A DNA stretch of 64,000 bases. Origin: an uncultured bacterium. Its GTDB lineage: Bacteria; Babelota; Babeliae; Babelales; Vermiphilaceae. Numbering within the stretch: position 1 is the stretch's first letter; the number at the start of each line of letters is the position of its first letter. Below, piece after piece: positions 1 to 64,000 of this stretch. Location: positions 1,152,001-1,216,000 of the forward strand of contig OY968764.1 in assembly GCA_963695335.1 (NCBI GenBank), given 5' to 3'. The notes beneath the pieces are model-generated. The model was not told the origin of the DNA. It did no database searches and worked only from the letters and a program-made list of their open reading frames with translations. The translations under genes were made by a program, and so were the position numbers.

Positions 1-385
1 CCTCGTTCCATTGAGGATCCAAAATACCATACCCATGATTCGACATAATAAGCATAGTATGATCACGATCATTATCTGCAAAACCCCAATGCGCTGCAGT
101 AATGAAATCTTGTTTGCTATTACCACTGAGTTGTACCTCTTCCAAAAACTCCAACCCATGCTCTGTTACACGGTAACGCAAACCAGCATCATAATATGCA
201 TGTAACTGAATCATAAAATCTACTGCATCATTTGGTTTACCTCGGATCATATCAGTAATATTTTTAATGGCCATATCACTTAAAGCATCACTTGAGTCCA
301 TGTAAAAAAAAACTCTCCATGTATCAGCACACAGAGAGGATGGTAAACTAACAAATAATAAAAACGGTAAAAAAAGCTGCTTCAT
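1..385 (-). CDS. Clostripain-like (peptidase C11) protein, 5' part; runs off the window; probable homopolymer frameshift errors near the start
   Basis: Manual translation of minus strand: MKQLFLP..SLCADTWRVFFYMDSSDALSDMAIKNITDM...HTMLIMSNHGYGILDP; the LI.SNHG.G motif is typical of C11. Not in ORF track. Confidence 0.6.
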   Translation of the reverse strand, partial: MKQLFLPFLLFVSLPSSLCADTWRVFFYMDSSDALSDMAIKNITDMIRGKPNDAVDFMIQLHAYYDAGLRYRVTEHGLEFLEEVQLSGNSKQDFITAAHWGFADNDRDHTMLIMSNHGYGILDPQWNE

Positions 386-491
386 ATTCATAAAGCAACC
401 TCATTTTTTAGCTAACAGTATTTAAAATATTTTTATCTTATCCTGGAGTTAACATAGAAAAAGTACGCAAATATTATCAAGGCAAAAAAAT

Positions 492-1010
492 CTAAACATT
501 ACCAAGCTTAAATCGATCAACTAACTCATCCAACTCTTTTGCATTCTTTACTACAAAAATTTTCTTTTGATCTTTGTAGCTATTCAATGAAAATTCAATT
601 GCTTGTTTTTGTTTTTTATTAAAACTCCACACATATTTCAGAAATTCCCAACTCGGAAACCTTTCAGGACATCCAGGAGCGCTTGAAAAAAATACTTTAC
701 CAAAATTCAAAAACGCTCTTTTAAATATTCGATACAAACAAATATACAACGGTATATCTAAAAAAATAATAACATCTGCCTGAAAAAATCTATATTCGGA
801 CACTCTCATCGCCATGCCCTCAATAATCCATGAATCACGATCACACAAATCATAATGTGTTTCTACGAACTCATTATAATCTGGTCTTTGCCAACCAGGC
901 TTCCAAAAATATTGATCCAAATGAAAAAGGGGAATATGTAAAATGTTATGAAGTTGGAGAGCTAACGTTGATTTACCAGAACCAGGACTGCCGATAATTG
1001 CTATTTTCAT
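492..1010 (-). CDS. Adenylate-kinase-like P-loop protein (topology modulation protein/FlaR family)
   Basis: MKIAIIGSPGSGKSTLA, HLDQYFWKPGW, WIIEG motifs. Confidence 0.8.
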   Translation of the reverse strand: MKIAIIGSPGSGKSTLALQLHNILHIPLFHLDQYFWKPGWQRPDYNEFVETHYDLCDRDSWIIEGMAMRVSEYRFFQADVIIFLDIPLYICLYRIFKRAFLNFGKVFFSSAPGCPERFPSWEFLKYVWSFNKKQKQAIEFSLNSYKDQKKIFVVKNAKELDELVDRFKLGNV

Positions 1011-1077
1011 ACTATCTCCTGAATACAAAAAAAAAGACCAACTTAAAAAGTTGATCTTAATTTTACATTTAATAATC

Positions 1078-1226
1078 TGGCCGCGCCATACGAAGCTTTA
1101 GCGAGAGTCCGTCTACGTTCTTTGAACTACGTCGGACAGTCTTCGCATTTGCTATCACAGTTTTTGTAATCGCCAAATATTTCTTATTGGCGCAAGCCAG
1201 ACGAAGCTCGTAAGAGCGAAGACTGG
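1078..1226 (-). repeat. Family-B palindromic repeat cluster fused to the tRNA-Asp 3' end
   Basis: CCA-gtcttcgctcttacgagcttcgtc-TGG hairpin followed by further cgaag/cttcg hairpins. Confidence 0.75.
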
Positions 1227-1301
1227 CGGGGTGGACGGGACTTGAACCCGCGACCTTCCGCGTGACAGGCGGACGCTCTATCCGAGCTGAGCTACCACCC
1301 C
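1224..1301 (-). tRNA. tRNA-Asp(GTC)
   Basis: Cloverleaf ggggtgg...ccaccccgCCA; anticodon arm tccgc-ctGTCac-gcgga. Confidence 0.97.
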
Positions 1302-1308
1302 AAATTAG

Positions 1309-1383
1309 TGGCTCCTCGGGCAGGATTCGAACCTGCGACCCAACGATTAACAGTCGTTTGCTCTACCACTGAGCTACCGAGGA
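1309..1383 (-). tRNA. tRNA-Asn(GTT)
   Basis: tcctcgg...ccgaggagCCA; anticodon arm aacga-ctGTTaa-tcgtt. Confidence 0.97.
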
Positions 1384-1400
1384 ATAATTTCAATTAAAAA

Positions 1401-1553
1401 GTATGGCCATGCCATACAAAGCTTTAGCGAGCCCTACTTCGCTCTACGAGCTACGAAGGGCATACTTCGCTTTTAAACCATCAAACTTCTTTTCAAATAA
1501 AAGACAAACCTTTGAAAAATTGGCTTGCCATACGTAGCTTTAGCGAAGTATGG
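1401..1553 (-). repeat. Family-B palindromic repeat cluster fused to the tRNA-Val 3' end
   Basis: CCA-tacttcgctaaagctacgta-TGG hairpin plus two further related hairpins. Confidence 0.75.
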
Positions 1554-1625
1554 TGGGCGATGTAGGTTTCGAACCTACGACCCCCAGTTTGTAAGACTGA
1601 TGCTCTACCACTGAGCTAATCGCCC
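1551..1625 (-). tRNA. tRNA-Val(TAC)
   Basis: gggcgat...atcgcccaCCA; anticodon loop ctTACaa. Confidence 0.97.
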
Positions 1626-1653
1626 TTAAATCCCACCTAAACTTACTGAAGAA

Positions 1654-1682
1654 AGTGTAATGGATATAGCATCAAAAGTCAA
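1654..1682 (-). promoter_or_regulatory. Putative sigma70 promoter of the tRNA Val-Asn-Asp cluster
   Basis: TTGACT-N17-TACACT on minus strand ~30 nt upstream of tRNA-Val. Confidence 0.6.
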
Positions 1683-1782
1683 AAAAATTATATCACATTT
1701 CTTTCACAACGATCCCTTTTGAGATATGCTACTAAAAATAATACGTTAAAAAAGCACTTTTTTACCTCTAGAAAGCTTTATC

Positions 1783-2529
1783 ATGACACTCCTTAATCTC
1801 CTCAGATCTCTCCTGCTTTTAACTATAATCCTCTACATCGCTCCGTTTTTTGTTGATGGCATTAAACAACAATACATCAATCTTCTCGAGCCACAAACCC
1901 CTATTGGTGTTATTTCTATCACTAAACCATTACACAATGAATACAACCCGACCAAAGAACTCCATTCGTTTTTTAAAGATCCCAATATTAAAGGAATTTT
2001 AATAAAAATAAACTGTGCTGAAACAGCTTCCGGCACAAGCCAATCTTTGTTTCACGACATCCGCTGCCTCAAAAAACAGTACCCTAAACCAATTATTGCT
2101 TTGGTAGAAAACATGTGCCTTTCAGGCGCTTATCTTATTGCAAGCGCATGCGACTATATCATTGCTCCAGAATCTGCACTCATTGGCAACATAGGACAGA
2201 CATTCAGCACACAAACCATACAACAGGCAACTGCTGAAAATAACGCCCCTAACTTAGAAAATGAATCATATCAACAACTGATAAAACAGATTGCCCTCAG
2301 CAGGAAATTATCGCTTACTACTGTTGCTAATTGGGCTGATGGAAAAATATTCACCGGAACACAGGCAATAGCTCTTGGATTGATTAATGAAATTGGTTCA
2401 CTATGCACCGTTATAAAAATTATTAAAGAAAAGGCTCTCATTGAAGGAGAAATTAAATGGATTGAGCATAATCACAGCAAACAATACCAATTAAATATCC
2501 TCTTTAGCAACGAGAGTGCAATATCGTAA
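1783..2529 (+). CDS. S49 family signal peptide peptidase (SppA-like, divergent)
   Basis: N-terminal TM, KPIIALVENMCLSGAYLIASACDYIIA, GKIFTGTQAIALGLINEIG. Confidence 0.8.
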   Translation: MTLLNLLRSLLLLTIILYIAPFFVDGIKQQYINLLEPQTPIGVISITKPLHNEYNPTKELHSFFKDPNIKGILIKINCAETASGTSQSLFHDIRCLKKQYPKPIIALVENMCLSGAYLIASACDYIIAPESALIGNIGQTFSTQTIQQATAENNAPNLENESYQQLIKQIALSRKLSLTTVANWADGKIFTGTQAIALGLINEIGSLCTVIKIIKEKALIEGEIKWIEHNHSKQYQLNILFSNESAIS

Positions 2530-3429
2530 TGTCTGGAAATCTAACGCTGGTTGTACAGCAATGGTGTAAAAAAGTTCTCCCTTATCGGCGCAAATAACTT
2601 TTCCCAACAAAAATCCTTTGGGAAACACTAACCCTTCACCGCTGGAAAGCACATCATCGCCTTCATGAATTGATTCTAGATGACTCACGTAACGCACATT
2701 TGTTCGAACTGTTTCATTAATACCTTCATGAATACCGCTTGCACCCTTGAATGACATTTTACTATTTTTACGAGCCTGCATAGTTTTATGCGCGTTTTGC
2801 AGTTTTGCAGATGAAGGCGCACACAGCACCGCTACCTTGCAATCAACATCTGTAATCAGAGAGACTTTACAATACCATGGATACAATTCAGTAACTCTTC
2901 CCACAATAGTATTACCATACAACGCTACCATATCTTTTTTTATACCATGCACGCTACCCATATCCATGAGAAAGAATTGATTATTACCTGAAAAATGACG
3001 TGCCAACACCTGCGCAATGCTCCCCTTCTGTAATGCATACCGTTTATTAAATCCACGCAACTCTTCCGTTTCATCCGCATACTGGCACATCGCTTTTAAC
3101 GCAATATGCTCTGTACAAAGATCCGCATATTTTTTTTGTAAATCACCAATGCTTTTTTCCAAATCTGCAACAGAATTTGAACGGTGCCTCCATCGCGCAA
3201 CAGGCTCAACAATCATCTGCTGAGCTTTTAATAACGGATATAAACAGCACGAAGCAACAATCTGGAGTATTGATGCTTGCCCTTCGTCCTTCGACAAGCT
3301 TACATCCTTCGCCGAAGGCTTCGGAGCACACGGCAGGATGAGCGGGAAGCGAAGTATAGGCTGCATCACAAAAAAAAATATCATAACAAAAACCACGCCA
3401 ATCACTATTCTATTTTTATACACAAACAT
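2491..3429 (-). CDS. mreC: Rod shape-determining protein MreC with in-frame repeat insertion
   Basis: TM + coiled coil, DMGSVHGIKKDM, VGRVTE, GDDVLSSGEGLVFPKGFLLGKV. Confidence 0.88.
   Translation of the reverse strand: MFVYKNRIVIGVVFVMIFFFVMQPILRFPLILPCAPKPSAKDVSLSKDEGQASILQIVASCCLYPLLKAQQMIVEPVARWRHRSNSVADLEKSIGDLQKKYADLCTEHIALKAMCQYADETEELRGFNKRYALQKGSIAQVLARHFSGNNQFFLMDMGSVHGIKKDMVALYGNTIVGRVTELYPWYCKVSLITDVDCKVAVLCAPSSAKLQNAHKTMQARKNSKMSFKGASGIHEGINETVRTNVRYVSHLESIHEGDDVLSSGEGLVFPKGFLLGKVICADKGELFYTIAVQPALDFQTLRYCTLVAKEDI
3275..3361 (-). repeat. Triply nested repeat (B containing A containing B') in-frame within mreC
   Basis: cctatacttcgc[ccgctcatcctg[ccgtgtgctccgaagccttcggcgaaggatgt]aagcttgtcgaagg]acgaagggcaagc. 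Confidence 0.8.
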
Positions 3430-3523
3430 TCACTCTTGATTTCAGTAACAAAAAATTTTATTGTAAACACACACATTATAAGGTAACTCTTAAATGAATT
3501 TTTTTTAATAAAAAGGATTTTTC

Positions 3524-4165
3524 ATGACATTATCTTGCAAAAAATTACTTACCATTTCTTGTGTATCATTTTCTTTATGCGCAATGGAACAAGAGCAATT
3601 ATCCACAACCAAAAACTCCTCTCAAATAGTATCAAAAGATCATTACAGCACTCTCAACAGTCTCTACAAAAAAACTTATCAAGCATTACGTAATTATAAT
3701 CCTACTGACAGCCAAACGATTACAAGCATATTTCAAATTCTTGATACAACAACACAATTACAAATTGATGGTTGCGGCGAAATGGAATGTGGAAAATTCG
3801 CCTACCAACAACATATACTCCAACAAGCCCCAATGGCCCCTTATATAAGTCTTTTTTTTAAAAGAATTGCAAAACACAATGCCCGCATGAAAGACAATAA
3901 TTTCACTCCATCAACACTAGAACAATTTATTCAGTACAGAAAAATACCTCTCATCAATGAAGCGATTGAAGAATCTAATTCATTTGATCTTGGAATCAAA
4001 GATGAAATAGACACACATACTACAGAATTTCTTGATTCTTACAATAAAACCACAAATAGTCTCAGCGAATACGAAAACCTGCTACAAAACATCACAAAAA
4101 TGCTCACCATGAACCCAGAAAAAACAAAACTTCTTGCTGACCTTATTTATGGCCCTAAACTTTAA
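3524..4165 (+). CDS. Hypothetical secreted protein (leader + AME motif)
   Basis: 213-aa ORF with RBS (aaaagga), hydrophobic leader SLCAMEQE. Confidence 0.7.
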   Translation: MTLSCKKLLTISCVSFSLCAMEQEQLSTTKNSSQIVSKDHYSTLNSLYKKTYQALRNYNPTDSQTITSIFQILDTTTQLQIDGCGEMECGKFAYQQHILQQAPMAPYISLFFKRIAKHNARMKDNNFTPSTLEQFIQYRKIPLINEAIEESNSFDLGIKDEIDTHTTEFLDSYNKTTNSLSEYENLLQNITKMLTMNPEKTKLLADLIYGPKL

Positions 4166-4251
4166 TTGTTACTACAATTTGCTGCATAACAAGACCTATG
4201 ATACAATGAAATGTACTCTTTTTTAGCTTTCAAAAAGAATAGGTTTTTTCT

Positions 4252-5406
4252 ATGCATTATGACATTTCAGCCAATACGCGCTCCTTATACATACATTGGC
4301 CATTTTGTCCGTACCGTTGCCATTACTGCCCTTTTGTGGCATTAGCATCGCACGATCCATTCATGGAACGGTATCATAATGCCCTCATCAAAGAAATTAA
4401 AGATTTTGGCAGCAATTACACCGAAAAACTACAACTCGATACCATTTATTTTGGTGGCGGCACTCCAAGCACCTACCCAGATCATCTGCTCACTGAAATG
4501 TTTGCCGTACTCAACCAATACTTCAGTTTCAGCGAAAACATCGAAATAACGTTAGAAGTGAACCCAGGAACGGTGCGCTTTGAACAGTTAGCTTTGTGGA
4601 AACAACTCGGGATTAATCGAATCAGCATTGGCGTTCAAAGCCTTAATGATGAAGTTCTTACAAAATTAAATCGCCTCCAAAAAGCGTCTGATGTGTACAC
4701 ATTACTCAGCACTGCTCCTGCCTATTTTGATAACATCTCTGTGGATGTTATTTTGGGTCTGCCAGGTGTTAGTACATCTGAATGGGAAAATATGCTTGCA
4801 ACAATAGTGACATGGAACATTACCCATCTATCGATGTACGTTTTAGAAGTTCATGATAGCACACCACTATTTTTCAATGTTAAATCAAAAAAAGTTACAT
4901 TGCCTTGCGATGACGATGTTATTAATGCATATTATTGGTCACGTGAATTTCTTGCCAATCATGGTTTTACGCAGTATGAAGTTTCTAGTTTTGCACGATC
5001 AGCAAAAGAATCACGACACAACACAACCTACTGGGAACGCCGACCATATCGTGGTTTTGGACTTGGTGCATGTTCATTTGATGGAACTTCCCGACTGCAA
5101 AATGAAAAAAATCTTATGAAATACTTGCAAAGCATTGAGCAAAACGATTATAAACCAATATTTGCTGAGACACTCACTCAAAATCAGGTATATACCGAAA
5201 AAGTTATGTTGGGATTACGAAGAATAAAGGGGGTTTGTTGGGAAGAAATTAGTAGCAGTTTAGATAGTGAACAGAAAACAAAAATCAGATCAACAATCGA
5301 TATATTGCAACAAAAAAATTTAGTTACAGAAAATAATGGTCGTCTACAGTTAAGTCCTGCGGGACTTGTAGTAGAAAATGAAATTATAACGCAACTTTCT
5401 TTATAA
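4252..5406 (+). CDS. hemW: Radical SAM heme chaperone HemW (HemN-like)
   Basis: SLYIHWPFCPYRCHYCPF, YFGGGTPS, YEVSSFA, HNTTYW. Confidence 0.9.
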   Translation: MHYDISANTRSLYIHWPFCPYRCHYCPFVALASHDPFMERYHNALIKEIKDFGSNYTEKLQLDTIYFGGGTPSTYPDHLLTEMFAVLNQYFSFSENIEITLEVNPGTVRFEQLALWKQLGINRISIGVQSLNDEVLTKLNRLQKASDVYTLLSTAPAYFDNISVDVILGLPGVSTSEWENMLATIVTWNITHLSMYVLEVHDSTPLFFNVKSKKVTLPCDDDVINAYYWSREFLANHGFTQYEVSSFARSAKESRHNTTYWERRPYRGFGLGACSFDGTSRLQNEKNLMKYLQSIEQNDYKPIFAETLTQNQVYTEKVMLGLRRIKGVCWEEISSSLDSEQKTKIRSTIDILQQKNLVTENNGRLQLSPAGLVVENEIITQLSL

Positions 5407-5445
5407 AAATATTTTAGTACTTGTTTTAAGTAAGTTAGGGTATCC

Positions 5446-5907
5446 ATGGCAAAACATGTTGGTGTAAAATTACCAGAAGATTTATTGGCGGTTTTAAAAA
5501 AAGGACAAACAGTAGGCATTCTTGCAACTTTTTCTGAAAAAGGTTTGCCAAACACAACTCCTGTTCAATGCATTGCTGCAAAAGGCCTTGAAAGCATTTT
5601 ACTCACCATTCACAAAGATCACACAGGTTACCATAACATGGTATGGCAAAAAAAAGTTATGATCTGCTTTTTAGATGAAGGAAACGTTGCATACAGTATT
5701 TTAGGACGAGCTGGCGTTGTACGCGCGCCATCTCTTGTTCATCCTTTTATGAATGTTGTACGCATTGATATTATTGATATTAAAAGCGATAGATCAGTCT
5801 TAACTAAAGTAGAAAGTGGTGTAAGATGGAGTTATACTTCACCTGACGCTGAAGAGCTTTCAAACGCTCTTATGGCTGAATTGGATGAACTCTCTGAATC
5901 ACTTTAA
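5446..5907 (+). CDS. Pyridoxamine 5'-phosphate oxidase-like FMN-binding protein
   Basis: GILATFSEKGLPNTTP split-barrel motif. Confidence 0.65.
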   Translation: MAKHVGVKLPEDLLAVLKKGQTVGILATFSEKGLPNTTPVQCIAAKGLESILLTIHKDHTGYHNMVWQKKVMICFLDEGNVAYSILGRAGVVRAPSLVHPFMNVVRIDIIDIKSDRSVLTKVESGVRWSYTSPDAEELSNALMAELDELSESL

Positions 5908-5930
5908 AATAAACAAAGGAGATTAGTATT

Positions 5931-7280
5931 ATGCATAAACAAACGATCATAACTGTAGCAATGTTCGGCCTCATATCACAAACAACTTTAGGGTCCGAAA
6001 CTTCTTCTATAGAAACAACTCAGCAAACCCAATCCTTCGCTAAAGCTTCGGAGGACAAGTCGGAGAGCACGGTAGAACAACCAGCTCAAGCAGAAACAAC
6101 AACACAAGAAGAAACATCAATCGTATCCCCAGAAATAGAATCTACTCCAACACCCCCTGAAGAAGTACCCCTACTTCGCCAAGGCTCCGAAGGGCAGGCA
6201 ATGATTCCGTATAAAGAGACTTCTTCTCATGAAGAATCTCCAGCCCTACTTCGCTCTACGAGCTCCGAAGGGCAAGCAGAATCAACAGAAACTGCAACAC
6301 CTCCAACAGAAGAAACTGTTACCATCCCTGGAGAAGAAACAGAGCCTACTCAGCCTACCATACCCACCATGCCTGAACCAATTAAAGAAGAACCAATTGT
6401 TATTCCAGAAGAACCAGAAAAAGCAGAAGCTCCTGCTGGAATTGATACCGTTTCACTTGAAAATCCACAAGGCAACTGGCTCTATAAACGTATTTGGTGG
6501 GAACGAGCAGAAGAACGTTATGAAAAAATTCGTCTTCTTGTTGACGCAATATGGGAATCACGCACTATCTTTTTTGTAAAACGTAATGAACTTGATAGAA
6601 ATGTTCTTGATCCTTTTTATCTGAATGTTGGTATTGGACAAGGAGAGCTACAAGTTATACTTTCTGAACTTGTTGATTTCTTTGAAAAACATCGTGAACA
6701 ACAAGGTGATTTAAATGAACAAGAGCGTTCATTATACGATACCATCGCAACAGAAGAAGAAGCATTAAAACAGCTTAAACAAGATGTTGAATCTGTTGCC
6801 AATCTTGATCATGCTATTGATGATGCTCTTGGCACACTCATGAATCAAATCAATCGTGTGCGCCAATATGAACGACAAGCATGGGAAAATTTTAAAGAGA
6901 TTGCTCATATTTTAAATGATACAAAAGCACGCGAACTGTATTACATGATAGAAGGTGCAGCACGTAATATAAAAAATATAAGCACCTACGTTGAACAAGA
7001 TTTTTTCACCCACTTCGCTAAACTCATTGAAGAAGCAACAAAACACGTTAATCGCGTACAAAGCCAAATCGAATCACTCAAAGAAAAAGGTGTAAGCTTT
7101 AAACGCCAAACAGAGCTTCTTGAACAAAAACAAGAACAGTTAGAACAAGAAGAGGAAGAAGAAGTTGCCCCAAAACCAAAATTAGGCTGGTTTGGTTGGA
7201 TTATGTCATATCTTAATAGTGTTTCTGATTTTATTTTCTCTATTATCAGAATGCCGTATGACCTAATTTTTGGGAAATAA
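5931..7280 (+). CDS. Hypothetical exported protein: E/P/T-rich N-terminus with three in-frame repeat insertions, coiled-coil C-terminus
   Basis: 449-aa ORF, RBS aaggag, leader peptide; repeat-derived peptides SFAKASEDKS, PLLRQGSEGQA, ALLRSTSSEGQA. Confidence 0.8.
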   Translation: MHKQTIITVAMFGLISQTTLGSETSSIETTQQTQSFAKASEDKSESTVEQPAQAETTTQEETSIVSPEIESTPTPPEEVPLLRQGSEGQAMIPYKETSSHEESPALLRSTSSEGQAESTETATPPTEETVTIPGEETEPTQPTIPTMPEPIKEEPIVIPEEPEKAEAPAGIDTVSLENPQGNWLYKRIWWERAEERYEKIRLLVDAIWESRTIFFVKRNELDRNVLDPFYLNVGIGQGELQVILSELVDFFEKHREQQGDLNEQERSLYDTIATEEEALKQLKQDVESVANLDHAIDDALGTLMNQINRVRQYERQAWENFKEIAHILNDTKARELYYMIEGAARNIKNISTYVEQDFFTHFAKLIEEATKHVNRVQSQIESLKEKGVSFKRQTELLEQKQEQLEQEEEEEVAPKPKLGWFGWIMSYLNSVSDFIFSIIRMPYDLIFGK

Positions 7281-7316
7281 ACTGTAAATTTTATTGATGA
7301 GCGCTTTAATCATTTT

Positions 7317-7375
7317 TCCCCAATTTTACTTCGTTTCAATCGGGGACCCCATCGAAAGAAACTGAAGATGGGGGT
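7317..7375. repeat. Family-C palindromic repeat (GGGGACCCC core)
   Basis: ccccaatt...cggggaccccatc...gatgggg; related copies near 16641, 21208, 30031, 38105, 41669, 42585, 60581. Confidence 0.75.
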
Positions 7376-7593
7376 GAGCTGATGAGCGCTCATTTTTTTA
7401 TATTCTCAAATCATATCTCAATCCTACTTCAAACCAGGTCAATTTTTCTTATTTTCAAAGAAATATTAACACAAATAGATGAAGACTTTCTTAAGCGCTC
7501 ATCCTGAACTTGTTGAAGGATTAAGCGCCCAGACTATTTAAAAAAAATTGATAATATCGAATTTATCGCTATACTAAAAAACATTGAAATAAA

Positions 7594-7680
7594 GCCGGGG
7601 TGGTGAAATTGGCAGACACGCAGCCTTGAGGTGGCTGTGGGAGAAATCCCATAGGGGTTCGAGTCCCCTCCCTGGCACCA
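7594..7680 (+). tRNA. tRNA-Leu(GAG)
   Basis: gccgggg...ccctggcaCCA, anticodon arm cagcc-ttGAGgt-ggctg, long variable arm. Confidence 0.97.
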
Positions 7681-7830
7681 GTTTTCGCTCTAACGAGCTT
7701 CATCTGGCTGCGCCGCAACAAGATGGTTTTTGAAATAGAAAAAGTTCGATAGCAAAAGCGAAAACTGTCCGACGTAGCGTGAGTCCGAAGAAGCCGCAGG
7801 CGAAAACGGATCGAAGGCGTAGACGGACTA
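7678..7830 (+). repeat. Family-B palindromic repeat cluster fused to the tRNA-Leu 3' end
   Basis: CCA-gttttcgctctaacgagcttcatc-TGG...gcgaaaactgtccgacgtag...cgtagacggact; homologous to the tRNA-Asp trailer. Confidence 0.8.
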
Positions 7831-7903
7831 ACTTACTATCTGGCTATCGTCAATAAAAAATAATTAAAAAAAGAAGAGAAGCCCCAAGTTTTTAAGGAGT
7901 TTT

Positions 7904-9458
7904 TTGATGAATTCAACAGCAAAGCGTTTTGCAAATTCTAGTTTAATGATATGGATACTGTTAATTGTTATCGGTATCTATTTTTTATATCCATTACGCA
8001 AATCAATACGTTTTGGAATTGATCTTGTTGGTGGAAGTTATCTAACATTAGAAGTAAAAACAGATGTAGCAATTGAAGCAGAACTTATTAGAAAAATGCA
8101 GACAATTGAAGCAAAATGTAAACGGGAACGCATCAACGTCCTTTCAAGATCTATTCAAGATCAAAAAATAATTCTCACATTCGAAAATCCTCAACAAACA
8201 CAAGAAGCTACTCGCATCATAAAATCAGATGAACGTGAACTAGTTCAAACCGTTGAACGTAACAGTATCACATTAAATTTCTCTGATGCAATGGAAAAAC
8301 GAATCAAAGAAGATGCTGTTTTACGAAACATAGAAGTATTACGCACACGTCTTGATAGATTCAGCGTTGCAGAAATTTCTATCGCAAAACAGGGTGAAAA
8401 AGAGATTATCATTGAGCTTCCAGATGTTTCAAATCCTCAAGAAGCAAAAGAGATGATCGGTCGTGCTGCACTTCTTGAATTCAAACTTGTTGAAAAAATA
8501 GGTTCAAGTGAACAAGAACTGCTTCTTGAATATGATGGTGAATTGCCTGATGATTTACAAATTTTACCAGGCGAACGTGATCACGGACGCACTCCATATT
8601 ATGTTGTACAAAGATATGCAAAAGTAACAGGTAACATGCTTGCTGATGCACGTCCTACAATGGGTGGTAAAACTGGAGTTGAACCGGTTGTACAATTTTC
8701 ATTCAGTGATGAAGGTGGCGACAAATTTTATGAACTGACAAGCAAAAATTATAACCGTCAACTTGCAATAGTTCTTGATGGTGAAGTTATATCTGCACCA
8801 CGCATAGAATCAGCAATTCGCAACACTGGTACTATTACCGGAAACTTCACAACAGCAGAAGTTAAAAAATTAGCATATCTTCTTAAAATCAGGATCATTT
8901 GTAGCGCCAGTAACTTTTGAAGAAGAACGTCAAATTGGACCTTCACTTGGTGCTGAATCAATTAAAAATGGTTTATATTCTTGCCTTGGTGGCTTTGGCT
9001 TAATTTTCCTCTTTAGTGTGTATTACTACAAATTAAGCGGATTACTTGCATTCTTGGCACTTATATATAACCTCATTCTTATTTTAATGGGTCTTGCATG
9101 GTTGCATGCAACATTAACATTGCCTGGTATTGCAGGTATGGTGTTGACTATTGGTATGGCAATTGATGCTTCAATTTTGATTTATGAACGTATTAAAGAA
9201 GAATTGGCACGCGGTAGCAGTATTAAAAATGCTGTTGATACTGGATTTTCTGGTGCGATGGGTGTGATTTTAGATGCAAACATTACTACCTTTATAAGTG
9301 GTATTGTTTTATACAATTTGGGCTCAGGACCAATTCAAGGATTTGCAGTAACAATGATGTTGGGAATTATTGCAACATTCATTGCAACACTATTTTTCTT
9401 AAAATCGTTCTTTAGATTTATTTTAAGTAACTTTAGTATTCAAAAGCTTTCTATTTAG
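7904..9458 (+). CDS. secD: Protein translocase subunit SecD (split by a +1 A at 8885-8888, probably a sequencing error)
   Basis: FGIDLVGGSYL, LAIVLDGEVISAP, LTLPGIAGMVLTIGMAIDASILIYERIKEE; removing one A restores LKSGSFVAP. Confidence 0.92.
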
Positions 9459-9501
9459 TGTTATACTAAGTTTATAATATTGAAATGTTTGATATTTATA
9501 A

Positions 9502-9540
9502 GCGCTCAAGGATATCCTTCGACAGGCTCAGGACGAGCGG
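9502..9540. repeat. Family-A REP-like repeat
   Basis: gatatccttcgacaggctcaggacgagcg; consensus CCTTCRACARGYTCAGGRCGARCG. Confidence 0.85.
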
Positions 9541-9566
9541 GATAAAAGCTTATAATAAAATTTAGT

Positions 9567-9643
9567 GGCGACGTAGCTCAGCTGGTTAGAGCGGCGGAAT
9601 CATAATCCGTAGGTCCGGGGTTCGAGTCCCTGCGTCGCTACCA
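9567..9643 (+). tRNA. tRNA-Met(CAT), probably elongator
   Basis: ggcgacg...cgtcgctaCCA; anticodon loop atCATaa; paired first position. Confidence 0.92.
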
Positions 9644-9662
9644 AAAAATAAATACCATTCTC

Positions 9663-10244
9663 ATGTTGAACACAGAACTTTCACTTCCCATGCTTCTCAC
9701 ATGTATCAGATTAATTGGTTCTCCAATTATTTTGCCTTTCTTGCTTGTTTACTTATTACCATGTAATATTTTTTGGCTCAATTGCAGCTTAGCTGCAATT
9801 TTTGTTTTATTTGGTCTTACTGATTTTTTTGATGGTTATCTAGCGCGTAAATACAATCAAGTCACTTCCACAGGCGCTATGCTTGATCATGTTGCTGATA
9901 AGTTTTTACTCTATGCAACACTCATTGCACTTGTTGCCGCACACAAACTTTATTTTTTTTGGGCTATTATGTGGATTGGAAGAGAATTTTTTATCATGAC
10001 ACTGCGTCAAATCGCTCTGGAAAACAATTTTGCAATTACCGTCTCATCGTATGGAAAAGTTAAAACCGTTGCGCAAATGGCATGCTTAGCCTTTATAATC
10101 GCTAATCCATACCACGCACATCTTTTTACTGCTTTATATTGGAATGGAACTGAACTGCTCTTATTAATTATAGGCACTGCCTTATCAATCGGCAGCGCCT
10201 ACAATTATTTCTCTGTTTTTATGGAACAATACAATAATAATTAG
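9663..10244 (+). CDS. pgsA: CDP-diacylglycerol--glycerol-3-phosphate 3-phosphatidyltransferase
   Basis: TDFFDGYLARKYNQVTSTGAMLDHVADK motif. Confidence 0.92.
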   Translation: MLNTELSLPMLLTCIRLIGSPIILPFLLVYLLPCNIFWLNCSLAAIFVLFGLTDFFDGYLARKYNQVTSTGAMLDHVADKFLLYATLIALVAAHKLYFFWAIMWIGREFFIMTLRQIALENNFAITVSSYGKVKTVAQMACLAFIIANPYHAHLFTALYWNGTELLLLIIGTALSIGSAYNYFSVFMEQYNNN

Positions 10245-10245
10245 T

Positions 10246-11208
10246 TCACGATAAATACCAAAAGAACTGTGTGACGCAATCAATTACATCTCGCGGAATT
10301 TTATATAAAAAATGCTCAGATTGCTTTTCATATACATCATGATGCACGCCATACAACTGCACTATTTTATCCGTTACGCCACATGCACGCATCAACAACA
10401 GTTTATACCAATTAAACTCAAAATCTGTTTCTATAACCAATTCTATTCGCTTATATGTATCTTCTTTTTGCTGTTTTAAATATTCAAAAATTGATGCTAC
10501 AGCAACTGATACTGCTTTTCCTTTGGGAAAGGCTACTGGCATATCAACCGTTCCCAACGTAGGCAATGCTATACTTTTTTCATCTTTCGCATCATATAGA
10601 TGAATTTTATTAAGAACAATTTCATAACATTGAGCCAAATCTTTAAATAGTTGTTGCATGCCCTTATCACCAGACATTTGAAATGTTGTGTACAGCTTTC
10701 TTTTGTTATCTACATAATAATAACTATGTATTGCTTTTTTATTTTGATTATCCTTTTTAAAAAAGCTCAACCTACTTTTTATTTTATCAACATGTAAGTT
10801 TCCTGTTTTGCTTTTGCTAACATAATAAAATAACCGATCATCTTTGCCCTTCATAGCATATGGTTCTTGAATAGCAACAACCTGACCTACCACACGCTCA
10901 CTCACAATCTTCTCTGGATCAAAAATCTCATCAGCAGACTTTTTATACGAATAAATAGAATGTCCTCTATAAAAATAATTACCAACCTCTTGTTGATACG
11001 GATTAAATGTTCTTTTGCTTAATACTGTTTGTTGATTTTCCCCCACAATCATAACACTCACGTTCAATATCGGGTAAACATCACACAAATAACCTTTAAT
11101 AAGATTAATTTTGGTACCATGCGCTGTAATGCTCCACTTATTTTCTTTTTCCATTGCATGACTAGATATCATAAAAATAGATGCTAGAATGAATATATTT
11201 TTTGTCAT
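10246..11208 (-). CDS. Secreted macro-domain-like protein, tandem paralog A
   Basis: Leader+AMEKENKWSIT, TKINLIKG, KSIALPTLG, YKRIELV; C-terminal KIPRDVIDCV. Confidence 0.65.
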   Translation of the reverse strand: MTKNIFILASIFMISSHAMEKENKWSITAHGTKINLIKGYLCDVYPILNVSVMIVGENQQTVLSKRTFNPYQQEVGNYFYRGHSIYSYKKSADEIFDPEKIVSERVVGQVVAIQEPYAMKGKDDRLFYYVSKSKTGNLHVDKIKSRLSFFKKDNQNKKAIHSYYYVDNKRKLYTTFQMSGDKGMQQLFKDLAQCYEIVLNKIHLYDAKDEKSIALPTLGTVDMPVAFPKGKAVSVAVASIFEYLKQQKEDTYKRIELVIETDFEFNWYKLLLMRACGVTDKIVQLYGVHHDVYEKQSEHFLYKIPRDVIDCVTQFFWYLS

Positions 11209-11230
11209 AAGTTCTGCAACCTTGGTAATG

Positions 11231-12055
11231 TTATATTAATTTTGCAATATAACTGATCAACTCATACGGCAATAATGCAAAAATATTCTCAGAATCTTTT
11301 TGTGCAAAATAGAGAAGTAACACATTTTCTTTACCTCTCCATTGCATCAACAACTCTTTGTAATGATTAAAATCAGCCATCTCTTCCATAAACAATTCAA
11401 CATTATCATACGCCTTTGAATTATTTTTTATACATTCAAGAACAGCATTTACTGCAATTGAAATAACATCTTCTTTAAACATACGCGCATGCTCATAGTG
11501 AGAATCTGCACCCAACATTGGCAAAGCTATATTCTTAATCTCTTTTTCTTTTAATAATTCTATGCCTTTATTCAATACAGTGTTATAACAACGCAATAAA
11601 TCCTTACGACTCTCTTGAATCGCTAACTCTTTTGTATAACATTCACTATCTGCATACCAATATTGTGCAGCCCCACTAGAAAGGTTAAAAACTCGAGGCT
11701 CTGTAACAACTAAAAATTTTATATCTTCTCGAATTGGGAAATACCAATCATGTAATAGAAGTTTTTGATAATGAATACTATCTTTTTTTGGCCTAAACGT
11801 AACTGTTTGCTGCTCACAACAATATCCTAGCAGATTGCTTGCCATCGGAACCACACCAAGCTCTTCTTGTTTATATTGCCCCACGCAAATAACAACATCT
11901 TCTTTTTTTCTATCATCAGCATAATATTCCAATATATCCGCTTGATGCAGATTAATTTTGGTACCATATGCTGTAATACTCCACTTATTTTCTTTTTCCA
12001 TCGCATGCACAAATACAGTAAAAATGAATGCAACGATAAATATCTTTTTTTTCAT
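11231..12055 (-). CDS. Secreted macro-domain-like protein, tandem paralog B
   Basis: TKINLHQADI, LLRCYNTVL, KNIALPMLGAD; C-terminal LLPYELISYIAKLI. Confidence 0.7.
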   Translation of the reverse strand: MKKKIFIVAFIFTVFVHAMEKENKWSITAYGTKINLHQADILEYYADDRKKEDVVICVGQYKQEELGVVPMASNLLGYCCEQQTVTFRPKKDSIHYQKLLLHDWYFPIREDIKFLVVTEPRVFNLSSGAAQYWYADSECYTKELAIQESRKDLLRCYNTVLNKGIELLKEKEIKNIALPMLGADSHYEHARMFKEDVISIAVNAVLECIKNNSKAYDNVELFMEEMADFNHYKELLMQWRGKENVLLLYFAQKDSENIFALLPYELISYIAKLI

Positions 12056-13030
12056 AAAAACTCTGCAACCTTGGTAATGTTATATTAAATTTGCTATATA
12101 ACTGATCAACTCACACGGCAATGACGAAAGTAAATGTTCAGAATCTTTGTGCGCAAAATAAAAAAGTAACACATTTTTTTCTGTATTTATCCATTGTATC
12201 AACAACTTTTTATACAAATTAAAATCTGCATCTTCTTCCATGAACAACTGAATTGTATCATAAAAATTTGGTTTATTTTTTATATATGTAAGAATGGCAT
12301 CTACAGCAATTGGAACTGCTTTGTCTTCTGGAATCCCCCAAAGATCATACTCAGAATCCGCGCCTAACATTGGCAAAGCTATATTTTTACTCTTTTTTTC
12401 TTTCAACAATATTGTGGCGTGATCCAAAGCAGCATTATAACAAAATAATAAATCGTCACAGCTTTTGCGTATTGTCAATTTACCTATATGGAAGTTTTTA
12501 TCAAAACCCAAACTTTCAACACTTCTAAAGAAAGAAAATGTACATAGATGCGGCTCTGTAACACATAAAAAACAGATACCTTCTCGAGGGTGCAGTTGCC
12601 AACCTTCTGAATAAGCTCTTTGATAATTAAGGCTACCTTTTTTTGGTGTAAATCGAACTGTCCTCTGCACATAACAATCTCCTACTGAATTACTTTTACA
12701 TGGAATCGCGCCAAGCTCTTCTTGTTTATATTTCCCCACGCAAACAACAACATCTTCTTTTTTTCTATCATCAGCATAATATTCCAATATATCCGCTTGA
12801 TGCAGATTAATTTTGGTACCATATGCTGTAATACTCCACTTATTTTCTTTTTCCATCGCATGCACAAATACAGTAAAAATGAATGCAACGATAAATATCT
12901 TTTTTTTCATAAAAACTCTGCAAACCTTGGTAATGTTATATTAAATTTGCTATATAACTGATCAACTCACACGGCAATGACGAAAGTAAATGTTCAGAAT
13001 CTTTTTGCGCAAAATAAAGAAGCAACACAT
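11857..13030 (+). repeat. Near-identical ~310-bp direct repeat spanning gene junctions (11857-12170 and 12712-13030)
   Basis: Read-through comparison: identical N-terminal coding region, intergenic spacer and neighbouring C-terminal coding region. Confidence 0.85.
12080..12910 (-). CDS. Secreted macro-domain-like protein, tandem paralog C
   Basis: N-terminus almost identical to paralog B for ~65 aa; KNIALPMLGAD; LSSLPCELISYIANLI. Confidence 0.7.
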   Translation of the reverse strand: MKKKIFIVAFIFTVFVHAMEKENKWSITAYGTKINLHQADILEYYADDRKKEDVVVCVGKYKQEELGAIPCKSNSVGDCYVQRTVRFTPKKGSLNYQRAYSEGWQLHPREGICFLCVTEPHLCTFSFFRSVESLGFDKNFHIGKLTIRKSCDDLLFCYNAALDHATILLKEKKSKNIALPMLGADSEYDLWGIPEDKAVPIAVDAILTYIKNKPNFYDTIQLFMEEDADFNLYKKLLIQWINTEKNVLLFYFAHKDSEHLLSSLPCELISYIANLI

Positions 13031-13790
13031 TTTCTTTACCCCTCCATTGCATCAACAACTCTTTGTACAAATCAAATCCACAATTTTGTTCTACAAATAA
13101 CTCTATACAATTATACGCTCCTATATTGTTTTTTATAAATTCAAGAATGGATGCTGCCGCAATAGGTGCTGCTTTTTCTCGTGGAAAACCAACCTGATCA
13201 TGTGATACTAAATTAAGATCAGCACTTAATGCTAACAATCCTATACTTTTTTCCTCTTTATTTCCTAATCTTTCCAGTCCCTCTTTTAAAACAATTTCAT
13301 AACAGAAACTCAAATCTTTAGATGCCTCCTGAAGTGCCATATCTGCATAAAATTCCACTCTCTGAATACAATCTTCCTCAACCAATTTTCCTTTTTTTTC
13401 ATAACAATATCTTATTGTCTCGTCACTATATTGACCATTTATATATACAGAACAATGAGCAACCCATGGTTCTGCTATACTAAAAACATTACTCACAGTA
13501 CTGCTTAAGCTAAATAATTGTAATCCATCATCATCACGTGGCATGGGTGCTAAAAGTATATCATCCTCTCCCTTATCGTTTCGTCTCGATATGCTACAAA
13601 TGTTACGTGATCCTGCACTCTTATTATATCCCACAACCATTACATCAACATTCACTTGTCTTTTATCATATGAATCTTTCGTGAGATTAATTTTTGTACC
13701 ATATACTGTAATACTCCATTGATTTTCTTTTTCCATTGCATGCATCTGCATTGCAAAACATATCATCAACATCACAATGTTCTTTTTCAT
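12936..13790 (-). CDS. Secreted macro-domain-like protein, tandem paralog D
   Basis: Start MKKNIVML after aaggat RBS; KSIGLLALSAD, FPREKAAPIA, YNCIELFVE. Confidence 0.7.
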   Translation of the reverse strand: MKKNIVMLMICFAMQMHAMEKENQWSITVYGTKINLTKDSYDKRQVNVDVMVVGYNKSAGSRNICSISRRNDKGEDDILLAPMPRDDDGLQLFSLSSTVSNVFSIAEPWVAHCSVYINGQYSDETIRYCYEKKGKLVEEDCIQRVEFYADMALQEASKDLSFCYEIVLKEGLERLGNKEEKSIGLLALSADLNLVSHDQVGFPREKAAPIAAASILEFIKNNIGAYNCIELFVEQNCGFDLYKELLMQWRGKENVLLLYFAQKDSEHLLSSLPCELISYIANLI

Positions 13791-13880
13791 CGCAAATCCT
13801 TTATATAAAAAAAGTGAGTTGCATGCCTTTTGAATACAAGGCACACAACCCACATAGTATACTGGAATAACAATTATTTT

Positions 13881-14558
13881 TCAGCAGCACTTTTTTTCTA
13901 AAAGTTCTTTGTATAATGCAAATTCAGACTGTTTTTCTACAAATAACTCTATACGATCATACGCATTCGGACTGTTTTTAATAAACTCCAAAATAGTAGT
14001 TATTGTACGTTGTGCAGCTTTACTCTCCAAATTATTACTGTCTGGAAAATGCGATTTATAAGACCCAACAGTTAAAGCTGGTAATGCTATGCTTCTTGCC
14101 ACCTTTTCATTTTTTTCTAGTATCGCTTTTGTAAAAACATCTGTATAACACAAATTTAAGTCTTTTAATGCTTCTCCAACCACTTCATCAACAGAATGAG
14201 AACCATCTCTGTTAAAAAGCTTTGCGTGATACAACTTATATCCAGGTGTATATCTTTCATAAAATACATCAAGACTAGTGCTTACACTAACGTAAGGCGC
14301 TTTAACTTCTACCAGTTTGTCTTTATTGATAAGCAAAAAACGATTACGTGCCAACTGATTAGGATCTGTTTCTTTTGGTTTTTCATATTTTTTCACAACG
14401 ATAACATCTGCCTTTTTGCCATCATTACTATCGAGTATATTCCCTTGATACAAATTAATTTTTGTATTACCAACGGTTATGCTCCAATTCTTTTCATTCT
14501 CCATGCCTTGTATACACGCTGCAGATAACATTATCGCAACCACCACCAATTTCTTCAT
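13881..14558 (-). CDS. Secreted macro-domain-like protein, tandem paralog E
   Basis: TKINLYQGNILD..ADVIV, RSIALPALTVG, YDRIELFVE; the most canonical macro signature of the five. Confidence 0.72.
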   Translation of the reverse strand: MKKLVVVAIMLSAACIQGMENEKNWSITVGNTKINLYQGNILDSNDGKKADVIVVKKYEKPKETDPNQLARNRFLLINKDKLVEVKAPYVSVSTSLDVFYERYTPGYKLYHAKLFNRDGSHSVDEVVGEALKDLNLCYTDVFTKAILEKNEKVARSIALPALTVGSYKSHFPDSNNLESKAAQRTITTILEFIKNSPNAYDRIELFVEKQSEFALYKELLEKKCC

Positions 14559-14589
14559 CCATCATCCTTTGAGGTTAAAGTGAAAAACA

Positions 14590-15140
14590 GGGGGCTTAAA
14601 AGCCCCCGCTTCGCTTTTTAAGATATATTCTACTGATTTCGGATGTATTCTCGTATGCGATCTTCGTTTACCTGACCACTTGTTTCTGCAAAATACCCAT
14701 CTGACCAAAAACTTTTACCCCACAAAAACTCTTTTAATTCTGGAAATTCTTCGCGCACAACTTTACTGGTCATTCCTTTAAACAATTGTACCATCCTGCT
14801 CACGCTTACATCTGGATTCATTTGAACTAACATATGAACATGATCTAATTGAATGTTTAGCTCTTCTATTTTCCATCTTTGCAAATCTGCGCATTCATAC
14901 AATAGATCTTTTATTCTTTCTGCTATCTCTCCTTTTAATACTCTCTTTCTATATTTTGGAATCCATACTAAATGATACATAAGTCTGTGCTTTGTTTGAG
15001 ATCCACACCAATATTTACCCATGTTTTTTAGTATGCCTAAAGAGCCGGCTCTTCGCAATTACTATAACTGCATTGCTCCATCGCCTCCATTTTGACTCGC
15101 ATTCATCCCTGGCTTTGAAAAGCCAGGGTTTTCTGCTCAA
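14590..15140. mobile_element. IS200/IS605-family element carrying tnpA only, with terminal hairpins
   Basis: Hairpins ggggctt-aa-aagcccc (~14591-14606) and ccctggcttt-ga-aaagccaggg (~15107-15128) flank tnpA. Confidence 0.7.
14630..15058 (-). CDS. tnpA: IS200/IS605 Y1 HUH transposase TnpA (start probably ATG near 15022)
   Basis: YHLVWIPKYR, DHVHML (HUH), FWSDGYF, YIRNQ. Confidence 0.95.
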   Translation of the reverse strand: MRRAGSLGILKNMGKYWCGSQTKHRLMYHLVWIPKYRKRVLKGEIAERIKDLLYECADLQRWKIEELNIQLDHVHMLVQMNPDVSVSRMVQLFKGMTSKVVREEFPELKEFLWGKSFWSDGYFAETSGQVNEDRIREYIRNQ

Positions 15141-15289
15141 TTAAATAAACAATATACGCACTTTTTATACAATACATTGTAAGTATTGGCAAGCAATCTT
15201 TCGAATTTATATAAAAAAATGATACTCTTTAAAAAAGAACAATCGTATTCGTTTTCAATAATCAAAAAATTAATCTTTTTGAGGATATA

Positions 15290-15598
15290 ATGACTTTAAC
15301 ACATGATGGAATTGATGAAACTATAAAACAAAAAATTATAGCTATAATTTCAGCACTTGTGCCTGATGCAACAATTTATTTATTTGGATCACGCTCACGT
15401 GGCACTCAATCAAAATGGTCGGATATCGATATAGCACTTGATTCCGGACATCCTATCTCACGATTTGTTCTTGGTGAACTTATGAGCGTTTTTGAAGCAA
15501 CTGACATATTGTACAAAATCCAAGTTGTTGATATTAATTCTGTTAATGAAGCAATGAAAACATCAATTTTAAGAGATCGCGTATTATGGAAAAAATAA
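15290..15598 (+). CDS. Minimal nucleotidyltransferase (MNT) antitoxin
   Basis: IYLFGSRSRG...SDIDIA motif. Confidence 0.9.
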   Translation: MTLTHDGIDETIKQKIIAIISALVPDATIYLFGSRSRGTQSKWSDIDIALDSGHPISRFVLGELMSVFEATDILYKIQVVDINSVNEAMKTSILRDRVLWKK

Positions 15599-16002
15599 GA
15601 GATCGTTACGACATTACCATACAAACATTATCAACATTAAAAGAAGTCTTAGATGAATATGATGCAGGCTTTCCAGAAAAATACATACTTATCTTTCATG
15701 ATTCAATAATTCAACGATTTGAATACTCAATAGATACTTTTTGGAAATTTTTAAAACTCTATCTTCAAGAACAGCTCAAAATAGCTCTGGAATCAAATGC
15801 TCCACGTGCAATCATCAGAGAAGCGGCTAATGCCAACCTTATATCAGAAGAAGAAGCCTCTATTTTACTGAAGTGTATTACAAGCCGTAATGAAACATCT
15901 CATACTTATAATGAATTTTTAGCAGAACAAGTAGTTAAGAGTGTCCCTGAATATTATAAAATTATGCACAAAATTATGAAAAACATACCCATCTCACAAT
16001 AA
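15586..16002 (+). CDS. HEPN / HI0074-like toxin partner
   Basis: IIQRFEYS, RNETSHTY (RX4HXY); overlaps the MNT gene. Confidence 0.88.
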   Translation: MEKIRDRYDITIQTLSTLKEVLDEYDAGFPEKYILIFHDSIIQRFEYSIDTFWKFLKLYLQEQLKIALESNAPRAIIREAANANLISEEEASILLKCITSRNETSHTYNEFLAEQVVKSVPEYYKIMHKIMKNIPISQ

Positions 16003-16016
16003 ATAAAGAGTATACC

Positions 16017-16598
16017 ATGGATTTTTTCACCCTCATTATTGCGTTACTCGCATATCTTATTGGCGCAATCCCAACTGGTTACCTCATTGCAAAACTGAAC
16101 GGCATTGCTGATATTCGCGCGCATGGATCTGGCAATATTGGTGCAACCAATGTTGCACGCTTTTTAGGCAAACATTATTTTTTTATTATTTTTTTTATTG
16201 ATGCAGGAAAAGCATTTTTATGCATGTATTTTTTGCAACCGTACTTTGATTACAATTATCTCTGCCTCTTTGCAGGCATACTTCTTTTTGGCAACGGATA
16301 TTCCATTTTTTTACATGGCAGCGGAGGCAAAGGAGTTGCAACATTGTGCGGATTACTTGCAAATTTATGCCCAGCAGCATGTTTACCACTGTTTGTCGTA
16401 TGGCTTTTAACAGTTTTTATCACAAAAACAGTTGGAATTGCTTCTGTAGCCGCAACTGCATGCTTACCAATATATGCATATACCACGCATAATCATCCGT
16501 TCTTTTTATTTTCACTGTTTGCTGCCACAATTATTATTTGGAAACACAAAATTAATATTACAAACTATTTTAATGAGAATAAACCGCGCTCGTCCTGA
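16017..16598 (+). CDS. plsY: Glycerol-3-phosphate acyltransferase PlsY
   Basis: DIRAHGSGNIGATNVAR, GGKGVAT, HKINI. Confidence 0.93.
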   Translation: MDFFTLIIALLAYLIGAIPTGYLIAKLNGIADIRAHGSGNIGATNVARFLGKHYFFIIFFIDAGKAFLCMYFLQPYFDYNYLCLFAGILLFGNGYSIFLHGSGGKGVATLCGLLANLCPAACLPLFVVWLLTVFITKTVGIASVAATACLPIYAYTTHNHPFFLFSLFAATIIIWKHKINITNYFNENKPRSS

Positions 16599-16722
16599 AC
16601 TTGTTGAAGGATATCTTCGAGCGCTCTAAAATATTCTTTTTCCCCAGTTTTCGTTTCACTCTAAACCGGGGTCCCCGTCTGAAGGAACTGAAGATGGGGT
16701 TAAACAGGCTCAGAACGAGCGC
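16586..16722. repeat. Inverted pair of family-A repeats with a family-C repeat inserted
   Basis: gcgctcgtcctgaacttgttgaagg...ccggggtcccc...acaggctcagaacgagcgc. Confidence 0.85.
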
Positions 16723-16840
16723 GGGAGAAAATATATTGCTTAGTAAGAAACGTTACATTTTATCCTTTGTATTTAGCACACTTATCATTGCAACATGTAT
16801 AATACTCACAAAAAATTATTTATCTCTGAGGAAAAATACC

Positions 16841-18574
16841 ATGAAATTTATTGAAGTCGCGCAAAGTTTTAATGAGATCGAACCAATTGCAGCACGATTA
16901 GAAATCACACGCTTACTTGCTGAACTATTCAAAAAAGCATCCCCGCATGAAGCGGAAATTATTGCATCCCTTTCACTCGGACAACTGCATCCGCCACACA
17001 TTGGCACGCAATTTAATATTGCAGAAAAAAACTTACTCAAAGCAATTGCAGGATTTTTGCATATTCCAGAAGAAACTTTAAAAAAAGAAATGAAACTGGT
17101 TGGTGATATCGGCCTTGTGCTTAGCAAGCATACATGGCAGCACGATGCAGATCTTTCTGTTGAGGCTGTGTATCAGGCACTCTGTACGCTGGAAGAAATC
17201 AGTGGAACCGGGTCACAAGAAGAAAAAACAAATGTTCTTATTAATCTTTTACAACACCTCGATCCCCTTTCTGCTAAATTTGTTACGCGCATTATCATTG
17301 GCAAATTGCGCCTTGGTTTTTCTGATATGACTATTATTGATGCACTTTCTTGGATGGAACGTGGCGATAAATCATTACGTCAGGAACTTGAAAATGCATA
17401 TAATATGTGCGCTGATATTGGTTTAATCGCTAAAGCACTCAAAGAAGGTGGTGTTAACGCAATCACGCACATGAGTATTCAACTTGGTATACCAATCATT
17501 CCTGCTGCAGCGGAACGGCTGCCCACTGCACAAGCAATATTTGATAAATTAGGCCCCTGCATTGCGGAACCAAAACTCGATGGTTTTAGATTGCAAATAC
17601 ATTTTAATGCATCAACCAAGGAAATCCATTTCTTCTCACGCAACTTACAAGATATGTCAGCAATGTTTCCTGATCTGACCAAAGAAATACTCAAACTCAA
17701 TGTTCAAAATATCATCTGTGAAGGTGAAGCAATTGGCTATGATCCAGATACCGGCAACTTCCGGCCTTTCCAAGAAACAGTAAAACGTAAACGTAAACAT
17801 GGCGTAGAAGAAGCTGCAACTGAATTCCCACTACAACTCTTTTTGTTTGATCTGTTATATCTCAATAATAAAAGTTATTTGGATGTACCCTATAATCAAC
17901 GTCATCAAACATTACAAGATATCGTACAAGACGTACAATCACACCATCTTTTTGTTATTGAACATAAACAAATAGAAAGCGGAAATGCATTAGAACATTA
18001 TTTTTATTCAGAAGTAGCACACGGCCTTGAGGGGCTTGTTGTAAAACGTCCTGATGCAATCTATCAACCAGGTAAACGTAACTTCAATTGGATTAAACTA
18101 AAACGCCAAGAAGAAGGCCATCTGGAAGATACCATTGATTGTGTTGTGCTGGGTTATTACGCTGGAGAAGGTAAACGCGCTCATTTTGGCATCGGTGCAT
18201 TTTTGGTTGGCGTATACAATAAAACAGCTGATATGTTCCAAACCGTTGCAAAAATTGGTACTGGTATGACTGACGATGAATGGCGTGAACTTAAGAAAAA
18301 ATGTGATGCAATTGCAACAGAAGATAAACCAAAAAATGTTGAATGCGCTAAAGAATTAACGCCTGATGTGTGGGTAAATCCTACCATTGTTTGTAGAGTT
18401 CGCGCTGATGAAATTACTCTGTCGCCATTACACACTGCTGGCAAAACTGCAAACACACTTGGGTATGCATTGCGCTTTCCGCGATTTATGGATTATAGAA
18501 CTGATAAAAGTGCGGAAGAAGCTTCAACGGATTATGAAATTAAGCGATTGTACGAAGATCAATTTGTAAAATAA
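16841..18574 (+). CDS. ATP-dependent DNA ligase, full length with N-terminal DNA-binding domain
   Basis: EPKLDGFR (motif I), EGLVVK, WIKLK, ALRFPRF; start at MKFIEVAQ after gagga RBS. Confidence 0.93.
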   Translation: MKFIEVAQSFNEIEPIAARLEITRLLAELFKKASPHEAEIIASLSLGQLHPPHIGTQFNIAEKNLLKAIAGFLHIPEETLKKEMKLVGDIGLVLSKHTWQHDADLSVEAVYQALCTLEEISGTGSQEEKTNVLINLLQHLDPLSAKFVTRIIIGKLRLGFSDMTIIDALSWMERGDKSLRQELENAYNMCADIGLIAKALKEGGVNAITHMSIQLGIPIIPAAAERLPTAQAIFDKLGPCIAEPKLDGFRLQIHFNASTKEIHFFSRNLQDMSAMFPDLTKEILKLNVQNIICEGEAIGYDPDTGNFRPFQETVKRKRKHGVEEAATEFPLQLFLFDLLYLNNKSYLDVPYNQRHQTLQDIVQDVQSHHLFVIEHKQIESGNALEHYFYSEVAHGLEGLVVKRPDAIYQPGKRNFNWIKLKRQEEGHLEDTIDCVVLGYYAGEGKRAHFGIGAFLVGVYNKTADMFQTVAKIGTGMTDDEWRELKKKCDAIATEDKPKNVECAKELTPDVWVNPTIVCRVRADEITLSPLHTAGKTANTLGYALRFPRFMDYRTDKSAEEASTDYEIKRLYEDQFVK

Positions 18575-18577
18575 AAA

Positions 18578-18605
18578 CACCCCGCCTTGCAGCGGGGTTA
18601 TTTTT
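18578..18605. terminator. Putative intrinsic terminator between convergent genes
   Basis: cccgc-cttgca-gcggg followed by a T-rich tract. Confidence 0.5.
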
Positions 18606-18625
18606 AAATCTAAAACAAAATCGTA

Positions 18626-19633
18626 TTATGCTTCTTGTTGCAAATATTTCTGTGCTGCTGCAATACGCGCCTCAGGACTTGGATGCGCACCTAAGAAAGT
18701 ATTATGATAAATATATCTACGTGCCTTATCAATATTATGACCAAATTTTTCTAAATAATAACGAGGCATTAAATCAAAATAATAATCCGAAAATGTAAGA
18801 TCTACTTTATTTTGTTGTAATAGATTATGAATAGCTACAAACTCTTCTTCTCGTAATTGTTCTTTTCCTAAAATAAATTCAAAGAATTCAACAATTCCTT
18901 CGCTTTTACCATTATCACATGCAAATGCATCTGCTTCTTTTTCAAACTGTTTATTAATAACCAATGGAGGTAACAATAAACATCCTTGCAGCACTGCCAC
19001 TTTCTTTGCTATAAGACCACCTAATTTCAAAAATTTCTCTGCTTCTGTCTCAGAAGAATATACACGCACGCTTTCAAGATCCAATGCTTTACACAATAAA
19101 CGATAAAGAAGATAACTCATAGCCATTAAACCAAGGATTTTATTCACATGATTATGTTTAATATGACCAATTTCATGCGCAACAATCGCTTCCAAAGCTT
19201 CATCTGAAACTTCATGCATTAATTTTTGACCAATAATAATACCACCAGTACTAGCAAATAATTTTTGAGCAAAAGCATTAAAAAAACCATCGTGACGAGT
19301 TACAAAAATAGTAGGCGTTGCAATATCAGCCTTTTTACAAATACCGTCTACATATTCATAAAGTTTTGGTAAAGTATCTGGGGTAACAAGAATAACATCC
19401 AGACCAAGAAAACCCGATCTTACAAATCTTTGGAAAGATGTTAAGTTTTTATAAATAGTTATATCGCTTTGAATTCTAGCCAATCCAGAATGAGCATATT
19501 CATCAAACATTTCTTTAGTAGCCGGAGCTTTTTTATAAGCTTTCAACTCACTGTAATACACACCATGATTACCCGCAGATACCATCACATGCGATATAAT
19601 CAGCAAACCAGATAATATTTTCGACAAATTCAT
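18626..19633 (-). CDS. M48-family zinc metallopeptidase
   Basis: NAFA, AHEIGH, EKEADAFA, HPSPEARI. Confidence 0.88.
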   Translation of the reverse strand: MNLSKILSGLLIISHVMVSAGNHGVYYSELKAYKKAPATKEMFDEYAHSGLARIQSDITIYKNLTSFQRFVRSGFLGLDVILVTPDTLPKLYEYVDGICKKADIATPTIFVTRHDGFFNAFAQKLFASTGGIIIGQKLMHEVSDEALEAIVAHEIGHIKHNHVNKILGLMAMSYLLYRLLCKALDLESVRVYSSETEAEKFLKLGGLIAKKVAVLQGCLLLPPLVINKQFEKEADAFACDNGKSEGIVEFFEFILGKEQLREEEFVAIHNLLQQNKVDLTFSDYYFDLMPRYYLEKFGHNIDKARRYIYHNTFLGAHPSPEARIAAAQKYLQQEA

Positions 19634-19762
19634 GCAAACCCCTTACATATGGTTAAAAACGCAGACTAATACTCTATTAAAATCTTACCAGATATTTTAA
19701 CTTTGGTCAAAAAAAGGGCCTTTTTAAGGCCCCTTTCTTCTATTCTTTTTAACAACACATTA

Positions 19763-20278
19763 CTACTTTTTTTCCGGTATAGTCTTTGTAATAATCGCAA
19801 TAGATCGTACATAATCATGATCAATCTGCTCTTGAGCCGCTTGGACATTAGCAAATTTAATAATCACGCTGCCCTGCAGCAAAGCCTTGATATCTTCTAT
19901 GCTCTGCGCATCAGGGTAATGTTCCTGCAAATACTGAATCATCTCATCATCCGTTTTGCCCACCACATCATACCCAAAACGGTCATAAAAATACTTTTTT
20001 AATAACGCAGAGACAGTGACATAAAATTCTTTACCATACAAAACATCAACTTTATGCTCTTGTTTGAGTTGATTCAAATCTGCAAGTGCTTGATCCCACA
20101 ACGGTAATTTTTTTCTTTTGCGATATTGCATGTATTTTCTAATCACAAGTGCAACAACTAATAACATCACAGAAATTGCGATAATTTTTACCGCTAATTG
20201 GAACTTTTCGGTTTGCCAGATTGGTACGTGCCACAAACCATAATTTTCATATAAACCAGTCTTTTCATTTAACTTCAT
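19763..20278 (-). CDS. Membrane protein of the type found after DUF58 in MoxR/Bat loci
   Basis: Single TM, QALADL, KTDDEM, IIKFA; lies downstream of DUF58. Confidence 0.6.
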   Translation of the reverse strand: MKLNEKTGLYENYGLWHVPIWQTEKFQLAVKIIAISVMLLVVALVIRKYMQYRKRKKLPLWDQALADLNQLKQEHKVDVLYGKEFYVTVSALLKKYFYDRFGYDVVGKTDDEMIQYLQEHYPDAQSIEDIKALLQGSVIIKFANVQAAQEQIDHDYVRSIAIITKTIPEKK

Positions 20279-20321
20279 ATATTTTCTTTAATACATTACC
20301 TAAGTCAAATCCAGGGGTTCT

Positions 20322-20831
20322 TTATGCCTTTTTAAATTCATTATTCGCTTTATTCATCAACCCCAAAAGCCAATCACATGGAATAGCAATATTTTTTCTA
20401 TGATCAAACAATATAAGTTCTAATCCATGTTTTCCAGGCTTTATAACACCAATATCTTCACCATTACAAAGAAGCTCTATCACTAATTTAGAATCATTAT
20501 GAGGATCGTTTATAAAATCAGCTGTCCATTGTAATGTGCTATTATTCTCTATATATTCTAAGTTTTCTATTTTATTTGTTGGAATTTCTTTATCTAATGG
20601 AGCCCTTACAAGATCAAGATATTCTGCAAATATAGCACCCATTTTTTTATAATTTTCACGAGCTTCAGTCAAACTAATACCATTTGCACCACCCTTATAA
20701 TCAGGATCATTTCTCTGGATATTATCATCTTCCCAGTAACATACTGGGCATATGTCAAAAGATCCTGGTTTATCATCTAAAGTAAGATAACCACAGCATG
20801 GGCAACTATATTTAACTTTTGTTTTATTCAT
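20322..20831 (-). CDS. CPCC-family cysteine-rich protein (putative immunity protein)
   Basis: CPCCGYLTL...ICPVCYWEDD...GGANGISLTEARENY. Confidence 0.85.
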   Translation of the reverse strand: MNKTKVKYSCPCCGYLTLDDKPGSFDICPVCYWEDDNIQRNDPDYKGGANGISLTEARENYKKMGAIFAEYLDLVRAPLDKEIPTNKIENLEYIENNSTLQWTADFINDPHNDSKLVIELLCNGEDIGVIKPGKHGLELILFDHRKNIAIPCDWLLGLMNKANNEFKKA

Positions 20832-20838
20832 ATATTTT

Positions 20839-21171
20839 TTATGGTTTATATTTTTTAACCTGTTCTATCCAATAATTTATACCTTCAGTAGGCCGAAATA
20901 ACGTTTCTATAACTCCATCTGATTTTGCTATGGCCAATTCATTGGTTGCTTTATTATATCTAAATACCCAACCCTCTTTTGAAATAAATCCTTCAATATA
21001 ATGATTAACTTCACTATTTAAAAGAATTCTAGCTCTATCAAGATATTCAGCCATAGACATGGATATATTTCCCCATTCAGCTTTTTTAAGAACATGTTTA
21101 TTAAAATGTGTTTCTAATTTTCCTGGTGCAAAATTATTTGCTTTCCAATTACACAATGTGTATATCGCCAT
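20839..21171 (-). CDS. Small protein resembling a polymorphic-toxin C-terminal nuclease domain
   Basis: LETHFNKH..EYLDRA..YNKATNE..DGVIETLFRP..GINYW pattern; directly upstream of CPCC. Confidence 0.55.
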   Translation of the reverse strand: MAIYTLCNWKANNFAPGKLETHFNKHVLKKAEWGNISMSMAEYLDRARILLNSEVNHYIEGFISKEGWVFRYNKATNELAIAKSDGVIETLFRPTEGINYWIEQVKKYKP

Positions 21172-21239
21172 ATTTTTATTTTTATTAATAGTTCCAAATC
21201 TTTTTTATGGGGCCCCCAATTGAAAGTGTAAATTGGGGT

Positions 21240-22130
21240 TTAATACTGCATGCGTCGTCTAAAAAAATTAATCATCCCAGACAAATAATCTGTTCTATCT
21301 GGTGATACCTCAAAAAGATCAACTCCACAACGCCGCAATAGTTTATCTTGTTTATCAATACGCGCAGATAAAAACTTTTTTACTTCATTATTCCGCGTAT
21401 TGCGCAAATCCAACTCAACCAATTCACCTGTTTCCAAATCTTCCACTGTAATAAAACCAACGGATGGAATAGCTTTTTCATTGCCATCCAAACAGCGCAC
21501 TGCGATCAGATCATATTTACGCGCTGCCTGCGCCAAATACGTATCTAATGTATCATCAATAAAATCAGAAATAAGAAACACAATTGCATCACTTTTTTTA
21601 ATAGAAAGAAGATGCTGCAACGCTTTTGATATATCTGTTGTGGTTTGCTTTGGTTTAAAACTGAGCAGAGTTTCCATAATATAATGTATATGGTTTAAGC
21701 TGCTGCCAGGCGGAATATACGCTTCAATAGTGTCAGAAAACATCAAAAGCCCAACATGATCTTTACCATGCTGAGCTACGAGTGCCAATACACTTGCAAG
21801 TTCTACAATACGACTATTTTTATTCTGTTTTCCAGAACCAAACATTGATGATTGCGAAACATCTACGACTAAAAAAATTGTTCGGCTGCGCTCTTCTATA
21901 TACTGTTTTACCAACAGCTTATCATTGCGTGCTGATGCTTTCCAATCAATAAATCTGATATCATCACCAAAACTATATTCACGAATTTGATCAAATTCAA
22001 AGCCCGTGCCTTTAATTGCAGAACGGCTATCACCTACCAATGTTCCATTGAGTAGACGACGTGTAAAAATTTCCAACTGCTTAATCTTGTGCACAATTTC
22101 CGGCGAGACTAAACTCTTTTTTACCATCAT
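21240..22130 (-). CDS. DUF58 domain protein
   Basis: GFEFDQIREYSFGDDIRFIDWKASAR, DVSQSS, ISDF. Confidence 0.92.
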   Translation of the reverse strand: MMVKKSLVSPEIVHKIKQLEIFTRRLLNGTLVGDSRSAIKGTGFEFDQIREYSFGDDIRFIDWKASARNDKLLVKQYIEERSRTIFLVVDVSQSSMFGSGKQNKNSRIVELASVLALVAQHGKDHVGLLMFSDTIEAYIPPGSSLNHIHYIMETLLSFKPKQTTTDISKALQHLLSIKKSDAIVFLISDFIDDTLDTYLAQAARKYDLIAVRCLDGNEKAIPSVGFITVEDLETGELVELDLRNTRNNEVKKFLSARIDKQDKLLRRCGVDLFEVSPDRTDYLSGMINFFRRRMQY

Positions 22131-22144
22131 AATTCACTTATTAT

Positions 22145-23380
22145 TTAAAATAAGCCTTCATTCTTCAATATTTCTGGCAACTGAATGCTACCATCAGCTT
22201 GTTGATATGTTTCCATCAATGCAACCATCAAACGCGGTAATGCCAATGATGAACCATTCAGAGTGTGCACAAGCTGTGTTTTGCTATCAACTTTTTCTTT
22301 AAACCTGATCATACCGCGACGCGCCTGAAAATCAGTACAGTTACTGATTGATGAAACTTCTTTATATTCACCTTGCCCCGGGCACCACACTTCTAAATCA
22401 TATGTTTTAGCTGAAGCCCATGATGCATCTTGCCCGGCTAATAGCATCACACGATAATGCAAACCTAATGCCTGTAAAATACCTTCTGCGCACGCAAGCA
22501 TTCTTTGATGTTCTTCTTCAGACTTTTCTGGCTCACACATCGATACAATTTCTACCTTTTCAAATTGACGCATACGGATCAAACCACGTTCACTTGAACC
22601 ATACGCACCACCCTCACGCCTAAAACAGCTTGTAAATGCTGTCATGCGCAATGGTAAATCTGATGCAGCAAAAATATGATCGCGATACATATTGGTTAAG
22701 TTAACTTCTGATGTTGGGGTTAAAAAAAGATCATCGGATGGAACTGCAAAAACTTGATCCCTAAATTTAGGGAAGTTGCCGGTTGTTTCTAAAGATTTTT
22801 CATTCACAAACACAGAAGGTAATACAAAATTAAAACCATGCTTACGATTATGTTTGAGCATAAACATCGCCAAAGAAAAAAGCAGTGTAACACCATCACC
22901 TTTATATAAAGCAAGACTTGCACCACCAATTTTTGCCGATGTCTCAAAATCTAACCACCCAAGTTTTTCACCAAGATCCAAGTGATTTTGTGGTGTAAAT
23001 GAAAATGTTGGCTTTTCACCAAACATACTTACCACAAGATTTTCTTCTTTATTGCCGGCAGGAACTTCATCAAGTAACAAGTTTGGACATGCAAGATAAT
23101 ACTCTTTAAACGCATGCCCCAATGTTTCTAACTGCTGTTCTTTATCTTTTAACTGATTATTGAGCGCAATTGATTGTTCACGCAGCTCCGGCGTTATGCC
23201 CGACTTACCTTGCTTTGCCAACTCATTTTTTGCACAACGCAATTGCTCAACATCACTTTTAATTGCTCGTAACTCTTTATCTAATGTTATCAGCTTTGCC
23301 ACATCGTAATGCGGATCTTTTTTAGCAAGCGCTGCTATAACACGTTCAGGATTTTCACGCAAAAGCGTAAGGTCTATCAT
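22145..23380 (-). CDS. serS: Serine--tRNA ligase
   Basis: LTPTSEV, CFRREGG, QFEKVE, EVSSISNCTDFQARR, TLNGSSLA. Confidence 0.98.
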   Translation of the reverse strand: MIDLTLLRENPERVIAALAKKDPHYDVAKLITLDKELRAIKSDVEQLRCAKNELAKQGKSGITPELREQSIALNNQLKDKEQQLETLGHAFKEYYLACPNLLLDEVPAGNKEENLVVSMFGEKPTFSFTPQNHLDLGEKLGWLDFETSAKIGGASLALYKGDGVTLLFSLAMFMLKHNRKHGFNFVLPSVFVNEKSLETTGNFPKFRDQVFAVPSDDLFLTPTSEVNLTNMYRDHIFAASDLPLRMTAFTSCFRREGGAYGSSERGLIRMRQFEKVEIVSMCEPEKSEEEHQRMLACAEGILQALGLHYRVMLLAGQDASWASAKTYDLEVWCPGQGEYKEVSSISNCTDFQARRGMIRFKEKVDSKTQLVHTLNGSSLALPRLMVALMETYQQADGSIQLPEILKNEGLF

Positions 23381-23406
23381 TGAAATTCCCTTATGTAGAT
23401 TCCCCC

Positions 23407-23513
23407 CGCGCTCGTCCTGCCGTGTGCTCCGAAGCCTTTGGCGAAGGATGTAAGCCTGTCGAAGGATATCTTTGAGCGCGCTTTAATTCTTCAACAAGTT
23501 CAGAATGAGCGCG
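23407..23513. repeat. Inverted family-A pair, left copy interrupted by B'
   Basis: gcgctcgtcctg[ccgtgtgctccgaagcctttggcgaaggatgt]aagcctgtcgaagg...ttcaacaagttcagaatgagcgc. Confidence 0.85.
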
Positions 23514-23560
23514 ATAATAAAAAATATATTTTGAAAAAAGCATACCGCAAATAAGCCTTT

Positions 23561-23589
23561 TTGACTACAAGCAGAACATCATATACACT
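23561..23589 (+). promoter_or_regulatory. Putative sigma70 promoter of the giant ORF
   Basis: TTGACT-N17-TACACT, same hexamers as the tRNA cluster promoter. Confidence 0.55.
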
Positions 23590-23661
23590 AACCCATTACT
23601 GAGTAAAAAATTTCTCAATGTTCAATATTCAACAAAAAATACGATACTTCAAAGGTTTTTC

Positions 23662-26600
23662 ATGTTAGCACGATTAATTCAATCGATATTTTTTCTTTGC
23701 ATTTATACCTCACTGCAAGCAATGAATAAAAACCAAAAAGATATTGTACATGCTAAGCTCTATGAAAAATATCAAATAGCAGAAACTCCCCAAAATTATC
23801 GCTTAGTTATTCAACCACTCCCTGAACTAAACAGAGATGTTGAATTGATTAAAGCTAACCGCACCAAACTAGTAAATGAAACTAAAGAAGATAAACAAAT
23901 TCTTAATGAGTACAAAATAAAACAAGCTCTTGATACATACAATGCAATAAAAAATCGCCTACCCAATGATCTTTCCATCCTAAAACCAAAAACTCAAAAA
24001 AAATACAGTTCAATCAACAATGCCATTAAAAAATATGCCATTGAAGGCAATACAAACGCACAATCACTGATCATTGAACAGTATATAGATAAACTCAATC
24101 CATTATGTAACGCACCTGAATTTCTTGAAAAAATACAATTTCAACAATGCTTACATGCTTATGAGTTCCTTGATTTTACTGCAACAGTTAAAAGCAATAA
24201 CATTCCAGTAGCTACAACAGATTCTCAAGGAAAACAGCTCATCGACATCAGAAATCAAACAAACAAAACAAATCCTTCTGCATCATACATTATTCAGTCA
24301 ATATACTATTTGCAGTCTATTACAGAAAATGAAAGAAAATTTCGCTACTCAAAACTATCAAATATGAAGCCGGAAACTGCAGAAACTGAAATAATCTGCC
24401 AATTTCTCATTAACTATGGGGATGATACATTATCACCACAAGCTGTTGCAAAAAAATTTATCCAAGCTATCAACACCTGTGAAAATGACACAAAAAGCAT
24501 TATTCAAACCATTGAACATTGTGCAAACGGTACTGTATCACCACAAGATGTTACAATACAACTGATTCAAACTATTAAAGCCCAAAAAAAGAGTGCTGAT
24601 ATACTGAGCGCTATAGCAAAATCACCATTATTTCCCCATGTTATACAAAAACTGAATAATGCCATTCTCAATAGCACAAACAAACAACTTGTATCAGATA
24701 TTAATTATATTGTAGCTGAGCTCTATTATAGCAAGCTAGATTACAGCCAAGCTGATAGTTATTACAGAAAAAATAAGCCTGCATTTCTTAAAGAAAAAAA
24801 AGTGCAATACCATGCATTTAATGCAAACATTGCTACATCACAAAGTTTTAACAAAGAAGATATCAACTATCTCTCTTCTCTTGTGGGCAACACTTATAAT
24901 CAATTGAAAAAAATAGATACAACCAATCCAGAACTATCATACAAAGTAGGGTTACTGATACACGCACTGGTCAATAATACCCCTGCTATGAACATCGCAG
25001 AAAAAATTGAAATGCTCCATGATGCATTACGTCACATTGAAAACACACACAAAGACGCTGCAACCTGCATAACATTACACACAACATTATCCACCATCTA
25101 CACGCAAAAAAATGATCATATTTCTGCGCTCAAACACACCACATCAGCTTTGCAACTACATGACAGCAACTCACAAGAATATGCCATAGCAAACATCCTT
25201 GATAACGCAGAAAAAAACAGTTGTGATTTTTATAAACAACACGTGCAATCAATACAATGCATCATCAATTTTATTAACAATGGCGTTGCAGATAGCACAA
25301 AAAATTGCAATCTACCATCTGAATTCATTTTATCTGATCTGTGGCAACAATTGCTCCCTTATTGTGATGCAACATACGCAAAAAACAAGAATGCCAATAA
25401 TGACATTCTCTATGCTATGGCACTCAGTCATACCGAAAGTGGCAATTATGATACAGCGTGCACATACATAGATGTATTACCACAACCCTTATCAAAAACA
25501 GCCCAACTTCTTAAAGCACGCATCTATACGGCAACACAAAAAACATTATCTGATGAAGAGCTGGAAGCTATCTTTAAAACATTTGTGCACAATAAAAAAA
25601 CATCCTCCACTGATCAAGAAACGACTGTTTCTCTATTGACACAATCAGATCGATCAGAACAATTGCTTGCTCAACCAAAAAATCATGATTTAGCAATTAA
25701 ATTAATTACCAAATTAAGCGATACATCAACATCACATGCTGCAATACTGTTAGCATTTAATATCACAAAACATCTTAAAACTACGCAGAGCTCCACCACC
25801 CAACAGTGGCAAGAAAAACTCAAATCATGCAATCAATTTTATACAAATATTGCAGCACCATCAGAATATAATGGCTACACTAATTTTGCAGCTGGCTTAT
25901 TACTGATGGAAAGTGGAATCACATACAGTTCTCGAATTATTTCATATTTTATTGCTGCACTTAATAGCAAAGAAGTATTACCAAAATCAGCTGAAGCAGC
26001 ACAAAAAGCAATTGCAGCACTGTACAATGAATGGGCGCTGGCAATACATGACGATTTCAACACACGCTTAGCATTATTTGATGAAGCACTGCAATACAAT
26101 AACAACAGTGCGATCCGATTTAATAAAGCAAGCGCTATTCTTGTAGATAGTGATGATCAAGATCTTATTAACGATGCATTACAGCTATTAGAAGAGAATA
26201 GTACACAAGATTGTCCTGAACGTACATTCTCTCAACTTGCACTCGCACAAGTATACTGCAATTACAGTCCTGATGCTGCGCGTTTACCAATATTAAAAAA
26301 ACTCATTCCACTTGATATCAACAAAGCAATTGCTTGCTTACAAAATCACAATAACCAACCAGAGCTCTTAAAACGGTTAATAAGCATATATGCTGGAGAA
26401 TCTATTTGGATACCAAAACAGCTCGCAGAACCGTATATTAACTTAGAACAAGCACTCCATTATATCAATGTGTTAATAGACACTGATAAATATAAGATTG
26501 ACTATATATCTCTCCGTATGGAACTGTATGTTAAGTTACATCACATTGATAACGCTATTGCAGACATTGATCTGATGCTCAATGCTCAAAACTTATCAAA

Positions 26601-29600
26601 TACACGTGGCGTAACCAAAGAAAAACTGTTATTCAGAAAATCAGAACTGCTCTTACAAAAAGAGCCTCATGAAGAACTCTACAATCAAATTCTTGAATGT
26701 GCTCAGCAACTCAAGACATATGATGAACGAGACGTAATACTTTTTAATATGTCCCCTCTTATCAAAGAACGTACAAAATATCTTGTAGACAACACTATTA
26801 TGACAGACAGTGCCATTGAATGGTGTTGTTTTGCAGTTAATTCTTGCGTAGCTGCTAATAACTGTAGAGAATCTGATGTTACACAACTCCTGTCAGCAGA
26901 TCTATTGTTAAGAGAGCCAACACAAGAACAAAAAGATCTTGCTCACTACATATTATCAGCTGCAAAGGCAGATAATCTTGATGCACAGCTCATTGCACTA
27001 CCTTATCTGAATGCAATAGGTTATGTAACCCAAAGCAACTTCACTGAAAGTTTACGATATAGCCATCAAGCATTGTGTAACCCGAAAAGCAGACAGAAAG
27101 AAGCAAATGTCACTTTCCTTATAGAATTGTTACAAAGTTATATAGTCAAAGAAGGAGTTATTTTAGCGTATTACATTCTTTGTGATTATTACAAAAATTA
27201 TCCCAAGAAAATTGAAAAAAGAATGCTCTTTCTTAATCAAGCAAAAAAATACGAACGCCCTGATGAGAGCGCTACAGATCTTATAGAAACAATATTCACT
27301 TCATGCAAACATGTGTTCTCAAAAAGTGTTGAGCTTTGTGTAAAAAATCAAAAAAATCTCAATAAGTTAACCTTAACCGATGCAATTGCAAGCTTTACCT
27401 ACGGTTCCATGTGCCAATATAGTAACAAAAAAGATACACTCACTTCAGCAATACTTTCTCTGGATATAGCCCAAAAACTTCTGTGTGAAAAATTTAAATT
27501 ACAGCAATATCGATCTCCTCTTCACTTCTTCCTTGGCAGTGCATATTATAAATTGGCTATACTCAATGAAAAAATTGATTATGAATTATTACGCAAAAGT
27601 GCACAGACTGAATATATACCGCCATTGCATAAAATGGCAGAAATATATATAGAACAACATGAAAATGGCAAACACGATATTCCTGTGAAAACAATTGATT
27701 TTATGCCATTACTCGCAAAAGATCTTAACTATCCACTTTCACGTGAATTGTTCAAGAAATGTGCAGATATAACAACACTCCAAGAAAAAAGAGAAGTAAG
27801 TGATGATAGTGACGACAAACCTGTTCTTGTCAAATTTACAGGCAACTCTACAGATCTTACGGCATTATTAGAAGCAAGCGCTACATACGTTACCTCGAAC
27901 ACCGAAATAAAAGAAAAAACTGGCATAGATTTAACATCAATTCCAGACAGGCAAATACATAAAAAAAATCAGGATTTAGCTACTATCGTTAAAGACCTGA
28001 ACAACACAGAATGCCCTCCCGAAATTATAGATGCAATGATTAATTTTGAAAAAGGCAATAAAGCTGCTGCATTAAAAGTGATACGCAATGCCGCTGCAAA
28101 ACATAAAATACCATCGGCATATATGCTCCTTGCCAGTAATTATTTACAAGGAGATGGAGTAAAACAAAATTATGCTCTATCACAAGAATATTTAGAAGAA
28201 GCTTTTAAATATGGTTTAGTTGGAAATCAGTTATGCAATGGTCATTTTTTTGGCACAGTATGCACATATCTGAGCGATTTGACACTCAAACATCTACCTT
28301 CTATGCAGCAACATTTATTACGTATCATCACGCAGGCACTCACAGACCATGGTGTTGATATCACCACTTTTTATGTTTTGGTCAAGGAATATACCAAATT
28401 AGATGTATCTTTACATACTGAAAAAAAAGATGTCGCTCCATTCATTAAAAATCATAATTATCAAGAAACATCCTCCGCTTTTCTTGCGGGATTACAAGCA
28501 TATCAACACAAAGATCGCAAAAAAGCTTTCGAATACATGTACAAAGCAGCAATAGATGAACATCATCCAAGCGCATGCCTTTATGCATCGTATCATTATT
28601 ATATCGGAGACATGGTTAAAAAAAATAATAAACAATCAAATGTTTTGCTTCTCGAAGCGCTTGCTGATGGTCTCATAACAGGACAATTTTGCTCGCCTCA
28701 ATTTTTAGAAGAATTAGTTGCATACACAAAAGAAATACTAAAAAACAAAAATGATAACACAGCCTACTCATTGCAAATCATAAAATCTGCGTTGACTGTT
28801 CAAGGAATTGATCCATCCTATTTTTGTAACATATATAAAGAATATACTGACACAGATCTCGCATCAGTTCCTGAGTGGTCAGAAACAGATACAAACACCA
28901 CCAATACAAATGCACCAGTACAACCACAACTATCGATTACTGATCTGCAAAAAAAAATGGTAAAAGATCACACAAATCGATTATCTGATGATTTTAAACA
29001 AGCTTTAACAGATGCCCTTAAAAAAGATATGACTAAGATGACTATCGCTGCCGATAAAAATGACTCCTGTGCCTGCATTATTATGGCTTTACATAATTTT
29101 ACAGGCGAAGGAGTTAAAAAATGTCTTTACCTATCAGGAGCTTACATAAAAGAAGCTCTTAAATATGGCTTAATCGAACAGCAGTTTTGCAATAATTTAT
29201 TCTTAAAAAAATTATGTTCATACATTAAAACAATAATCTCGGCAGAGTATGCACCTGATGACATACTATTTAAAAAACAGTTATTACATAAAATCAAAAA
29301 ATATCTTCTCATCAACAACATTGATCTTACCGACTTTTGTACTATAATGCTCAACGAAACTCAAATAGACCTACTAACATGCCTTGAATGGATAGAATCA
29401 GACAAGAATTATAAATTTACCGAACAGAAAAAATTACTCTTAAGAATTGATGCGATCAAAAATGACAGTGCTGTTGATAATTGTTTGCAAAAAGCTGTTA
29501 TCAATCTGCTTACAAACATGACAACTAAACAAGAAAATCAACCCAAAAATAAACTCTTCCAACAGCGAAGACCTAAAAACTCCCTTGCTTTTGCCGCTGT

Positions 29601-30003
29601 TGAAGATGCTGCAGTAGAAGGCAATATTAAAAAATGTATGGAACTTGCTAAAACCGTTGCTGAAATTGAACACCATCCAAGAGCTTATATGGTACTTGCT
29701 TTTGAACATGTAAGAGGAACATTCCTCGATAAAAACATTGATGCATCAAAACAGTTCCTCATCAATGCTCTTTTTTACGGATTAATAGAACAACAGTTTT
29801 GTGATGGCGAGTTTATGGAAGATTTATGCGATTACATCAACTTTGTAATCAAAGCAAAATACTCAAAAAATAATAAACAAACATTGTTATTGACAATAAA
29901 AAAAGCTCTTGAGGCAAAATCTATTGATCTGAATGCCTTTTATGATGAATTCAAAAAACAGCACAAAATAGACTTATCAAAGGTTGCTGAGTGGAATATA
30001 TAA
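23662..30003 (+). CDS. 2113-aa helical repeat protein with leader; four C-terminal Sel1-like modules
   Basis: SLQAMNK leader; repeated A..HP.A...A..Y..G..VK.N...S...L.EAL.YGLI.QQFC. Confidence 0.8.
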   Translation: MLARLIQSIFFLCIYTSLQAMNKNQKDIVHAKLYEKYQIAETPQNYRLVIQPLPELNRDVELIKANRTKLVNETKEDKQILNEYKIKQALDTYNAIKNRLPNDLSILKPKTQKKYSSINNAIKKYAIEGNTNAQSLIIEQYIDKLNPLCNAPEFLEKIQFQQCLHAYEFLDFTATVKSNNIPVATTDSQGKQLIDIRNQTNKTNPSASYIIQSIYYLQSITENERKFRYSKLSNMKPETAETEIICQFLINYGDDTLSPQAVAKKFIQAINTCENDTKSIIQTIEHCANGTVSPQDVTIQLIQTIKAQKKSADILSAIAKSPLFPHVIQKLNNAILNSTNKQLVSDINYIVAELYYSKLDYSQADSYYRKNKPAFLKEKKVQYHAFNANIATSQSFNKEDINYLSSLVGNTYNQLKKIDTTNPELSYKVGLLIHALVNNTPAMNIAEKIEMLHDALRHIENTHKDAATCITLHTTLSTIYTQKNDHISALKHTTSALQLHDSNSQEYAIANILDNAEKNSCDFYKQHVQSIQCIINFINNGVADSTKNCNLPSEFILSDLWQQLLPYCDATYAKNKNANNDILYAMALSHTESGNYDTACTYIDVLPQPLSKTAQLLKARIYTATQKTLSDEELEAIFKTFVHNKKTSSTDQETTVSLLTQSDRSEQLLAQPKNHDLAIKLITKLSDTSTSHAAILLAFNITKHLKTTQSSTTQQWQEKLKSCNQFYTNIAAPSEYNGYTNFAAGLLLMESGITYSSRIISYFIAALNSKEVLPKSAEAAQKAIAALYNEWALAIHDDFNTRLALFDEALQYNNNSAIRFNKASAILVDSDDQDLINDALQLLEENSTQDCPERTFSQLALAQVYCNYSPDAARLPILKKLIPLDINKAIACLQNHNNQPELLKRLISIYAGESIWIPKQLAEPYINLEQALHYINVLIDTDKYKIDYISLRMELYVKLHHIDNAIADIDLMLNAQNLSNTRGVTKEKLLFRKSELLLQKEPHEELYNQILECAQQLKTYDERDVILFNMSPLIKERTKYLVDNTIMTDSAIEWCCFAVNSCVAANNCRESDVTQLLSADLLLREPTQEQKDLAHYILSAAKADNLDAQLIALPYLNAIGYVTQSNFTESLRYSHQALCNPKSRQKEANVTFLIELLQSYIVKEGVILAYYILCDYYKNYPKKIEKRMLFLNQAKKYERPDESATDLIETIFTSCKHVFSKSVELCVKNQKNLNKLTLTDAIASFTYGSMCQYSNKKDTLTSAILSLDIAQKLLCEKFKLQQYRSPLHFFLGSAYYKLAILNEKIDYELLRKSAQTEYIPPLHKMAEIYIEQHENGKHDIPVKTIDFMPLLAKDLNYPLSRELFKKCADITTLQEKREVSDDSDDKPVLVKFTGNSTDLTALLEASATYVTSNTEIKEKTGIDLTSIPDRQIHKKNQDLATIVKDLNNTECPPEIIDAMINFEKGNKAAALKVIRNAAAKHKIPSAYMLLASNYLQGDGVKQNYALSQEYLEEAFKYGLVGNQLCNGHFFGTVCTYLSDLTLKHLPSMQQHLLRIITQALTDHGVDITTFYVLVKEYTKLDVSLHTEKKDVAPFIKNHNYQETSSAFLAGLQAYQHKDRKKAFEYMYKAAIDEHHPSACLYASYHYYIGDMVKKNNKQSNVLLLEALADGLITGQFCSPQFLEELVAYTKEILKNKNDNTAYSLQIIKSALTVQGIDPSYFCNIYKEYTDTDLASVPEWSETDTNTTNTNAPVQPQLSITDLQKKMVKDHTNRLSDDFKQALTDALKKDMTKMTIAADKNDSCACIIMALHNFTGEGVKKCLYLSGAYIKEALKYGLIEQQFCNNLFLKKLCSYIKTIISAEYAPDDILFKKQLLHKIKKYLLINNIDLTDFCTIMLNETQIDLLTCLEWIESDKNYKFTEQKKLLLRIDAIKNDSAVDNCLQKAVINLLTNMTTKQENQPKNKLFQQRRPKNSLAFAAVEDAAVEGNIKKCMELAKTVAEIEHHPRAYMVLAFEHVRGTFLDKNIDASKQFLINALFYGLIEQQFCDGEFMEDLCDYINFVIKAKYSKNNKQTLLLTIKKALEAKSIDLNAFYDEFKKQHKIDLSKVAEWNI

Positions 30004-30070
30004 CATTTATCTCATTTTCGATTCTCTCTTAACCGGGGTCCCCATTGAAATGTAATGGAAATGGGGTTTA

Positions 30071-30112
30071 AAAAAACCCAAAAATTATTAAAAATATAAT
30101 TTTTGGGTTTTT
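30071..30112. terminator. Bidirectional intrinsic terminator
   Basis: aaaaacccaaaaattat...ataatttttgggttttt between convergent genes. Confidence 0.65.
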
Positions 30113-30145
30113 GTGTAAAAACTCTACTTGCGAAAAGTTTTTTGA

Positions 30146-30433
30146 TTAACCTAGTCTTACTGAACGAACAACTTCACGTAAGCTTTTACCTGCTTTAAAG
30201 CGAGGGATGCTGATTTCTGGTAAATCAATACGTTCTTTTGTTGCAGGATTGATTCCTTTGCGAGAAGGACGGCAAGAAATCCAAAAGCTTCCAAATCCTG
30301 TGATAGAAACTTTTTCACCTTTTTTTAACGCACGGCTGATAACGCGTGTTAGTGAATCGAGCACTCGAGTAACATCCATTTTACTAAATGTTGTCTCTTC
30401 GCTGAGCTCATTTATTAATTCGCTCTTGTTCAT
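30146..30433 (-). CDS. hup: HU family DNA-binding protein
   Basis: MNKSELI, VSITGFGSF, GINPAT, PRFKAGKSL. Confidence 0.95.
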   Translation of the reverse strand: MNKSELINELSEETTFSKMDVTRVLDSLTRVISRALKKGEKVSITGFGSFWISCRPSRKGINPATKERIDLPEISIPRFKAGKSLREVVRSVRLG

Positions 30434-30561
30434 AAGAACTCCTCATATTATGGTTAGTAAAAATTTAAAAACACTGTCTCTTCATTAAAACTTCTTTATA
30501 ATAGTGTAAGATATAATAATTTAAAACGATTTTGTCAACTTTATTGCACAAAAGGATTGCT

Positions 30562-31398
30562 ATGCTCATAGATACTCATTGCCATATAAACATGATGGTC
30601 AAAGATAGTTTTGATACTCCAATGCAAACATCTGACTTATCAAAAGCAGAAATTATCATAAGACAAGCACACGAGGCAAGAGTTTCTTTAATTATTAATG
30701 TTGGAACTCGCAAAATTGAAAATCGAAATTGCATATTACTTGCTCAATCATTCGATTCAGTCTTTGCAACCGTTGGCATTCACCCAAATGATTCTGACAC
30801 ATGGCAAGAAGATATAATGTTTATGAAAAAGTGGTTACAAAACAAAGAAGAAAACAAAATTGTTGGTATTGGCGAATGCGGAATCGATCTCCATTATCCT
30901 AATCATAATCTTATGCGTCAGCAAAATGCTTTCAAAGCACAAATAGAACTTGCACTTGAACATGATCTTGCACTTGTTGTGCACAGCCGTGATGCATATG
31001 ATGAAACATTAAAAATTTTAGAAGAGTATAAAAACAATCTCACCCATGCTGTTATGCATTGCTTTTCTTACGACCAAACATTTGCAAACATTGTCACATC
31101 TTGGGGATTTGTGCTCGGCATTGGCGGTCCTATTACCTATCCAAAAAATCATGAACTGCGCAATGTTGTTCTTAATGCTGATCTTAAAAATATTGTGTTA
31201 GAAACTGACGCACCATTCTTACCACCACAAGCTATTCGTGGCAAACAAAATCACCCCAAAGAAATTGCAACTATTGCACAATATATCGCTGAACTGCGCG
31301 GTGAAAGTTTTGAAACTATTGCACAACAAACTACGGAAAATGCGCTTCGCTTATTTTCCATTAATATGAGTTCGCTCATTTCGACCCTACTTCGTTAA
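30562..31398 (+). CDS. tatD: TatD family hydrolase
   Basis: MLIDTHCH, GIHP, GECGID, HSRDA, HCFS, LETDAPFL. Confidence 0.95.
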   Translation: MLIDTHCHINMMVKDSFDTPMQTSDLSKAEIIIRQAHEARVSLIINVGTRKIENRNCILLAQSFDSVFATVGIHPNDSDTWQEDIMFMKKWLQNKEENKIVGIGECGIDLHYPNHNLMRQQNAFKAQIELALEHDLALVVHSRDAYDETLKILEEYKNNLTHAVMHCFSYDQTFANIVTSWGFVLGIGGPITYPKNHELRNVVLNADLKNIVLETDAPFLPPQAIRGKQNHPKEIATIAQYIAELRGESFETIAQQTTENALRLFSINMSSLISTLLR

Positions 31399-31531
31399 AA
31401 CTTCGTAGGGCACGCAAGTAGGGCGTTTACTCCTGAGCTTGCCGAAGGGTCAATGCGAACGGAATGATAACAATAACAAACAAAAAAATAATTCTAATCC
31501 CGTTCGTGGTGAGCCTGTCGAACCATACGAA
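31371..31531. repeat. Nested A/B repeat cluster overlapping the tatD stop
   Basis: ccctacttcgttaaaacttcgtagggc, cctgagcttgccgaagg, ccgttcgtggtgagcctgtcgaacc. Confidence 0.8.
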
Positions 31532-31612
31532 CTCATAAAGTGCCTGATAAAAAAATTTGCATAAACTCATTTTCAAGTAAACTGATATAATAAAACCACA
31601 AAGGAGAATTAC

Positions 31613-32665
31613 ATGAACAAAGCATTCATCGCAATCAGTATAACTCTCCACACATTATCGTATAATTCATCCGTCTCAGGCATGACGATCGATCAACTTC
31701 TCAACATTCAAGATATCGAACCACAAATTATCAGAAAAATTGCATGCCAAGATTTTCCAGACATGCGATTGGTATGCAAAAAATGGGCTGCAAGAGGCTT
31801 CGATGGCAAAATTAAAAAAGATTGGCAATTTATGCCCGATAGTGTTGAAAAACATTATGATAAAATTATTAAACAAAAAAAAGAGTTAAACCCTTTCTAC
31901 AAAAATATAATTTTATTTGACCTCATTAATGATTATCCCGCAGTTGAATGGATGGCAGACAGAAACACAAATAGAACAGGCATACTGTGTGATTATACAT
32001 TTCTTTCCTCTCCATACCCACTCCTCACATCAGCTATGCTTGCTATCCATCACGAACAACCAGAAACTGCACGGTTGTTAATTGAAACAAGTAAACATTA
32101 TAAAAATCAAAATTGGAAAGATCTGTATCACAAAACGCTTACTGTCCCACAACAAATAGAAGAATGCTTATACCCTGGTGAACATCGAAATTTTACATTT
32201 CTTCTTTATGTAACTGCCACTTTGCTTGATAACGCGCATAATCTTAAAAAGCTATATAAACACAAAATACCAACCACCTTAGGACAAAAACTTATAATAA
32301 ATGCTTGTTTATATCATAATGCAATACAATGCTTCAAATTTTTATCTGATCGCACAGCGATGCAAAAAACAATAAAAAACCACAATATAGATTTTTTTAT
32401 ACTCGCTATTAATGTAAATAACCCAAAAATGGCAAAAATATTCATCAAAAAAAAGCTCTTTTTCATCAATGGTTCATTTAAAGAAAATGGTAAAAAAGTA
32501 ACGATACTCGACTTATATCTTCAAGATGAAACATATAAAAATAATATACAAGCCCACGCTCTTTTGCGCAGTCTTGGCGCCAAAACAACTAAAGAAATAC
32601 GAGAAGAAGAACGCATACGATATGAACGAAAAATGGAAAGAAGACGGCGAATACAAGGTTATTAA
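31613..32665 (+). CDS. Secreted F-box-like/ankyrin-like protein (paralog of 33172..34155)
   Basis: Leader, MRLVCKKW, WQFMPDSVEK, C-terminal TILD...LRSLGAK. Confidence 0.6.
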   Translation: MNKAFIAISITLHTLSYNSSVSGMTIDQLLNIQDIEPQIIRKIACQDFPDMRLVCKKWAARGFDGKIKKDWQFMPDSVEKHYDKIIKQKKELNPFYKNIILFDLINDYPAVEWMADRNTNRTGILCDYTFLSSPYPLLTSAMLAIHHEQPETARLLIETSKHYKNQNWKDLYHKTLTVPQQIEECLYPGEHRNFTFLLYVTATLLDNAHNLKKLYKHKIPTTLGQKLIINACLYHNAIQCFKFLSDRTAMQKTIKNHNIDFFILAINVNNPKMAKIFIKKKLFFINGSFKENGKKVTILDLYLQDETYKNNIQAHALLRSLGAKTTKEIREEERIRYERKMERRRRIQGY

Positions 32666-32672
32666 TATTGAT

Positions 32673-33155
32673 ATGAACATCTACACCTTCCTCGATACCA
32701 ACAATATCCCTTACGAACGTTTTGATCACCCGGCAGCATTCACCTGTGAACAAGCAGATGCAGTGTGCCCAAAAATGCCGGGTGCATCTATCAAAAATCT
32801 TTTTTTATATGATAAAAGAACAAATCATCATTTTTTAGTTGTTGTTGGCAAAGAAAAACAGATTGATCTTAAGCAACTGAAGTTCATCCTTGATGTATCC
32901 AACCTCAGTTTTACATCTGAAGAACGCTTACATAAATATTTAGGAGTTACACCAGGCTCTGTGACAGTGCTTGGTCTGATTAATGATACACTGAATTTGG
33001 TGACAGTGATTTTTGATAGCAACCTTGAAAACAAAACATTGCAATGTCATCCATTAATTAACACTGCAACGCTTGCAATTCCATGGGAAGGGATTGAAAA
33101 ATTTTTAAAACTGACGCATCATGATTATCAATTATTAGATCTTCCAACGCGATAA
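32673..33155 (+). CDS. YbaK/ProX(PrdX) aminoacyl-tRNA editing protein
   Basis: HPAAFTCE, KNLFLYDK, LGVTPGSVTVLGL, CHPLINTAT. Confidence 0.9.
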   Translation: MNIYTFLDTNNIPYERFDHPAAFTCEQADAVCPKMPGASIKNLFLYDKRTNHHFLVVVGKEKQIDLKQLKFILDVSNLSFTSEERLHKYLGVTPGSVTVLGLINDTLNLVTVIFDSNLENKTLQCHPLINTATLAIPWEGIEKFLKLTHHDYQLLDLPTR

Positions 33156-33171
33156 ATCCCAAAGGATATTT

Positions 33172-34155
33172 ATGCGCACATCACTTCTTATCATAGCACT
33201 ACCACTTTTAGCATTATCTTCTCTCACAACCTTCAGCATGATACCTTTCACAAAAAATCCTGACATGAACAAAAAAATCTGCGATTACTTATCTCCAGAA
33301 GATAGAGATGACTGCAGATTGGTGTGCAAAAGATGGGCTACAAAAAACAATCAATGGCGATTCATGCCTGATAGCATTGAAAAAAAATATGATATCGTGA
33401 TGAAAAACAGAGGAAAAATTGATAGGAATCTTATTTTCTTCAATCTTATCTATGAAAATGATCTTAATGCAGTGGAATGGTTATGTATGTTAGGTAAAAA
33501 CAATTTAAAGGTCCGCATAGCAGTTATTGATACATTGATGATGGATGTAACAATGATAGCATTGCATAACAACAATCCTGAAATGATGCGATTGCTATGC
33601 AAAATGCATCCAGAATATAATAACAAGAATTGGAAAAATTTATACAAGACAATCACTGCACCCAAGGATCTGCAACTCTGCTTATATCCTCATTGTGATC
33701 GTGATTTTTCATTTATCCCTTATATCGTTACTACTTTCTCGAATAGCTCCCGTAGACTCAAACAGCTTTATACACAGAAAATACCTACCAAAGAAGGACA
33801 ATCGATATTAATACGCCTTTGTGCGGAACGAAATGCATTCCGATGCCTTAGCTTTTTGTTAACAAACGAAGAAGCACAACAGATAATGATGGCAAAAGAA
33901 GATAATAGCAATTATCTATGGAAATTTTTATACACAGCCCTTACACACAATCATCACGAAATCATACACACTCTTATTCAAAGTAAAGTCTATGATATTA
34001 ATGAAGTTAGATTCATGGGCAACTCAACAATACTTGATCAATATAATCTTGATGACAGACGCACAAACTGCGAAAACTCTAAAAATTTTCTCAAAAGTCT
34101 TGGCGCAAAAAGATCACAAGAGCTAGAACAAGAAAAAAAATGTGTCATTCAATAA
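33172..34155 (+). CDS. Secreted F-box-like/ankyrin-like protein with C-terminal CaaX (KKCVIQ)
   Basis: KICDYLSPEDRDDCRLVCKRW; ALHNNNPEMMRLL, ALTHNHHEIIHTLIQ..DIN; LKSLGAK; ends CVIQ. Confidence 0.68.
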   Translation: MRTSLLIIALPLLALSSLTTFSMIPFTKNPDMNKKICDYLSPEDRDDCRLVCKRWATKNNQWRFMPDSIEKKYDIVMKNRGKIDRNLIFFNLIYENDLNAVEWLCMLGKNNLKVRIAVIDTLMMDVTMIALHNNNPEMMRLLCKMHPEYNNKNWKNLYKTITAPKDLQLCLYPHCDRDFSFIPYIVTTFSNSSRRLKQLYTQKIPTKEGQSILIRLCAERNAFRCLSFLLTNEEAQQIMMAKEDNSNYLWKFLYTALTHNHHEIIHTLIQSKVYDINEVRFMGNSTILDQYNLDDRRTNCENSKNFLKSLGAKRSQELEQEKKCVIQ

Positions 34156-34653
34156 CTACCATCGCTTTTTTTTCCGCGGAAATAATCGCCACAAAAACTG
34201 ACGTGTTCCAAAATCAAGCCACAAATGTGATAGTGCTCCGACAATAAAAAACATAGTATCAACAAAAAGATGCATCGCTTTATGCGGCAATAACGTTGCA
34301 ACAATCACCCACACAAGTAACGGCAATGCAATCACAAAGCGTGGGCTATGAAAAATACCCCGATGCTTAACGAGCATAGGAGTAATCATGACAAAACTGA
34401 AACAAGTGAGCATCTGCAGACGTTGTTGATATGCCAAAACAAATAAAACAACAAGCACCGCGTAATAAAAATATTTCTGCCCCTTACTTTTAATATCAAT
34501 ATCAGGGAACAATGCACCAGCCAGCACACATAACAACCATTCCCCCATCATCAGATGCGTTGGTTGCGGGATTATAACAAGCCCAACAAGTCCAAAAAGC
34601 ACCAAGCAAAACGCTATTGTTCCGCCCACCAAATGACCTTTATACCCTGGCAT
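34156..34653 (-). CDS. Membrane-bound metal-dependent hydrolase (YdjM-like)
   Basis: GH, LFPDID, HRGIFHS, SHLWLD. Confidence 0.85.
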   Translation of the reverse strand: MPGYKGHLVGGTIAFCLVLFGLVGLVIIPQPTHLMMGEWLLCVLAGALFPDIDIKSKGQKYFYYAVLVVLFVLAYQQRLQMLTCFSFVMITPMLVKHRGIFHSPRFVIALPLLVWVIVATLLPHKAMHLFVDTMFFIVGALSHLWLDFGTRQFLWRLFPRKKKRW

Positions 34654-34765
34654 TATTACCCATTCTCCCGTTAAATCTACGTTTGTTTTCCTATATGAAC
34701 CATAATTTGATACTATAATGTTTATAGCATAAGTTATTATGTTTACCCTACTTAATTCTATCCTG

Positions 34766-34839
34766 CGCTCGCCCTGAACCTGTTGAAGGGTATCCTCGAG
34801 CGCTCAAAGATATCCTTCGACAAGCTCAGGACGAGCGCG
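34766..34839. repeat. Inverted family-A pair (REPIN-like)
   Basis: gcgctcgccctgaacctgttgaagg...ccttcgacaagctcaggacgagcgc. Confidence 0.88.
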
Positions 34840-34888
34840 AAGAAACATTAAGATGGGTCATCAATCCGCAAAATTAAGGAAATTAAAA

Positions 34889-35752
34889 ATGCTTTCCGAA
34901 TTACTCATTATACAAGGAATTATAGAACGCGGCCTCATTTTTGGCATCACCGTCATGGCAATATATATCACCTCTCGCATTATTCATTTTGACGACCTTT
35001 CTGTTGAAGGGACTTTTGGTCTTGGTGGTGCATTAATGGCACTTTTACTCACACGTAACGTGCATTGGTTCATCGCATTCCCTCTTGTCATTGCAGCAGG
35101 TGCAATTGCAGGAGCAGCAACAGGCTTATTACATACCAAATTAAAACTCAATAATCTCATCAGTGGTATTGTTGTCACCACAGCACTCTTTTCTATTAAC
35201 CTGAAAATTGCTGGTTCGAATATGGTTGTAGGGAGCAAACCAACCATATTCGATCTGATTGCTGGCGCAGCAAACATGAAAATAATTATATTACTTCCTT
35301 TAATCTGCGCACTTCTTTTGACCATCAAATGGTTCTTGCACACGGAATGTGGTTTTTTATTTAAAGCAGTTGGCGATAATCCGCAGATGCTCACTAATTT
35401 AGGTAAAAATGCAGATACATACACCATTGCAGCGCTTGCCCTCGCCAATGGAATTACTGCATGTGCCGGAGCCTTATTTGTACAATATGTTGGTTATTTT
35501 TCCATCTGGTCGAGCGTTGGTATTTTGATCATTGCACTTGCAGGGCTTATACTTTCTGAAACACTGGGAAAATCTTTTGGATTTAATTTATTAATTGGCG
35601 CAATACTGTACCAAGCAATTCTTGCAGCAACCTTTGAATTTAATGTTGATCCTGAATGGAATAAATTAATTACTGCAGTTCTTATTGTTCTCATGATCGC
35701 GTTAAAAAAACATTCCACCATTCTTGACAAGGGCAATCATGATAAAATTTGA
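34889..35752 (+). CDS. ABC transporter permease
   Basis: DLSVEGTFGLGG, KAVGDNP, multiple TMs. Confidence 0.9.
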   Translation: MLSELLIIQGIIERGLIFGITVMAIYITSRIIHFDDLSVEGTFGLGGALMALLLTRNVHWFIAFPLVIAAGAIAGAATGLLHTKLKLNNLISGIVVTTALFSINLKIAGSNMVVGSKPTIFDLIAGAANMKIIILLPLICALLLTIKWFLHTECGFLFKAVGDNPQMLTNLGKNADTYTIAALALANGITACAGALFVQYVGYFSIWSSVGILIIALAGLILSETLGKSFGFNLLIGAILYQAILAATFEFNVDPEWNKLITAVLIVLMIALKKHSTILDKGNHDKI

Positions 35753-36488
35753 AAATGTTTCAATAACTATTGATAACAAACAGATTCTTAAAAATATTAC
35801 CTGTACTATTAACAGTGGTGATTTTATTGTTATTGTTGGCCCAAATGGTGCAGGAAAAAGTACATTCTTTGATATGATTAGTGGTAAACGGATTGCAACA
35901 AGTGGTAAAATTTTTCTTGATAATATCGAAATTACACATCTTGATGAACAGCACCGCGCACTGTTTATCAGCAGACTTTTCCAAAATCCACAACTCAATG
36001 GTGTTGCATCAATGACCGTTGCACAAAATCTTGCACTGAGCAATTACAAAGGAAAAACCGTCAGCTTATGCAATGGCATGAGTACATTCCCTGCACATTT
36101 AACTGCAGAGCTTGAAAAACTGAATCTTGGATCATCAAAAATATTACACACACCCATGAAAGATCTTTCTGGCGGGCAACGTCAACTGCTTGCGTTTATC
36201 ATGGCAACAATACTGCCACCACGTCTTTTTATGCTTGATGAACCAACTGCAGCACTTGATCCACAATCAGCAACAAAGTTGTTACAATTTGCTATCAAGT
36301 TCATCAATGAACATAAGCTCACCACTTTGCTTATTACGCATGATCCAGAACTTGCGCTCACTATTGGCAAAAAAATATGGGTATTGGAAGATGGGGAAAT
36401 TACTAAGCAATTTGATTCAAAAGATGTGGGGAATATTTCTGCATCTGATTTGATTGGGCATATTGATTACAAAAAATTAAGTTATTAA
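35739..36488 (+). CDS. ABC transporter ATP-binding protein
   Basis: GPNGAGKST, LSGGQRQ, LDEPTAALDP. Confidence 0.95.
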   Translation: MIKFENVSITIDNKQILKNITCTINSGDFIVIVGPNGAGKSTFFDMISGKRIATSGKIFLDNIEITHLDEQHRALFISRLFQNPQLNGVASMTVAQNLALSNYKGKTVSLCNGMSTFPAHLTAELEKLNLGSSKILHTPMKDLSGGQRQLLAFIMATILPPRLFMLDEPTAALDPQSATKLLQFAIKFINEHKLTTLLITHDPELALTIGKKIWVLEDGEITKQFDSKDVGNISASDLIGHIDYKKLSY

Positions 36489-36587
36489 TTTTGAATTTTA
36501 TTAAGATCTTTTAATCTCCAGCTTAACGCCGGAGACCTAAACCTTCACTTCGTTACGGTTATCTTTTACGCAAAGGGGTCTTGTGAC

Positions 36588-38056
36588 CAATGCTGTCAAC
36601 TTAAGCAATGGATTGGCATTGTTGACCCCCTTCATAAAGCTTTCCTATCAACTTTATATCTAACCTGTCTGGAATTGCGGGGAAATTGTCTTCCGGGAAT
36701 AACGGGTACCAGATTTCTTTTTATGCGATTTTTTAGTTTTTCACAATATTCACTGAGATCTTGATCCCCAAGAAAAATATCCATTATTTCATCTTTTATC
36801 GTTCCTATTAATATATTGCGATTAACTTTATATTTATACTTAAGTATTTTTTCTTTTTGACTTGATTTTTGGAGTTCAATTGTAAGTTCTTCTTGTGCTT
36901 CAGACATAAGTAATGCTGAGACATTACATGCAAAAATTGTAGCATAAAAATCTTGCTCTATTGCTGTTTTTGATCTGCCACTAAAGTTTTCAATTTTTGC
37001 TATATTTTTATAAAATTTATAATTTTCTTCAATATTCCATCTCAAATGATAGAGGGAAAAAATATCATTAGAGCTGAATTTATTTTGGTCCATTAAAGAA
37101 GTGATAATGTATTCTTTTTGACCATTAGGTAAATCTAATATTAAAAATCTTAATTTTAACGTTGCATCATGTTGTAAATTAGATAAATATTCATTTAGTG
37201 GTGCATTTGGAGATTTTCTTTTTTCAAATATAGGAATTGTTATAATAGAATCGCGACATTCAGATTTTATTGCAGCATTGATCTCGGAAAAAAAGTTTTT
37301 TTGAATCCTAGCTAAAAAATGCTTTTTTGCATTGTCCAACATAATCAACAACCCTAAAGATGGATAACCTCTATCGAAGATTAATAAGTCTTCGAATGAT
37401 TGATGTGAATTATTAATTTGAGCTAGATACTTAATATGTTCATCAGCCATACAACGCTCTGAAGCTTTATTGTCTTTTATTAAGCCATGTAAAGTAACCT
37501 GATTCAATACATCAAACATTGTAGATATTCTCGCTAAAGGAATATTGGAATCATGAATGTGTGTTCCATAAAAATGATATAAATCATCATCTATAGGTAA
37601 TCTTAAGGTTGATCCATCTATTGCTAAAACTCTAAAGCCTTTAAAGGTTTCAATTTCATTATCTGTATAAAATTCTTCTAATAATTTTTGATTCAGCAAT
37701 GTAAAAACCATGGGAGATAATTTTTTTCGTGCTTTTGAAAATGCTTGCTTACTAACACTTGAAATGTTAAAAAAGTCTGCAAAAGAATATAATTCGAGTT
37801 GCAGACTTTTTTTTACAAAATTAATTATAAATACCGTTAAATTTGTAAATGTTAAAGATCGATTTCTTGTAAAATCTTGTTGTTGTAGCTTACAATTTTC
37901 ACGCAATTGAGAACTTAATAAATATTTTTTTATTCTTTTGAAGATTTCTGCAACTCTTTTTTTTGTATCATTGCTTTAATTCCTTTTTTTAAGGAATAAT
38001 AATATCATATAAAAAATTTAAAAATATTGACTCAATTTCTTAAGTTGACAGCATTG
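36588..38056 (-). mobile_element. IS4-family insertion sequence
   Basis: 18-bp perfect TIR caatgctgtcaacttaag; 10-bp target duplication gtcttgtgac (36578-36587, 38057-38066). Confidence 0.95.
36632..37906 (-). CDS. IS4-family DDE transposase (true start may lie slightly upstream)
   Basis: DFTRNRSL, LAIDGST, IFDRGY, YHLRWNIEENYK (YREK). Confidence 0.93.
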   Translation of the reverse strand: MRENCKLQQQDFTRNRSLTFTNLTVFIINFVKKSLQLELYSFADFFNISSVSKQAFSKARKKLSPMVFTLLNQKLLEEFYTDNEIETFKGFRVLAIDGSTLRLPIDDDLYHFYGTHIHDSNIPLARISTMFDVLNQVTLHGLIKDNKASERCMADEHIKYLAQINNSHQSFEDLLIFDRGYPSLGLLIMLDNAKKHFLARIQKNFFSEINAAIKSECRDSIITIPIFEKRKSPNAPLNEYLSNLQHDATLKLRFLILDLPNGQKEYIITSLMDQNKFSSNDIFSLYHLRWNIEENYKFYKNIAKIENFSGRSKTAIEQDFYATIFACNVSALLMSEAQEELTIELQKSSQKEKILKYKYKVNRNILIGTIKDEIMDIFLGDQDLSEYCEKLKNRIKRNLVPVIPGRQFPRNSRQVRYKVDRKAL

Positions 38057-38544
38057 GTCTTGTGACCCCTCTGCACTCGCACACAAACATCCTGTTTGAT
38101 CAAGCCCCAGTTTTTTGTTCCACTCCAAACCGGGGACCCCATCGTAAGAATGAAGATGGGGAAAAATTCAGGCCACAGTCTGCTCGGAAGCAGCCTAAAC
38201 CATCATACGTAGCTCATGGGACTTTTTACATTATTTTAACGTTCGCCCATTTCGACAAGCTCAATGCGAACGGAAGATATCTCTTTTGATGCGCTCGTCC
38301 TGAGCCTGTCGAAGGATATCTCTGAGCGCAAATTTAAATAAGTACCTACACATTTCGCATGATGGTTTAGGCTGCTTCTTAGCAGACTGTGGCCTGAATT
38401 CGAAATGATCTAAGGGATCAAAGGGAACGTTTGTGTATCGGGGGTGTGGGGGTGTTTTACACAAATACCCCCACAGAATCAACCGTAACGAAGTGAAGGT
38501 TCAGGTCTCCGGCGTTAAGCTGGAGATTAATTCTTCTCTAAGAG

Positions 38545-38584
38545 AGCGCTCAAAGATATCCTTCAACAAGTTCAGGACGAGCGC
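38545..38584. repeat. Family-A repeat (intact IS110 target)
   Basis: gatatccttcaacaagttcaggacgagcgc. Confidence 0.88.
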
Positions 38585-38669
38585 TATATTTGAATTCTTA
38601 TCTTAATTTTTATCTCAAATGAATTTACGCAGCAGCTGCTGCGTAATTATAATTCTAACAATTTCATAT

Positions 38670-39803
38670 TTATAACAACTTCATAAATTGGGTGCCAGGA
38701 TAATAAAATTTTAAAATACTTTTATAATCCCACCCATCACGCACCATCTGACGTGCACCCCATTGGCACAACCCAATATGATGACCAAAACCACGGCCGG
38801 AAAATGTTATTTTTCCGGCATTTTTACGTACATCAAAATGAAATGATTTAACATCTTTAAGCGCTGAATACAGTTTTTTTCCAGAAACAACGGTGTGCGC
38901 CTTGGGTCCTCTTAATTGTACTTCAGAAACCAATCCCGCTTTATCTTTTTTAACAATGTGAATGTCATGCAACTGTGCAATTTCAGGTTTATGGTGATGC
39001 AGAAGTTTATCAAGCATCGCATGATCGTATGATACTTGCCATGAATACAATGAACAACTTTTGCAATGCGTACATGCATATGAACGCGCTAAATACGGAA
39101 CTTTTGCAAAATCAAAATCATCAACGAGTGCAGGAATAATACCCCCGCAACATGAATCAAACATTGCTAAAATTGGCTTTCCATTAAAACCAAGCACGAT
39201 TCCTTTAGTTTGCTCTACTGCTGATTTTAATACTGGCAAATCATGCCTACCTTTATATGTTTGATGCGCATTACTATTTTTAAGATGATATGGACGACTA
39301 CTTTTTTTTGCTTCTAAAACTTTATGTGCACCGTAACTGCGGCATGCAATAGCGAGTGATTTATTCACTTCTAACGGCCATCCTGGCCAACTTTCTGTTT
39401 TTAATACTGCAGTAATATAATCTTCCAATTCAACGCAGTTAATACATAAATAACTATCTTTATGATGCATAATACAAAACTCACCATCATACGCAACACC
39501 ATTCAACTGTGCATGCCCGCTGATTGGTCGCACGCGCACTGCATGTTTAAGACGCTTACCTTTATAAAATAAAAAACCACGCTTTACCGTGAGTTTAAAC
39601 TGTTTTACTGTAATTGGTTTTTTTAAGTGTTTGTCATTCCCATCAACTGCTTGAATAATAAACCCTTTTGGCGATGTAAATGACCACTGTACAAAAGATG
39701 TTGCATCACATTCAGAAATTAAAACACGCACGGTCATATGAGCACACGAAATATTACAAAATAAAACAATAAAACAGGTGAATAACCTAAAGATGGATAT
39801 CAT
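38670..39803 (-). CDS. SpoIID/LytB domain protein (lytic transglycosylase-like)
   Basis: INCVELEDYI..E..WPLE, QTYKG, SCCGG, GRGFGHHIGLCQWGA, ILKFYYPGT. Confidence 0.9.
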   Translation of the reverse strand: MISIFRLFTCFIVLFCNISCAHMTVRVLISECDATSFVQWSFTSPKGFIIQAVDGNDKHLKKPITVKQFKLTVKRGFLFYKGKRLKHAVRVRPISGHAQLNGVAYDGEFCIMHHKDSYLCINCVELEDYITAVLKTESWPGWPLEVNKSLAIACRSYGAHKVLEAKKSSRPYHLKNSNAHQTYKGRHDLPVLKSAVEQTKGIVLGFNGKPILAMFDSCCGGIIPALVDDFDFAKVPYLARSYACTHCKSCSLYSWQVSYDHAMLDKLLHHHKPEIAQLHDIHIVKKDKAGLVSEVQLRGPKAHTVVSGKKLYSALKDVKSFHFDVRKNAGKITFSGRGFGHHIGLCQWGARQMVRDGWDYKSILKFYYPGTQFMKLL

Positions 39804-40251
39804 GACTTTGCAACAACGCAATATATTTGTGAGGGGGAATATTCTTACAATCAATACCATAATTTGCCATCGCGTCAGCTTGCGTATTTTCATCACGCAA
39901 CACGTGCGCAACGGTAGCACGTAATTTTTGAATATATTTTTTACACAAAGCATGTAATGGCTGCAAATGAGGTTGCTTAACTTTGTATATGCCAGTTAAC
40001 TGACGCACTAATAACTGTGAATCAGAAATAATCTGCACTTGATCATCAACACCAAGATGTTTTTCTAATAAAAAAAGACCAAATAACAATGCCAAATATT
40101 CAGCCTGATTATTGGTCTTAATACCAAGGTAATAACCTTCTTTAATTTCTAAAATTCCATCTTTTTCAATATAGATACCTGCACCGGAAGGGCCAGGATT
40201 GTTGCGAGAAGCACCATCAACAAAAAGTTTCCATGTTACATTTTTTTTCAT
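39787..40251 (-). CDS. rnhA: Ribonuclease HI family protein
   Basis: VDGASRNNPGPSGAG, TNNQAEY, SDSQL, NTQADAMAN. Confidence 0.92.
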   Translation of the reverse strand: MKKNVTWKLFVDGASRNNPGPSGAGIYIEKDGILEIKEGYYLGIKTNNQAEYLALLFGLFLLEKHLGVDDQVQIISDSQLLVRQLTGIYKVKQPHLQPLHALCKKYIQKLRATVAHVLRDENTQADAMANYGIDCKNIPPHKYIALLQSHDIHL

Positions 40252-40967
40252 TGATGTTTTTCCATAATTTCTGGTGCATACAATAAACGGTAACAATTCT
40301 GACACTGCAAAAGAGCTCCACGTTTTGCACGGATCATTTCTTGCTGCGTAATCAAATGGGAACATGCGCTACAACTTTGATGAACAATTTCAACAACAGG
40401 ATCTGGCACTCGTGCACGCATCATGGTATATTTTTCTAACCATTCAACGGGAACATTTGCTTCTTTTTCTACGCGCTGCGCGGCAAGCTGAGTAATTTCA
40501 TCACTCAAATGTACCGATTTTGTTTCTAATTCTTGCACCTTTTCATGCAACTGTTGCAGCTGTTTTTCATACTCTTTTGTTTTTTTCTGCAAACTGTGTT
40601 GTGCATTTTCAAGCTGATGCCATGCATCCAAAACTAACTGTTCTTGATCAACTTGCATCTGTTGAACTGCTTCAATTTCTGCTTTAATTGCTTGATACTC
40701 TTTATAATCGGCAAGACGTTCTAATCGTTGTTTTTTATCTTTTTCTTTTTGATCAAGAGATTTCATTTCAAGCTCTTGTTCATCAACATTTTTCTTGAAC
40801 TGAAAAACACGTTTATTCATTTCATCAATATCACGTGCGTGCTCTTCTTCTTGCTTATTGAGATGTGCAATTTCGGATAAGATAGATTTTTTTTCAGTTT
40901 CTAAAGAATGGATTTTCTGATCAAAATTGACGAGATCGATAAATCGAAGAAATGGATGATCACTCAT
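40248..40967 (-). CDS. Coiled-coil + C4 zinc-ribbon protein (CT398/HP0958-like)
   Basis: Long coiled coil then CSAC...CQNCYRLLY; adjacent to rnhA. Confidence 0.85.
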   Translation of the reverse strand: MSDHPFLRFIDLVNFDQKIHSLETEKKSILSEIAHLNKQEEEHARDIDEMNKRVFQFKKNVDEQELEMKSLDQKEKDKKQRLERLADYKEYQAIKAEIEAVQQMQVDQEQLVLDAWHQLENAQHSLQKKTKEYEKQLQQLHEKVQELETKSVHLSDEITQLAAQRVEKEANVPVEWLEKYTMMRARVPDPVVEIVHQSCSACSHLITQQEMIRAKRGALLQCQNCYRLLYAPEIMEKHQ

Positions 40968-40996
40968 GTATTCCCCTCACAGCTCTCTTTAATGTT

Positions 40997-41073
40997 TGGT
41001 GGGCCCACCAGGATTTGAACCTGGGACCTTTCGGTTATGAGCCGACTGCTCTGACCAGCTGAGCTATAGGCCC
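40997..41073 (-). tRNA. tRNA with CAT anticodon, probably tRNA-Ile2 (lysidine)
   Basis: gggcctatagctcag...ctCATaaccg...gggcccaCCA; Ile-type acceptor stem. Confidence 0.9.
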
Positions 41074-41254
41074 CACACTTTTTTATCACAAGAAGCACGT
41101 AAATAAATACGTAGCTGCATTGATAGAATAGCTTAAATAAGAAAATTTGTGAAGCGCGAATATGCATTTTTTTAAATTATTGTAACTTCCCGAAAAACCT
41201 GTAATCTTACACCTTATACAAAAAAAACATTCCTCCATTTTAAAAGGATTTTCC

Positions 41255-41656
41255 ATGAAAATACAACCTACTAAATACACAACTCTTATATATCATCTCG
41301 CGCTCACCCTGAGCCTGTCGAAGGGCATCTTAGAGCGCTCGAAGAAATCCTTCAACAAGTTCAGGACGAGCGCAGATAAAAAAACTAACTATAATAAATT
41401 ATATATTGCTGCTCTTCTCACTGTTACAAGCACAACATTCTGCATGCATACAGCAAACAAATGCAACAAAGCATATGTTCTCACCACCAACCGAATAAAT
41501 ACTGTACAAGGCAGAAGAGAAGCATATCAAAAATACTGTCCAACACAAATCAATTGGGATCAACCAGCCAATAAACAAACTCCTAAAATGGAACTCAAAC
41601 CTAACCGATCACAAAAAAATGATTGTGGATATTGGAGCCAATACACGAACAAATAA
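41255..41656 (+). CDS. Hypothetical exported protein with an in-frame family-A repeat pair
   Basis: RBS aaaagga; repeat 41299-41373 encodes ALTLSLSKGILERSKKSFNKFRTSA ahead of a leader ..TTFCM. Confidence 0.55.
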   Translation: MKIQPTKYTTLIYHLALTLSLSKGILERSKKSFNKFRTSADKKTNYNKLYIAALLTVTSTTFCMHTANKCNKAYVLTTNRINTVQGRREAYQKYCPTQINWDQPANKQTPKMELKPNRSQKNDCGYWSQYTNK

Positions 41657-41708
41657 CTTCACTCTCCTAACCGGGGTCCCCATTGCAATGCAATGGAGAT
41701 GGGGTAAT

Positions 41709-42758
41709 TCAAAACTTCCATCCAATATTAAACGCTGCATAATATTTATCTTTAAACTGATTACCAAATAAATGCTCAGAAATAACTGCTGAAATACCGC
41801 CCTGCAAAATAAGGTGTTGCGTGGAAAACCATAATGATGGTCCTAAAAGAATAAAATTTCCTCCGCTATTAAGATCAATTATGCCTAGAATTTTATTGCG
41901 TTGCCGATACAGGCCATCCAATTCTACCATCCAATTAAAAATCCATTTATCAGCTTTGTATGCTATATTTTTACTAATGCCAAACTGATACAAAAATTCT
42001 TTACCAAATTTGGTCTGATGATGAGATGTTGGTATTACCCCTGCCATAGCCGTAAAACAGTACCAATCTGTTCTCATATGATTTGCAGTAAACCCTAAAA
42101 AAAAACTCACAGCTCCAAAACCTGTTGGTGGCACTTTAGTAGCTGAACCTACGGGAAATCCAATATTACCAACTAAGGTAACTTGAGTGAGTGTATATAA
42201 TGCATCACGCTCATAAATAGCACCTTCTAACTGTGCAATCAAATCTTCAACGCCATGCGATTCAAATGACCCATATTGAAACCTTGTTGCAACTGATTGT
42301 TCTACAAATAAAGAAAGTTTGTCAGTAATTCCATATAAAAGAGATGGCGCTGCTTCTGAAAAATTTTTATGCTTTCCTTTTAATTGATCAAGATAAAGAA
42401 AAAGTTGCAGATCACCTTTATCAATAATATTTTGACCAAAACCAACAAGCGGTCCTGGTTGTTGCGATGCAGGAAGTGCAAAATTACCCACATGCACTTG
42501 TAATTGCTCTTCTGCAATAACAAAAGATGATATAAAAAAAAGAACAATTAAATAAAATCTATTATTTTTTTGCCGCTCGCTTACCCTCATCTTCAATTCT
42601 TTTCGATGGGGACCCCAATTGAAATGTAATGAAAATTGGGGCAAAAGGGTGCAACATAACAATAACTTTCTCTTATCGCACCCTTCGATACATTTTACTA
42701 CGTTACACTTCGTAAAACACTCAGGGCGAGCGGTTGGGTGTTCATATTTTTTTTTCAT
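41709..42758 (-). CDS. Putative outer-membrane beta-barrel protein; N-terminus carries in-frame A- and C-family repeats (start uncertain)
   Basis: Paralog of upstream gene (VGNFALP.SQQP.PL..FGQN); ends GWKF. Confidence 0.65.
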   Translation of the reverse strand: MKKKYEHPTARPECFTKCNVVKCIEGCDKRKLLLCCTLLPQFSLHFNWGPHRKELKMRVSERQKNNRFYLIVLFFISSFVIAEEQLQVHVGNFALPASQQPGPLVGFGQNIIDKGDLQLFLYLDQLKGKHKNFSEAAPSLLYGITDKLSLFVEQSVATRFQYGSFESHGVEDLIAQLEGAIYERDALYTLTQVTLVGNIGFPVGSATKVPPTGFGAVSFFLGFTANHMRTDWYCFTAMAGVIPTSHHQTKFGKEFLYQFGISKNIAYKADKWIFNWMVELDGLYRQRNKILGIIDLNSGGNFILLGPSLWFSTQHLILQGGISAVISEHLFGNQFKDKYYAAFNIGWKF

Positions 42759-42762
42759 TTTA

Positions 42763-43665
42763 TTAAAACTTCCACCCAGCGTAAAAAGATGCAAGCCAAC
42801 GATCCCTTGTTTCTCTTCCAAACAGATGTTGATCTATCACCGCCGCAATACCTCCGTCCATTTCAAACCGCCGAGTAGAAAAGAATAGAGAAGGCCCCAA
42901 AATCACCGTGTTACTACCACTATTACAATTTATCAAACCACATACTTTATCGCGCTGTTTATACGTGCCATCAAGTTCTACCATCCAGTTCAAAATCCAT
43001 CCATCTGTTTTATATGCTATATTTCTTCCAACACCAAACTGATAGAAAAAAAGATTACCAATTTTATTATTTTTATACATAGTAGTTATCAAACCACCAA
43101 AAGAACTGAAATAGTACCAATCAGGTTGAGTGCGGCTTAAGGTAACTCCTAAAAAAAAAGTTGGTGATCCAAAACCAGTTGATGGAGTTTTTGAAAACGA
43201 ACCGGTAGGAAATGACATATTTCCTACCGCAGTAATTTCATTAACACTCATTGGTGTTAAATGTGCATACACAACTTGTTCCAATTGTACTGTTAAATCA
43301 CTCACCCCATGCGATTTGGAACCTTCATGCATAAATTTTGCTGCAATTGGTAATTCTATAAATAAAGATAATGTGTCAGTAAGTCCATACAAAATAGAAG
43401 GAACCACGGTAATAAAATTTGACCGTGGTCCTTTAAGTTGATTGTAATTAATAAACGCAAGCAGATCATTCTTATCAACCAAATTTTGCCCAAAACTGAA
43501 TAATGGTGCTGGTTGTTGCGAAAGTGGTAATGCAAAATTACCAACTTTTACTATTTCTACATGTTCACCAACCCACTTTTCACTCTCTTTAGCAGTGATG
43601 GCAATTACCATTGCCACACTTATTATAAGACTTCTTTTTACTACCCTACTTTTTACTAACAACAT
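42763..43665 (-). CDS. Putative outer-membrane beta-barrel protein
   Basis: Leader, amphipathic strands, FPTG motif, terminal aromatic YAGWKF. Confidence 0.65.
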   Translation of the reverse strand: MLLVKSRVVKRSLIISVAMVIAITAKESEKWVGEHVEIVKVGNFALPLSQQPAPLFSFGQNLVDKNDLLAFINYNQLKGPRSNFITVVPSILYGLTDTLSLFIELPIAAKFMHEGSKSHGVSDLTVQLEQVVYAHLTPMSVNEITAVGNMSFPTGSFSKTPSTGFGSPTFFLGVTLSRTQPDWYYFSSFGGLITTMYKNNKIGNLFFYQFGVGRNIAYKTDGWILNWMVELDGTYKQRDKVCGLINCNSGSNTVILGPSLFFSTRRFEMDGGIAAVIDQHLFGRETRDRWLASFYAGWKF

Positions 43666-44324
43666 TTTTGTTTTACCCTTCCCGCTTTTATCGCTTCATC
43701 AACAGGAATTAGTTTCCCTGTCATAACATCAAAAATCAAACCATAAATTGGAATGTCTGGTGCAATCAGAGGATGATTACGAATTTTTATCACATCATCT
43801 AACACCGATGTATATAACCCTTGCTGAATCGTCATCCAATCAATACATTGATACCCAACACAGGAATCTTCTCCGCAACAAGTAGCTCTTTTACATGGTG
43901 TTATCTTACTCTTTTGCTCTTTTTTTAAGCTAGCACTACAATACATTACACGCGCATTCTGTTGCATGCTACTTTGCAACAGTTCATTCATCGATTTATC
44001 AGTGAATCGTTGCATGCCACAATCAGTATGATGCACAACAAAAAATTGATTTGCTTGTAATAACTTTGATGCAATAATTAATGATCTGATAGCATCATCA
44101 CTTGCACGTCCGCCTGCATTACGTATAACGTACATATCTCCCGCTTTAAAACCCATAATATCGTGGGTCAACATCCGCGCATCCATACATGTCAGCAAAA
44201 CAGCGCGCTTATGCGCAAAAGGATACGGCTGCGCTACATAGTGTGCGGCATACTGCTTGTTTGCTTCTATAACTTCATTATAAAGAGTATTATCATCCAT
44301 CAATTTTTCTTTCAATGTAATCAT
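43656..44324 (-). CDS. Beta-class carbonic anhydrase (start uncertain)
   Basis: TCMDAR, IRNAGG, HHTDCG zinc ligands. Confidence 0.92.
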   Translation of the reverse strand: MITLKEKLMDDNTLYNEVIEANKQYAAHYVAQPYPFAHKRAVLLTCMDARMLTHDIMGFKAGDMYVIRNAGGRASDDAIRSLIIASKLLQANQFFVVHHTDCGMQRFTDKSMNELLQSSMQQNARVMYCSASLKKEQKSKITPCKRATCCGEDSCVGYQCIDWMTIQQGLYTSVLDDVIKIRNHPLIAPDIPIYGLIFDVMTGKLIPVDEAIKAGRVKQKCC

Positions 44325-44457
44325 AACCAATTGCTCTCTAAAGAATCTCATCTTACCAGGAAAACCAATAACAATAACAATAACAAAATTCTTGATCATT
44401 AACGACTATCTTGATTACATTCAATGCTAGAATTAATTTTTTACAGAAAGGTTTTCT

Positions 44458-45210
44458 ATGAAACACATAAAAAATGTGCTCACTGTCCTAACATTGCTTG
44501 CAATACTATCTACAGATGCAAAGCAAGTTGGCAAAAAAACAATTACTAATGAACCACAACCAAAACCAACCCCAACACCTTACGTACAACCAACACCAAA
44601 ACCATTGCCACAACCTGCGCCATACTATCCACAACCTCAAACTGGCCCAAGCTATGAAAATATATATGATTTATTACGAAAAAAAACACCCAATTCTTCA
44701 GATTTTTCAATGTTGAACAACATAATACATGAAGCAGAAAAACAAATACAACAGATACAAACAGCAAATCTTATGAGAGCAACAACTTCTGTAGAAAGAA
44801 AACCTAGTCAACAACCTACGCCTATTATAAACAGCAACTCCCCTGATTATCCTCTACAACTAAAAATGTACGCAGGCAAACTCGTCCATCAATACCAGAC
44901 ATCTCTTAAAATATCTGATTTCCAAATAAAAAATGCCTACCAATACGACCAAGATATTTTCCTGCAAAAAGACAAAGATGAACAATATGACGCTATTGCA
45001 AGAATAGTAAGACATTTTGTTGCTCAATTCCCAAATGTTGATAAACAGACTACGGTAGAAACAATCTTAAGAGCCATTACACTCCATGAGAACTTTATAC
45101 AATTAAGTGAACAGATAACAAAAGTATTAGGGAAAAATTCTGAAAAGATGATAAAAGAAGTTAGACAAGATATAATAAAAATGATCGGTTCAGCTTGGGA
45201 TGATCTCTGA
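44458..45210 (+). CDS. Hypothetical secreted proline-rich protein
   Basis: Leader ending TDAKQVG, PQPKPTPTP tract. Confidence 0.7.
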   Translation: MKHIKNVLTVLTLLAILSTDAKQVGKKTITNEPQPKPTPTPYVQPTPKPLPQPAPYYPQPQTGPSYENIYDLLRKKTPNSSDFSMLNNIIHEAEKQIQQIQTANLMRATTSVERKPSQQPTPIINSNSPDYPLQLKMYAGKLVHQYQTSLKISDFQIKNAYQYDQDIFLQKDKDEQYDAIARIVRHFVAQFPNVDKQTTVETILRAITLHENFIQLSEQITKVLGKNSEKMIKEVRQDIIKMIGSAWDDL

Positions 45211-45230
45211 TAAAAATAATATTCATTTTT

Positions 45231-45279
45231 AAAAAAAGCCGGTTAGATTGCAATCACGCGCAACTCTTCCGGCTTTTTT
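45231..45279. terminator. Bidirectional intrinsic terminator
   Basis: aaaaaagccgg...ccggctttttt between convergent genes. Confidence 0.65.
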
Positions 45280-45282
45280 AAT

Positions 45283-46284
45283 CTATTTACTCACAAACTC
45301 CAAAAAATCTTTCATCCGCACACTATAACCCCACTCATTATCATACCACCCAAAAACTTGTCCCATCGTGCCGTTAGTTGTTGTTAATAAACCATCAATA
45401 ATAACTGAATGCGGATCGCCACTAAAATCACTGGAAACTAATGGCTCCATAGTCAATGCAACAATATGTTTCATTTTATTTTGCGCTGCATGCTTAAACG
45501 CATCATGAATTGCTTCAACAGATAACTCTTTTTGTGTTGTAAACACCAAATCTATAAGTGACACTTTCCCCACCGGCACTCGCATAGCTTTTGCTAAAAC
45601 TTTATCAGCTAAATGCGGTAAAATTTTACTCAACATTTTAGAAGCACCAGTTGTTGCAGGAATAATATTAAGCGCTGCCGCACGTGAAAAACGCAAATCT
45701 TTTGCTTCAACATCCAACAACACTTGGGAATTAGTATATGCATGAGTTGTTGTCATGCAACCACGCACAATGCCAAACGCATCATCAAGAACTTTGAGTG
45801 TTGGCATAAATGCATTCGTTGTGCAACTTCCCAATGATACAATTTTGTGCTCTGCAGGATTAAACAATTCTTGATTAACACCAGGAATAATTGCAACATC
45901 TTCATCATGCGCAGGAGCAGAAATCAGTACGCGTTGAGCACCAGCTGCAATATGTTTTTGTGCCCCATCACGATGCGTAAATTTACCGGTGCAATCAACA
46001 ACCCAATCAATATTCATTTGTTTCCACGGCAACTTTTCTGGATCTAACTCAGTGATAATTTTAATACGATGACCATCAATAACCAACTCATCACCATGAA
46101 TTGCAACGTCTCCCTGAAATTTTCCCATTAATGTATCGTACTTAAACATATGTGCTACGTATTCTGCTTGTGAACTGCCAATATTAATCGCAACAACTTC
46201 AAAACTATTCTTTGCATCTTGTTCCACACAACGCAAAAAACTACGCCCAATTCTGCCAAAACCATTAATTGCTACACGCATCAC
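45283..46284 (-). CDS. gap: Glyceraldehyde-3-phosphate dehydrogenase (type I)
   Basis: INGFGRIGR, SCTTN, WYDNEWGYS. Confidence 0.97.
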   Translation of the reverse strand: MMRVAINGFGRIGRSFLRCVEQDAKNSFEVVAINIGSSQAEYVAHMFKYDTLMGKFQGDVAIHGDELVIDGHRIKIITELDPEKLPWKQMNIDWVVDCTGKFTHRDGAQKHIAAGAQRVLISAPAHDEDVAIIPGVNQELFNPAEHKIVSLGSCTTNAFMPTLKVLDDAFGIVRGCMTTTHAYTNSQVLLDVEAKDLRFSRAAALNIIPATTGASKMLSKILPHLADKVLAKAMRVPVGKVSLIDLVFTTQKELSVEAIHDAFKHAAQNKMKHIVALTMEPLVSSDFSGDPHSVIIDGLLTTTNGTMGQVFGWYDNEWGYSVRMKDFLEFVSK

Positions 46285-46296
46285 TCACTCCTAATC

Positions 46297-46383
46297 GTTC
46301 GTTTCCTTCGACAAGCTCAGGACGAACGGAAATTGTATTATCCTATACCCCGTTCGTGGTGAGCCTGTCGAACCATACGAACG
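46297..46383. repeat. Family-A repeat pair
   Basis: ccttcgacaagctcaggacgaacgg...ccgttcgtggtgagcctgtcgaacc. Confidence 0.88.
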
Positions 46384-46453
46384 CCCATCTAGCATACTAC
46401 ACATAGATTATGTATAATGACGACAATTAACCGTAAATAAAATAAAGCTCACT

Positions 46454-47230
46454 ATGAAAACAAACATTTTTCTCGTCATCACAATAATGACTACACTACA
46501 CACCCATGCTATGGAAAACGTAATGATGCTACAAGCCCAAAATTATGTGATGAAGGATATAAAATGGCCATTGTTATGGCAAAATTCTCATAACCAAGCA
46601 TCAGTACCATATACACCACAAATCAATGTACCTACCGACCCTCTTGATGAAATAATAGCGTATTGTTCAAACAGAGATCGTGGAAACTTAAGAAAAACAT
46701 GTAAACAACTTGCTCACGTAACATCAATTAATCGTCTTAATGCATTCATGATACATGATTTTAAGATCGGCAATAGAAATGAAACCGTTAACTTTTTTAA
46801 AGCGGTCATAAAAACAAACAATCCTGAATTAATACCAGTAATAATCAACTTCGCACAAAAAAAATCTGCATCCTATCGTCCACCAAGCCAACGGGACGCT
46901 GTCTGCATCACTTTTGAATCAAATAATGAATATAAAAAACAGGAATTTATCAAAAATCATTACATCTTTCCATTACTCAAAGAAGCAATTGCACAAAACA
47001 AGCACGAAATGATCAATAAACTGCAAAATGAAGGTTATGAAAATGAAATAATGAATATGGTAAAAAACAAAAATAAATCTCAGCCACATATAAAAGGTCT
47101 CGTAGCAGCAGCTGGAACAAGCCTATTTGGAATACTGGCTTTTACAGCTTATATTCTAACTGCCTCGCCACATACATTTTATAATGGTACGTATTCTCCA
47201 ATAACTATGCCGCCTTTCAATTCTCACTAA
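46454..47230 (+). CDS. Hypothetical secreted protein with F-box-like segment and C-terminal TM
   Basis: HAMEN leader; VPTDPLDEIIAYC...NLRKTCKQL; hydrophobic tail. Confidence 0.6.
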   Translation: MKTNIFLVITIMTTLHTHAMENVMMLQAQNYVMKDIKWPLLWQNSHNQASVPYTPQINVPTDPLDEIIAYCSNRDRGNLRKTCKQLAHVTSINRLNAFMIHDFKIGNRNETVNFFKAVIKTNNPELIPVIINFAQKKSASYRPPSQRDAVCITFESNNEYKKQEFIKNHYIFPLLKEAIAQNKHEMINKLQNEGYENEIMNMVKNKNKSQPHIKGLVAAAGTSLFGILAFTAYILTASPHTFYNGTYSPITMPPFNSH

Positions 47231-47286
47231 CGCCAGCCGCGAATTGTATGTAAAACTGCCAACTCATCTTCCACTGCTAATTTTTT

Positions 47287-47422
47287 CCGCTCGCCCTGAG
47301 TGTTTTTGCAAAGCAAAAATGTATCGAAGGGTTAAGCGGAAAGATAACCATCTCATATCATTTTTATATCGCACCCTTCGATACATTTTTTTGACAACAA
47401 AAAAACACTCAGGGCGAACGGG
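47287..47422. repeat. Inverted pair of extended family-A repeats
   Basis: ccgctcgccctgagtgtttt...atgtatcgaaggg / cccttcgatacat...aacactcagggcgaacgg; same variant at 42681-42733. Confidence 0.85.
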
Positions 47423-47459
47423 TTAAATAATCAAACTTTTAATCTTAGAATAAACTACA

Positions 47460-48284
47460 TCACCATTCACGAATTTTATTCAAAACTGCCAACTCATCTT
47501 CCACTGCCAATTCAGGCGATTCAATCAACAAAGATATATGTTGCAATTGTGAATGCATTGCAAATCTTTTAAGTGCACCTTCACCAATATTTCCCTGACC
47601 AACAACACTATGACGATCAATAAAAGAACCCACCTTTTCTGTTGTATCATTCAAATGAATCAGCTTAATACGCTCAAGACCAATTGCTGTATCAAGCAAA
47701 GCAATAAAATCATGTTGCCCTTTGGCACTCACCAGATCATAGCCAAATGAATGTGCATGTGCAGTATCAATACAAAAACCAATACGTTCTGGCATATCAA
47801 TTTTTTCAAGCAATATTTTGAAATCAAAAATGTCACTTCCAACCGCCAAGTTAGTGTGACACGTATTTTCTAATAAAATAGTAATATCCTGTTCTTGCCT
47901 GCACAATTTATTCAATGCAACAGCTAATGCATCAATCCCTTCACTTTTGTGCTGCGCACCTTTTGCGGTGCCTGCGTGCAGCACAAGATGAGTAAATTCA
48001 AGACGTTTGGCGAATGCAACTTCTTTACGCAGTTGCGGCAAACCATTATTACCTAAACTCGCCAAATTAACCCAATACGATGCATGACAATAAAGATCAC
48101 TGAATCGCGCACGCCGAATTTTTAAAAATTCACGTATTTCATCATCAGAAGCATAGATTAATTTTCCTGTTTCTTTGGGTACAAAAAAACATTGGAAAAA
48201 AGGCAGACTCAATGCATCTGCCCTTTCTAATAATTCATGTAATGATGAACGCATACGAATATGCGCGCCGATTCGATTATTCAT
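47460..48284 (-). CDS. nfo: Endonuclease IV
   Basis: IGAH, HASYWVNLAS, LLENT, CIDTAH, IHLND, DRH. Confidence 0.9.
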   Translation of the reverse strand: MNNRIGAHIRMRSSLHELLERADALSLPFFQCFFVPKETGKLIYASDDEIREFLKIRRARFSDLYCHASYWVNLASLGNNGLPQLRKEVAFAKRLEFTHLVLHAGTAKGAQHKSEGIDALAVALNKLCRQEQDITILLENTCHTNLAVGSDIFDFKILLEKIDMPERIGFCIDTAHAHSFGYDLVSAKGQHDFIALLDTAIGLERIKLIHLNDTTEKVGSFIDRHSVVGQGNIGEGALKRFAMHSQLQHISLLIESPELAVEDELAVLNKIREW

Positions 48285-48303
48285 AATCTTTATACTATTT
48301 TGT

Positions 48304-48459
48304 GTTCGTATCCTTCGACAGGCTCAGGACGAACGGCTTAATACATTTTTTAACCAAATTGTTCCAATCTCATTCGTATTGATACTTCGACAAACTCAGT
48401 AGTAAACGCTGCGCTCAACTCTCTCTCCGTTCGTGTTGAGCTTGTCGAAACATACGAAC
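48304..48459. repeat. Family-A repeat cluster
   Basis: ccttcgacaggctcaggacgaacgg...ccgttcgtgttgagcttgtcgaa. Confidence 0.85.
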
Positions 48460-48474
48460 ATCTTTCTGAATATT

Positions 48475-49881
48475 CTACTGTAACTGCTCACGCAAAAACT
48501 CCTCATCCATAAAATGCGCCAAAACCTGCACAAAATCTTCTTTAATATGCTGTAAATCTTCTTGTGTATTAGCCTCAAAGCGGATAGAAAGTACCGGTTG
48601 TGTATTAGATGCGCGTACAAGACCCCATCCATAATCAGTAATCACCTTGACGCCATCAATAGTTACAAGCTTTACATTTTTTTGTTGAGAAAATAAATCT
48701 TTTACACCATCAACCACTTTATTCTTTATATCTTCAGCACATGCAATCCTGAATTCTGGCGATGTAACTTTGTGAGGAAACACCGTTAACAACTCTGTTA
48801 AACTCTTACCCGATTGAACAAGTAATTCAATCAATCTGAACATCGCATACACGCCATCATCATACCCAAAATGTTTATCTCTAAAAAAGAAATGGCAACT
48901 TGTTTCGCCACCAAGCATTGCATTATTCTTTTGCATACTCTCTTCTATAATTGAATGCCCAACCGGTGTTACAATTGTATGTGCGCCCCATTTTTCTAAA
49001 AGTTCAGTTAATCCAGAAGAGCAGACAATATTATACACCACTGTCATACCCGGATATTCTTTAATCATCGGTTGCGCGAACAATGCAATCATTTTGTCGC
49101 CTGGGACCAATTCACCTTCTTTGGTCATAGCACCCATGCGATCAGCATCACCATCAAAACCAATACCAACTGTTGCATCTGTTGACTGCAATGCGTGTAA
49201 CACATGTTGCATATTTTTAATATGCGTTGGATCAGCTTCATGATTAGGAAATGTGCCATCAACATCTGCGCACAAAAGTTGCGCATTTTTCCACTGCATT
49301 ACTTTAACAATATCAGGTATTACAACACCCGCCGCACCATTACCGCAATCAATTACTGCATCTATCGATGCATTTTTAAGATGGGAAAATTTTTCTGCAT
49401 GCCATGCAATGTAATCATCTTTAATCATATGTTCTTTGTATGTACCAGGTTGCGCAGCACTCAACTGTTTTTTTGCAAAATACAGTTTTGCCAACTCTTT
49501 AATCTGTGCACCCCACAAAGAATGCGTACCCAATAATATTTTTAAACCATTATATTCTTTGGGATTATGAGAAGCTGTCACCATCACCGCCGCATCAACA
49601 GGCATTGTGTTTGTTGCAAAATAAATCATGGGAGATGAACACACTCCCACAAAAATCACACCCATACCACTATCAACTAACGCACGGCACATATGCTCTT
49701 TTATTGCTGGTGAACTTTCTCTCCCATCCATTCCTACAACAACAGTTTTTACATGATTATTCAATTGATTTAAATAAAACGCTACCGCTTTGCCCAAATC
49801 ATATACGGCATCAATAACCAGTTCATCATTCACTAAACCACGAATGTCATATTCTCTAAAAATTGTTTCTTTCATCATCAT
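48475..49881 (-). CDS. Phosphomannomutase/phosphoglucomutase
   Basis: FREYDIRG, TASHNP, FDGDADR, RASNTQP. Confidence 0.95.
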   Translation of the reverse strand: MMMKETIFREYDIRGLVNDELVIDAVYDLGKAVAFYLNQLNNHVKTVVVGMDGRESSPAIKEHMCRALVDSGMGVIFVGVCSSPMIYFATNTMPVDAAVMVTASHNPKEYNGLKILLGTHSLWGAQIKELAKLYFAKKQLSAAQPGTYKEHMIKDDYIAWHAEKFSHLKNASIDAVIDCGNGAAGVVIPDIVKVMQWKNAQLLCADVDGTFPNHEADPTHIKNMQHVLHALQSTDATVGIGFDGDADRMGAMTKEGELVPGDKMIALFAQPMIKEYPGMTVVYNIVCSSGLTELLEKWGAHTIVTPVGHSIIEESMQKNNAMLGGETSCHFFFRDKHFGYDDGVYAMFRLIELLVQSGKSLTELLTVFPHKVTSPEFRIACAEDIKNKVVDGVKDLFSQQKNVKLVTIDGVKVITDYGWGLVRASNTQPVLSIRFEANTQEDLQHIKEDFVQVLAHFMDEEFLREQLQ

Positions 49882-49894
49882 ATTTTACTCTCCA

Positions 49895-50809
49895 CTACTT
49901 TTTTTCAGCTTGCTGTTTTGCATATTGATCATCTATGGCTTTTCTCATTTCAGATTCTAAAGAATTATAGGAAATATATCTACTATGATAAGGTGTTTTT
50001 TGTTCCACTTGTTCCAATCCAACACTCTTTTTAAAGAATTTATAATCTTCAGGAATAGTTACTCCCGTTATATAAAAATTTTTTACTCGATCCCACTTAT
50101 CACAACAATGCGTAATTCTTACGTTTTTTGATTGCAAACAAGCTTTTGCTAATACAGGATATTGCAATAACACAGACAAACTTTGACCATGATATGATTC
50201 TAAATCATTAGGATTTGTATAATAATAAAAATAACAACGATAGCGCGATTCATTACCATCAAGAGCAAGACAATATTGCGCAAAAGAACGACCACGGCCA
50301 TCACAAGTTCGAGTTATTCCATATCCATAAAAAGAAGCGCGTCCATCTTCATCAAAAAATGGACGTAGATTATCTTCAAAGATAGGGAAGTAAAAACCTT
50401 CCCATGCAGTACATCGTGTTATTACCTGATTATCACATTTCCCAACTAAAGTTAATTGTAAAACTTTTAAAACAGCAGCGTCACCATCATATGTTACCCA
50501 TGCACATTTGCTAAAATCTTTATTCCACGATCTTGCGCCAATCACTCGTGGCAGCTCATCTTTATTTTTTTGTATATATTCTTCAATACCTTTTTTTTCC
50601 GGCCAATACCTATTTTCTACCGCTTTATTACATTTTTTATTAATCAAACTCAATGCACGCTGTGCATGATAATCATCATATGGCAAATTATAAGCTACAA
50701 TTTCTAATACCTGTTTGTTGTCTCCATCTTCAACAATCTCCATGCCATACAATGAGCATTGCACACCGCACAACAAGAAGATCAATAATCGTACTCTCAA
50801 CACATGCAT
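49895..50809 (-). CDS. Hypothetical secreted protein (paralog of 50857..51630)
   Basis: LRVRLLIFLLCG..YGMEIVE; shared WN.D..KCAWVT, FYFP.FED..RP.F. Confidence 0.7.
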   Translation of the reverse strand: MHVLRVRLLIFLLCGVQCSLYGMEIVEDGDNKQVLEIVAYNLPYDDYHAQRALSLINKKCNKAVENRYWPEKKGIEEYIQKNKDELPRVIGARSWNKDFSKCAWVTYDGDAAVLKVLQLTLVGKCDNQVITRCTAWEGFYFPIFEDNLRPFFDEDGRASFYGYGITRTCDGRGRSFAQYCLALDGNESRYRCYFYYYTNPNDLESYHGQSLSVLLQYPVLAKACLQSKNVRITHCCDKWDRVKNFYITGVTIPEDYKFFKKSVGLEQVEQKTPYHSRYISYNSLESEMRKAIDDQYAKQQAEKK

Positions 50810-50856
50810 ATTATTTTTCCTATAAATTTTGATTGTTTTTTTCACGCTGTTGCTCT

Positions 50857-51630
50857 TTACCATCCCTGTACCTGAAATGCAGCTTTCAAGCTCATTGGTA
50901 AATCATCATACGATCCATATCTCTTAAACTCTTGAATTTCCAGCTCATCCAATTCATCTTCAATTTTTTCCAACCCTAGATGCTGTTTATATTTTTTATA
51001 ATCTTTAGGAAAGTTACTCGGTTCTGGATAAAATGCCTTTTTACAACCATCATTAAACTCACGTTTAAATACCTTTGTTGATTGCAACAATGCTTTCATC
51101 AATACAGGAAAATGCAATAATCCCGTAAGAGTTTTAAAATAATCAAACCTCATACTCCCAGAAGGAGTGTAACAAATACATTCATAATGTTCTGCTGTAC
51201 CATCCACATCAAGAGAATATTCACCAACAAAATTAAACGTTACATCATCTTCATCTTCTACGTTTCCATATCCATAAAAACAAGCTCGTCCATCTTTAAA
51301 CCATGGACGAACATCGTCCTCAAAAACAGGGAAATAAAAATTACGCCACGAACGAGTATTGCTTACAATACGCTTACCACCATCCACTAAACCAACTACC
51401 GTAAGTTTTAAATTTTTTGCACGAAAAGAGTTAGTATCAAAAGTTACCCATGCACATTTATTACCATCTGTATTCCATGTTTGAGAACCCGTAACAGAAA
51501 TTGTTTTACGACGTATAAAATCTTCAATTTGATCTTTTTTAATAACTTCCATGCTGCGCAATAATACACTGCACACGCCGCACAATAAAAATAATAACAG
51601 TCGTACTCTTAATAAACTCAACGCAAACAT
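50857..51630 (-). CDS. Hypothetical secreted protein (paralog of 49895..50809)
   Basis: LRVRLLLFLLCG..RSMEV; shared motifs. Confidence 0.7.
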   Translation of the reverse strand: MFALSLLRVRLLLFLLCGVCSVLLRSMEVIKKDQIEDFIRRKTISVTGSQTWNTDGNKCAWVTFDTNSFRAKNLKLTVVGLVDGGKRIVSNTRSWRNFYFPVFEDDVRPWFKDGRACFYGYGNVEDEDDVTFNFVGEYSLDVDGTAEHYECICYTPSGSMRFDYFKTLTGLLHFPVLMKALLQSTKVFKREFNDGCKKAFYPEPSNFPKDYKKYKQHLGLEKIEDELDELEIQEFKRYGSYDDLPMSLKAAFQVQGW

Positions 51631-51651
51631 AATTTTCCTTTACATTATTTC

Positions 51652-53028
51652 TTATACAAACGCGTACAGAGCTGCAACACCTGCCAAAACCGCCACCAGT
51701 GCTCTCGCATACATCTTTTTCATTTGACATGTGCACGTATAAAAATCATCTTTTTCTTCATCAGATACTATTTCTTGATCTTCATCAACAGTACTTTCTT
51801 CATCAGATATTGCTTTTTGATTTGCCAAAGCCCAGGCAGCAATTTTACTTTGATTTTTGCGTATAATTTCATTTACCTTTTTTTCATGCACCAACTCAGA
51901 GCACCATAAAAATGTATCCATGATACTCCATATGATCTCTTTAGGAATTTTCATAGAATAATTCTTTAGTCCACAAAATAATGCATAACAACGCTGTCCT
52001 GTGTCCTGTATACATATCGCTGTACGAGGCACACCACACCGATCTATTTTACGCCCAACACTCGCAATCATGCTTTCATAATCAGGAGAAAAACATAGCA
52101 GCTGATCACGATTGTTACGGTCTTTCCACAGCATTTTTTCATCAGTTCTGTAGTGTAGTAATTTTAATAATAATCGCTTCTTTTTATAATCCCAAAATTC
52201 GATGCATCCATCATTTCTTAATAATGCTGCAGTAATATCATTTTTATGGAATGCAATTGCAATATAAAAAATATCGTCATTCTTATTTTTTTCTTCACTA
52301 GAAATTTCAAATTCATCAATCTTTTGATTGCCTTTTAGCAGAAAACGATATTTTTTTCCGCACATATTAATGGCAAGCCAAGTACCATCATAATTAAATT
52401 CTCCTTGAGGAAATCTTTCGGAATAAGTATAAGGCAAAAGATGCAATTTAAAATTACCCATCCTTTCATGCTCTTTTTCTCTCATATTATCAAGATCTGT
52501 AATAATTATAGGATGTCTCGTCCCTTCAACCATTATAGGAGCATTGAATTGACGAGGATCTCTCTGATACTGAGATAATTCTTGTGTAATACTGTGATAC
52601 TTACACACAATATAAGGATAGTTGTTCTCATAACAGATATTTAACTGATCATTGGACCAAGAAATTTGGTGATCCCAACCAAAATGCAATTCTTGCTCAA
52701 ACTCTTTCTCTTTTTTAATATCACCAGTTATATCGTAAAGAACTATTTTTTTGGCTTTTACCAACGCCAATTTTTTGTTATTGGGAGATATGGCCATATC
52801 AAAAATAGGATCTTGATGAGAGCAATCATTATCATCATCAGAAAGAATAGATGACATTCCAGTCTTGGTTGAATATACTTCACAACAATGATCGCCAGCT
52901 ATAATAATTGTATCATTCTTGGAAAAACTGAGTACTTTAATACGCGAATTTTTTGTAGGAATTTCCATTGCGCTGCACAATGGAACAAAAGAGATAACAG
53001 ATAATATAATAATAGCCCTAAAATTCAT
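51652..53028 (-). CDS. Secreted WD40-like beta-propeller protein with F-box-like segment and C-terminal TM
   Basis: SAMEIP leader; MAISPNNKKLA, DGCIEFWD, CFSPD; KIPKEIIWSIM. Confidence 0.6.
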   Translation of the reverse strand: MNFRAIIILSVISFVPLCSAMEIPTKNSRIKVLSFSKNDTIIIAGDHCCEVYSTKTGMSSILSDDDNDCSHQDPIFDMAISPNNKKLALVKAKKIVLYDITGDIKKEKEFEQELHFGWDHQISWSNDQLNICYENNYPYIVCKYHSITQELSQYQRDPRQFNAPIMVEGTRHPIIITDLDNMREKEHERMGNFKLHLLPYTYSERFPQGEFNYDGTWLAINMCGKKYRFLLKGNQKIDEFEISSEEKNKNDDIFYIAIAFHKNDITAALLRNDGCIEFWDYKKKRLLLKLLHYRTDEKMLWKDRNNRDQLLCFSPDYESMIASVGRKIDRCGVPRTAICIQDTGQRCYALFCGLKNYSMKIPKEIIWSIMDTFLWCSELVHEKKVNEIIRKNQSKIAAWALANQKAISDEESTVDEDQEIVSDEEKDDFYTCTCQMKKMYARALVAVLAGVAALYAFV

Positions 53029-53084
53029 ACAATCTCCCTAATCATGGTACACTTATTTTATGTAAAAATTATAAGAAAGAATAT

Positions 53085-55796
53085 ATGATTCCACAGAAAC
53101 TACAAATTAAAAACTTTCTCAGTTACGGCCCTAACTTACAAACAATTGATTTTACAAACCATTCCCTTATTTGTCTTTCTGGCAAAAATGGTCACGGTAA
53201 ATCAGCACTGCTTGATGCAATGACATGGGCAATCTGGGGACAAGCACGCAAAGTATCTGGTGCAGCAAAAGCAGATCAGGGTTTGCTTAGATTAGGCCAA
53301 ACACAAATGCTCGTAGTTCTTGACTTTTTATTTGGTGGTAAACAGTACCGCATACGCCGCGAATATATGGAAACATACGGCAAACCGGTTAATATTCTTG
53401 AATTTGGAATGGTAGACGTTGAATCAGACAGTCTTATTCCACTGACTGACAAAACAATTCGTACAACACAAGAAAAAATTGAACAAACATTACGCCTTGA
53501 TTTTGATTCATTTTCTAATTCAGCATTTTTGCGCCAAGGTAGTTCAAATGAATTTTCAAAAAAATCAGCCAAAGACCGCAAACAAATTTTAGCTACCATC
53601 TTAGGCCTTGATCAGTATGAAGTTATTCGTAAACTGGCACTGGAAAAAGTGAAAGATGCATTCAACAAAAAAACCGTGCTCATGGCGTTGCAAGAAAAAA
53701 GATCACAAGATCTGACAACACAAGAAACACTCAATGCAGAACTTGATCGGCTTAAAACGGAAATGAAAACGCTCACCACGACAGAGCAAACACTACTCAA
53801 TCACCAAAAACAACTTGTTCAACAACGCACTGCATATGACGAACAACAAAAACAACACCACAACCTCTCATTTCAATTACAACAACTTACTCAACAAGCA
53901 ACAACGCATAAACAACAACTCCTTGAGCTGTTTACCCAATGGCGCCAGATCAACAAAAAAAAACAGTCACTTGCCAATATTCAACAACTGCAACACGCAA
54001 AAAACAAAATCGTTACCGCAATTGCAACGCACCAAAAACTCTTACAAGAAAACCTTGAGCATCGTCAAACAATGCTGACTATCACACAACAACTAAACGC
54101 CATTGAACAACAATACAAAGATGAACAGGTCAAACAAAGCCACATAGTACAACTTGAGTTGGAACGATTGCGTGCAGAATACAAAAATCTGCAAACAATT
54201 ATCCAAAATAATACACAACAACTGACGCAGCTAAACAATGATGATGCAGTTCTTGCTGCACAAATAAAAGCACACGAACAAGAACTATCAAAAATAAAAT
54301 GTAATGCTCAAGATATTGCTCACGCAGAAGCACTGCTGGAAAAACGCAAAGCAACATATCAACACTTTGTTTCACTGGGCAATTGGATGAATAGTGAACT
54401 TAACAGCTTAATCAACAAAAAAAAGTTGGTGCATGGGGAAGATTCAAGCTGCCCACTGTGCGATCAGAATTTATCAGCTTCACGCAGAAGACTTTTGAAA
54501 CTTAACTTTGATAAACAAGAATCATTTTTAGCACATAGATTACGTCGCCTGAAACGCATTATTCCGATCATCAAAGAAACATTAATTACCCAACACGCAA
54601 TGATTACCAAAGATAAAGAACAACTGCAACAAGCTGCGCAACTGAACACAAAAATAACTGATGCACACAATGCACGCACAAAAATAGCTGAGCAAATTAC
54701 GCAATTAACAACAGCATCTGCGCAAACAGATGCCAAAACAGCGGAACATACGCACGCAATTGCCACAAAAGAAAAAGAAATTGCGCAACAACAAACTGCA
54801 ACGTTCACAATCAATAACCCAGACTATCTCAAACTGTTGCAGCAAAAAAAACTGTTAGAACAACAATTGCGCAGTCATCAATACAAAGAAGAAGATTATA
54901 AAAAAGATCAAGAACAGCTGACACAAATCGAACTGCAACTTACTGAGCATCAAACAGTGCAACATGATATCGCGCAACAAGAAATACGCACAAACAGTAT
55001 CAACAAATTGTGCGAAGAACTTAAAATTATCAAAAAAAATATACAAATCACTGAAAAAAAACGATCTGCGCTGAGTGATCTTCCTGCGCAACTACGCATA
55101 CTTCAAGAGCAAGAAACAAAACTTGAGTTGCAAAAAACAGAACTCAATCAAACAAAAGAATCGCTGTTGCATGCAAAGGGCAGCATAGAAAACCAACACA
55201 AACATCTGCAAAAAATAAAACAAGAGTTTGAACAAGAACAGACCAATATCGCACAACAGGACGCGATTATGGATGATTATCAAACAATTGCAACCGCAAC
55301 AGGAAAAGATGGTATTCAAGCGCTCCTTATTGAAGAAGCAATTCCAGAAATTGAGCAAGAAGCTAATTATTTACTTTCTCGGCTTACCAATAATCAAGCA
55401 CAAATTTTTATTGATTCATTACGCGATTTAAAAAAAGGTGGTACCAAAGAAACATTAGATATTAAAATTTCTGATCAAGCTGGTATCAGACCATATGAAC
55501 TGTTTTCTGGCGGTGAAGCGTTCCGTATTGATTTTGCATTGCGTATCGCAATTTCTAAACTTCTTGCACGCCGTGCTGGAACTGCATTGCAAACCCTCAT
55601 AATTGATGAAGGTTTTGGGTCGCAAGATGAAGAAGGTTTGGGACATATTATGGATGCATTGCACAAAATACAAGATGATTTTTCTAAAATTATTATTGTA
55701 TCCCATTTACCAAGTATGAAAGATCAGTTTCCCGTGCAATTTTATATTGAAAAAGGTGTACAAGGTAGTACGGTGAGCATTATTGAACAGGGGTAA
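53085..55796 (+). CDS. sbcC: SbcC/Rad50-like SMC ATPase
   Basis: GKNGHGKS, zinc hook CPLC, FSGGE, IDEGFGSQD. Confidence 0.92.
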   Translation: MIPQKLQIKNFLSYGPNLQTIDFTNHSLICLSGKNGHGKSALLDAMTWAIWGQARKVSGAAKADQGLLRLGQTQMLVVLDFLFGGKQYRIRREYMETYGKPVNILEFGMVDVESDSLIPLTDKTIRTTQEKIEQTLRLDFDSFSNSAFLRQGSSNEFSKKSAKDRKQILATILGLDQYEVIRKLALEKVKDAFNKKTVLMALQEKRSQDLTTQETLNAELDRLKTEMKTLTTTEQTLLNHQKQLVQQRTAYDEQQKQHHNLSFQLQQLTQQATTHKQQLLELFTQWRQINKKKQSLANIQQLQHAKNKIVTAIATHQKLLQENLEHRQTMLTITQQLNAIEQQYKDEQVKQSHIVQLELERLRAEYKNLQTIIQNNTQQLTQLNNDDAVLAAQIKAHEQELSKIKCNAQDIAHAEALLEKRKATYQHFVSLGNWMNSELNSLINKKKLVHGEDSSCPLCDQNLSASRRRLLKLNFDKQESFLAHRLRRLKRIIPIIKETLITQHAMITKDKEQLQQAAQLNTKITDAHNARTKIAEQITQLTTASAQTDAKTAEHTHAIATKEKEIAQQQTATFTINNPDYLKLLQQKKLLEQQLRSHQYKEEDYKKDQEQLTQIELQLTEHQTVQHDIAQQEIRTNSINKLCEELKIIKKNIQITEKKRSALSDLPAQLRILQEQETKLELQKTELNQTKESLLHAKGSIENQHKHLQKIKQEFEQEQTNIAQQDAIMDDYQTIATATGKDGIQALLIEEAIPEIEQEANYLLSRLTNNQAQIFIDSLRDLKKGGTKETLDIKISDQAGIRPYELFSGGEAFRIDFALRIAISKLLARRAGTALQTLIIDEGFGSQDEEGLGHIMDALHKIQDDFSKIIIVSHLPSMKDQFPVQFYIEKGVQGSTVSIIEQG

Positions 55797-55800
55797 CCCC

Positions 55801-55911
55801 CCGTTCGCCCTGCCGTGTGCTCCGAAGCCTTTGGCGAAAATGCAAGCTTGTGGAAGAATATTCTGATTCCCCCGCGCTCGCCCTGAACTTGTTGAAGGGT
55901 ATCTTTGAGCG
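55801..55911. repeat. Family-A repeats, one interrupted by B'
   Basis: ccgttcgccctg[ccgtgtgctccgaagcctttggcgaa..]aagcttgtggaag; gcgctcgccctgaacttgttgaagg. Confidence 0.8.
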
Positions 55912-56046
55912 CATTCTTAATAACAATCGAAACACAACACAGTTACTATTCTTTATCAATGATTAAAAAAGAAAAAAGATTTTTTAAAGAAAGAAAAGAA
56001 CGCACTCGAAGATATCCTTCAACAAGTTCAGCGATTATGATCAAAG

Positions 56047-57012
56047 TCAAGTAGAATAGGCATTTTTATTAGGTGCCCACTTTCTATTTTCAGTAAGAAG
56101 AACATTAGCAAGTATAATAAACTTGCGCATTACAGCAATTAGGGCAATCTTAGATGGTTTTCCTTCTTCACGTAATCGCTCATAAAATTTCTTAAAATCT
56201 GGATTATGTTGAACAGCTGAAAGTGTAGGCATATACAGCATTTTTCGTGGTAAGGATCTACCTTCTCTAATGATAGATTTTTTCTTATAATTACCACTTT
56301 CATTGGTGTATGGAGCTACGCCTAATAAGGCTGCAACTTGCTTATTTCCAATACTTCCTAATTCAGAAAAAAAAGCAATTAACGTTGCTGATGTTCCTTT
56401 TCCAGCACCAGGAATTGATGTGATAATATTTTGCTTATGTTTCCAGTCATCATCATTATCAATTAATTGTTCTATTTCTTTTTCCAATTCCTTAACTTGT
56501 TCATCCATAAAATCAATATGTTGTTGAATTTTGTCTTTACAAAATTCAACTTGTGGATGAGCCAATCGTGTTTTTTCTCGACTGATCATTCCCGTCAAAT
56601 CACTTTTCCTTCTTATTAAAGCTTTCAATAATTCTTCATTCTCTTTTGGCACTTTAATGCGTGTTTCCTCTGATAATTCTTTTTGTTGTGCAAACAAAGC
56701 AATCATAGATGCATCAATCTTGTCTGTTTTTGCTTTTGCTCCATCTGATGCGATAAACGACTTAATTCGTTTCGGCTCAATTAGCCATACAAAATATCCA
56801 GCATTACTTAATGTACGAATCAATAATTTTTCGTATCCACCAGATGATTCACATACAACGCGAACAACATTGTACTCAGAAAATACATTAAGTATTTTAT
56901 TGAGACCAGCGGCGCTATTTGGCGTTTTAAAATATTGATTCAATGGACGTAAAAAAACATCCAAATTATCTTTTGAAATATCGACACCAACAAATATTTC
57001 TGTTAGCTTCAT
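56047..57012 (-). CDS. IS110-family DEDD recombinase/transposase
   Basis: VGVDISK, CESSGGY, AKTDKIDA, SIPGAG, GVAP..NESG. Confidence 0.96.
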   Translation of the reverse strand: MKLTEIFVGVDISKDNLDVFLRPLNQYFKTPNSAAGLNKILNVFSEYNVVRVVCESSGGYEKLLIRTLSNAGYFVWLIEPKRIKSFIASDGAKAKTDKIDASMIALFAQQKELSEETRIKVPKENEELLKALIRRKSDLTGMISREKTRLAHPQVEFCKDKIQQHIDFMDEQVKELEKEIEQLIDNDDDWKHKQNIITSIPGAGKGTSATLIAFFSELGSIGNKQVAALLGVAPYTNESGNYKKKSIIREGRSLPRKMLYMPTLSAVQHNPDFKKFYERLREEGKPSKIALIAVMRKFIILANVLLTENRKWAPNKNAYST

Positions 57013-57190
57013 AGTAATTCTTCCTCATAATACGAGCCTTGCGCTCAAGCGATTATTCGAATCTTCTACAAATCTGGTTGATAGCTCTTTAGCTGAAAAC
57101 GGTTCTTGTAACCTAGGACGAGCACAAGACGCTATCAACCTTTTTTTATAGCCTAGTTTCCTAAACCTAAAAAACTCAATAATCTACATG
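57013..57190 (-). ncRNA. Predicted IS110 bridge RNA
   Basis: Two internal loops with guides matching target (GCTCGTCCT / TTCAG) and donor (ATAATCGCT / TATGAG); closing stem ggttgatagc/gctatcaacc. Confidence 0.85.
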
Positions 57191-57334
57191 CTTTTATCAT
57201 ATGAGGACGAGCGCTAAGAATGAATAAATTTTAATTATTCTTAAATTAAATTCACGCTAAATCATAGAAAGTCAGTGAAACTTTCGAATATGCTTTAATA
57301 TAAAAGTATCTGTTTATAATACAAAGGAAAATTC

Positions 57335-58765
57335 ATGTCCAAAAATAGTATACATAAAAAGATTGCTCTCGCCTGCTTTATATCCCTCATAGCACCCATT
57401 CAAACAATCTATTCAGCACAACAATACGGAACTCCAACAGGAACTTCTACACCAACATATGGCGCTCCGGTTACAAATTCTTATCCAACACCTGCACCAA
57501 AAACTAACGGTGAATCAACAGTAGTATACATTCATCAAGCCGTTCAAACACTGAATGATGATGCTGATTGCAACCCAGTAAAATGGGACACTCCAGAAGA
57601 TGCATGCAGTTGTTGCTTAATGCGCAACAAAGGTAAACGAGGCAACAAAAAATCTGCTGATGCCATTATTGAACAATGCACCAAAACAAATAAACAGTGT
57701 ACGGCACAATCCATTACCAACATAAAAAAACAGTACGGTTTATCTGCAACAGCATCATCTCAAGATTTTTTTAATAAATTAGAAGACAACATTGTTATCA
57801 AAAATATGGAGGTGGACAAATCGCTTCTTGGTGCAAACGGCGCATTCACTGAAAACTCTCTACCAAAATTTTTGGCACAAGCGTACAATGAAAAAAAACT
57901 TAAAAATGCAGATTTCAGTAAAGAAGCATGCTTAAAAGCAAAAAATCTTGGAACACAAGGTGGCTACAACACATTGCAACTGTTTCTCATTACTTCAACA
58001 TGTCATGCGGGATCGGCATCTATGTATATTATTAAAGAGGCGCGTAATGGTATTGATGAAGCAACAAAACTCAAAAAAATAGCCGAATATCCTAAAATGA
58101 AAGAGTTGATTGCACCAAACGTTGTTCCAGGACTTCCATCCATTGCATTACCTCTTGCTTATTTTTCCTACCCAGATACCAAATCAGTTCATTATCTTGC
58201 CGCAATGCCTGCAGCAAAAGGTAAAGATCTTTCGGCATATATTATGCAATTCAGAGACAATCAATCAGCACAAAATAAAGAACTGTTGAGCCGCGCATTT
58301 ACCATAGTTGGCAAAGAAGCTGCAAATTTCTATAAACGATTTGGCAAAAAGGTAGTACACGGTGATTTCCACACCTTTAATATTTTTTTTGATCCGATCA
58401 GCGGACATTCTACATGGATTGATACTGAAACAATGGCAAATTCATTTGATAAACCAACTGGTCCTGCTAAAGATATCGTAAAACTCTTTTACATGCCATT
58501 CTGTATCAATGATACATTCCAACAATTTAGAGATTTGATTAAAGGAATTGATCTGAAAACATGGTTTGATATCTCAGTCAAAAATTTTGTTATTGGATAC
58601 AAAGATACCTACAAACCACAAGAACAAAAACAGATAATCCAAGAACTGAAAAAAATGTTTATGGATCCATTTACTATTACATGGGTAGATTTTGATCAAC
58701 AAAAATTGAGCGATCTACAAAAAAATTACATTAGCCCAATTTTTGATGAGTTAATGAAAAAATAA
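57335..58765 (+). CDS. Secreted protein with C-terminal protein-kinase-like domain
   Basis: Leader; GTQGGY, YIIKE, HGDFHTFNIFF, WIDTE. Confidence 0.65.
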   Translation: MSKNSIHKKIALACFISLIAPIQTIYSAQQYGTPTGTSTPTYGAPVTNSYPTPAPKTNGESTVVYIHQAVQTLNDDADCNPVKWDTPEDACSCCLMRNKGKRGNKKSADAIIEQCTKTNKQCTAQSITNIKKQYGLSATASSQDFFNKLEDNIVIKNMEVDKSLLGANGAFTENSLPKFLAQAYNEKKLKNADFSKEACLKAKNLGTQGGYNTLQLFLITSTCHAGSASMYIIKEARNGIDEATKLKKIAEYPKMKELIAPNVVPGLPSIALPLAYFSYPDTKSVHYLAAMPAAKGKDLSAYIMQFRDNQSAQNKELLSRAFTIVGKEAANFYKRFGKKVVHGDFHTFNIFFDPISGHSTWIDTETMANSFDKPTGPAKDIVKLFYMPFCINDTFQQFRDLIKGIDLKTWFDISVKNFVIGYKDTYKPQEQKQIIQELKKMFMDPFTITWVDFDQQKLSDLQKNYISPIFDELMKK

Positions 58766-58769
58766 AAAA

Positions 58770-59216
58770 TTAATGCGAATCTTGATGAGCCTCTCTCTCC
58801 ATGCGCTCAGTTAAACTTGCATTACTTGTGGAAGGACGATGCTCTATTTGTTCCGCCTGCATGGTTGATTGCGAATTGGTGATAAGTTCTTGATTCTCTA
58901 AATCTTGCGCGCGCGTTGTTAAAGGTGAATTATCTAAAGGAGTAGTTCTTTCCATTTTTTCTCCCGCTCCCGTTGCCACAGTATTATCAAGTTGATACAC
59001 ACGCTCTTCTCTCTCATCCCATTCAGTGGCTCGAGCATTATTCAACAGTTTCTCACGCTCGCGATACTCTGCCGGCAAAGTAATATCTGTATGTCTTTCA
59101 GAGTCACCACCAAAACGTTCTTCTTGTTGCATCTGTTCAGTTGATTTAGAACCCTCTAAAAAGGCTAACTGAAACACAACGCACCATATAATCAGTAACA
59201 CAATAATTCTCTTCAT
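58770..59216 (-). CDS. Hypothetical secreted acidic protein
   Basis: MKRIIVLLII leader, aaaagga RBS. Confidence 0.65.
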   Translation of the reverse strand: MKRIIVLLIIWCVVFQLAFLEGSKSTEQMQQEERFGGDSERHTDITLPAEYREREKLLNNARATEWDEREERVYQLDNTVATGAGEKMERTTPLDNSPLTTRAQDLENQELITNSQSTMQAEQIEHRPSTSNASLTERMEREAHQDSH

Positions 59217-59319
59217 ATATTCCTTTTTTTATAGCAATAGCGATGATGTTTTACCATCACCGCTATTGATTTATTTTTTATAACGCAACTTTAAAAACTC
59301 TATTCATCACAATAACTAT

Positions 59320-60408
59320 TTACTCTCGATCAACCAGGTTACCAGCAGGTCTTCCTTGTGGAGTTTTACTAGGAACGTATTCTGCATTAGCTTCCTGAGC
59401 TGATTCTTGTGATTTTTCCTGCGCAGCTTTAAGACTCTTCAAACTGTTAATCATCGTGTTAAGTCGAGCTCGTTCAGAAATAATTGTACGTAATAATGCT
59501 ACTACATTTTCATTAGTTATATTTGCTGCAACAAACGTTTTTAAATTTTCTTCGTTATTTTTAAGATAATTTTCAAGATAAATAATTTTGTCTTCAATCA
59601 ATGATTTATTCAGCCTTGCTACATCAAATTTAAAATATTTACGCATTTTACTATTCAACACATTAATCCGTTGTTGTGCATTAGAGTCAGATGTTTGTGA
59701 CAATGCTTGCGTCGCTGCTTTTATCGCCTTTTCCATTATATTTTGATCATTATGCTGAGCATCAAAAAATTCTATCCCCAAATTTAATGCATCTTGTTTA
59801 CTTGCTAGTGTTGGATATTTTTCTTTTGATGTTGGATATCTTTCAGCATCATTGAGTTTTGCCAATATCATATACTTATAATTTTCTACGTTAGCCGTTT
59901 CACCACTCCACCAGTCACCGAACCAACCTCTGAGACGATTACCTTCTTGTTTCTTCTTTTTTGCTACTTTTGCAGTTTTTCCAACAACTAACTGCTTTTT
60001 AAGAAGGATATTTTGCTCAATAATACTCAACATTGCCATTTGATCATCGGTAAGATCCATTTGCTTAATCTGATTAATACGATCTATTGAAGGTGATCCT
60101 AAAGTCAATTCTCTTACTATCGCACTCCATTCTTTTGAACTCACAGGTCCCGCCATTGGAGATGGCGCACCTGCTTGCACTTGTGCTATTTGTTCCTGAG
60201 CAGCTCTGTATTCTGCTTTCTGCTTATTAAGCATCTCTTGTCGCTGCTGAACAGTTAACCCTTGTTCTTGCACTCTTGAAGGTTGCACTTCCGCTCCTGC
60301 TGATGTCACTCGTGCGGGCTGAGCCTTTGCTCCACCTAACTGTTTTGCATCCATCACATTCATAACAAGCAATGCTGTCGAAAACATTATATTCTTAAAC
60401 ATCTTCAT
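59320..60408 (-). CDS. Hypothetical secreted protein
   Basis: Start MKMFKN after gggggag RBS; leader ending MDAKQLG like 44458..45210. Confidence 0.7.
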   Translation of the reverse strand: MKMFKNIMFSTALLVMNVMDAKQLGGAKAQPARVTSAGAEVQPSRVQEQGLTVQQRQEMLNKQKAEYRAAQEQIAQVQAGAPSPMAGPVSSKEWSAIVRELTLGSPSIDRINQIKQMDLTDDQMAMLSIIEQNILLKKQLVVGKTAKVAKKKKQEGNRLRGWFGDWWSGETANVENYKYMILAKLNDAERYPTSKEKYPTLASKQDALNLGIEFFDAQHNDQNIMEKAIKAATQALSQTSDSNAQQRINVLNSKMRKYFKFDVARLNKSLIEDKIIYLENYLKNNEENLKTFVAANITNENVVALLRTIISERARLNTMINSLKSLKAAQEKSQESAQEANAEYVPSKTPQGRPAGNLVDRE

Positions 60409-60559
60409 TACTACTCCCCCTATTTTTTTATATTTTCCCTTTTTCAAACCAAAGCATACATCATTTTACTTCAGTTTGAATATAGCAAAACAGAAAAATA
60501 GAAAGCAAGAATTTAAAAGAAAAAATTAAAGTAATCTTCACTTAAAATTCACTTTCCCT

Positions 60560-60763
60560 ACGCTCGTCCTGAGCCTGTTAACCCCATCTTCAGTTCCTTC
60601 CGACGGGGACCCCGATTCAACCCCATTTCCATTATATTCCAATGGGGACCCCACGAGGAACGACTTGTCCTCCGAAGCCTTGGCGAAGGAGGAAGTGGAG
60701 ATTGGGGACAAAGAATATCTTCGAGCGCTCGAGGATACCCTTCAACACGTTCAGGGCGAGCGC
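60560..60763. repeat. Multiply nested A/C/C/B repeat composite
   Basis: cgctcgtcctgagcctgt[ccccatc..ggggacccc..[..ggggacccc..tccgaagccttggcgaagga..]..]...ttcagggcgagcgc. Confidence 0.8.
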
Positions 60764-60793
60764 AAAAAAATACTACTTAGACCTATATGTAAA

Positions 60794-61069
60794 CTATACA
60801 GCATCGTCAGGATCAAGAGATTCAACTGATATAACACCAGGAACTTTTTCTTTAAGTTGAGTTTCGATACCCATTTTGAGGGTAATAAAAGAGATAGGGC
60901 AACTAACACATGCCCCGTGTAATCGAACAAAGACTGTACCGTTTTCAAACCGTACAAAATGAATATCCCCACCATCTTGTAAGATAGCGGGGCGTAAATC
61001 TGCAAGCACACGTTGAATATGCTCAATTTTTTCAGACAATAAAGCTTCAGAAGTTAATTCTTCAGCCAT
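60794..61069 (-). CDS. NifU/NfuA C-terminal domain protein
   Basis: LRPAILQDGGDI, LHGACVSCP. Confidence 0.92.
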   Translation of the reverse strand: MAEELTSEALLSEKIEHIQRVLADLRPAILQDGGDIHFVRFENGTVFVRLHGACVSCPISFITLKMGIETQLKEKVPGVISVESLDPDDAV

Positions 61070-61073
61070 ATTA

Positions 61074-61435
61074 CTACTTCACCCATTCAAGACGAGCAAC
61101 AGTAGCTGTATCACTCATGCGTTTTCCCATAGGAATAACACGAGTGTATCCGCCTGGGCGAGAAACGTATTGCGGAGCAATTTCTTTAAATAATTTAATA
61201 ACTGCATCTGTGTCATATGGCAACAATGCATTGCACACGACGACGTGCATTAAAGTCATTACCCACACGTGCAATAGTTACCACATGTTCAACAAGACGT
61301 TGTGTTTCTTTAACGCGCGCTTTAGTAGAAACCAAGATGTCCGTACTTAATCAAATGAATTGCTTGATTACGTAACATCGCTCTTCTATGAGGCGCTTTA
61401 AGATTTAATTTTTTTCGACCATTTTGATGTATCAT
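61074..61435 (-). CDS. rplQ: 50S ribosomal protein L17 (frameshifted in this sequence)
   Basis: MIHQNGRKKLN...HRRAMLRNQA and RPGGYTRV..R.SD.A in different frames. Confidence 0.88.
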
Positions 61436-62478
61436 TTGATCTGCACCTAAGATCTTCTTAACATTTTCTTCATTGATATTCATACCAAAAGAAAGTCCAA
61501 ATGCTTTCATGCTTTCTTTAACTTCATTCAATGATTTACGACCAAAATTTTTAATCTTCAATGCATCATCTTCAGATACATTAACTAAATCAATAACACG
61601 TTTAATCCCAGCATTGATTAAACAATTATGAGCACGAACAGAAAGTTCAAGTTCTTCAATTGGCTTAAGCAACAAATCAACAGGAACACCTTTAAGACTT
61701 GCATCGCTTGTTTTTAATGGTACTTTTTCTACCTTTTCTTCAGGAAGAGAAGATATTTCATTAAATGGTATTTCAGTGCTTTCAAGGAAATGTTCTAATT
61801 GCGTACGAAGAACTGAAACAGCATAATGCAATGCATCAATAGGATTTTCAGAACCATTTGTATAGATATGCAAAATAAGTTTATCATAATCGATCGCTTC
61901 ACCTACACGTGTTTTTTCAACATCAAACATAACTTTACGTATTGGAGAGAACATTGCATCCAAATAAATACGAGAATCATCTTGATATGCTTTATCTGCC
62001 GGCCACTGAGCTTGTTGATAACCACGCCCAGATTCAACAAAAAATTCAACATCAAGTTCACCATCAAATGCTACATGTGCAAAAACATAATCTTTATTGA
62101 TTAGTTCTAAATGATCATCTGCAACAATATCAGCTACAGACACATCTGCTTCACCTTTTTTGGTACACGCATTTTTCCGGGTTTACCTTCTTTATTACGG
62201 ATAACAATATTTTTGATATTAAGAACAAGCTGCATAGCATCTTCAACAACACCAGGTATTGCTGAAAATTCATTATTAACACCTTTAATAATTATTGATG
62301 TTATTGCAGACCCTTCAACACCACTCAGCAAAATTCGTCGTAACGAATTTCCAATCGTTATTCCAAAACCTGGTTCAAGCGGTTGAACTACTAATTCGCC
62401 GCAACTCTCACTTAACGTCTTTTTTTCCCATTTCAACTGTGGAATGATAAGTGGTTTATATTCCCTATTCTTAGTCAT
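61436..62478 (-). CDS. rpoA: RNA polymerase alpha subunit (frameshifted in this sequence)
   Basis: [40 protein letters not shown]. Confidence 0.95.
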
Positions 62479-62514
62479 TCAACCTCCTGCTTGCCTGGAC
62501 TAATCAACTATCTA

Positions 62515-63068
62515 TTACTTCGAATACAACTCAACAATCAAATACTCTTCGATTGGCACTTGAATATCAGCACGAACTGGAAGACGAAGAACTCGACCAA
62601 CTCTATCCTTCTTGTCTAATTCCAACCAATCAGGAACTTTAATGCCAATCTTCATTCTTTTTTCAACAACGTCTCTTAAAAATGTTTCCATTTTTGCTAC
62701 ACGTTCAGAAAGAGAAACAACATCTTCTGTTGAAACTAACAAAGAAGGAGAATAAACTTTTTACCGTTCACCAAAACATGTCCATGAGTAATAATTTGAC
62801 GCGCTTGTGTACGTGTTGTAGCCATTTTTAATATGATACACAACGTTATCTAAACTACGCTCAAGCAAGACTCAGTAAATTTTCACCAGGTACCACCATC
62901 ACGTTGCTTACTTGCTACGGCAAAGAAACGTTTAAATTGACGTTCACGCAATCCGTACATTTCTTTAACTTTTTGTTTTTCTTGAAGTTGCTTTCCATAT
63001 TCAGAAAGCTTTCTTCTAGGAGCTTTTTGTTGCTGTTTTTCGTTCGATTCTTCTCTGACAACTGCCAT
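62515..63068 (-). CDS. rpsD: 30S ribosomal protein S4 (frameshifted in this sequence)
   Basis: [38 protein letters not shown]. Confidence 0.93.
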
Positions 63069-63100
63069 GGTTAATTATCCCACTAAAAAATTATTAACTT

Positions 63101-63484
63101 TTATACACGTCGTTTTTTAGGAGCTCGGCAACCGTTATGTGGCAATGGTGTAACATCGCGCAACACAGAAACATTCATACCCGCAGATTGGAAAGCACGA
63201 ACAACCGAATCTCTTCCAGATCCTGGTCCTTGCATATTTACTTCCAAATTTTTAACTCCAACAAGCTGCATTTCTTTTGCCAAAGTAGATGCAATTTGTG
63301 ATGCCGCAAAAGGAGTACTCTTACGAGACCCTTTAAACCCTAAACGACCCGCGCTTGAACAAAATAGTACATCGCCTTCCATCGTTGTAATTGAAACAAT
63401 GGTATTGTTAAATGTTGATTTAACATGTGCAATGGCTGATTCCACTTTTTGTTTTTGTTTTTTTGGTTTTTTCTTGTAAGCCAT
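63101..63484 (-). CDS. rpsK: 30S ribosomal protein S11
   Basis: [30 protein letters not shown]. Confidence 0.98.
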
Positions 63485-63509
63485 GTAATCAAAACCCTTA
63501 CTGCATTAT

Positions 63510-63894
63510 TTATTTCTTAGTTACTTTACGTTTCAAGGCTACTGGGTTTTTCTTTGGTCCCTTACGTGTGCGCGCATTTGTTTTTGTACGTTGACCTCGA
63601 ACAGGTAACCCACGCTTATGTCGTAATCCACTGATAAGAACCAATTTCTTGCAAACGCTTAATATTCAACGTAATTTCTTTACGTAACTCACCTTCAACT
63701 TTATAGTTGTCAGTAATTTCTTTTTGGATTGCTGCAATTTCAGCATCGCTCAAATCTTTTACTCGCGTATCAAAATTGATGTTAAGCTTAGTCAAAATAT
63801 CTTGCGATTTTGCAAGACCAATTCCAAAAATATACGGCAAACTATATTCTACTCGTTTATTTGCTGGTAAATTAACACCTTCAATTCTTGCCAT
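63510..63894 (-). CDS. rpsM: 30S ribosomal protein S13 (frameshift near 63630)
   Basis: [10 protein letters not shown]...[22 protein letters not shown] in another frame. Confidence 0.95.
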
Positions 63895-63910
63895 AATCTA
63901 CGTTTCCTCA

Positions 63911-64000
63911 TTAACCTTGTCGTTGTTTATGCTTAGGGCTCTTGTTGCAAATTACGCGAACAACGCCTTTACGCTTAATAATACGACATTCGTTACAAAT
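63911..64000 (-). CDS. rpmJ: 50S ribosomal protein L36, 3' part
   Basis: Manual translation ICNECRIIKRKGVVRVICNKSPKHKQRQG*. Confidence 0.95.
   Translation of the reverse strand: MCNECRIIKRKGVVRVICNKSPKHKQRQG

Follow-up and report, generated by a model that had tools for sequence, protein, structure and literature searches.

The window, a stretch of 64,000 nucleotides covering positions 1152001-1216000 of a single-contig 1.37-Mb genome (35.7% G+C), carries an IS110 element which we assign, with a probability of about 90%, to the canonical bridge-recombination elements of the IS621 branch and regard as a recent arrival in its lineage. An intact element, a promoter created on circularisation and a multicopy repeat as target are the textbook traits of IS621-type elements (PMC11208160, PMC13626964 and the ISPpu10 preprint), and the element is a new example of this branch whose mechanism is already known.

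Three identical copies define the element

The genome carries three copies of the element that are identical between the cores, each reading GCTCGTC-CT-element-CT-GA. As three identical copies with different flanks are available the ends can be fixed at 57205 and 56030, in agreement with the limits and the CT at both ends proposed in the original prediction.

56030-57205 (-): IS110 element, 1,176 bp including both CT cores, ends from the three identical copies
57204-57205 (-): left CT core, from copy comparison
56030-56031 (-): right CT core, from copy comparison

A CT core at both ends together with precise insertion into a specific target, as expected of the IS110 family, is seen in 3/3 copies, and the long left end of 193 nt and short right end of 17 nt follow the layout of the IS110 group and its IS621 branch. 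The right junction of the window copy was in addition confirmed by one run over 174 nt with no differences.

The recombinase groups with IS621

56047-57012 (-): bridge recombinase, 321 aa, matching PF01548, PF02371 and NF033542

The recombinase matches both domain profiles as well as NF033542 (199.5 bits against a cut-off of 140) and contains the DEDD RuvC-like domain and the Tnp domain with its catalytic serine that characterise the IS110 family, with residues D11, E55, D97, D100 and S239 aligning to D11, E60, D102, D105 and S241 of IS621. Its reading frame and catalytic residues, like the guides described below, are intact, in keeping with the predicted intact element. Among solved structures the only relatives are ISCro4 and IS621, the latter with 32% identity over 308 residues (152 bits), while the match to IS4321 reaches 21% identity and 40 bits in a partial alignment that stops at residue 241, so that relatedness to IS1111-type transposases does not extend over the full length. 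A recombinase phylogeny had been suggested as a check on a mixed IS1111/IS110 character and gave no indication of one; in a 55-row tree the recombinase lies apart from IS4321 in a 22-row clade (100/99) inside a 40-row clade (100/100) without both IS1111-type rows, the deeper order being limited by long branches and by having only two, nearly identical, IS1111-type references. Its length also fits the 315-330 aa of recombinases from the IS492/IS621/Piv branch, and it groups with IS621 rather than IS1111. A close relative of the element may already stand in ISfinder-based tables.

A predicted bridge RNA with four guides

57013-57190 (-): predicted bridge RNA, start placed from the -10 hexamer, supported by fold and covariation
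57115-57123 (-): left target guide GCTCGTCCT, complementary in 9/9 positions to the left target and core
57091-57097 (-): right target guide (T)TCAG, with the handshake dinucleotide CT after it, by complementarity
57048-57056 (-): left donor guide ATAATCGCT, complementary in 9/9 positions to the right end and core
57022-57031 (-): right donor guide ATTATGAG (one bulge) with the handshake dinucleotide GA, by complementarity

The 178 nt upstream of the gene fold with a z-score of -3.69, none of 200 shuffled sequences being as stable, and 12 of 15 consensus pairs show double-sided changes among the 18 closest relatives. No Rfam family reached its gathering score for the bridge RNA, weak hairpin matches being confined to the REP doublet described below. 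At the sequence level the two loops, four guides and handshake bases of the IS621 branch can all be recognised, with the guides matching the target GCTCGTC-CT-GA and the circle junction. The handshake dinucleotides form 0 pairs with their own DNA before strand exchange and 3 after it (1 and 3 for IS621) and these bases favour insertion. The script used to call them returns the published AU/GU of IS621. Background was taken from PMC11208160, PMC13626964, PMC11208158 and PMC11187229.

For comparison, relatives were gathered from genome contigs, metagenomes, related genomes, plasmids and E. coli W, giving 96 full-length loci of which 51 passed an automatic end-finding filter and two more (IS621 and L111) were set by hand; 31 elements were left once duplicates and two near-identical variants had been dropped. 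These are kin and not independent, and counts based on them overstate significance. The left target guide matches the element's own flank in at least 8 of 9 positions in 18/29 relatives, as against 13/672 pairings with unrelated targets. In the target loop the first handshake base pairs with donor position 7 in 28/29 elements as against 3/29 for target position 7; in the donor loop the corresponding figures are 23/29 for target position 7 and 6/29 for donor position 7.

The guides of a related IS110 clade (L096 to L112, L085, L086 and L004; 39-86% identity) follow different targets, many of them CGTC-like REP variants and others unrelated sites, and this clade is a set of natural reprogramming events.

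A consensus promoter assembled at the circle junction

57196-57201 (-): -10 hexamer TATGAT, which doubles as the inner part of the left repeat arm, from sequence
56045-56050 (-): -35 hexamer TTGACT, sharing bases with the recombinase stop and placed 17 nt from the -10 by circularisation alone

Joining the ends across CT gives TTGACT-17 nt-TATGAT, with the TGA stop of the recombinase (56047-56049) inside the -35 and the -10 just upstream of the bridge RNA, precisely the arrangement that had been predicted. The rebuilding of a promoter at the RE-LE junction, an IS110-family trait, is thereby present as a consensus match. Hexamer pairs with at least 5/6 matches each at a spacing of 17 nt occur 190 times in 2.73 million genome positions, and since this rate of 7e-5 per position applies to a single predetermined junction the promoter match there is no chance event. 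Among the relatives 14/18 of the closest elements and 17/31 overall place a -35 of 5/6 or better at exactly 17 nt from the -10; the first three letters of the -10 belonged to the search pattern and the -35 did not. The 13 elements further removed often have a poor -35 at this spacing (3/6 in IS621 and 0/6 in three Pseudomonas elements).

The circle of IS621 rebuilds a promoter across the core (PMC11208160 and PMC13626964), those of ISEc11 and ISEc21 likewise do so across the circle junction, and a junction promoter is described for ISPpu10 (bioRxiv 10.64898/2026.03.19.712850). At the three occupied sites the claim that the promoter exists only upon circularisation is borne out for a consensus promoter, the flanks there offering at most 3/6 for the -35 and 2/6 for the -10, and a promoter scan of the linear region gave 2 sites against 6.1 expected. 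The claim is too strict as a general statement, as at 2 of the 72 empty sites the flank would contribute a -35 of 5/6 and in IS621 low read-through of the linear element supplies bridge RNA for the first excision.

The target lies in CGTC-like REP repeats

The three exact unoccupied 12-mer targets predicted in the window are present at 16588 (+), 38571 (-) and 41360 (-), and if up to 2 mismatches are allowed there are 24 matches where 1.96 are expected. The 12th target base is not required, since copy 3 occupies CT-GAT and a relative of 86% identity with the same guides occupies CT-GAG. The resulting 11-mer has 72 empty copies genome-wide, 7 of them in the window, compared with 14 genome-wide for the 12-mer.

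16588-16598 (+): empty 11-mer target in a REP hairpin, overlapping a stop codon, exact match
38572-38582 (-): empty 11-mer target in a REP hairpin, exact match
41361-41371 (-): empty 11-mer target, exact match
9528-9538 (-): empty 11-mer target of GAG type, absent from the original prediction, exact match
34826-34836 (-): empty 11-mer target of GAG type, exact match
38293-38303 (+): empty 11-mer target of GAG type, exact match
60562-60572 (+): empty 11-mer target of GAG type, exact match
57206-57214 (-): left part of the interrupted REP, with the left target GCTCGTC at 57206-57212, from copy comparison
55996-56029 (-): right part of the interrupted REP, with the right target GA/GAA, from copy comparison
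55873-55918 (+): the other REP of the doublet, in inverted orientation (GCTCGCCCTGAA variant) and 77 nt from the interrupted one, with 36-nt arms 89% complementary

The base following the 72 genomic 11-mers is G in 56, A in 14 and T in 2, yet none of the three insertions lies in the commonest class (GAG), which the 11-mer model alone leaves unexplained. Nearly all of the 72 lie inside a hairpin repeat with a CGTC motif (hairpin z about -3.2) that has about 209 genomic copies in a loose census and that, as a multicopy, mostly extragenic and CGTC-tagged palindrome often arranged in doublets, has the properties of a CGTC REP. The window copy is inserted in one arm of an inverted doublet whose spacer measures 77 nt. 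A small doublet subfamily with an A+T-rich spacer of about 77 nt is found in the window at 55873-56031 and also near contig positions 124334-124491, 546033-546195, 737834-737976 and 1354040-1354193. Two of the three IS copies sit in this subfamily, which may reflect a target preference beyond the guides.

The repeat had been described as a multicopy safe harbour, which is accurate in that it is multicopy and mostly extragenic but not for the targets inside ddl and pheT. Of the exact targets 20/72 lie inside ORFs of at least 120 aa, against a genome coverage of 86%, and most of these are at ORF ends or in doubtful N-terminal extensions. Three are in-frame REP inserts, two in ddl and one in pheT, and murD holds one chance match; insertion into the ddl, pheT or murD targets would probably be lethal. 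The in-frame REPs add short peptides to a double-domain D-Ala-D-Ala ligase (two inserts) and to PheT (contig positions 149054-151516 and 580019-582409) and resemble the intragenic CGTC/RPE repeats of Rickettsia.

No REP-associated tyrosine transposase (RAYT) exceeded the cut-off in the genome, the three Y1 matches belonging to a 571-bp IS200-like element. This element has a Y1 transposase of about 140 aa and is nearly identical in three copies, one in the window at about 14577-15150 (-) and the others at contig positions 369061-369631 and 574421-574991.

Proposed transposition cycle and activity of the element

By analogy with IS621, weak transcription through a linear copy would yield a little recombinase and bridge RNA, for which read-through into copies 2 and 3 is the most plausible source. 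A co-oriented gene lies 54 bp upstream of copy 2 (a glycosyltransferase) and 70 bp upstream of copy 3 (topA). The window copy lies between one diverging and one converging gene with no co-oriented gene upstream, and may depend on RNA supplied in trans. The recombinase-RNA complex would then join both ends at CT and release a circle, at whose junction TTGACT-17-TATGAT, visible in the sequence, would drive transcription and boost both bridge RNA and recombinase. The target loop would pair with GCTCGTC-CT-GA in CGTC-like REPs and the donor loop with the junction, a complementarity that is seen here and covaries in relatives, and the gain of handshake pairs on strand exchange would drive insertion and split the promoter again.

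We consider it improbable that the element is instead a silent fossil, its copies having arisen by gene conversion or segmental duplication. Such an origin could account for the flanks shared by the window copy and copy 2, which resemble each other on either side (97.6% across 1,397 bp, the element included), and would agree with the absence of an upstream gene for read-through at the window copy. It would also agree with a search of four contig sets of low depth (2-5), none of which has a piece spanning the element, where neither circle junctions nor joints left by excision turned up (0/4). These same flanks, however, differ at many positions whereas the elements themselves are identical, as would be expected of independent insertions into two members of the REP-doublet subfamily, and the flanks of copy 3 are unrelated and join the element precisely at CT. 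The intact reading frame and guides also speak against a fossil.

Two short contigs from run X1 join the right end of the element to a REP. The continuation matches the flanks of the 'empty' sites 16595 and 38575 in 30/30 positions, the best of 55 pairs, the next reaching 24/30. All 54 of the 31-mers of the second contig are already present in the assembly and a graph chimera with copy 2 explains it, so these contigs were rejected as evidence of other occupied sites; in the first contig 3/69 31-mers are new, and a single base change at the window's own site would yield them. Run X1 is at most a weak hint of another occupied site.

The sub-terminal repeat has the register of IS621

57191-57201 (-): left arm of the sub-terminal inverted repeat, 2 nt from the core, 10/11 match, register as in IS621
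56036-56046 (-): right arm of the sub-terminal inverted repeat, 4 nt from the core, 10/11 match

The arms match in 10 of 11 bp (TATGATAAAAG against TATGATCAAAG) and are separated by 8 bp in the circle. The imperfect sub-terminal repeats noted in the original prediction are therefore real, but their description as IS1111-like fails as the 2/4 register is that of IS621. In IS1111 elements the arms are set 7 and 3 nt in from the ends and measure 7-17 bp or 11-13 bp depending on the source, and in IS4321 on R751 this layout is accompanied by a non-coding region downstream of the gene. The window element resembles such elements in having a near-perfect repeat of 11 bp, and differs from them in the position of its arms and in a right end too short for a long downstream non-coding region.

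IS621, taken from E. coli W, scores 5/6 in the 2/4 register with its ATA...TAT at positions 4-6, the same positions occupied in the window element by ATC...GAT, here extended. Durrant et al. give the IS110 group a repeat of 2-3 bp, ATA...TAT. Across the 31 elements positions 4-6, which the end-finding patterns left free, are complementary in 30, 28 and 30 with several types of pair, position 3 is complementary in 31/31 by construction of these patterns and positions 1-2 were partly constrained by them. Complementarity drops to 12, 19, 17, 11 and 8 of 31 at positions 7-11. The window repeat is the best of the 31 and lies at the top of a continuum, with seven others reaching 9/11 in the same register, and it would represent the short IS110-group repeat lengthened outward by A+T-rich matches.

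The mixed IS1111/IS110 character that had been proposed finds no support in register, recombinase identity or tree. The corresponding explanation, an intermediate or chimera with IS1111-type ends and an upstream RNA, is very unlikely and already largely refuted. It draws on the length of the one-mismatch repeat, which is within the IS1111 range, on its rank among the relatives and on the few IS1111 elements that do have an upstream non-coding region. Set against these are the shared register of IS621 and the seven 9/11 relatives, the length of the recombinase and its separation from IS4321, and the IS110-type order of the guides with the bottom-strand guide first. As IS621 has the same register and the protein belongs to the IS621 branch there is no IS1111 paradox, and an 11-bp sub-terminal repeat should not be taken as a marker of IS1111 unless its register has been checked.

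Distribution in related genomes

The REP pattern is present in 9/10 same-genus genomes. The window recombinase was found in none of these 10, several of which are fragmented drafts that may lack an IS through incomplete assembly, and in 5/60 relatives, two of these as short or broken matches only. A different IS110 domain occurs in one same-genus draft (1/10), and three single-contig same-genus genomes with 9, 82 and 13 REP matches contain no IS110 domain. This is most simply read as an element that came in recently, already adapted to a repeat resident in the genome. That the element or its recombinase spreads CGTC-like REPs in the genus is hardly credible, for while this would suit a genome lacking a RAYT over cut-off and the CGTC repeats reported as unlinked to transposase genes in PMC3733652, REPs are widespread where IS110 domains are rare, they are present in single-contig genomes without one, and the small sample suggests that REP copy number is independent of IS110 presence.

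Two adjacent ADP/ATP translocase (TLC) genes at contig positions 761450-763748 suggest an intracellular lifestyle of the host and, taken with its genome size and 35.7% G+C, point to the Babelota (Dependentiae). A literature search on Dependentiae with IS or REP, in a collection with few subscription journals, returned nothing on point.

Comparison with known systems

The element shares with IS621 (E. coli; PDB 8wt6 series) and ISCro4 (PDB 9t56) a DEDD and serine recombinase of similar length (32% identical), CT cores, a two-loop bridge RNA, the handshake rule, a junction promoter and a REP target. With IS621 it also shares a left end of 193 nt to the aligned start and a short sub-terminal repeat in the same register. 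Unlike these two elements it targets a CGTC-like REP (GCTCGTC-CT-GA), and its right end is just 17 nt long, the -35 overlapping the stop codon. Compared with IS621 its repeat is longer (10/11 against 6/11) and its junction promoter nearer to the sigma-70 consensus (5+5 against 3+5).

REP targeting by IS110 elements has long been known. ISPpu10 has been shown to form a circular intermediate, to have a junction promoter and to insert mostly between genes (bioRxiv 10.64898/2026.03.19.712850). ISPpu10 and ISPpu9 of Pseudomonas putida are likewise IS110 elements inserting into REP sequences, in another REP family and host. The IS1111 group, represented by IS4321 on plasmid R751, has a DEDD recombinase, a circle junction promoter and sub-terminal repeats of about 11 bp in common with the window element, and differs from it in the 7 and 3 nt spacing, the downstream non-coding region and a protein identity of 21% over part of the length. 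As for the target, the CGTC-tagged REPs described in PMC3733652 have the same terminal CGTC motif, hairpin, inverted doublets with conserved spacer, some in-frame intragenic copies and no linked tyrosine transposase; the repeats here have an extra outer stem around the CGTC motif.

The biology thus repeats what IS621 and ISPpu10 already show. Its usefulness is as a resource: the bridge recombinase is natural and compact (321 aa), three copies fix the ends of the element, the guide set is complete, and the element belongs to a 22-member clade whose guides track different targets. It also extends REP-targeted IS110 spread, as the same strategy, to a 1.37-Mb genome of a putatively intracellular host.

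A possible feedback on the junction promoter

The Shine-Dalgarno-like GAGGAAG of the recombinase (57020-57026, -) overlaps the right donor guide and handshake bases. Because of this overlap and because the repeat and the -10 box are the same DNA we tentatively propose, while thinking it rather doubtful, that the IS621 branch may have a built-in negative feedback in which recombinase and bridge RNA loading on the circle would shut off the junction promoter and recombinase translation. In 23/31 elements the left arm keeps the A required by sigma-70 against a G in the right arm, and symmetry at this position is restored either with loss of the promoter (three Pseudomonas elements) or with its retention (the window sub-clade, three elements). 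In a literature collection with few subscription journals we found no report of a longer IS621-type repeat or of promoter autoregulation. If such feedback exists the window element would be a natural test case, one that may still be spreading into unoccupied REP copies.

Neighbouring genes

Beside the element a gene at 57335-58765 (+) encodes a protein of 476 aa that matches no Pfam family. It begins with what resembles a signal peptide and its C-terminal part is kinase-like, atlas features matching protein kinase or phosphotransferase clusters at 0.96; it is possibly a secreted kinase. Further along, at 61322-63894, rpoA-like and ribosomal genes look split into overlapping ORFs (61322-62143 and 62134-62478, with 63616-63894 short), which suggests frameshifts or assembly errors.

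What the first reader, a model, noticed from the sequence alone, without database searches (positions are those of the whole stretch)
57013..57190. Fully readable IS110 bridge RNA programmed against the genome's own REP-like repeat
Seen: the reconstructed target on the minus strand is gcgctcgtc-CT-gaacttg and the donor (circle junction) is gatcataatcg-CT-catatg. The non-coding region upstream of the recombinase has a first stem (ggttgatagc/gctatcaacc, 57131-57140/57076-57085) enclosing GCTCGTCCT (57115-57123, equals left target+core), an inner ggtt/aacc hairpin and TTCAG (57093-57097, reverse complement of core+right target). A second loop holds ATAATCGCT (57048-57056, left donor+core), an inner gagc/gctc hairpin and TATGAG (57024-57029, reverse complement of core+right donor). 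Established: this is the target-loop/donor-loop layout of IS621-type bridge RNAs, which also use a CT core. Inference: a new naturally programmed RNA-guided recombinase whose guides can be assigned by eye.
Basis: partly seen in the sequence, partly recalled or inferred. Interest (0 to 1): 0.92.

Follow-up and report, generated by a model that had tools for sequence, protein, structure and literature searches.

The report
REP-targeting IS110 bridge RNA element
A small jumping gene carries a guide RNA whose letters match both its own ends and a short repeat scattered through its host's genome, a clean new example of an RNA-guided system already known from E. coli.

Summary
The reading holds. Window 56030-57205 (minus) is an intact IS110-group element: DEDD/Ser recombinase, CT core at both ends, and a circle-junction promoter (TTGACT-17-TATGAT). 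Its left end has the IS621 bridge-RNA layout. Three identical copies all sit at GCTCGTC-CT-GA, the head of a host REP-like repeat (72 empty perfect sites, 0.19 expected). One correction: the third copy has GAT, so the required right target guide is 4 nt, as in IS621, not 5. Across 30 related elements with both ends readable, guides follow their own targets (11.0 vs 6.9 of 14; 0 of 50,000 permutations). A 68%-identical relative changes one guide letter and one target letter together. The four helices covary, and handshake bases favour insertion (3 pairs after exchange, 0 before). Expression and activity were not tested. Against a tidy picture: the free RNA is predicted to pair its leader with the left donor guide. 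The two nearest relatives lack that pairing, but a sister clade keeps a similar helix (9 of 10). Verdict: new member of a known kind. The boldest open reading is an mRNA/guide folding switch in that clade.

The parts
56030..57205 (-). Whole IS110-group element, core to core (1176 nt with both CT cores)
   Evidence: Three identical copies in G000 share exactly this span
56047..57012 (-). Recombinase gene, 321 aa; D11/E55/D97/D100 and S239
   Evidence: PF01548 78.5 bits, PF02371 61.1 bits; NF033542 199.5 > 140; IS621 and ISCro4 chains E ~1e-40; motif positions
57204..57205 (-). Left CT core
   Evidence: Boundary of identity among the three copies
56030..56031 (-). Right CT core
   Evidence: Boundary of identity among the three copies
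57206..57212 (-). Left target GCTCGTC (host repeat head)
   Evidence: Same 7 nt in 3 of 3 copies
56028..56029 (-). Right target GA (then A here; T in one copy)
56032..56038 (-). Left donor ATAATCG (in the 15-nt right end)
57199..57203 (-). Right donor CATAT (TGTAT in most relatives)
56045..56050 (-). -35 box TTGACT, overlapping the stop codon; works only after circularisation (inferred)
   Evidence: exact TTGACT 19 nt before the core in 10 of 14 metagenome elements whose right end was placed by the guide, not by this box
57196..57201 (-). -10 box TATGAT; 17-nt spacer across the circle junction; start site near 57189 (inferred)
   Evidence: no such promoter in the linear scan
57142..57174 (-). 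5' stem-loop of the bridge RNA
   Evidence: kept with compensating changes in L122 and L123
57175..57184 (-). Leader segment that can pair with the donor-loop 5' strand and left donor guide (predicted alternative fold)
   Evidence: not formed in L122, L123
57076..57140 (-). Target-binding loop: outer stem, left target guide, inner hairpin 57101-57113, right target guide, handshake guide
57115..57123 (-). Left target guide, 9 nt (7 + core)
57093..57096 (-). Right target guide UCAG, 4 nt (57097 is an optional fifth pair)
57091..57092 (-). Target-loop handshake guide CU
   Evidence: rule from PMC11208158
57016..57063 (-). Donor-binding loop: closing stem 57059-57063/57016-57020, left donor guide, inner hairpin 57034-57046, right donor guide, handshake guide
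   Evidence: formed without constraint in L122 and L123
57048..57056 (-). Left donor guide
57024..57029 (-). Right donor guide
57022..57023 (-). Donor-loop handshake guide GA; 57022-57026 also reads as the Shine-Dalgarno-like GAGGA of the recombinase
55875..56029 (.). Host inverted pair of REP-like repeats; the element interrupts the head of one arm
   Evidence: 36-nt arms, 89% complementary; an empty paralogue at G000:124334-124491

Best explanation
An intact IS110-group insertion sequence that moves by IS621-type bridge recombination. It excises as a circle at its CT cores (inferred). The junction creates a sigma-70 promoter (shown as sequence) that transcribes the left end and the recombinase gene (inferred). 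The left-end RNA folds into a 5' stem-loop, a target loop and a donor loop (shown by covariation). The target loop reads GCTCGTC-CT-GA with 9-nt and 4-nt guides, and the donor loop reads ATAATCG-CT-CATA(T) (shown by matches and covariation). The DEDD/Ser241-type recombinase exchanges strands at CT, with handshake pairs favouring insertion (inferred from IS621). The target is the conserved head of an abundant, mostly intergenic host repeat, which gives many low-cost landing sites.
For: Recombinase family and catalytic residues. Three identical copies in diverged flanks, all at the same 11-mer. 72 empty perfect sites against 0.19 expected. The repeat occurs 22-65 times in 8 of 10 congeners, in none of which the recombinase was found. 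Cognate guide-target score 11.00 vs 6.93, 0 of 50,000 permutations, cognate top or tied in 25 of 30. In 12 of 12 elements that use this repeat head, guide positions 6 and 7 equal the target (6 T, 6 C at position 6). L123 changes guide and target T>C together, and donor and donor guide C>T/G>A together. Four helices: 94.4% of 660 cells paired, 17 of 20 pairs with double changes, slid controls 31-44%. Handshake pairs after vs before exchange: 35 vs 12 of 68 and 31 vs 5 of 52; this element 3 vs 0.
Against: No transcript, circle or recombination was observed. In the free-RNA ensemble the donor-loop closing stem has P = 0.00 and costs about 4.5 kcal/mol against the leader-paired fold. The bulged base in the target-loop stem is G, where IS621 has a conserved A43. 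Cognate was not top in 5 of 30 elements, and some guides fit poorly (G018 2/7, G191 3/7 on the left). The relatives are kin, so the permutation figures overstate independence.
Confidence: 0.93

Rival explanations
1. Same element, but the transcript is a two-state switch. In the free mRNA state the leader pairs with the donor-loop 5' strand and left donor guide, which masks the guide and frees the ribosome-binding site. Recombinase binding captures the donor-loop fold, which covers the Shine-Dalgarno sequence and start codon and shuts off translation.
For: P(leader:left donor guide) = 0.95 here; duplex p = 0.005 and 0.008 against shuffled leaders. The donor-loop 3' strand is the GAGG in front of the start codon in most relatives, and here the loop overlaps GAGGA and the AU of AUG. 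A sister clade (100/100 support) has such a leader segment at p < 0.05 in 9 of 10. It is more conserved (0.75) than the rest of the leader (0.30-0.49), tolerates G-U and has one double change. Precedent for RBS-hiding 5'-UTR control in ISPpu9 (PMC8450116, abstract).
Against: The two nearest relatives carry uncompensated changes in that segment and fold canonically (P = 0.01; p = 0.16 and 0.62). The segment lies at a different place here than in the sister clade. Trimming 8 nt from the 5' end removes it, and the start site is only predicted. The helix was picked after seeing the fold. Overall 14 of 34 elements reach p < 0.05. A clear gain in Shine-Dalgarno opening is predicted in only 5 of the 9 genome-derived clade members. 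The register was optimised per row.
Confidence: 0.2
2. The left end makes only a short seekRNA-like target-loop RNA. The donor-loop match is not used, and the ends are recognised with the flanking target.
For: ISEc21 moves with a 58-74 nt target-only RNA (PMC11187229, passages). The donor loop is unstable in the free fold here.
Against: Donor guides change with donor ends in step (TGTAT/ACAAG to CATAT/ATGAG to TATAT/ATAAG; ACAATCG, ATAATCG, ACAACAG, ACAATTG). Donor-loop helices covary. Donor-loop handshake bases track target position 7.
Confidence: 0.05
3. The guide-like matches are chance or relics of duplicated ends, and the repeat is chosen by protein recognition of its hairpin alone.
For: A target stem-loop adds specificity for ISPpu10 (10.64898/2026.03.19.712850, abstract). 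0 of 3 copies are in the commonest GAG subtype (56 of 75 sites; P = 0.014), which hints at context effects.
Against: Shuffle test; guide-target covariation, including elements with unrelated targets; the third copy's site folds differently; L122 uses a GAG site with the same guides.
Confidence: 0.02

Closest known systems
IS621 of E. coli and its bridge RNA (Durrant 2024 PMC11208160; Hiraizumi 2024 PMC11208158; Hiraizumi 2026 PMC13626964)
   Same: DEDD RuvC plus Ser Tnp domain; CT core; long left end with 5' stem-loop, target loop and donor loop; 9-nt and 4-nt target guides; junction sigma-70 promoter; handshake asymmetry; insertion in REP repeats
   Different: Distant protein (E 7.5e-40 to the solved chain); different target and donor; right end only 15 nt beyond the stop; two rather than three bases between linker and right target guide; G at the bulged stem position; predicted leader pairing with the left donor guide
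ISCro4 / IS622 (10.1101/2025.05.14.653916)
   Same: Best solved-structure hit (E 1e-41); weak, interrupted donor-loop closing stem like the one modelled here
   Different: Activity shown for ISCro4; nothing tested for this element
ISPpu9 and ISPpu10 of Pseudomonas putida (PMC8450116; 10.64898/2026.03.19.712850)
   Same: IS110 elements in repeated intergenic palindromes; ISPpu9 has a 5'-UTR fold over the ribosome-binding site
   Different: ISPpu9 control uses two separate small RNAs; none was looked for or seen here
CGTC-tagged REP families (PMC3733652)
   Same: Short intergenic palindromes, often in inverted pairs; the targeted subtype has CGTC just before an imperfect hairpin
   Different: Stem and loop lengths were not matched to families CGTC-1 to -4 (figures not held); about half the copies read CGCC

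Membership tests
IS110 family recombinase | [quoted passage not shown] | tested here: met
   78.5 bits, cut-off 29; D11, E55, D97, D100
IS110 family recombinase | C-terminal PF02371 domain with catalytic serine | tested here: met
   61.1 bits, cut-off 21.3; NESG with S239 aligned to the IS621 ESG
IS110 group (IS621-type) | Short core at both ends, no terminal inverted repeats, no duplication beyond the core | tested here: met
   CT at both ends in 3 of 3 copies; no end-to-end inverted repeat among the 25 longest of 51 pairs shown
IS110 group (IS621-type) | Left end longer than right end and carrying the RNA | tested here: met
   193 nt from left core to ATG; 15 nt between stop and right core
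IS110 group (IS621-type) | Sigma-70 promoter formed across the circle junction | tested here: met
   TTGACT-17-TATGAT as sequence; -35 box recurs in relatives; function not tested
IS621-type bridge RNA | 5' stem-loop plus two stem-loops with internal guide loops | tested here: met
   Helix covariation in 33 sequences; canonical unconstrained fold in L122 and L123. This element's own lowest-energy fold lacks the donor stem
IS621-type bridge RNA | Target guides (9 + 4 nt) covary with the target | tested here: met
IS621-type bridge RNA | Donor guides covary with the rejoined ends | tested here: met
   (columns 3-4 with 236-237)
IS621-type bridge RNA | Handshake guides pair with the non-cognate DNA after exchange | tested here: met
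   3 after, 0 before here; 35 vs 12 of 68 and 31 vs 5 of 52 in relatives
IS621-type bridge RNA | Conserved flipped-out A in the target-loop stem (A43) | tested here: inconclusive
   G at the aligned column in this element, L122 and L123; A in most relatives; placement rests on a sequence alignment
IS621-type bridge RNA | RNA is expressed, binds the recombinase and directs recombination | not testable with these tools
   Needs bench work; no RNA holder listed
IS621-type bridge RNA | Match to the published bridge-RNA covariance model | not testable with these tools
   The model is not held; Rfam 15 gave no match at a gathering score (15 sub-threshold hits)
IS1111 group | Long right end with the RNA, 7-17 bp subterminal inverted repeats | tested here: not met
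   Right end is 15 nt and the guides lie upstream of the gene

The most novel reading that the evidence does not exclude
In this lineage the bridge RNA doubles as a translational switch. A leader segment pairs with the donor-loop 5' strand and left donor guide, so the naked transcript is an mRNA with a masked donor guide and an open ribosome-binding site. Recombinase binding refolds it into the guide form and silences its own translation. This would give the 5' region of bridge RNAs a regulatory role and could limit donor-to-donor recombination. The support is best in the 10-member sister clade and weaker for this element. Searches listed no paper describing it.
Probability: 0.2. Interest if true: 0.65.

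Novelty: new member of a known kind. Interest (0 to 1): 0.3.

Why it matters
As biology it repeats IS621 in a distant, AT-rich, small-genome host. Its value is practical and comparative. It gives a fully annotated, distant bridge system (guides, handshake bases, promoter, donor) ready for testing. The clade also offers natural one-letter reprogramming: 12 elements aim at variants of one repeat head, and guide positions 6-7 track the variant each time. If the leader/donor-loop switch is real, it would explain how one transcript serves as both mRNA and guide and would bear on bridge-RNA design.

Tried and rejected
Rfam 15 at E <= 5 over 55700-57400: 15 hits, none at a gathering score. Linear promoter scan: 2 sites, fewer than shuffles (6.2), none at the left end. 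Sequencing runs: no RNA holder listed; 4 of 6 listed DNA runs were laid as contigs and showed no joint, so neither circle nor empty site was seen. A 5-nt obligatory right target guide: rejected (GAT and GAG sites used). One insertion copied by segmental duplication: rejected, because the elements are identical while shared flanks are 51 of 70 and 135 of 155 alike and unrelated beyond. RAYT as source of the repeat: 3 Y1 transposase genes, none with these repeats within 400 nt. Leader helix as a conserved feature of this element's own lineage: not supported by L122 and L123. An IS621 locus for a side-by-side fold: none among the 25 + 60 plasmid rows listed, so IS621 was compared from papers only. 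RNAalifold on whole left ends paired the DNA end with the right donor guide and missed the donor stem, so named helices were counted instead. Earlier scan notes by place and by sequence: nothing. Paper searches returned 0; one search listed no paper joining Babelota with IS110. No structure prediction or protein-database scan was run; the family call did not need one.

Full report
Observation. The two 9-nt matches never co-occurred in 100,000 dinucleotide shuffles of the 178 nt, and all four in order occurred 0 times; the short right guides alone are common. The minus strand is the better-folding strand (z -3.69 vs -2.03).

The element. The gene at 56047-57012 encodes a 321-aa IS110 recombinase (PF01548, PF02371, NF033542 above cut-off). 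The only 2 solved relatives found are ISCro4 and IS621; D11, E55, D97, D100 and S239 are present. The genome (1.37 Mb, 35.7% GC, one contig) holds three copies, identical over 1176 nt from CT to CT. Rejoining the ends gives TTGACT-17 nt-TATGAT, the arrangement described for IS621 (PMC11208158 and PMC11208160, passages). That it is a Babelota-like bacterium is my recalled inference from genome size and from the listed kin all falling in one order; no call names it.

The target. The three sites are GCTCGTC-CT-GAA, -GAA and -GAT. The shared target is therefore 11 nt, matching the nine-base and four-base target guides of IS621. That 11-mer occurs 72 more times intact, against 0.19 expected. 63 of 72 are followed by the second arm of a palindrome, and 52 of 72 lie outside any ORF of 120 aa or more, though such ORFs cover 86% of the genome. 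8 of 10 congeners carry 22-65 copies, and the recombinase was not found in those 10, so the repeat belongs to the host. The window copy and one other sit in diverged copies of a larger inverted repeat pair; identical elements in flanks 73-87% alike point to separate insertions. None of the three is in the commonest GAG subtype (P = 0.014), but L122, with the same guides, is. The window copy faces a divergent gene, while the other two lie downstream of same-strand genes. By the read-through model of PMC13626964 (sections 5 and 11) those two are the likelier sources of RNA (inference).

Relatives. 19 of 261 genomes of the phylum have a close recombinase; 80 of 121 genome loci and 80 of 280 metagenome loci were returned. 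I kept 34 distinct left ends at 36-86% protein identity and collapsed repeated copies. I dropped G085 (no left end found), L124 (cut), L136, L144, L155 and the more distant hits. 30 have both ends. The right end of G249 and the left end of G120 were set by hand. Left ends were located with a -10-like pattern, so that box is not independent evidence. Each RNA fits its own target better than others' (11.00 vs 6.93 of 14; 0 of 50,000 permutations; top or tied in 25 of 30). Kinship inflates such tests, but the 13 metagenome elements added afterwards gave the same result (10.92 vs 8.43). Among 12 elements using this repeat head, guide positions 6 and 7 equal the target in 12 of 12, position 2 in only 7 of 12. 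L123 (68%) changes one guide base with one target base, and one donor base with one donor-guide base. On 33 aligned sequences (G229 left out) the four helices are 94.4% paired, with double changes at 17 of 20 pairs; slid controls give 31-44%. The handshake rule holds: 3 pairs after exchange and 0 before here, 35 vs 12 of 68 and 31 vs 5 of 52 in the two sets.

What does not fit neatly. The free RNA is predicted to pair 57175-57184 with the donor-loop 5' strand and left donor guide (P = 0.95). The canonical fold is about 4.5 kcal/mol higher, and removing 8 nt from the 5' end abolishes the pairing. L122 and L123 fold canonically without constraint, so for this element the simplest reading is an idiosyncratic alternative fold that protein binding overcomes. 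A comparable duplex reaches p < 0.05 in 14 of 34 elements. 9 of these belong to one 10-member clade with full support, joined to this element's branch with only 84/89 support. There the segment is conserved above its surroundings and tolerates G-U (74 of 80 cells paired, register optimised). The donor loop also overlaps the translation start in these elements. This suggests an mRNA/guide switch, but Shine-Dalgarno opening is predicted in only 5 of 9 clade genomes. I give it 0.2.

Comparison. It works like IS621 and meets every sequence-testable feature of the IS110 group, apart from one uncertain bulged base; it fails the IS1111 features. REP targeting is the title of the original IS621 paper (seen as a reference entry). 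Papers seen: PMC11208160, PMC11208158, PMC11187229, PMC3733652, 10.1101/2025.05.14.653916 and 10.64898/2026.08.14.744561 as passages; PMC13626964 as abstract and two sections; PMC8450116 and 10.64898/2026.03.19.712850 as abstracts. No supplement was read.

Verdict. Real, correctly read, and a new member of a known kind. Interest 0.3.

Noticed in passing
G000:C1:565584-565799 (L118): A small GIY-YIG nuclease gene is flanked on both sides by five heads of the same repeat family; two other small GIY-YIG genes and three Y1 transposase genes are not. It is a candidate partner enzyme for a repeat type reported to lack a dedicated transposase (PMC3733652).
   Followed up: partly
L094, L097, L098, L002, L102, L103, L003, L104, L135, L101 (leaders): A 10-member IS110 clade has a leader segment just before the target loop that is complementary to the donor-loop 5' strand and left donor guide (9 of 10 at p < 0.05).
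   Followed up: partly
L103 (G213) ends: This relative inserts in the same repeat family but on the opposite strand, at a different CT (CGACAAG-CT-CAGGG), with guides to match.
   Followed up: partly
L097 (G120) left end: The first 18 nt of the left end are tandemly duplicated, possibly a product of donor-like recombination.
   Followed up: no
L095, L109, L113 (G073) and L096 (G089) ends: Cores differ from CT or between ends (TT/TT, CT/TT, AT/CT), as natural examples of first-position core tolerance.
   Followed up: no
window 56005-56038 in run X1: Two low-depth contigs join the element's right end to a GAA-type repeat and then leave the window sequence, which may be other insertion sites in a related population.
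   Followed up: no
L100 (G176) right end: A repeat of the target family lies inside the element's own right end, between the stop codon and the -35 box.
   Followed up: no
window 55797-55840: A second repeat subtype (GTTCGCC-CT-GCC head with a CCGAAGCC..GGCGAA hairpin) abuts the sbcC stop codon next to the inverted pair.
   Followed up: no
G000:C1:1166633-1166992 (window about 14633-14992) and two other places: Three equally scoring IS200-type Y1 transposase genes, one inside this window.
   Followed up: no
window 57335-58765 +: A 476-aa protein with no Pfam or NCBIfam match has an HGDFH..N..F..ID stretch that recalls a kinase-like fold (recalled, not tested).
   Followed up: no
window 61322-62478 -: The rpoA-like gene appears in two frames and runs into an rplQ-like start, which suggests frameshifts or assembly errors (names recalled).
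   Followed up: no
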